Below are positions 1 through 11,778 of a stretch of DNA of 11,778 nucleotides, piece by piece. Positions within the stretch are counted from its first letter, which is position 1. The number at the start of each line of letters is the position of its first letter. The notes beneath the pieces are model-generated. The model had not been told where the DNA came from. It made no database searches and saw only the letters and a list, made by a program, of their open reading frames with translations. The DNA is from Candidatus Altarchaeum sp. (lineage in GTDB: Archaea; Altiarchaeota; Altiarchaeia; Altiarchaeales; Altiarchaeaceae): contig JAGWDQ010000030.1 of assembly GCA_018260615.1 (NCBI GenBank), forward strand, positions 1 to 11,778. The letters run 5' to 3'. The position numbers and the translations under genes were made by a program.

Positions 1-7
1 AATTAAT

Positions 8-346
8 TTATATGGAAAATTTCCCTTTTTGGAATCTGATTGCCACAAGACCTATAATCGCTAATCTTTCATCTATTTTAGTTACTGAGTTGTATTTCAA
101 CTGATCAGGGAGATATAAGGAATCCATCGATCCGAGATACTTCGCAATATCAAGAGGCGAAACTGGATATTTTGAGTTTTTATAATTCTCAACAACATAT
201 TTCCATGAGGAATTGACTGCGATATCAAAAACAATATTGTTTTTTTGATTTCCTTCCGATGATACTAAGTTGTTCAGTTCAGTGGTCCCTTCAGACGATA
301 TTTTAACAGATTTTGTTGCCATAAATTCTACTTTCTTTTTTGCCAT
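8..346 (-). CDS. Hypothetical protein, about 112 aa
   Basis: Open frame 8..394; the ATG at 346 (MAKKKVEF) looks a better start than the TTG at 394. No family recognised. Divergent from the plus-strand array. Confidence 0.55.
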   Translation of the reverse strand: MAKKKVEFMATKSVKISSEGTTELNNLVSSEGNQKNNIVFDIAVNSSWKYVVENYKNSKYPVSPLDIAKYLGSMDSLYLPDQLKYNSVTKIDERLAIIGLVAIRFQKGKFSI

Positions 347-499
347 AAAGAAATTAAGCAATGATCTTTTTAAATTCTTATATTTATCTCTCAAAAGAAG
401 AAAATAAGATAAGAAAGATTACTTTTTAAACTTAATTATATTGTTGTACACAAAAAGAAGGTAGATTATATTTCATTTTCAATATTTGGCTCTAAATCC

Positions 500-1141
500 T
501 TGATAAAAAAATATTGGCATCTATTGAAGTTTGCGGGTAACGAAATTTTGGAATGGACTGATTTTAGTAATATGGGGATTCGTGGACCTTATGCATACAC
601 ATTAGATATTCAAGCGGTAAAAAAAGCAATCCAAGACAAAGATATGGATTTCTTTGAAGAAAAATTCAAAAAAAGTTATGAAAAACAATATCAAATAATT
701 ATAGAATCTGCAAAAACAACACTTATGAGAGACGGTTTGGATCAGGCAATTGCCAACGCAATCGTAGGCGAAGCAAAATCAAGAAACTACAAATCAACCG
801 GCTTCATAGACGAAGAACAATTCATTTGCATGGCAATTGAATGGTACTCAAAAGATATTGGAATTGACTGGAACAAACTTGCAGATAAATGTTTAGGAGA
901 GAGTGATGTGAAAATATTTAATCCAAAAAACACAGAAAAAATTTTAAAAATTTTGGGGCAAATGAAAGAGAAACCAAAAGAAACAGCGAATTACATAAAT
1001 AAATTGATAGAAGAAAACTTTGGAGGGGAATTCAAAGTTGACGAGAAATGGATGACTCAAATTTTAAATCAAGTAATTGATGTTGTAAAAGAAGCAATAA
1101 ATAAAAATTTAGAATTAGTAATTTGTCAAACATATGAATGA
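500..1141 (+). CDS. Hypothetical protein (start may be the ATG at 572, MGIRGPY)
   Basis: 213-codon ORF with Lys/Glu/Ile-rich composition like its neighbours. No confident family. Stop TGA 1139-1141 overlaps the start of repeat A. Confidence 0.7.
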   Translation: MIKKYWHLLKFAGNEILEWTDFSNMGIRGPYAYTLDIQAVKKAIQDKDMDFFEEKFKKSYEKQYQIIIESAKTTLMRDGLDQAIANAIVGEAKSRNYKSTGFIDEEQFICMAIEWYSKDIGIDWNKLADKCLGESDVKIFNPKNTEKILKILGQMKEKPKETANYINKLIEENFGGEFKVDEKWMTQILNQVIDVVKEAINKNLELVICQTYE

Positions 1142-1286
1142 AAAATTTATAAAAGATGCAAAGGAAATTTTAATTAAGAAAGGGGTTAAGGTTTTGCAGT
1201 TTGTGACGCATTATCCAAAATTTGAGTGCGTTAATTTAAATTTATGCTTGGAAAAGAAAGAAACTCAAAAAATATTTAAAAGTTGA
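1134..1286 (+). pseudogene. 50-codon mini-ORF, remnant of the radical SAM C-terminus
   Basis: Translates MNEKFIKDAKEILIKKGVKVLQFVTHYPKFECVNLNLCLEKKETQKIFKS*; compare YEKFIKEVKEILIKKGVKVLQLVTHFPKFECVNLNQN* at the end of ORF 8473-8940. Confidence 0.7.
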
Positions 1287-1324
1287 AAAGTAATTTGTAT
1301 TTATAACATAAAATATAATATGGC
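1138..1324 (+). repeat. Repeat A: radical SAM gene 3' end plus 'long tail', running to the ATGGC of the next gene
   Basis: 1138-1241 matches 8828-8931 at 98/104 nt. 1160-1276 is identical to 6623-6739 (117 nt). The terminal ataacataaaatataatATGGC is shared with repeat C. Confidence 0.95.
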
Positions 1325-1919
1325 TAAAAATTTAAAACCACCAGAGGACAAAATTTTTTGGAAAAATTTGTGGAATAAAATGAAAAAAAGAAATGTGAAG
1401 GACTTTAGAATTTCGCAAAAGGATATAAATGGATTGTCTGACGGAGATATGATTGCAGCAGTAATACTGCCAATCTGGCCATCCGGTATTGAAGAAGACG
1501 AGTTAGATCGTATTTCACAGGGAACGCCAGGGCAGAGAGCATTGTACTGCATTACTCTTTTTATGAGGGAAGTTAATAATGGAGGAATTGAACAATTTTT
1601 AAGGAATTCCAGCGGGATGTACATAAACGAGGTTTTGAAGGGGTTGGACCTGGTTGGCGCGAGAAAAGATCTTGAAATAGTAAAAGAGGCATTAAAAATA
1701 TTTCCTGATGGCGAAGTTCCAATTGATTGGGATGAAAGAGACGAGATGCTTGATGAACAACTTGAAAAACTTGGAATTGCAGAGATTGAATATTTTGATA
1801 AATTTAATGAAAAATTGTTTGGAGAGGAAAGATTTTATCCTTTATTCATTGAATATATAAAAAAACACGAGGATGAATTCTTTTATGATGCGGAACAAAA
1901 AAAGCGAGGTGAAAAATGA
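1320..1919 (+). CDS. DUF4375 / DMP19-like domain protein
   Basis: Motif GQRALY...EVNNGGIEQFLRNSSG.Y..EVLKGL.LVGA is characteristic of the DUF4375/DMP19 family (recognised by eye). Confidence 0.75.
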   Translation: MAKNLKPPEDKIFWKNLWNKMKKRNVKDFRISQKDINGLSDGDMIAAVILPIWPSGIEEDELDRISQGTPGQRALYCITLFMREVNNGGIEQFLRNSSGMYINEVLKGLDLVGARKDLEIVKEALKIFPDGEVPIDWDERDEMLDEQLEKLGIAEIEYFDKFNEKLFGEERFYPLFIEYIKKHEDEFFYDAEQKKRGEK

Positions 1920-2674
1920 AAGCTGAAAAGCATAATGATTTGGGAGTTTTGTACTACGAATCAGGCAATTTTGAGGGGGTGGAAAAGGAATTCAGAGAGG
2001 CAATACGATTAGCTCCAAATTATACCGAAGCACATTGTAATTTAGGAATTTTACTGCAAAATTTAAAACAATACGATGAAGCAGAGAAAGAATACAGAGA
2101 AGCAATAAAGCTCAATCCAAATCTTGCAGAAGCACATTATAATTTAGGAAATTTATTGACAAATTTAAAACGCTATGACGAAGCAGAGAAAGAATACAGA
2201 GAAGCAATAAATCTCAATCCTGAAGTTTCTGATGTGTGGAGTGGCAGAGGTAATGTACTTGAAGAACTTGGAAGGTATAAAGAAGCATTTGAATGTTATA
2301 ACAAAGCCACAGATATAAATCCGGACAATGCCAGCGCATGGAATAACAAGGGCGTATTGCTTGAAACATTTGGAAGAAGGTATAATGAGGGAATTAAATG
2401 TTTTGATGAAGCAATAAGAGCAGATCCGAATAATGTTATGGCGTGGTGTAATAAAGGTGAGGCACTTAAACAACTTAAAAGATATGAGGAAGCGATAGAA
2501 TGTATCAACAAAGCTCTGAATATAGATCCAAATCTCGCCGAAGCATGGTATGTTAAAGGTCTCATATTTAAAGCTCTTAAAGGGCTCGATGAAGCAATGC
2601 AATATTTTGACGAGGCAATAAAACTAAATCCAAAATTCGGCAAAGGACGGCTTCATCCGAAATTTAACAGATGA
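1916..2674 (+). CDS. Tetratricopeptide repeat (TPR) protein
   Basis: About seven 34-aa repeats such as AEAHYNLGNLL...YDEAEKEYREAIKLNP and ASAWNNKG...CFDEAI..DP. ATGA overlap with the upstream gene. Confidence 0.93.
   Translation: MKAEKHNDLGVLYYESGNFEGVEKEFREAIRLAPNYTEAHCNLGILLQNLKQYDEAEKEYREAIKLNPNLAEAHYNLGNLLTNLKRYDEAEKEYREAINLNPEVSDVWSGRGNVLEELGRYKEAFECYNKATDINPDNASAWNNKGVLLETFGRRYNEGIKCFDEAIRADPNNVMAWCNKGEALKQLKRYEEAIECINKALNIDPNLAEAWYVKGLIFKALKGLDEAMQYFDEAIKLNPKFGKGRLHPKFNR
2027..2220 (+). repeat. 102-bp-period tandem duplication of one TPR unit
   Basis: gaagcacattgtaatttagga...gaagcagagaaagaatacagagaagcaataaagctcaatcc (2027-2118) recurs at 2129-2220 with high nucleotide identity. Confidence 0.85.
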
Positions 2675-4566
2675 GAAAAATGAAATTTAATAAAAATTTT
2701 ACAATAACAGGAAGCGGGCTTGTTTTGAAAAAGCCGGTTTTTTATAACAACAAATGCGGGATACGATTCGGTCTCGGCGAAAAAGAGAACTCGGACATCA
2801 ACAGATTCATTGAATGTTTTTCAAACACAAGGAGATTATTTGAGTTGATCTTCCAAAACAGCAATGAAACTTATATTTTGCTTGAAATATTTGACCGTAA
2901 AAAAACAAAATCAGCTAATCCAAAAGGACTCATAGAACTGAAGAAAATGGGTTTTGTCCCGGACAAAAATTTTAAAAGAAGGACGATGTATCATAAAGAT
3001 GAAGATTCCTATACATACCGCTACCTTTTCAAAGAGCAAAAAGAAAGCCCGAACATTGATGTTTTGTTCCGGGCAATACTTGGAAGCGACCTCGGAATAA
3101 AGCCAACCGCAGGGGTTGATGCATATTTCATTGACGAAGCGGGAGAATTGCTTTTTCATCCGTATGATGACAGGGGATGTGATATTGTTTCGTCTGATGA
3201 AAAAAGGATAATACCCATATACGAAAAATTAAAAAAGGATAAGCAGGATATTCAAAGTATAGGTTACAGGAATAAAGAATATGTCCACGGCTGCGAACTG
3301 TGTAAATATCTTGACGTTGATACAGCAAGTGAGATAGAGTATTACTGCCCCCTGATTGATGGGATGATTTGCGAGACGCACTGCGCAGAGATGCCAACTC
3401 ACGCGGGAAACAAAAACTATTGTAAAGAAACGACAAAAGCTGTAATGGATATGCTTGCTGGAAAGAACAAACCAATAACGATCGAGGAAATTGAAGAAAA
3501 ATGCAGATGCTGGAAAGTTGAAAAAACAGAAAAGATGAAGAAAAACAATAAACAAGAACTACTGGAAAATATTAAAAACCCCAAAAAAGTAGAATTCAAA
3601 ATACCTAATGGCTGGGTTAATTCCAATTTCCTGCATGAGATTAATATGTCAGATGTTGTTGAATATATTGACAGAGGATGTGATAAATTGGATTTGACAA
3701 CATATTTTGGTGAAGATGTTCTTTTTATTGGACTGCCCGAGGGAAGCCATAAGGCGGGGATATCAGTAGATTGGCTTCCTCAATATGATCTAAAGGGTCG
3801 TTTTGTTTGTCAGATTGTTGTAGAATCTACCCTTCAGGAGCACGCACAAGCTATCTGGGATTATCCGCTTGAACAAGAGGAGTTCAAAACATGGCAGGAA
3901 GTCCGCGATTGGGTCAATGTGTGGATTGAGAAATTAAAAGATATGCCTGAAACTACAGAGTATGGCGAGATAATGACTTATCTGGATTATAAGTTTAAAC
4001 GAGATTTAAACAGTTCCATATTTCCAATAGAACATGATGTGCGTATCAGATTTGGATTGGGGGGCGATTATAAAAATTGCCGCGATGATAGGTTAAACCA
4101 AGCGTATGAAAGGTCAGTCACATTATTTGAAGATGTTTTTACAAACAGCGAAGATGAATTGTGGTTATTCATGAATGAATGGGACACAGACAAACATAAT
4201 GATTATTTTTATAAGCAAGTTGATAAACAGAATAATGATTTCATTTCGCGAACCGTTTCTCAGGGAGGGTATAGCGCACGTCTTCACACTCAAAAGTTTA
4301 TAAAATTAAAATTAAGTCAGGTGAACTACAAAAATATTTTAAGGGGAATAGCCAATCTGGAGCAGGGAAGAGAACCAAAGGTTGCACAGAGAATCTGGTT
4401 TATAAATTTCAAAAAAGATATGGTGTTTTATATGTGCAATGATGAAGAATGCTTAGTTTATTCGGATGATCCTGAAAAAATAAGGCACATCTATGAAAAA
4501 AGGAAGGAGTGGATTGTGGATGATTGGAAAAAGGAAATTGATGAAATATTCGGAGAAAATAATTAG
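2671..4566 (+). CDS. 631-aa multi-module protein with DUF3885-like domains at both ends
   Basis: N-terminal IRFGLG...LFHPYDDRGCDIVS...IYEK and C-terminal IRFGLG...VFYMCNDEECLVYS...IYEKRKEWI fit the DUF3885 pattern. A Cys-rich segment and a third unrelated segment lie between them. Confidence 0.7.
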   Translation: MRKMKFNKNFTITGSGLVLKKPVFYNNKCGIRFGLGEKENSDINRFIECFSNTRRLFELIFQNSNETYILLEIFDRKKTKSANPKGLIELKKMGFVPDKNFKRRTMYHKDEDSYTYRYLFKEQKESPNIDVLFRAILGSDLGIKPTAGVDAYFIDEAGELLFHPYDDRGCDIVSSDEKRIIPIYEKLKKDKQDIQSIGYRNKEYVHGCELCKYLDVDTASEIEYYCPLIDGMICETHCAEMPTHAGNKNYCKETTKAVMDMLAGKNKPITIEEIEEKCRCWKVEKTEKMKKNNKQELLENIKNPKKVEFKIPNGWVNSNFLHEINMSDVVEYIDRGCDKLDLTTYFGEDVLFIGLPEGSHKAGISVDWLPQYDLKGRFVCQIVVESTLQEHAQAIWDYPLEQEEFKTWQEVRDWVNVWIEKLKDMPETTEYGEIMTYLDYKFKRDLNSSIFPIEHDVRIRFGLGGDYKNCRDDRLNQAYERSVTLFEDVFTNSEDELWLFMNEWDTDKHNDYFYKQVDKQNNDFISRTVSQGGYSARLHTQKFIKLKLSQVNYKNILRGIANLEQGREPKVAQRIWFINFKKDMVFYMCNDEECLVYSDDPEKIRHIYEKRKEWIVDDWKKEIDEIFGENN

Positions 4567-4578
4567 TGAACGAACCAA

Positions 4579-5388
4579 ATGAAAAAAATGAACGAAAAAC
4601 AACTAAAATATAGGGTCATTGAAAAGTTAACGGGATTCTTGAATTATGATAAACCGTCAAAACAAAACATGATCGGATCGCCAGAAGTGAATAAAGTAAT
4701 CAGGATGATATTTTCCCCCGTGTTAAGAGAAAATGGATTTTCTAGTTTCCTGACCAGAAATAACTGGGGTTGGCACGAACATTCAATATGGGTGTTGAAT
4801 ATTAACTCGGTTGGAAATTATTTTTCTCAAGTAACCGGATGGCCTCCGATGTCTATCGTCGTTAATCTTGGGGTCTATTATGATTTTATTCCTGAAGAAT
4901 TCCCGGAGCACATAGAAAATCGCATTAAGAAAAATAAAGTCGGCAGGTTAATTCCAAAAGAATATGAATGTCATGCGCGTGCAAGCTTATTATGTACTTT
5001 GGATCAATCAAATTTAAAAAAGAATTTGAGTAATCCCGCCGAGACGAAAAGAAGGGATATATGGTGGGTAAAACCAGACGGCAGTAATGTTGAAGAGGTT
5101 GTAACCAACATCAAGGATTCATTTTTGAACGGTAATGTAACTTCGTTCGGTCCTTATAATGAAGATATTTCTTTGAGCGGAGTTGAATGGTTTAGGAAGT
5201 TGAGCGATTTAGAGTATGTCTTTAACGCATTTGAAGACAGACAGGATTACTATAAAGCCGCATTTTTTGCAAAACATTTTGGCTGCAAGGATAAACTTAA
5301 AGAATACGGCGAGAATTTTCTGGAAGAAGCAAAAAAGATTGGGGGGCATGATTTAAAGATCATACAAAAAGAATTAAACGAGAAGTAG
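4579..5388 (+). CDS. DUF4304-like domain protein
   Basis: SPVLRENGF...IWVLNINS...IVVNLGVYY resembles the DUF4304 N-terminal pattern (recognised by eye). Confidence 0.55.
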   Translation: MKKMNEKQLKYRVIEKLTGFLNYDKPSKQNMIGSPEVNKVIRMIFSPVLRENGFSSFLTRNNWGWHEHSIWVLNINSVGNYFSQVTGWPPMSIVVNLGVYYDFIPEEFPEHIENRIKKNKVGRLIPKEYECHARASLLCTLDQSNLKKNLSNPAETKRRDIWWVKPDGSNVEEVVTNIKDSFLNGNVTSFGPYNEDISLSGVEWFRKLSDLEYVFNAFEDRQDYYKAAFFAKHFGCKDKLKEYGENFLEEAKKIGGHDLKIIQKELNEK

Positions 5389-5392
5389 AAAA

Positions 5393-5947
5393 ATGATAAT
5401 CACAAAATTTGACGATATCCCAGAGGTTCAAAAAGCAAAGATAACCCTTTTTGAAAATCCCGCAGGAGGGATTGAAACACATGCTGAGTTATCTCCCGAC
5501 GGAAGGGAAGGTAAAGAATGTAGTACTACCGGAAAACTCTTTTGCATAGACAAAGAAGAGAATTTCGCGGAGTTTGAGGACTACGGGTCGGCAGGGTACG
5601 ATTTTCACAAAACAAATTTAAAATTTCCTGTTGATGCACCAGCCATTAACCTGAAATTTGAACGATACCTTACCGACGAACACGGCGATGAGATACCTTC
5701 CGGGGATACAATCCATCTTGACAAAACCAATAAAATACTTATGTACGGCTTTGTCGGAAGTGCGGTTCTCGATTACATCACACAACCACTGAAGTACTAT
5801 CTTATTGCTAAGAATGTTGCGGTTAGGATAGATGCCAGAGGAATGCTGATTGAGATAATAATGCAATTAGAAGATGAACATATTCGCGAGATTGAAAGAA
5901 TTATAGGGGATGATATCGTGGGATGGAAAGATGATCCGACAGACTAA
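5393..5947 (+). CDS. Acidic hypothetical protein, 184 aa
   Basis: Intact ORF 4 nt after the upstream stop. No family recognised. Confidence 0.65.
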   Translation: MIITKFDDIPEVQKAKITLFENPAGGIETHAELSPDGREGKECSTTGKLFCIDKEENFAEFEDYGSAGYDFHKTNLKFPVDAPAINLKFERYLTDEHGDEIPSGDTIHLDKTNKILMYGFVGSAVLDYITQPLKYYLIAKNVAVRIDARGMLIEIIMQLEDEHIREIERIIGDDIVGWKDDPTD

Positions 5948-6002
5948 CGGCTTTGTTATGGAGCAAAATATCAGGACAAATGTGTTAAATTTAATCAACA
6001 TT

Positions 6003-6130
6003 AAAAACAATTATGAACATAACCGAAACCCTCTATGTAAAATCAGGAGTTAATGTCTTGCAGTTGGTAATTCATTTTCCGAAATTTGAATGTATAAATT
6101 TAAATCAAAACTAATAAAAATATATTATGG
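6003..6130 (+). repeat. Repeat B: short YdeI-5' / radical SAM-3' chimera
   Basis: 6003-6050 is identical to 10974-11021 (48 nt). From 6051 it is a diverged copy of the radical SAM 3' end (8878-8940), ending tcaaaactaa...attATGG. Confidence 0.93.
6013..6114 (+). pseudogene. 33-aa in-frame chimeric mini-ORF (not in the ORF track)
   Basis: MNITETLYVKSGV|NVLQLVIHFPKFECINLNQN*: YdeI-family N-terminus fused to the radical SAM C-terminus. Confidence 0.8.
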
Positions 6131-6531
6131 AAACAAAAACAAAAAATTTAATCGGAATCGGGATTTTGGCAATAATCTCAATAGTTACGGTCGTTTTTGT
6201 ACTTTACCATGGGTTTTTTAAAAATGGGGTATTGCCTGCTATGGCATTATTTGTTTTGGTATTATTGTTGCTTATTCTTTTCCCCTTAATACCGTTATTA
6301 AAAAAGCGGCAAACGCCCATATCAAAAGAGAAACAAGCAAAAAGTCAATTGGCTGTTGGTATAGCATTTATTGTTTTTGCGATAGTATGGTTGATATCAT
6401 TATTTATATCAGCTGGCGGATCTCATATCTTCTACAGTCTTATGGCGATTTGTTATGGTATGCTTGGAATATTTTATATTTTTCAGTATCTAAAATATAA
6501 AAAACAAAAGAAAGACGAAAACACAAAATAA
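6127..6531 (+). CDS. Small integral membrane protein, about 4 TM helices
   Basis: Four hydrophobic stretches and a basic tail. Shares ME.K..IGIGI and SKE.QAK with ORF 9639-10040. Confidence 0.8.
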   Translation: METKTKNLIGIGILAIISIVTVVFVLYHGFFKNGVLPAMALFVLVLLLLILFPLIPLLKKRQTPISKEKQAKSQLAVGIAFIVFAIVWLISLFISAGGSHIFYSLMAICYGMLGIFYIFQYLKYKKQKKDENTK

Positions 6532-6536
6532 AAAGG

Positions 6537-6799
6537 TAAACAATTATGGACATAACCGAAACCCTCTATGTAAAATCAGGAGTGGAATGGCGAAAGTGGC
6601 TGGAGAAAAATCACAAAAACAAAAAGGAAATTTTAATTAAGAAAGGGGTTAAGGTTTTGCAGTTTGTGACGCATTATCCAAAATTTGAGTGCGTTAATTT
6701 AAATTTATGCTTGGAAAAGAAAGAAACTCAAAAAATATTAAAGATTGAAAAGTAATTTATAGTTATACAACACATAAATAACATAAAATATAATATGGC
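6537..6799 (+). repeat. Repeat C: long YdeI-5' / radical SAM-3' chimera with 'long tail'
   Basis: 6537-6704 equals 9454-9621 at 167/168 nt. 6538-6633 matches 10976-11071 at 93/96. 6623-6739 is identical to 1160-1276. Confidence 0.97.
6546..6755 (+). pseudogene. 69-aa in-frame chimeric mini-ORF
   Basis: MDITETLYVKSGVEWRKWLEKNHKNKKEI (YdeI-family start) then LIKKGVKVLQFVTHYPKFECVNLN (radical SAM end) then LCLEKKETQKILKIEK*. Confidence 0.8.
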
Positions 6800-7532
6800 A
6801 AATACAAAAATATCCGGCAAAAAAATAGAAAGACAATATGCGTTAATAGAAGAATACTATGAAAAATATCTGAAAAAATACGGCGTTAAAATGCCCGGAT
6901 TACATAATAAAGATGGCAATTTTACAATGAACGGATTAGTCCTTGTTTATCTGTCTTTTGGATATCCAAAAACAAAAATTGTATCTAAGACGGAATTAAC
7001 AAATTTTATAAGAAATTATTATCCCGAAGTTAATGATGTTCAGCAAGCAAGACATTTAGGTGCTCAGGATGGCTGGTGGATTGTAGCAGGTGGAAGAGAT
7101 AATATAGTGCTAAAAGTGAAAAGAGGATATTATCAGCTTTATACATTAGAGCAACCTTACCCAGGCTTTAAAAAGGGGCATAGAATCACAGATGCGGGAG
7201 ATTGGGAAGAATTAAAAGCACGATATGGTTACAGATGTGCAACCTGTGGCTCTCGTGAAGGAGAACCTAATTTTCATTGGCCGGGAACAAAAACAAAACT
7301 TCAGAAAGCACACATGGATTCGAATAAACCATTGATACCCGGCAATATAATTCCACAATGTCAAAAATGCAACAGGGCAGATAGAAACAGATGGATATAT
7401 GATGAAAAAGGAAGAGTTATAAAATTAGCAAATGCTTCTTTTGTTAGAAATTTTGATAAAGATGTAAGAATAAAGATATACAGAATACTTTATGAAGAAT
7501 TTAAGGGAAAAAACCCTAACACGATAAAATGA
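6795..7532 (+). CDS. HNH (beta-beta-alpha-Me) endonuclease, probable Type II restriction enzyme
   Basis: CATC...AHMD...N...CQKCN zinc-binding HNH pattern. Coupled by an ATGA overlap to a DNA methyltransferase. Confidence 0.8.
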   Translation: MANTKISGKKIERQYALIEEYYEKYLKKYGVKMPGLHNKDGNFTMNGLVLVYLSFGYPKTKIVSKTELTNFIRNYYPEVNDVQQARHLGAQDGWWIVAGGRDNIVLKVKRGYYQLYTLEQPYPGFKKGHRITDAGDWEELKARYGYRCATCGSREGEPNFHWPGTKTKLQKAHMDSNKPLIPGNIIPQCQKCNRADRNRWIYDEKGRVIKLANASFVRNFDKDVRIKIYRILYEEFKGKNPNTIK

Positions 7533-8464
7533 AAAATAATGACTTTATTAATAAAATAATTACGGGTGATGCTTTAGAAGTGTTAGCAAAAATTGAAGAT
7601 GATTCAATAGATGTTGTTCTAACGGATCCTCCTTATTTTTTGGATAAACTTGATAATAACTGGAAATATGCGGAAGTTCCTGACAAAAAATATTGTATTG
7701 TAGTGAAATCATTACCTCCCGGAATGAAGTTTGACAGGCAACAAGGTATAAATCTTTATAACTGGTTTTTAAATGTGTCTAAGGAATTATATCGGGTCTT
7801 AAAAAAAGGCGGATTTTTCTTCTCTTTCTCAAGTCCCAGATTGTACCATAGGATGGCAAGTGCTGTTGATGATGCCGGCTTTATGGTTAGGGATTGTTTC
7901 GTATGGATTTACACTCAAAACCAGCCAAAAGCAATGGGTCTGAATCATTTTATAGATAAGTTGGATATTGGCAAATTTGCAAAAGAAGAATTAAAGAAAA
8001 AACTTTCCGGCTGGAAAACACCGCAAATTAAGTCATGTTTTGAGCCGATTATTGTGGCTCAAAAGCCCCCGGACAAAACATTCCTGGAAAATATAATGAA
8101 CAACGAAGTTGGACTTTTTAATACAAATATAAAAGTTGGTGACAATATGTATCCTTCAAACATTCTGACAATTGACCATATCAGCGAAATTATGGATAAA
8201 AGTTTTTTAGTGGGAAAACCAACAAAAAAAGAAAGGGGAAATTATAATTTTCATATGACTGTAAAACCCGTAGAGATATGTGAACATCTTATTAAACTTT
8301 CCGCTTTTTCAAAAGATGCTGTAATTTTAGATCCGTTTATTGGAAGCGGAACAACTGCTATTGCTGCAAAAGGTCTGGATAAAAATTTCATCGGAATTGA
8401 AAGCAACCCCGAATATGTAAAAATTGCTTTAAAACGATTAGATGACATACAAGGTAAATTATAA
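7529..8464 (+). CDS. Beta-class amino (N6-adenine or N4-cytosine) DNA methyltransferase
   Basis: Motif IV DPPY near the N-terminus, H.TVKP, and motif I DPFIGSGTT near the C-terminus give the beta-class order. DPPY favours m6A. Confidence 0.92.
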   Translation: MKNNDFINKIITGDALEVLAKIEDDSIDVVLTDPPYFLDKLDNNWKYAEVPDKKYCIVVKSLPPGMKFDRQQGINLYNWFLNVSKELYRVLKKGGFFFSFSSPRLYHRMASAVDDAGFMVRDCFVWIYTQNQPKAMGLNHFIDKLDIGKFAKEELKKKLSGWKTPQIKSCFEPIIVAQKPPDKTFLENIMNNEVGLFNTNIKVGDNMYPSNILTIDHISEIMDKSFLVGKPTKKERGNYNFHMTVKPVEICEHLIKLSAFSKDAVILDPFIGSGTTAIAAKGLDKNFIGIESNPEYVKIALKRLDDIQGKL

Positions 8465-8940
8465 AATCGGATTTGGTATTGAGGGATATTGCTCTTTTTA
8501 AAAAATTTGAAAATTTAAGAGTTGGATTGACAATAAACGGATTTAGTGGAAAATCAAAAGAATTATTTGAACCGAACTCGCCGGGCAACGAGGCGCGACT
8601 GCACGCTTTAAAAATTTTGAATGAAAACGGAATTAAGACATACGGATTCATAAGTCCGGTTATTCCAGGTCTGATTGATTTGGAAAATTTAATTGAAAAT
8701 TCAAGAAATTTCGTAGATTATTACATTGTTGAACTGCTGAATTTAAATGCTGCGGGATATGAATTTAAAAAATTGTTGATGGGAAATTATCCGGAAAGTT
8801 ATGAAATTATGACAAACAAAGAGCGGTATGAAAAATTTATAAAAGAGGTAAAGGAAATTTTAATTAAGAAAGGGGTTAAGGTTTTGCAGTTAGTTACTCA
8901 TTTTCCAAAATTTGAGTGCGTTAATTTAAATCAAAACTAA
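8464..8940 (+). pseudogene. 5'-truncated SplB-like (COG1533-type) radical SAM gene, C-terminal half only
   Basis: KSDLVLRD...VGLTI...FEPNSP...RLHAL..L.ENGIKTYGFISPVIPG is the family C-terminal pattern. The CxxxCxxC-containing N-terminal half is absent; there is an in-frame stop at 8455-8457 and homology begins at the MTase stop. Confidence 0.85.
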
Positions 8941-8952
8941 AAAATAATATGG
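8828..8952 (+). repeat. Repeat D: radical SAM 3' end in its longest native context, 'short tail'
   Basis: Source-like copy of the 3' half of repeats A, B, C and E. 8850-8946 matches 9540-9636 with 5 mismatches. Confidence 0.95.
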
Positions 8953-8965
8953 AGGATAAAAAAAT

Positions 8966-9436
8966 ATGAATCTAAATATTATAGGTGTAAAGAAGGGCCA
9001 TGTAATGTCCTCGGCAATTATGGCGATTACGGGTCTTATCATCGGATTATTAACAATGCCCGCTGAGGCAACAGTATTGTTAAAAACATTGGATGGGATG
9101 GCTTTTCCTGTTTTAGAAGTTATGAATGTTTTTCTAATAGATTTTCCAATGTCTATACTTGCGGCCGTCCTCTTTACACTTATGAATAAAAATGCGAAAA
9201 TTAAGGACGGTATAATATGTGGATTCTTATTTCTCATAATCATAATTTTTCTCATATTTTCTGTAGGAGTATTCACAGGAATGGCAGAACCTATAGCAGA
9301 TACTGCAATAAAATCAAGCCATCTTTTTGGTTTTGCATTTCCGATATTCTGTTTGATATTTTTACTGTTTGACTTTGGAGTTTGTGTATTGGGGGGAATC
9401 TTAGGCATTACCATTATGAGAGAGATGAAAAAATGA
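8966..9436 (+). CDS. Integral membrane protein, about 4 TM helices
   Basis: 156 aa with four hydrophobic segments; ggagg at 8951-8955 is a possible ribosome-binding site. No family recognised. Confidence 0.8.
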   Translation: MNLNIIGVKKGHVMSSAIMAITGLIIGLLTMPAEATVLLKTLDGMAFPVLEVMNVFLIDFPMSILAAVLFTLMNKNAKIKDGIICGFLFLIIIIFLIFSVGVFTGMAEPIADTAIKSSHLFGFAFPIFCLIFLLFDFGVCVLGGILGITIMREMKK

Positions 9437-9453
9437 TATAAGATTTAAAATTT

Positions 9454-9642
9454 TAAACAATTATGGACATAACCGAAACCCTCTATGTAAAATCAGGAGT
9501 GGAATGGCGAAAGTGGCTGGAGAAAAATCACAAAAACAAAAAGGAAATTTTAATTAAGAAAGGGGTTAAGGTTTTGCAGTTTGTGACGCATTATCCGAAA
9601 TTTGAGTGCGTTAATTTAAATCAAAACTAAAAAATATTATGG
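9454..9642 (+). repeat. Repeat E: long YdeI-5' / radical SAM-3' chimera with 'short tail'
   Basis: 167/168 nt identical to repeat C up to gttaatttaaat, then caaaactaaaaaata as in repeat D. Confidence 0.97.
9463..9630 (+). pseudogene. 55-aa in-frame chimeric mini-ORF (not in the ORF track)
   Basis: MDITETLYVKSGVEWRKWLEKNHKNKKEILIKKGVKVLQFVTHYPKFECVNLNQN*. Confidence 0.8.
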
Positions 9643-10040
9643 AAAATAAAAAAATCGGAATCGGAATAATCGTTGTATTTGTATTTAGTGTTTTTGCACT
9701 ATGTGTTTTTTTTAATAGTTGGGTAGCATCACATTCTAAAGCATTGCTTGTTGTGGCTCTGCTTGTACTTTCCCTTCTTCTTTTATTATTGTTGTTTAAA
9801 GGAAAGCGAAAAACTTTATCAAAAGAAGAACAGGCAAAAAGACTCAAATTTAGTGGTATTTTCTGGGTTGGCTTTGGCATAATATACCTAACATTGCCCT
9901 TTGTTTTCGGAGAAGAAATTCGTTTATTCAATTATGTAATGGCGGCGGCATCTATTAGTATGGGGGTCGCTCATTTGTGGCAGAGTCACAAATTAAAAAA
10001 CGAAAATAATAAAACAAGTGAGGAGGTGAAACAAAAATGA
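9639..10040 (+). CDS. Small integral membrane protein, about 4 TM helices; distant homologue of 6127-6531
   Basis: MENKKIGIGI...KRKTLSKEEQAK versus METKTKNLIGIGI...KRQTPISKEKQAK; similar length (133 vs 134 aa) and hydropathy. Confidence 0.8.
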   Translation: MENKKIGIGIIVVFVFSVFALCVFFNSWVASHSKALLVVALLVLSLLLLLLLFKGKRKTLSKEEQAKRLKFSGIFWVGFGIIYLTLPFVFGEEIRLFNYVMAAASISMGVAHLWQSHKLKNENNKTSEEVKQK

Positions 10041-10987
10041 CAGACCTAAACTCACTCGGACTTTTAATCCCGGTTTTTGCGGGAATTTTAGTATCATTTA
10101 CCCCGTGCGTAGCCGTGCTTTTCCCGATAACTTTTTATAGGTTTATGTCTGATGCGGGAACGGATTACAAAGCATATTTCTTATATGCCCTCGGCTTCCT
10201 TTTCACATTCACAATCGCGGGTTTCTTATTTCAGCAACTCTTTGAATCAAGCATACAAAACGGAATAAAACTTACAATAGCCATTGCGCTTATTATGCTC
10301 GGCACGCTGCAATTTTTCAATCGCGTAAATCCATTGAATCTGCCCGTAATAAAAAACACATTTGTTTTCGGTGCGATTTTTGCCGTAGCGATCGGAATAA
10401 ACCCATGTGCCGTGCCGTTTACGGGTCAGGTATTTGCATTGTCATCGGGCGGCGAAATTTTTATAAATCTATTCCTATTTGGCATCGGAATTTTAATCGC
10501 GCCGACACTGCTTTTAATTTTCGGAAACGAATTAATCTCGCACAGCAGAAAAATAACCGAAAAAATGCACTACATTGATAAACCGATCAGCGTCTTACTT
10601 GCGGCGTCGGGAATTTATATGGGGCTTCACATTTTAGAACTCACACAACTTGATTTAATATTATCCTCAATTTTAATTTTAATTTTATTGCTTGTTATCC
10701 TGAAAATATTTTTTATAGGAAATTCAATTAAAAATTTGTTAACGCTCCCGCGAATCCTGCTCGTCGCATCCGTTTTTGTAATGTGGTTCGTAATTACTTA
10801 TCACTGCTACGGGATGGTGTCGCCGGGAGGGGATGAGGCGGTGTGTTCAATGACATGTTTCGTGTGTCAGCGATGCTTGGTGTTGTTTGGCGTGTCGGTT
10901 ATTTTAGGGGTTGCGGGGTCGCTGTTGCTGGGGTGGTATGAAAATAAAAATAATAAAAATAATAATTCAAAGCAAAAACAATTATGA
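10037..10987 (+). CDS. ccdA: CcdA/DsbD-like transmembrane thiol-disulfide protein with a C-terminal extension
   Basis: Two Pro-Cys catalytic motifs, SFTPCV..LFP and INPCAVP, in a multi-TM protein. Assignment is family-level. Confidence 0.75.
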   Translation: MTDLNSLGLLIPVFAGILVSFTPCVAVLFPITFYRFMSDAGTDYKAYFLYALGFLFTFTIAGFLFQQLFESSIQNGIKLTIAIALIMLGTLQFFNRVNPLNLPVIKNTFVFGAIFAVAIGINPCAVPFTGQVFALSSGGEIFINLFLFGIGILIAPTLLLIFGNELISHSRKITEKMHYIDKPISVLLAASGIYMGLHILELTQLDLILSSILILILLLVILKIFFIGNSIKNLLTLPRILLVASVFVMWFVITYHCYGMVSPGGDEAVCSMTCFVCQRCLVLFGVSVILGVAGSLLLGWYENKNNKNNNSKQKQL

Positions 10988-11071
10988 ACATAACCGAAAC
11001 CCTCTATGTAAAATCAGGAGTGGAATGGCGAAAGTGGCTGGAGAAAAACCACAAAAACAAAAAAGAAATTT
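10974..11071 (+). repeat. Repeat F: 5' end of the intact YdeI-family gene
   Basis: Source-like copy of the 5' half of repeats B, C and E. Confidence 0.95.
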
Positions 11072-11550
11072 GGCTGCTATTTTATAAAAAGCACACTGGC
11101 AAACCCAGAATCTCCGATGAGGATGCGCTTGAAGAAGCATTATGTTACGGCTGGATAGACGGTATTCAGAAACGGATTGACGATGAGAAATTTACCCGAA
11201 GATTCACTCCGAGAAAACCAGCAAGCAAACTGTCGGAAATGAATAAGGAATACATTCGCAAACTCGTCAAAGAAGGCAAAATGACTGCTTTCGGATTCAA
11301 TGCGGTTTCAAAATTTTTTGACAAATCAAAAGACCAGGATGATAAACTAACTATTGCCCCCGATATACTTAAATTGCTGAAAGCAGATGAGCATGCATGG
11401 GAAAATTTCCAAAATTTTTCGGAAAGTTACAAAAGAGTGCGGATTGGCTATATTGAAAATCGCAGGGGTCGTGATGAGATGTTTCAAAAGTCCCTGCTGC
11501 ATTTTATAAAGATGACTGCAAAAAACAAGAAATTCGGAAGAATACAATAA
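10984..11550 (+). CDS. YdeI/OmpD-associated (OmdA, bacteriocin-protection) family protein
   Basis: WRKWLEKNH....IWL.FYKK...ALEEALCYGWIDG...RFTPRK..S..S..N plus a C-terminal A..NF..FS.SYKR..IGYI segment are typical of this family. Confidence 0.92.
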   Translation: MNITETLYVKSGVEWRKWLEKNHKNKKEIWLLFYKKHTGKPRISDEDALEEALCYGWIDGIQKRIDDEKFTRRFTPRKPASKLSEMNKEYIRKLVKEGKMTAFGFNAVSKFFDKSKDQDDKLTIAPDILKLLKADEHAWENFQNFSESYKRVRIGYIENRRGRDEMFQKSLLHFIKMTAKNKKFGRIQ

Positions 11551-11778
11551 GCAAAAATTTACGAAAAATTATAATCAAAAAAGAAAAAATATGCAGGTAT
11601 TTTTAAGTATTTTTAATTATTAATGGAAAAATTTTTCATGTAAAATTTAAAATAATCTTATGACAAACAATAAACAAATCACTATTTTTGAAGGTCAGAA
11701 AATTCGCCGGCGTTGACCTTTATCCCATTAGCACGAAAAAAAAATAAAAAAATGAGGGTCACCCCTATTTGTTTGTCC

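Follow-up and report, generated by a model that had tools for sequence, protein, structure and literature searches.

Cargo blocks separated by leftover ends of two border genes in an Altiarchaeales contig

Genes and border-gene copies of the array

The source genome is a groundwater MAG of the uncultivated archaeon Candidatus Altiarchaeales (2.2 Mb, 148 contigs), and the window analyzed here (positions 1-11,778; 11,778 nt) is one entire contig of it. Six co-oriented cargo blocks are separated by pieces of two genes: the 3' end of a radical SAM (rSAM) gene occurs five times (~60-485 nt) and the 5' start of a YdeI-family gene three times (48-96 nt). The features are listed by position; 'type-1 tail' is the stop codon plus a few bases.

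1-56, no strand: dispersed repeat at the contig end, a 52-57-nt stretch present at 98-100% in five other contigs, in four of them at a contig end
57-1137, no strand: cargo block 0, a 128-aa ORF (8-394, minus) and a 213-aa ORF (500-1141, plus)
1138-1305, plus: remnant A, last ~104 nt of the rSAM gene and type-2 tail, without YdeI start
1320-5947, plus: cargo block 1, DMP19-like, TPR, double DUF3885 and DUF4304-like genes (Pfam) and a 184-aa protein without family
6003-6121, plus: chimera B, YdeI leader and 27 nt coding (48 nt total), then the last ~60 rSAM coding nt and type-1 tail
6127-6531, plus: cargo block 2, ORF for a 134-aa multi-pass membrane protein
6538-6785, plus: chimera C (joint J1), YdeI leader and 88 nt coding (96 nt total), then the last ~82 rSAM nt and type-2 tail
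6786-8464, plus: cargo block 3, type II R-M cassette, 245-aa putative endonuclease and 311-aa N4/N6 DNA methyltransferase
8463-8947, plus: remnant D, displaced rSAM 3' part from gene position 330 to the end, type-1 tail, without YdeI start
8966-9436, plus: cargo block 4, ORF for a 156-aa membrane protein
9455-9636, plus: chimera E (joint J1 again), YdeI start (9455-9550), rSAM end (9540-9636), type-1 tail
9639-10987, plus: cargo block 5, 133-aa membrane protein and 316-aa multi-pass membrane protein
10984-11550, plus: intact YdeI/OmdA-family gene, right border of the slot (Pfam OmdA 5.8e-10; 97% nt identity to YdeI of contig L106)
11721-11778, no strand: second dispersed repeat at the contig end, 55-58 nt; five other contigs carry it at 98-100%, terminally or close to an end

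The five genes of block 1 are co-oriented. At three of the junctions between them (four in all) there is either a 4-nt overlap or a gap of 4-12 nt, and a short gap precedes the last gene. The DMP19, DUF3885 and DUF4304 families occur in immunity-gene clusters. The two genes of block 3 overlap by ATGA, and the methyltransferase matched Pfam N6_N4_Mtase (4.8e-34) and PADLOC MTase_II (3.6e-46). The stop codon of the 316-aa gene of block 5 overlaps the YdeI ATG, also by ATGA. Family searches gave no match for the 156-aa protein of block 4, and neither ORF of block 0 matched Pfam, NCBIfam or PADLOC. An earlier note on this DNA had listed five blocks of mutually unrelated cargo; the count rose to six with the addition of block 0 (57-1137), and the cargo differed between blocks except that the block 2 gene and the first gene of block 5 were distant homologues (30% identity, E 3e-7).

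The half-repeat copies matched one another with BLASTN E-values of 1e-16 to 1e-82, and the repeats and chimeras B, C and E lay where they had previously been placed. They are not a genome-wide dispersed element: by BLASTN of the 2.2-Mb genome they were confined to this contig, apart from the 5' half of the intact rSAM gene at the end of contig C9. The intact rSAM gene is not in the window; the left edge of the window is a further cargo block and the dispersed repeat, and the intact gene is on C9 (full length in contig L117).

Remnant A was 94% identical to D and 93.7% identical to the intact rSAM gene of L106 (positions 695-883); its final 77 nt are identical to chimera C. A and C have the same rSAM end with different left partners. 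In B, the YdeI part (6003-6050) was 100% identical to the YdeI start and the rSAM part (6045-6121, match running to 6123) 84% identical to D. The YdeI part of C (6538-6633) was 96.9% identical to the YdeI start, and from 6624 its rSAM copy (6623-6785) and what follows ran colinear with L106 (98% identity) through the intact rSAM end, R-M cassette and D. Chimera E matched C at 98% over 176 nt, with an identical joint and a different tail. Remnant D opens with 71 nt that also stand at the end of C9. Compared with the intact rSAM genes, its identity was 89.6% for L106 and 88.5% for L117, and the differences cluster at gene positions 501-700 (81-82% identity). Between the two samples, the intact rSAM alleles agree at ~96-97% over the full gene, whereas D is ~10% diverged, which fits one donor-derived and one resident copy.

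At A and D the last cargo gene passes directly into the rSAM remnant, the stop codon of the 213-aa ORF falling on the joint with A, and in-frame fusion ORFs of 33, 69 and 55 codons run through B, C and E, respectively. The joints are heterogeneous, at rSAM gene positions ~330, 660, 692, 695, 718 and 738, with short microhomology at each; that of B sits at AGG(A/G)GT and that of C within AAA(G/A)GAAATTT. There are two YdeI breakpoints, giving copies of 48 or 96 nt (27 or 88 nt coding). In every rSAM copy, similarity stops at one same point, after AATTTAAAT, and cargo starts alike throughout, in an ATA(A/T)TATGG context; insertion may have a site preference. Integrase and transposase families were absent from the window ORFs, as the earlier note had said of recombinases, and also from 20 kb of L106. 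Neither hairpins nor attC-like sites were found at block boundaries, and the left ends of the stubs had no common core.

Assembled order and strain variants

The array order in the window is real. It was identical, at 99.9% identity, in four assemblies (SPAdes-like, MEGAHIT, JGI and NCBI; the MEGAHIT contig label k141 apparently means k = 141), and depth in run X1 was equal, ~3000, over all blocks; collapse of strain variants was thereby contradicted. At the YdeI::rSAM joints the parent sequences have only ~2-11 nt in common, and because of this a k-mer assembler could not have made the joints. At positions 52-58 many alternative continuations were visible as loose ends, and the repeat at 1-56 is probably the end of a mobile element. 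IS-like repeats interrupt every assembly at both array ends, and the window's own assembly has the array and the intact rSAM gene on separate contigs, so linkage of the two rests on synteny with L106.

Strain variants were all drawn from two samples of a single study. L106, a 46-kb contig, carries contiguously ThiI, intact rSAM, R-M, remnant D, a flavodoxin/80-aa/DUF3795 block and YdeI, and so supplies the predicted genome in which a variable interval follows rSAM and precedes YdeI. A tRNA-Gly gene lies ~420 nt downstream of its YdeI gene, preceded by partial copies of the tRNA gene's own 5' end. Contig L109 has the L106 arrangement from intact rSAM to YdeI. Other contigs hold different combinations: DUF3795, J1, block 5 and YdeI (L114 and L115); block 4, J1, a 291-aa gene, an rSAM stub, a flavodoxin remnant and YdeI (L112); and MazE/215 aa/CPBP, an rSAM stub and R-M (L110). 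The stubs of L110 and L112 have no YdeI part. In run X2, depths were ~190 for blocks 1 and 2, ~2700 for R-M and ~80-88 for blocks 4 and 5. The blocks therefore occur independently of one another among strains, and the range of depths (~80 to ~2700), together with sister contigs bearing other cargo and combinations, supports the proposal of alternative alleles stacked in tandem. Joint J1 occurs between four different neighbor pairs, and is present in L112, L114 and L115 as well as in C and E.

The R-M cassette was also found at an unrelated locus of another genome, in contig L118 (85% nt identity to block 3). There it lies behind an unrelated 321-aa gene whose 3' end is duplicated on either side of the cassette (512 nt, 96% identity between the duplicates). 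The cassette is thus mobile, with the same duplication style as at the slot. The style is also seen elsewhere in the genome of the window: 225 local direct repeat pairs were counted vs. 22 inverted ones, and gene-end stubs lie between the units of two or more additional arrays (contigs C82 and C104).

Origin of the array

The array probably arose by additive insertion without a dedicated recombinase, followed by homologous shuffling at the remnants. The interval between the SplB-like rSAM gene and the YdeI-family gene would be a strain-variable slot in one Altiarchaeales population, filled in different cells by co-oriented sets (R-M; DMP19/DUF3885/DUF4304 genes; small membrane proteins; the flavodoxin block; the MazE/CPBP block). 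Incoming DNA, from another allele or chromosome copy, would pair with one conserved border, and an illegitimate join, at microhomology of a few bases, would fix its opposite end in the other border gene or at the end of resident cargo. The outcome would be a net insertion that leaves an rSAM 3'-end stub, which amounts to a displaced gene end or to a target duplication of great and variable length; with the breakpoint inside YdeI, the stub would become a YdeI-start::rSAM-end chimera. Stubs of 80-480 nt could then serve as portable homology arms, and recombination of a stub with an intact border or another stub would swap, add or remove cassettes, giving the combinations seen among strains. One joint with varied neighbors, and identical ends with varied partners or tails, form the mosaic that homologous recombination at stubs predicts. 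The process is read from contigs; we infer the enzymology (RadA-type pairing and microhomology end joining), the origin of donor DNA (inter-strain transfer vs. sister chromosome copies) and the direction of array growth. Cargo blocks are co-oriented in 8 of 8 cases, which counts against random illegitimate insertion, as this would not predict such uniformity; the insertion model needs an extra assumption, either selection for co-transcription or orientation inherited via allele exchange.

The earlier note had read the chimeras as the junction of a circularized or tandemly multiplied interval. They are exactly that join, but a circle is just one of several routes to it. An origin in place, by microhomology-mediated tandem duplication or by re-integration of an excised circle through a single homologous crossover, with cargo later replaced via the stubs, would need only one founding event and homologous spread, since C and E have the same joint, and blocks 2 and 5 start with homologous genes. 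We nevertheless consider it unlikely: no contig examined has a duplicated unit with identical cargo, no YdeI part is present in stubs A and D or in the L110 and L112 stubs, which would need separate insertion-like events, and both the divergence of D and the R-M cassette at its unrelated locus speak against it.

Islands accrete at 3' ends of tRNA or protein genes, and a recombinase (integron-like, or of the tyrosine or serine type) whose gene lies elsewhere might insert cassettes at the rSAM stop codon, with the stubs as att duplications. The shared end point of rSAM similarity, the co-oriented cassettes and the tRNA-Gly gene of L106 with its partial copies favor this reading; it is made improbable by the varying stub lengths (~60, 82, 104, ~107, ~130-150 and ~485 nt), the two YdeI breakpoints, the left stub ends without a shared core, and the absence of a recombinase (window and 20 kb of L106) and of boundary hairpins, the common right end being simply the natural gene end. 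An assembler might also have chained strain variants via shared border sequences, as the MAG is fragmented, contig ends share 55 nt with other contigs (taken to be SPAdes-type ends at k = 55) and slot variants co-occur in the second sample. Such an artefact is very improbable given the agreement of assemblies and the uniform X1 depth; chimeric joints require reads containing them, the parental overlap being far below any k used, and J1 is on independent contigs with other neighbors.

Known relatives of the slot

The earlier note knew of no named system with this architecture, but there are relatives: insertion with long target duplication, homology-facilitated illegitimate recombination (HFIR) and sequential-displacement arrays. 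R-M insertion with long target duplication was reportedly the subject of a paper in 2000 (Gene 259:99), and was described by strain comparison in later work. There (Furuta, Abe & Kobayashi 2010, PMC2853133), as here, variation is apparent only through comparison of strains, and a unit of R and M without a mobility gene has a direct target duplication far longer than a transposon's; at the slot it spans ~470-485 nt of the rSAM 3' end, and at the other locus 512 nt. The slot differs in that the host is an archaeon, the same style extends to non-R-M cargo, repeated insertions build an array, some duplications cover both border genes and yield chimeric spacers, and duplicate copies are 4-10% diverged.

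In HFIR (de Vries & Wackernagel 2002; Prudhomme et al. 2002; Meier & Wackernagel 2003, as cited in PMC5361080), one conserved border likewise serves as anchor and the other end attaches through microhomology of a few bases, with net gain of foreign DNA beside the anchor. Experimental demonstrations of HFIR are known only from transformable bacteria and from E. coli conjugation, not from archaea. At the slot it is deduced from the products alone, and Altiarchaeales have no known route of DNA uptake.

HFIR-like sequential displacement has been proposed for the T6SS immunity arrays of Vibrio cholerae (Kirchberger et al. 2017, PMC5361080). In such arrays, as would be the case here, a new module recombines within the conserved part of a gene, older modules are pushed downstream, each keeping a gene stub, and homologous recombination reshuffles arrays between strains. 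The anchor gene of the slot, however, does not encode a polymorphic toxin. What recurs is the conserved 3' end of a gene for a housekeeping-type enzyme, the cargo is of mixed kinds, and the downstream border gene leaves stubs too. Rhs C-terminal displacement (Jackson et al. in 2009) and CDI/Rhs orphan modules are said to be related cases of sequential displacement. The minimal mobile elements of Neisseria, reportedly described by Saunders & Snyder in 2002 and Snyder et al. in 2004 (both listed in PMC1538595), resemble the slot as sites between two conserved genes with different whole-gene cassettes per strain. Homologous recombination in the flanks exchanges the cassettes, and no mobility genes take part; the elements are described as holding one cassette per site, by replacement, whereas the slot has alternatives stacked with border-gene chimeras between them.

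Bacteroidales rAID arrays are ordered stacks of accessory immunity-type gene cassettes. To these and to integrons the likeness is functional only (ordered, co-oriented, small accessory cassettes of defense- or immunity-like content, variable between strains), as the slot has no integrase or other recombinase and no attI/attC or palindromic site, and its joint positions vary. Under the insertion model, alternative gene sets for one chromosomal slot would have been stacked in series, with the leftover ends of both border genes as joints, and the array would be integron-like in appearance only.

Layout of the array and support for its order

An ORF listing, repeat finding and alignment confirmed the repeats, chimeras and cargo blocks that the earlier note had laid out between a left border, the SplB-like radical SAM gene (rSAM), and a right border, the YdeI/OmdA-family gene (YdeI). 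BLASTN E-values between repeat copies were 1e-16 to 1e-82. When the half-repeats were searched against their own genome (BLASTN), matches fell on the window contig only, except for the 5' half of the intact rSAM, which lies at one end of contig C9.

Features of the array (positions in the window)
57-1137: cargo 0
1138-1305: remnant A, rSAM end
1320-5947: cargo 1 (DMP19-like, TPR, double DUF3885, DUF4304-like and 184-aa proteins)
6003-6121: chimera B
6127-6531: cargo 2 (134-aa membrane protein)
6538-6785: chimera C
6786-8464: cargo 3 (245-aa putative endonuclease and N4/N6 methyltransferase; the R-M cassette)
8463-8947: remnant D
8966-9436: cargo 4 (156-aa membrane protein)
9455-9636: chimera E
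9639-10987: cargo 5 (133-aa and 316-aa membrane proteins)
10984-11550: intact YdeI/OmdA gene

In chimeras B, C and E the start of YdeI was fused in frame to the end of rSAM. Alignment placed the joint common to C and E (J1) in AAA(G/A)GAAATTT, where a 96-nt YdeI copy (8 nt leader and 88 nt coding) meets the last ~82 nt of rSAM; the joint in B (J2) lies at AGG(A/G)GT, with a 48-nt YdeI copy (27 nt coding) and the last ~60 nt of rSAM. YdeI copies were of two lengths (48 or 96 nt), and stubs began at rSAM gene positions ~330, 660, 692, 695, 718 and 738 across the window and sister contigs from other assemblies. Microhomology at every aligned joint was short only. Remnants A and D have no YdeI part, and the preceding cargo gene stops on the rSAM remnant or a few bases inside it. 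All stubs ended on the right at the gene end. Beyond that point each carried either a type 1 (...LNQN stop) or a type 2 (...LNLCLEKKETQKI...) tail. A and C were identical over their final 77 nt with unlike left partners, and C and E had the same joint with unlike tails; this mosaic is what homologous recombination inside the stubs predicts. An exact look-up of the 69-aa chimera ORF returned no record.

A similar start context, ATA(A/T)TATGG, opens every cargo block (1303-1327, 6117-6142, 6778-6802, 8940-8955 and 9629-9654), and cargo 1 and the R-M cassette have their whole leader in common up to ATGGC. This context may simply be common at gene starts in so AT-rich a genome, or else start codons were favoured as joints. 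A role of the stubs as promoters was considered from a TATA-like TTTAAAT ~17-34 nt before cargo starts, but spacing was inconsistent between copies and the idea was set aside as speculation. Within the TPR gene, a 102-nt tandem duplication (1982-2185, 76% identity) corresponds to one TPR unit.

The window is a complete contig (C30, 11,778 nt), and its genome comprised 2.2 Mb in 148 contigs (33% GC, 87% complete), and archaeal markers (ribosomal protein S8e, TBP, eIF2-gamma and family B polymerase) were found on neighbouring contigs. The stretch is held by two public runs, both groundwater metagenomes of 2016 from one study. An order produced by collapsed strain variants or another assembly artefact fits the data poorly and is extremely improbable: the array was found at 99.9% identity and in identical order in three further assemblies produced by different software (a MEGAHIT contig in ENA labelled k141, a contig from JGI and the NCBI MAG contig), and in run X1 all blocks were on Logan contigs of near-equal depth (2960-3200). 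Moreover, the YdeI::rSAM joint cannot be made by an assembler, because the parent genes have only a few bases in common there. Run X3 held next to nothing of the stretch.

Every assembly broke at the same two places, where the window ends in 52-58-nt repeats (1-56 and 11721-11778). These repeats are high-copy and recur in ten other contigs, in most cases close to or at a contig end. In this assembly the array is thus bounded by multi-copy elements and lacks a physical connection to the intact rSAM. The rSAM 5' half ending C9 lies behind ThiI and overlaps remnant D by 71 nt, and a MEGAHIT contig of the same sample (L117) carries the entire gene (268 aa), then ~190 nt, then another dispersed repeat. 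That repeat runs on into contig C45, which has a long ORF (>=396 codons). Downstream of YdeI, the beginning of a short ORF (11650-11720, MTNNKQITIFEGQKIRR...) is similar to the start of the Bro-N gene that two sister contigs (L108 and L113) have at this position; it is truncated by the terminal dispersed repeat.

Strain variation of the slot and the R-M cassette

Sister contigs from the second sample (run X2: L106, L109-L112, L114 and L115) carried the slot, or parts of it, with other contents. Contigs L106 (46 kb) and L109 give the chromosomal frame of the slot.

Arrangements of the slot in sister contigs, left to right
L106 and L109: TBP, TrpD, MazE/PIN, ThiI, intact rSAM (282 aa), R-M, 469-nt rSAM remnant, flavodoxin/80 aa/DUF3795, YdeI, tRNA-Gly, MBL hydrolase, PolB (contiguous)
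L114 and L115: DUF3795, J1, cargo 5, YdeI (the L106 arrangement with one extra unit)
L112: cargo 4, J1, 291-aa gene, rSAM stub (from gene position 692), flavodoxin remnant, YdeI
L110: rSAM fragment, MazE/215 aa/CPBP protease, rSAM stub (last ~130-150 nt), R-M start
L111: R-M and remnant D, then a differing tail and differing DNA

These arrangements place J1 between four different neighbour pairs. Across the window and sister contigs, the R-M cassette had three different left neighbours and remnant D three different right neighbours. Depths in X2 were ~190 for blocks 1 and 2, ~2700 for R-M, ~80-88 with many SNPs for blocks 4 and 5, and ~3200-3400 for a YdeI variant. Together, block depths and sister-contig combinations supported the earlier proposal that alternative alleles of one slot are stacked with the right border joined to the left. 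The population-level evidence for slot variation is unusually clean.

Contig L117 has the intact rSAM without R-M behind it, with other DNA and an IS there instead. In one low-depth Logan contig the rSAM end is joined to the YdeI leader via 12 nt, which may hint at an empty slot; its shorter side measures only 24 nt.

Several further features were observed around the right border in sister strains. A transposon-like element lies inside YdeI, a few codons past its start (L109:11700-11760 and L107:470-540). Its terminal inverted repeats measure 17 nt (ATATCCGTTAACTTAAG), the target duplication is apparently ~11 nt long (CCGAAACCCTC), and one end carries a DUF6788 gene; in X2, a loose end at window position 10994 is the same end as that of this element. 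In L106 a tRNA-Gly(TCC) lies ~420 nt downstream of YdeI (10700-11053); its 5' end is partly copied twice ahead of the gene, with a ~45-nt repeat after each copy, which may be the scar of integrations at the tRNA gene. DNA downstream of YdeI varied between strains, and L108 and L113 have Bro-N, HhH-GPD and HEAT genes there.

The R-M unit (6786-8464, 1.68 kb) holds the putative endonuclease and the N4/N6 methyltransferase only. The 245-aa protein was called an endonuclease by its position and a Cys-rich HNH-like motif only; Pfam and NCBIfam gave no match, and matches in PADLOC and in a PDB sequence search were at chance level. For the 128-, 213-, 184-, 156- and 316-aa proteins of the array, no match was found in PADLOC, NCBIfam or Pfam; the families of block 1 we take to be of immunity type. 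Methyltransferases of the same 90%-identity cluster occur in other assemblies, presumably other Altiarchaeales, including GCA_017973935.1, near SepF, GrpE and DnaK. There (contig L118) the whole cassette (85% nucleotide identity to window 6786-8462) lies directly behind an unrelated 321-aa gene, whose 3' end is repeated after the cassette (512 nt, 96% identical). In L106 it is flanked by a 469-nt pair, the intact rSAM 3' part and the counterpart of remnant D (90% identity). On these sequence comparisons, the R-M cassette is independently mobile with the same insertion style, and comparison with L118 favours insertion of the R-M/D unit directly behind the intact gene. In the L118 copy (5265-6011) two ORFs of 93 and 151 codons stand in place of the putative endonuclease frame, next to an intact methyltransferase, which looks like decay towards an orphan methylase.

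Proposed mechanism and alternatives

The simplest account combines a rare illegitimate joint with homologous exchange. DNA carrying another allele of the interval would pair with one conserved border, and its far end would be joined at microhomology, either within the opposite border gene or at the end of the cargo already present. The outcome would be a net insertion and a displaced gene-end stub, and where the breakpoint fell inside YdeI the stub would be a YdeI::rSAM chimera. Stubs of 80-480 nt would then serve as extra homology arms, through which homologous exchange with the intact borders of other alleles, whether equal or unequal, would add, swap or delete units. Such exchange at the stubs would explain why the window has J1 twice and why J1 was seen in four contexts in total. 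The product of the first step, the illegitimate joint, is that expected of homology-facilitated illegitimate recombination, which is recognised by one homologous crossover and one joint at 3-10 nt microhomology; the duplicate copies had diverged as a donor/recipient pair would, and microhomology was present at the joints. Rhs C-terminal displacement and the T6SS immunity arrays of Vibrio have been explained along the same lines, as a proposal (Kirchberger et al. 2017, PMC5361080).

The same joint would result if the segment were duplicated in tandem in place, or excised as a circle and re-integrated via one crossover; this origin is judged unlikely. Remnant D compared with intact rSAM alleles was 98% identical at gene positions 330-500, 81-82% at 501-700 and 90% at 701-798; the intact alleles of L106 and L117 were about 96-97% identical overall. 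This divergence indicates that the members of the duplication were not copied in place at insertion, and from the alignment one of the two looks resident and the other imported. Two joints in X2 Logan contigs go back (9630 to 6117, and 11715 to 8920) and are more readily explained by arrangements in other strains than by circles, although Logan contigs cannot reveal circles or starts. Site-specific recombination fits the data poorly and is judged highly improbable. No integrase, transposase or other recombinase family was found among the window ORFs, as the earlier note had claimed, or among called genes in 20 kb of L106. The repeats proved non-palindromic, no inverted repeat being present at any array boundary in the window, and no attC-like element lay at the boundaries (ATAAC...GTTAT matched once, at chance level, inside the TPR gene).

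The same insertion style is seen elsewhere in the genome. Local repeat pairs in the genome (45-800 nt, within 12 kb) were 225 direct vs 22 inverted, about tenfold, and at least two further arrays had varied cargo with stubs of an adjacent gene between the units.

Further arrays in the same genome
C82:5900-17400: array with deacetylase 5' fragments as separators
C104:4300-15000: array with 5' fragments of another gene as separators

The separators in both were repeated 5' fragments of the gene closing the array, and the cargo included AAA-type ATPases, AlbA_2/Schlafen-like proteins and secreted proteins.

Relation to known systems and significance

In function the array is like an integron or a defence/immunity stockpile, but it lacks the defining features of both. 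An integron or CALIN has an IntI-type tyrosine recombinase next to the array and attC imperfect palindromes between cassettes, whereas the window and 20 kb of L106 held no integrase and the array boundaries no such palindromes. rAID arrays consist of a linked tyrosine recombinase and repeat-bounded immunity genes; no such recombinase was found in the window or in 20 kb of L106. In tandem accretion at a gene 3' end, some units carry an integrase and the att cores are identical, whereas here neither was seen and stubs start at six positions. Displacement arrays of Rhs, CDI or T6SS are anchored by a polymorphic toxin with a variable C-terminus and an immunity gene; the anchor here is a CxxxCxxC radical SAM enzyme of the SplB/PA0069 type (NCBIfam), and its 3' end is conserved, not variable.

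Closer likenesses were found in two systems. As in the Neisseria minimal mobile element, two conserved flanking genes enclose different whole-gene cassettes without mobility genes (window vs L106, L112, L114 and L110). Insertion with long target duplication was defined by R and M genes in <20 kb without mobility genes, a direct target duplication >30 bp, and, as a third criterion, an empty site in a related genome that aligns with the repeat (Furuta et al. 2010, PMC2853133). The R-M unit has this gene content and size (1.68 kb, no mobility genes), and its flanking duplications measure 469 nt (L106) and 512 nt (L118). The slot behaves like a minimal-mobile-element-like site turned additive via insertion with long target duplication. 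The suggestion of an unprecedented architecture held in part: the process has already been published for bacteria, while the archaeal host, the multi-cassette array and the two-border chimeric spacers are new.

The paired borders were sought outside this lineage. In a metagenome scan, 0/80 loci with YdeI homologues (all <=66% identity) had an rSAM homologue within 10 kb, and in a species-level genome scan 0/41 loci matching the intact rSAM protein (all <=66% identity) had YdeI nearby. The pair is therefore no conserved slot elsewhere, and on these homology scans the slot is a feature of this lineage, not a widespread system. Three genomes of the same genus had YdeI (45% identity) and an rSAM fragment in other contexts. 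A Methanophagales MAG contig (L142) has a 132-codon 5' fragment of an rSAM homologue (4753-5148) 2.2 kb upstream of the intact gene (7376-8149), a possible instance of this duplication style outside the lineage, in an unrelated archaeon.

The source lineage consists of uncultivated archaea that are dominant in some subsurface waters, and the slot offers a clear population-level case in which accessory genes accumulate at one site, and are not merely replaced, without an integrase. Insertion with long target duplication, described for R-M systems of bacteria, is thereby extended to archaea and to cargo other than R-M genes. Through the stubs it can be understood how one rare illegitimate event turns a replacement-type site into an additive, integron-like array, then open to reshuffling by ordinary homologous recombination. 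As a simple sequence signature, the chimeric spacer could gauge the frequency of recombinase-free stacking in other genomes. Altiarchaeales might have a general, recombinase-independent mode of gene capture, with gene-terminus stubs as self-made portable homology arms by which any conserved gene pair could become an integron-like stack of accessory and defence cassettes, a generalization that we regard as rather doubtful at present; polyploidy or DNA exchange in their biofilms may promote such capture. If it is true, chimeric spacers of downstream start and upstream end would be a diagnostic scar by which arrays could be found in other lineages.

What the first reader, a model, noticed from the sequence alone, without database searches (positions are those of the whole stretch)
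6048..6114. Repeat copies differ mostly at synonymous positions, so they likely came from different functional alleles
Codon alignment of B against D over the last 22 codons gives 10 substitutions: 8 at third positions and 7 synonymous (gtc/gtt, ttg/tta, gta/gtt, ccg/cca, gaa/gag, tgt/tgc, and the third base of ata/gtt). D versus C/E shows the same bias (gtt/gtg, act/acg, cca/ccg). Decay of a non-coding duplicate would not favour third positions. The fragments therefore diverged while part of working radical SAM genes, which implies import from other strains or species rather than duplication in place. The alternative is selection on the mini-peptides themselves.
Basis: partly seen in the sequence, partly recalled or inferred. 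Interest (0 to 1): 0.7.

Follow-up and report, generated by a model that had tools for sequence, protein, structure and literature searches.

The report
Gene-end remnants from several archaeal alleles
The short repeated pieces between the cargo genes of this groundwater archaeon (Altiarchaeum) are leftover ends of a radical SAM gene, and they differ mainly at silent codon positions because they come from at least three working versions of that gene in co-occurring lineages, so they record DNA exchange without any dedicated mobile-element enzyme.

Summary
Copy B (6049-6111) and copy D differ at 10 bases in 21 codons; 8 are third positions (P about 0.002) and 7 substitutions are silent.

- The organism's own intact radical SAM gene (P0133, the continuation of contig C9) differs from every fragment by 8-9 of 57 core bases.
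- Fragments A, C and E match an intact gene of a divergent lineage (P0143) at 56-57 of 57 bases.
- The 155-codon fragment D is a mosaic. Its first 195 bases are of the resident type. The next 135 are of the P0143 type, with silent-site divergence from the resident gene near saturation but pN/pS 0.2.
- The D lineage carries 16 silent to 13 replacement changes, like the intact lineages.

Caveats:
- B's full haplotype was not found. It shares its rare codons with the resident gene, so import is unproven for B itself.
- A=C (117/117) and C~E (167/168) show copying or conversion inside the array.
- Cores and cargo are largely uncoupled.

The likely mechanism is homologous recombination in the gene ends plus microhomology joins. 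The scan noted the same insertion style on another contig of this genome.

The parts
6049..6114 (+). Copy B: last 21 codons plus stop of a radical SAM gene (VNVLQLVIHFPKFECINLNQN*). This is the stretch of the finding.
   Evidence: It is 8/57 core differences from the nearest intact alleles, P0133 and the P0001 type.
6013..6048 (+). First 12 codons of ydeI, fused in frame to B. The junction SG|V lies at a GGAGT microhomology.
   Evidence: 6003-6050 is identical (48/48) to the start of the intact ydeI at 10974-11021. This junction was not found in any other assembly.
1138..1286 (+). Copy A: radical SAM 3' end with the long tail (..NLNLCLEKKETQKIFKS*). It is joined at TATGAA to the stop codon of an unrelated ORF.
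   Evidence: It is identical to C over 117 nt. Its core is 1 silent difference from intact P0143. The same junction occurs in L028.
6546..6755 (+). Chimera C: ydeI codons 1-28 fused in frame (KKEI|LIKK, microhomology AAGGAAATTT) to a radical SAM 3' end with the long tail.
   Evidence: From 6624 on it is collinear with the intact gene plus R-M genes of L015.
6795..8464 (+). Cargo: a 245-aa putative endonuclease (no family match in Pfam, NCBIfam or PADLOC; assigned only from its pairing with the methyltransferase) and a type II N6/N4 DNA methyltransferase.
   Evidence: The two genes show only 6 differences from L015 (3 + 3), while the flanking radical SAM pieces are much more diverged.
8465..8940 (+). 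Copy D: a 155-codon 3' part of a radical SAM gene that starts at the methyltransferase stop codon. It is a mosaic of the resident-type allele (first 195 nt) and a P0143-type allele (next 135 nt).
9463..9630 (+). Chimera E: same junction as C, with the short tail (NQN*).
   Evidence: 167/168 identical to C. Its core is identical to intact P0143. The same chimera occurs in at least four other assemblies.
10984..11550 (+). Intact ydeI/OmdA-family gene, the right-hand anchor of the array.
   Evidence: PF13376 hit at E 5.8e-10. It is 97% identical to P0011.
1320..5947 (+). Cargo block 1: DMP19-like, TPR, DUF3885 (631 aa), DUF4304 and an unknown ORF.
6127..6531 (+). Cargo after B: a 134-aa membrane protein.
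   Evidence: A 90% identical cassette in L028 and L029 follows a different radical SAM remnant.
8966..10987 (+). Cargo after D (a 156-aa membrane protein) and after E (133-aa and 316-aa membrane proteins).
   Evidence: Window 8942-9656 is 95.7% identical to L026.

Best explanation
**What the stretch is.** It is the last 21 codons of a radical SAM gene (SplB/Rv2578c-like), left behind in frame after the first 12 codons of ydeI. It is one of five such gene-end remnants in a cassette array. The array lies at a variable spot between thiI-radical SAM and ydeI in an Altiarchaeum genome.

**Why the copies differ at silent positions.** The differences already existed as standing variation between working radical SAM genes of co-occurring lineages. 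They accumulated under purifying selection before the pieces were cut off. This part is shown.
- A, C and E carry the 3' end of a P0143-like allele.
- D is the displaced 3' part of a formerly intact mosaic gene.
- B is nearest to the resident and P0001-type alleles, with extra private changes.

**How the pieces got there.** This part is inferred. DNA from relatives carrying 'radical SAM end - cargo - ydeI start' recombines by ordinary homologous crossover in one gene end. The other side is joined at a 5-11 nt microhomology, as in homology-facilitated illegitimate recombination or insertion with long target duplication. That leaves a partial copy of the anchor gene. Four such joins are visible:
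- TATGAA at copy A;
- GGAGT at copy B;
- AAGGAAATTT at copies C and E;
- the methyltransferase stop codon at copy D.

Later crossovers and gene conversion inside the 60-170 nt arms then shuffled cores, tails and cargo, and copied the C/E chimera. After capture the remnants drift. Relatives show radical replacements and one internal deletion.
For: - **Counts.** B vs D has 8 of 10 differences at third positions, P about 0.002.
- **Resident gene.** L038 continues contig C9 at 99.97% over 3410 nt and gives the organism's intact 268-aa gene, P0133.
- **Donor-type gene.** P0143 is an intact 272-aa gene whose 5' half is 82% identical to C9.
- **Core distances over 57 nt**: E-P0143 is 0, A/C-P0143 is 1, A/C-P0133 is 9, D-P0133 is 8, B-P0133 is 8.
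- **D is a mosaic.** Against P0133 it differs at 6/195, 36/135 and 12/129 bases in three successive segments. Against P0143 it differs at 46/195, 7/135 and 10/129. In the middle block pS is 0.73 against P0133 with pN/pS 0.2.
- **Selection signal.** D against intact alleles gives dN/dS 0.14-0.22; intact against intact gives 0.25. The lineage-specific changes are D 16 silent:13 replacement, P0001 type 7:4 and P0002 type 15:16, against a neutral silent fraction of 0.20.
- **Recombination tracts.** 21 of 22 private changes of L017's fragment lie in 88 nt.
- **Cargo versus flanks.** The R-M cargo is 99.6% identical to L015, while the core to its left differs at 6 of 28 nt, all third positions, and the D end to its right is also diverged.
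- **Tree.** The fragments form a clade (100/99) apart from the intact genes of the same contigs.
- **The ydeI halves are allelic too.** L026's chimera carries the L015-type ydeI allele, not that of its own intact ydeI.
- **No recombinase.** There is no recombinase family hit in the window or within 10 kb either side in L015.
- **Spacers.** They fold no better than shuffles, z +0.2 to +1.3.
- **Precedents.** PMC2853133 and PMC5361080.
Against: - B's own haplotype was not found. Its 8 differences from the nearest intact genes are 4 silent and 4 replacement, which cannot separate an unsampled allele from decay.
- The 57-nt tree has no starred branch, and the AU test does not reject a single clade of the five window copies (p 0.27).
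- A=C (117/117) and C~E (167/168) show that some copies arose or were homogenised in place.
- The KKEI|LIKK junction is the same in all assemblies. It arose once, so most array growth did not need new illegitimate joins.
- The data are metagenome contigs. The order of cassettes in C30 is externally confirmed only for ORFx-A, B tail-membrane gene-C, C-R-M-D and membrane gene-E.
- That P0133 and P0143 are active enzymes is inferred from intact frames and low pN/pS only.
Confidence: 0.78

Rival explanations
1. Duplication in place, then divergence. Each remnant is a copy of the resident radical SAM gene's end, made when cargo was inserted (a true target duplication), and the differences arose afterwards.
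For: A and C are identical over 117 nt, and C and E over 167 of 168 nt. The KKEI|LIKK junction has a single origin. B shares the rare ATT codon and the TAATAA stop with the resident gene P0133. D's first 195 nt are of the resident type, 6/195 from P0133.
Against: All five cores differ from the resident gene by 8-9 of 57 bases, yet A, C and E match a foreign intact allele at 56-57 of 57. D's block has pS 0.73 against the resident gene with pN/pS 0.2, where neutral decay predicts about 1. The D lineage has 16 silent to 13 replacement changes against a neutral silent fraction of 0.20. In the cases of Furuta et al. the repeats are nearly identical, for example 417/423.
Confidence: 0.1
2. Selection on the mini-peptides. 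The chimeric ORFs (33, 55 and 69 aa) and the 50-aa ORF at A are functional small proteins, and purifying selection on them keeps changes silent.
For: All fragments keep an open frame and a start codon, and both independent ydeI::radical SAM fusions are in frame. The 55-aa chimera recurs in several assemblies.
Against: The silent variants are the same ones that segregate among intact genes. Two in-frame fusions have a chance probability of about 0.11. Fragment copies in relatives carry radical replacements: C to R, C to V, L to P, F to W and K to E. One has an internal deletion of about 97 nt. Fragment-only variants are 8 silent to 12 replacement, against 5 to 3 among intact genes (my count). 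Lengths, tails and N-terminal fusions all vary.
Confidence: 0.07
3. A site-specific cassette system. The spacers are recombination sites (attC-like or Xer/dif-like) used by a recombinase encoded elsewhere, as in the integron-like arrays noted on other contigs of this genome.
For: The layout is regular: cargo alternates with repeats and all cargo reads on one strand. Earlier notes report Xer-type cassette arrays elsewhere in this genome (unchecked here).
Against: The spacers have no hairpin potential beyond shuffles (z +0.2 to +1.3) and no inverted repeats within them. They are plain coding ends of the two flanking genes, with four different truncation points. No recombinase is encoded in the window or in 20 kb of L015. 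Breakpoints of similarity are scattered within the arms, as expected for homologous exchange.
Confidence: 0.05

Closest known systems
Insertion with long (and variable) target duplication of restriction-modification genes (Nobusato et al. 2000, as cited in Furuta et al. 2010, PMC2853133)
   Same: R-M genes with no transposase or integrase sit between two direct copies of part of the target gene. Here the target part is 469 nt of the radical SAM gene. The upstream copy keeps the gene intact in relatives L015-L017.
   Different: The two copies are 89-90% identical and are different alleles, including a block with near-saturated silent divergence. The published cases are nearly identical, for example 417/423. 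This case is archaeal; no archaeal case passed Furuta's screen. It is also embedded in a multi-cassette array that carries non-R-M cargo as well.
Homology-facilitated illegitimate recombination and the orphan arrays it is thought to build (V. cholerae T6SS immunity arrays, Kirchberger et al. 2017, PMC5361080; Rhs C-terminal displacement, cited there)
   Same: Successive insertions are anchored in a conserved gene part. They displace older modules downstream and leave strings of orphaned 3' pieces. The orphans match alleles of other strains.
   Different: The anchors here are two ordinary housekeeping-type genes, not a toxin gene. Both flanks are used, which produces head-to-tail chimeras of the two flanking genes. 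The organism is an uncultivated archaeon with unknown DNA uptake.
Neisseria minimal mobile elements and 'replacement flexible genomic islands' (PMC3787668; PMC4033161; seen in search lists only)
   Same: Different cargo sits between the same conserved flanking genes in different strains and is exchanged by homologous recombination in the flanks.
   Different: Those loci hold one cassette at a time. Here the cassettes accumulate in tandem, separated by flank-gene chimeras.
Integrons and CALINs (attC cassette arrays)
   Same: An array of promoter-proximal, co-oriented, unrelated cassettes separated by a recurring spacer.
   Different: There are no attC-like hairpins and no integrase. The spacers are coding fragments whose similarity breakpoints vary.

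Membership tests
Insertion with long target duplication (Furuta et al. 2010 criteria) | R and M genes lie inside the insert, and the insert is shorter than 20 kb | tested here: met
   A 245-aa ORF plus an N6_N4 MTase at 6795-8464, 1.67 kb. The 245-aa ORF has no family hit, so its role as the endonuclease is inferred from its position.
Insertion with long target duplication (Furuta et al. 2010 criteria) | Direct repeat of target sequence longer than 30 bp on both sides, with no other mobility gene | tested here: met
   In L015 the intact gene region 10340-10798 and the fragment 12554-13016 flank the R-M genes. No mobility family is listed within 10 kb either side.
Insertion with long target duplication (Furuta et al. 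2010 criteria) | The repeats are duplicates of one target, that is nearly identical to each other and to the empty site | tested here: not met
   Identity is 89-90%, with a block at 68-78%. The two copies are different alleles. No empty site was found.
Homology-facilitated illegitimate recombination | One end is homologous to the recipient and the other is joined at a short (3-12 nt) microhomology | tested here: inconclusive
   Microhomologies are read at three joins: TATGAA, GGAGT and AAGGAAATTT. Similarity breakpoints lie inside the arms. Donor and recipient states before the events are not available.
Homology-facilitated illegitimate recombination | Uptake of foreign linear DNA (natural transformation or an equivalent) | not testable with these tools
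   The organism is uncultivated and no competence data were examined.
Integron / CALIN | attC sites with imperfect inverted repeats that fold as hairpins | tested here: not met
   The spacers fold no better than shuffles on either strand, and no inverted repeats lie within the spacers.
Integron / CALIN | A tyrosine recombinase next to the array (integron) or elsewhere in the genome (CALIN) | tested here: inconclusive
   There is none in the window or in L015. The rest of the genome was not searched by me.
SplB/Rv2578c-like radical SAM proteins (the parent gene of the remnants) | CxxxCxxC cluster and a radical SAM core | tested here: met
   P0133 and P0001 carry CEHNCTYC. PF04055 is on record for P0001 to P0004. 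The best NCBIfam hits are TIGR04470, PA0069 and Rv2578c, all below their cut-offs. Fragment D lacks the cluster.

The most novel reading that the evidence does not exclude
The ydeI-start::radical-SAM-end chimera acts as a portable, recombinase-free linker that turns an ordinary intergenic hot spot into an open-ended, integron-like capture array. Any DNA from a co-occurring lineage that carries 'radical SAM end - cargo - ydeI start' can be added, swapped or lost by the host's homologous recombination alone. The silent polymorphisms in the linkers are then a readable record of the donor lineages. Similar insertions at other genes of this genome suggest it may be a general way in which Altiarchaeum gains genes.
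Probability: 0.4. Interest if true: 0.7.

Novelty: new variant of a known kind. Interest (0 to 1): 0.5.

Why it matters
Gene flow in uncultivated subsurface archaea is mostly inferred from gene content. Here the leftover gene ends carry a direct, base-level record that pieces of working genes from lineages up to about 20% diverged were recombined into one locus. No integrase or transposase lies within the sequence examined (the window and 10 kb either side of the locus in relative L015). The finding gives a concrete archaeal case of cargo capture driven by homology arms, including an R-M system. It shows that 'target duplications' around inserts can really be foreign alleles. It also offers a simple test for separating the two: silent-site bias plus matching to intact alleles.

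Tried and rejected
- **Sequencing runs.** The array order therefore rests on contigs only.
- **One allowed metagenome scan.** It gave only two loci, one of them new (L024, P0002 type), and no B-type allele.
- **Other collections.** The C/E junction was not found in viral contigs. A degenerate pattern for the radical SAM end was not found in the species-representative genomes, where the window's own genome may be masked.
- **DNA search of the class.** All 61 genomes of the class were searched. The only hits outside the window's genome were two weak ones, 76% and 83% identity over short stretches in G002 and G036.
- **Tree on the 57-nt core.** B groups with the P0001-type intact genes at 87/83, not starred. 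The AU test cannot reject one clade of the five window copies (p 0.27). This is too little sequence, so I relied on site tables and on the 459-nt fragment instead.
- **Archaeal TATA box.** I considered the TTTAAAT at the end of the radical SAM gene as a TATA box for the cargo genes. It starts 24 nt before the cargo ATG, which fits poorly with a leaderless start, and the genome is AT-rich (34% GC). Not pursued.
- **Assembly artefact for the chimeras.** Rejected. The microhomologies (5-11 nt) are far below k = 55, and the same KKEI|LIKK chimera occurs in independent JGI, ENA and NCBI assemblies.
- **P0135.** This is a 431-aa 'transposase' listed in the cluster of the 55-aa chimera. It is an unrelated GC-rich protein and was ignored.

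Full report
**1. What is at the coordinates**

The window is the whole 11,778-nt contig C30 of a 2.2-Mb metagenome-assembled genome (87% complete, 148 contigs).
- Relatives of the locus carry TBP, ribosomal protein S8e, eIF2 and family-B DNA polymerase. Named records belong to Altiarchaeales.
- An ORF runs from 6013 to 6114.
  - Its first 12 codons (6013-6048) are identical to the start of the intact ydeI/OmdA gene at 10984 (48/48 nt including the leader).
  - Its last 21 codons plus stop (6049-6114) are the 3' end of a radical SAM gene.
- The same radical SAM end occurs five times:
  - A, 1138-1286;
  - B, 6049-6114;
  - C, 6624-6755;
  - D, 8465-8940, a 155-codon piece that begins at the stop codon of a DNA methyltransferase;
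  - E, 9540-9630.
- B, C and E are preceded in frame by ydeI starts.
- Unrelated cargo lies between the copies.

**2. The observation**

B and D differ at 10 of 63 sense bases.
- Eight differences are at third positions.
- Six codons change silently. Three change the residue. The third base of ATA/GTT is also silent.
- The probability of 8 or more third-position hits is 0.003 (binomial), or 0.0015-0.0019 in simulations that keep the 7:3 transition:transversion ratio. Six or more silent codons has P about 0.01.
- The stated start, 6048, is one base early.

**3. Intact alleles for comparison**

Database searches with fragment D and with chimera E, followed by cluster look-ups, recovered intact genes and further fragments.
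- **The resident gene.** L038 continues contig C9 (thiI, then the radical SAM 5' half) at 99.97% over 3410 nt. It therefore gives the organism's own intact gene, P0133: 268 aa, tail NQN**. Its 3' half is missing from the bin.
- **P0001 type.** 282 aa with a long tail, followed by the same R-M pair as in the window (L015-L017).
- **P0002 type.** 280 aa (L018-L024).
- **P0143.** 272 aa with tail QIKIKI (L039). Its 5' half is only 82% identical to C9, so it belongs to a different lineage. It comes from the same ENA sample as L017 and L028.

**4. Where the fragments' variants come from**

Differences over the 57-nt core shared by all copies:

| Copy | vs intact P0143 | vs resident P0133 | vs P0001 type (L015) |
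|---|---|---|---|
| E | 0 | 8 | 5 |
| A, C | 1 (silent, CCA) | 9 | 6 |
| D | 5 | 8 | 8 |
| B | 11 | 8 | 8 |

B shares GTA, ATT, CCG, GAA, TGT and the TAATAA double stop with P0133, and TTG-GTA with the P0001 type.

The ten B-D differences sort as follows:
- four are polymorphisms that segregate among intact genes (three silent, one I/T);
- two are states seen only in fragments (GTT, CCA; both silent);
- four are private to B (two silent, two replacement).

B's private changes cannot be assigned.

**5. The long fragment gives the power that B lacks**

Over 153 codons:
- D against intact alleles has dN/dS 0.14-0.22. Intact against intact gives 0.25.
- In a three-lineage comparison the D lineage carries 16 silent and 13 replacement changes. 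The P0001-type lineage carries 7 and 4, and the P0002-type lineage 15 and 16. The neutral silent fraction is 0.20.

D is a mosaic:

| Segment of D | Differences vs resident P0133 | Differences vs P0143 |
|---|---|---|
| nt 1-195 | 6/195 | 46/195 |
| nt 196-330 | 36/135 (pS 0.73, pN/pS 0.2) | 7/135 |
| nt 331-459 | 12/129 | 10/129 |

A tract with near-saturated silent divergence and few replacements cannot be decay of a local duplicate. It was shaped in a working gene of a P0143-like lineage.

Two further observations agree with this.
- In a tree of the 459-nt region, the D-type fragments of four assemblies form a clade (100/99) apart from the intact genes on the same contigs. Forcing one contig's fragment and intact gene together is rejected (AU p 4e-75; the group was named after seeing the tree).
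- Private changes among D-type fragments are clustered. In L017, 21 of 22 lie within 88 nt. They are still biased towards silent changes: 16 silent to 17 replacement, P 3e-4 against neutrality. That is the pattern left by recombination tracts.

**6. Cargo and arms are exchanged separately**

- Window 6624-8953 is collinear with L015: the intact gene's end, the R and M genes, and the fragment.
  - The two cargo genes differ at only 6 bases.
  - The core to their left differs at 6 bases within 28 nt, all third positions.
  - The D end to their right carries 14 mismatch or indel columns in about 100 nt.
- The membrane-protein cassette after B recurs at 90% identity in L028 and L029, behind a quite different remnant (FVTHFPEFER).
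- Tails follow cargo (the long tail goes with R-M), but cores do not. The cause is frequent crossover within the arms, not a lack of import.
- The ydeI halves behave the same way. The chimera in L026 carries the L015-type ydeI allele rather than that of its own intact ydeI.

**7. In-place processes also act**

- A and C are identical over 117 nt. C and E are identical at 167 of 168 nt.
- The KKEI|LIKK junction is the same in the window, L026, L028, L029 and several other contigs, so it arose once and was then propagated.
- Remnants decay after capture. Relatives show C to R, C to V, L to P and F to W replacements, and an internal deletion of about 97 nt.
- Fragment-only variants are 8 silent to 12 replacement, against 5 to 3 among intact genes (my count; too few for a test).
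- This decay argues against selection on the mini-peptides.

**8. Mechanism (inferred)**

- No recombinase family is found in the window or within 10 kb either side in L015.
- The spacers are not structured.
- Four distinct joins sit at short microhomologies or at a stop codon. With ydeI alleles that read AAG, the C/E join is a perfect 10-11 nt match.
- The simplest account has three steps:
  1. a homologous crossover in one gene end;
  2. an illegitimate join at the other;
  3. homologous exchange, unequal crossover and conversion between the resulting arms.
- The R-M case matches 'insertion with long target duplication' (PMC2853133), except that the two 'duplicates' are different alleles.
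- The array as a whole resembles the orphan arrays attributed to homology-facilitated illegitimate recombination in Vibrio T6SS and Rhs loci (PMC5361080).
I reached the same comparison independently and tested it only on this locus.

**9. Limits**

- All sequences are metagenome contigs.
- Reads could not be examined.
- The adjacencies A-cargo 1-B, D-membrane gene and E-cargo-ydeI have no external confirmation.
- The 57-nt tree has no power.
- Activity of the intact alleles is inferred, not measured.

**10. Verdict**

- This is a new, archaeal, two-flank, multi-cassette variant of a known kind of event.
- It is of moderate interest as a base-level record of inter-lineage recombination.

Noticed in passing
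window 1-56, 443-563 and 11721-11778: Three short sequences of about 55-120 nt are repeated exactly at the ends of many other contigs of the genome (C16, C17, C64, C71, C82, C98, C104, C117, C127 and others) and inside C70 and C129. They are probably ends of multicopy elements that break the k = 55 assembly. The TTG start at 500 of ORF 500-1141 lies inside one of them, so the real start is probably further downstream, for example the ATG at 572.
   Followed up: partly
G000:C9:14940-15018 and locus L038: The organism's intact radical SAM gene is split by the assembly. Its 5' half ends contig C9 in a 55-nt overlap with window 8489-8543. Its 3' half is absent from the bin and is seen only in the sibling assembly L038. 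After the gene, L038 runs into contig C45 and another dispersed 55-nt repeat.
   Followed up: yes
protein P0142 (120 aa; JGI/ENA contig of 1096 nt): In another strain the first 59 residues of the membrane protein of window 10037-10987 are fused in frame to a ydeI-start::radical-SAM-end chimera. This is a further rearrangement state of the same array.
   Followed up: no
L029:1837-2207 (Altiarchaeales HGW-2, PHDX01000139.1): The D-type fragment after the same R-M genes has lost about 97 nt internally. It is followed by the membrane-protein cassette that follows copy B in the window, then a chimera, then a flavodoxin gene. The same parts appear in another order.
   Followed up: partly
L027:431-1820 (JGI 3300029891): thiI lies on the opposite strand, directly next to a 57-codon P0143-type radical SAM remnant. 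This suggests an inversion or a different arrangement of the anchor genes in one population member.
   Followed up: no
window 1320-5388: Cargo block 1 is a run of DMP19-like, TPR, DUF3885 (631 aa, two DUF3885 stretches) and DUF4304 proteins. From memory, such families are often annotated as immunity-type proteins of polymorphic toxin systems, so the block may be an orphan immunity-like array. None matched a PADLOC model.
   Followed up: partly
L018:3636-6004: In the P0002-type strain the slot directly after the intact radical SAM gene holds a different R-M pair (a 529-aa MTase plus a HinfI-family endonuclease). The position is therefore a recurrent landing place for R-M systems.
   Followed up: no
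P0133 and window 8473-8940: The best NCBIfam match of the radical SAM gene is TIGR04470, 'radical SAM mobile pair protein B' (155 bits, far below the cut-off of 410), ahead of the PA0069 and Rv2578c families. Its function is unknown.
   Followed up: no
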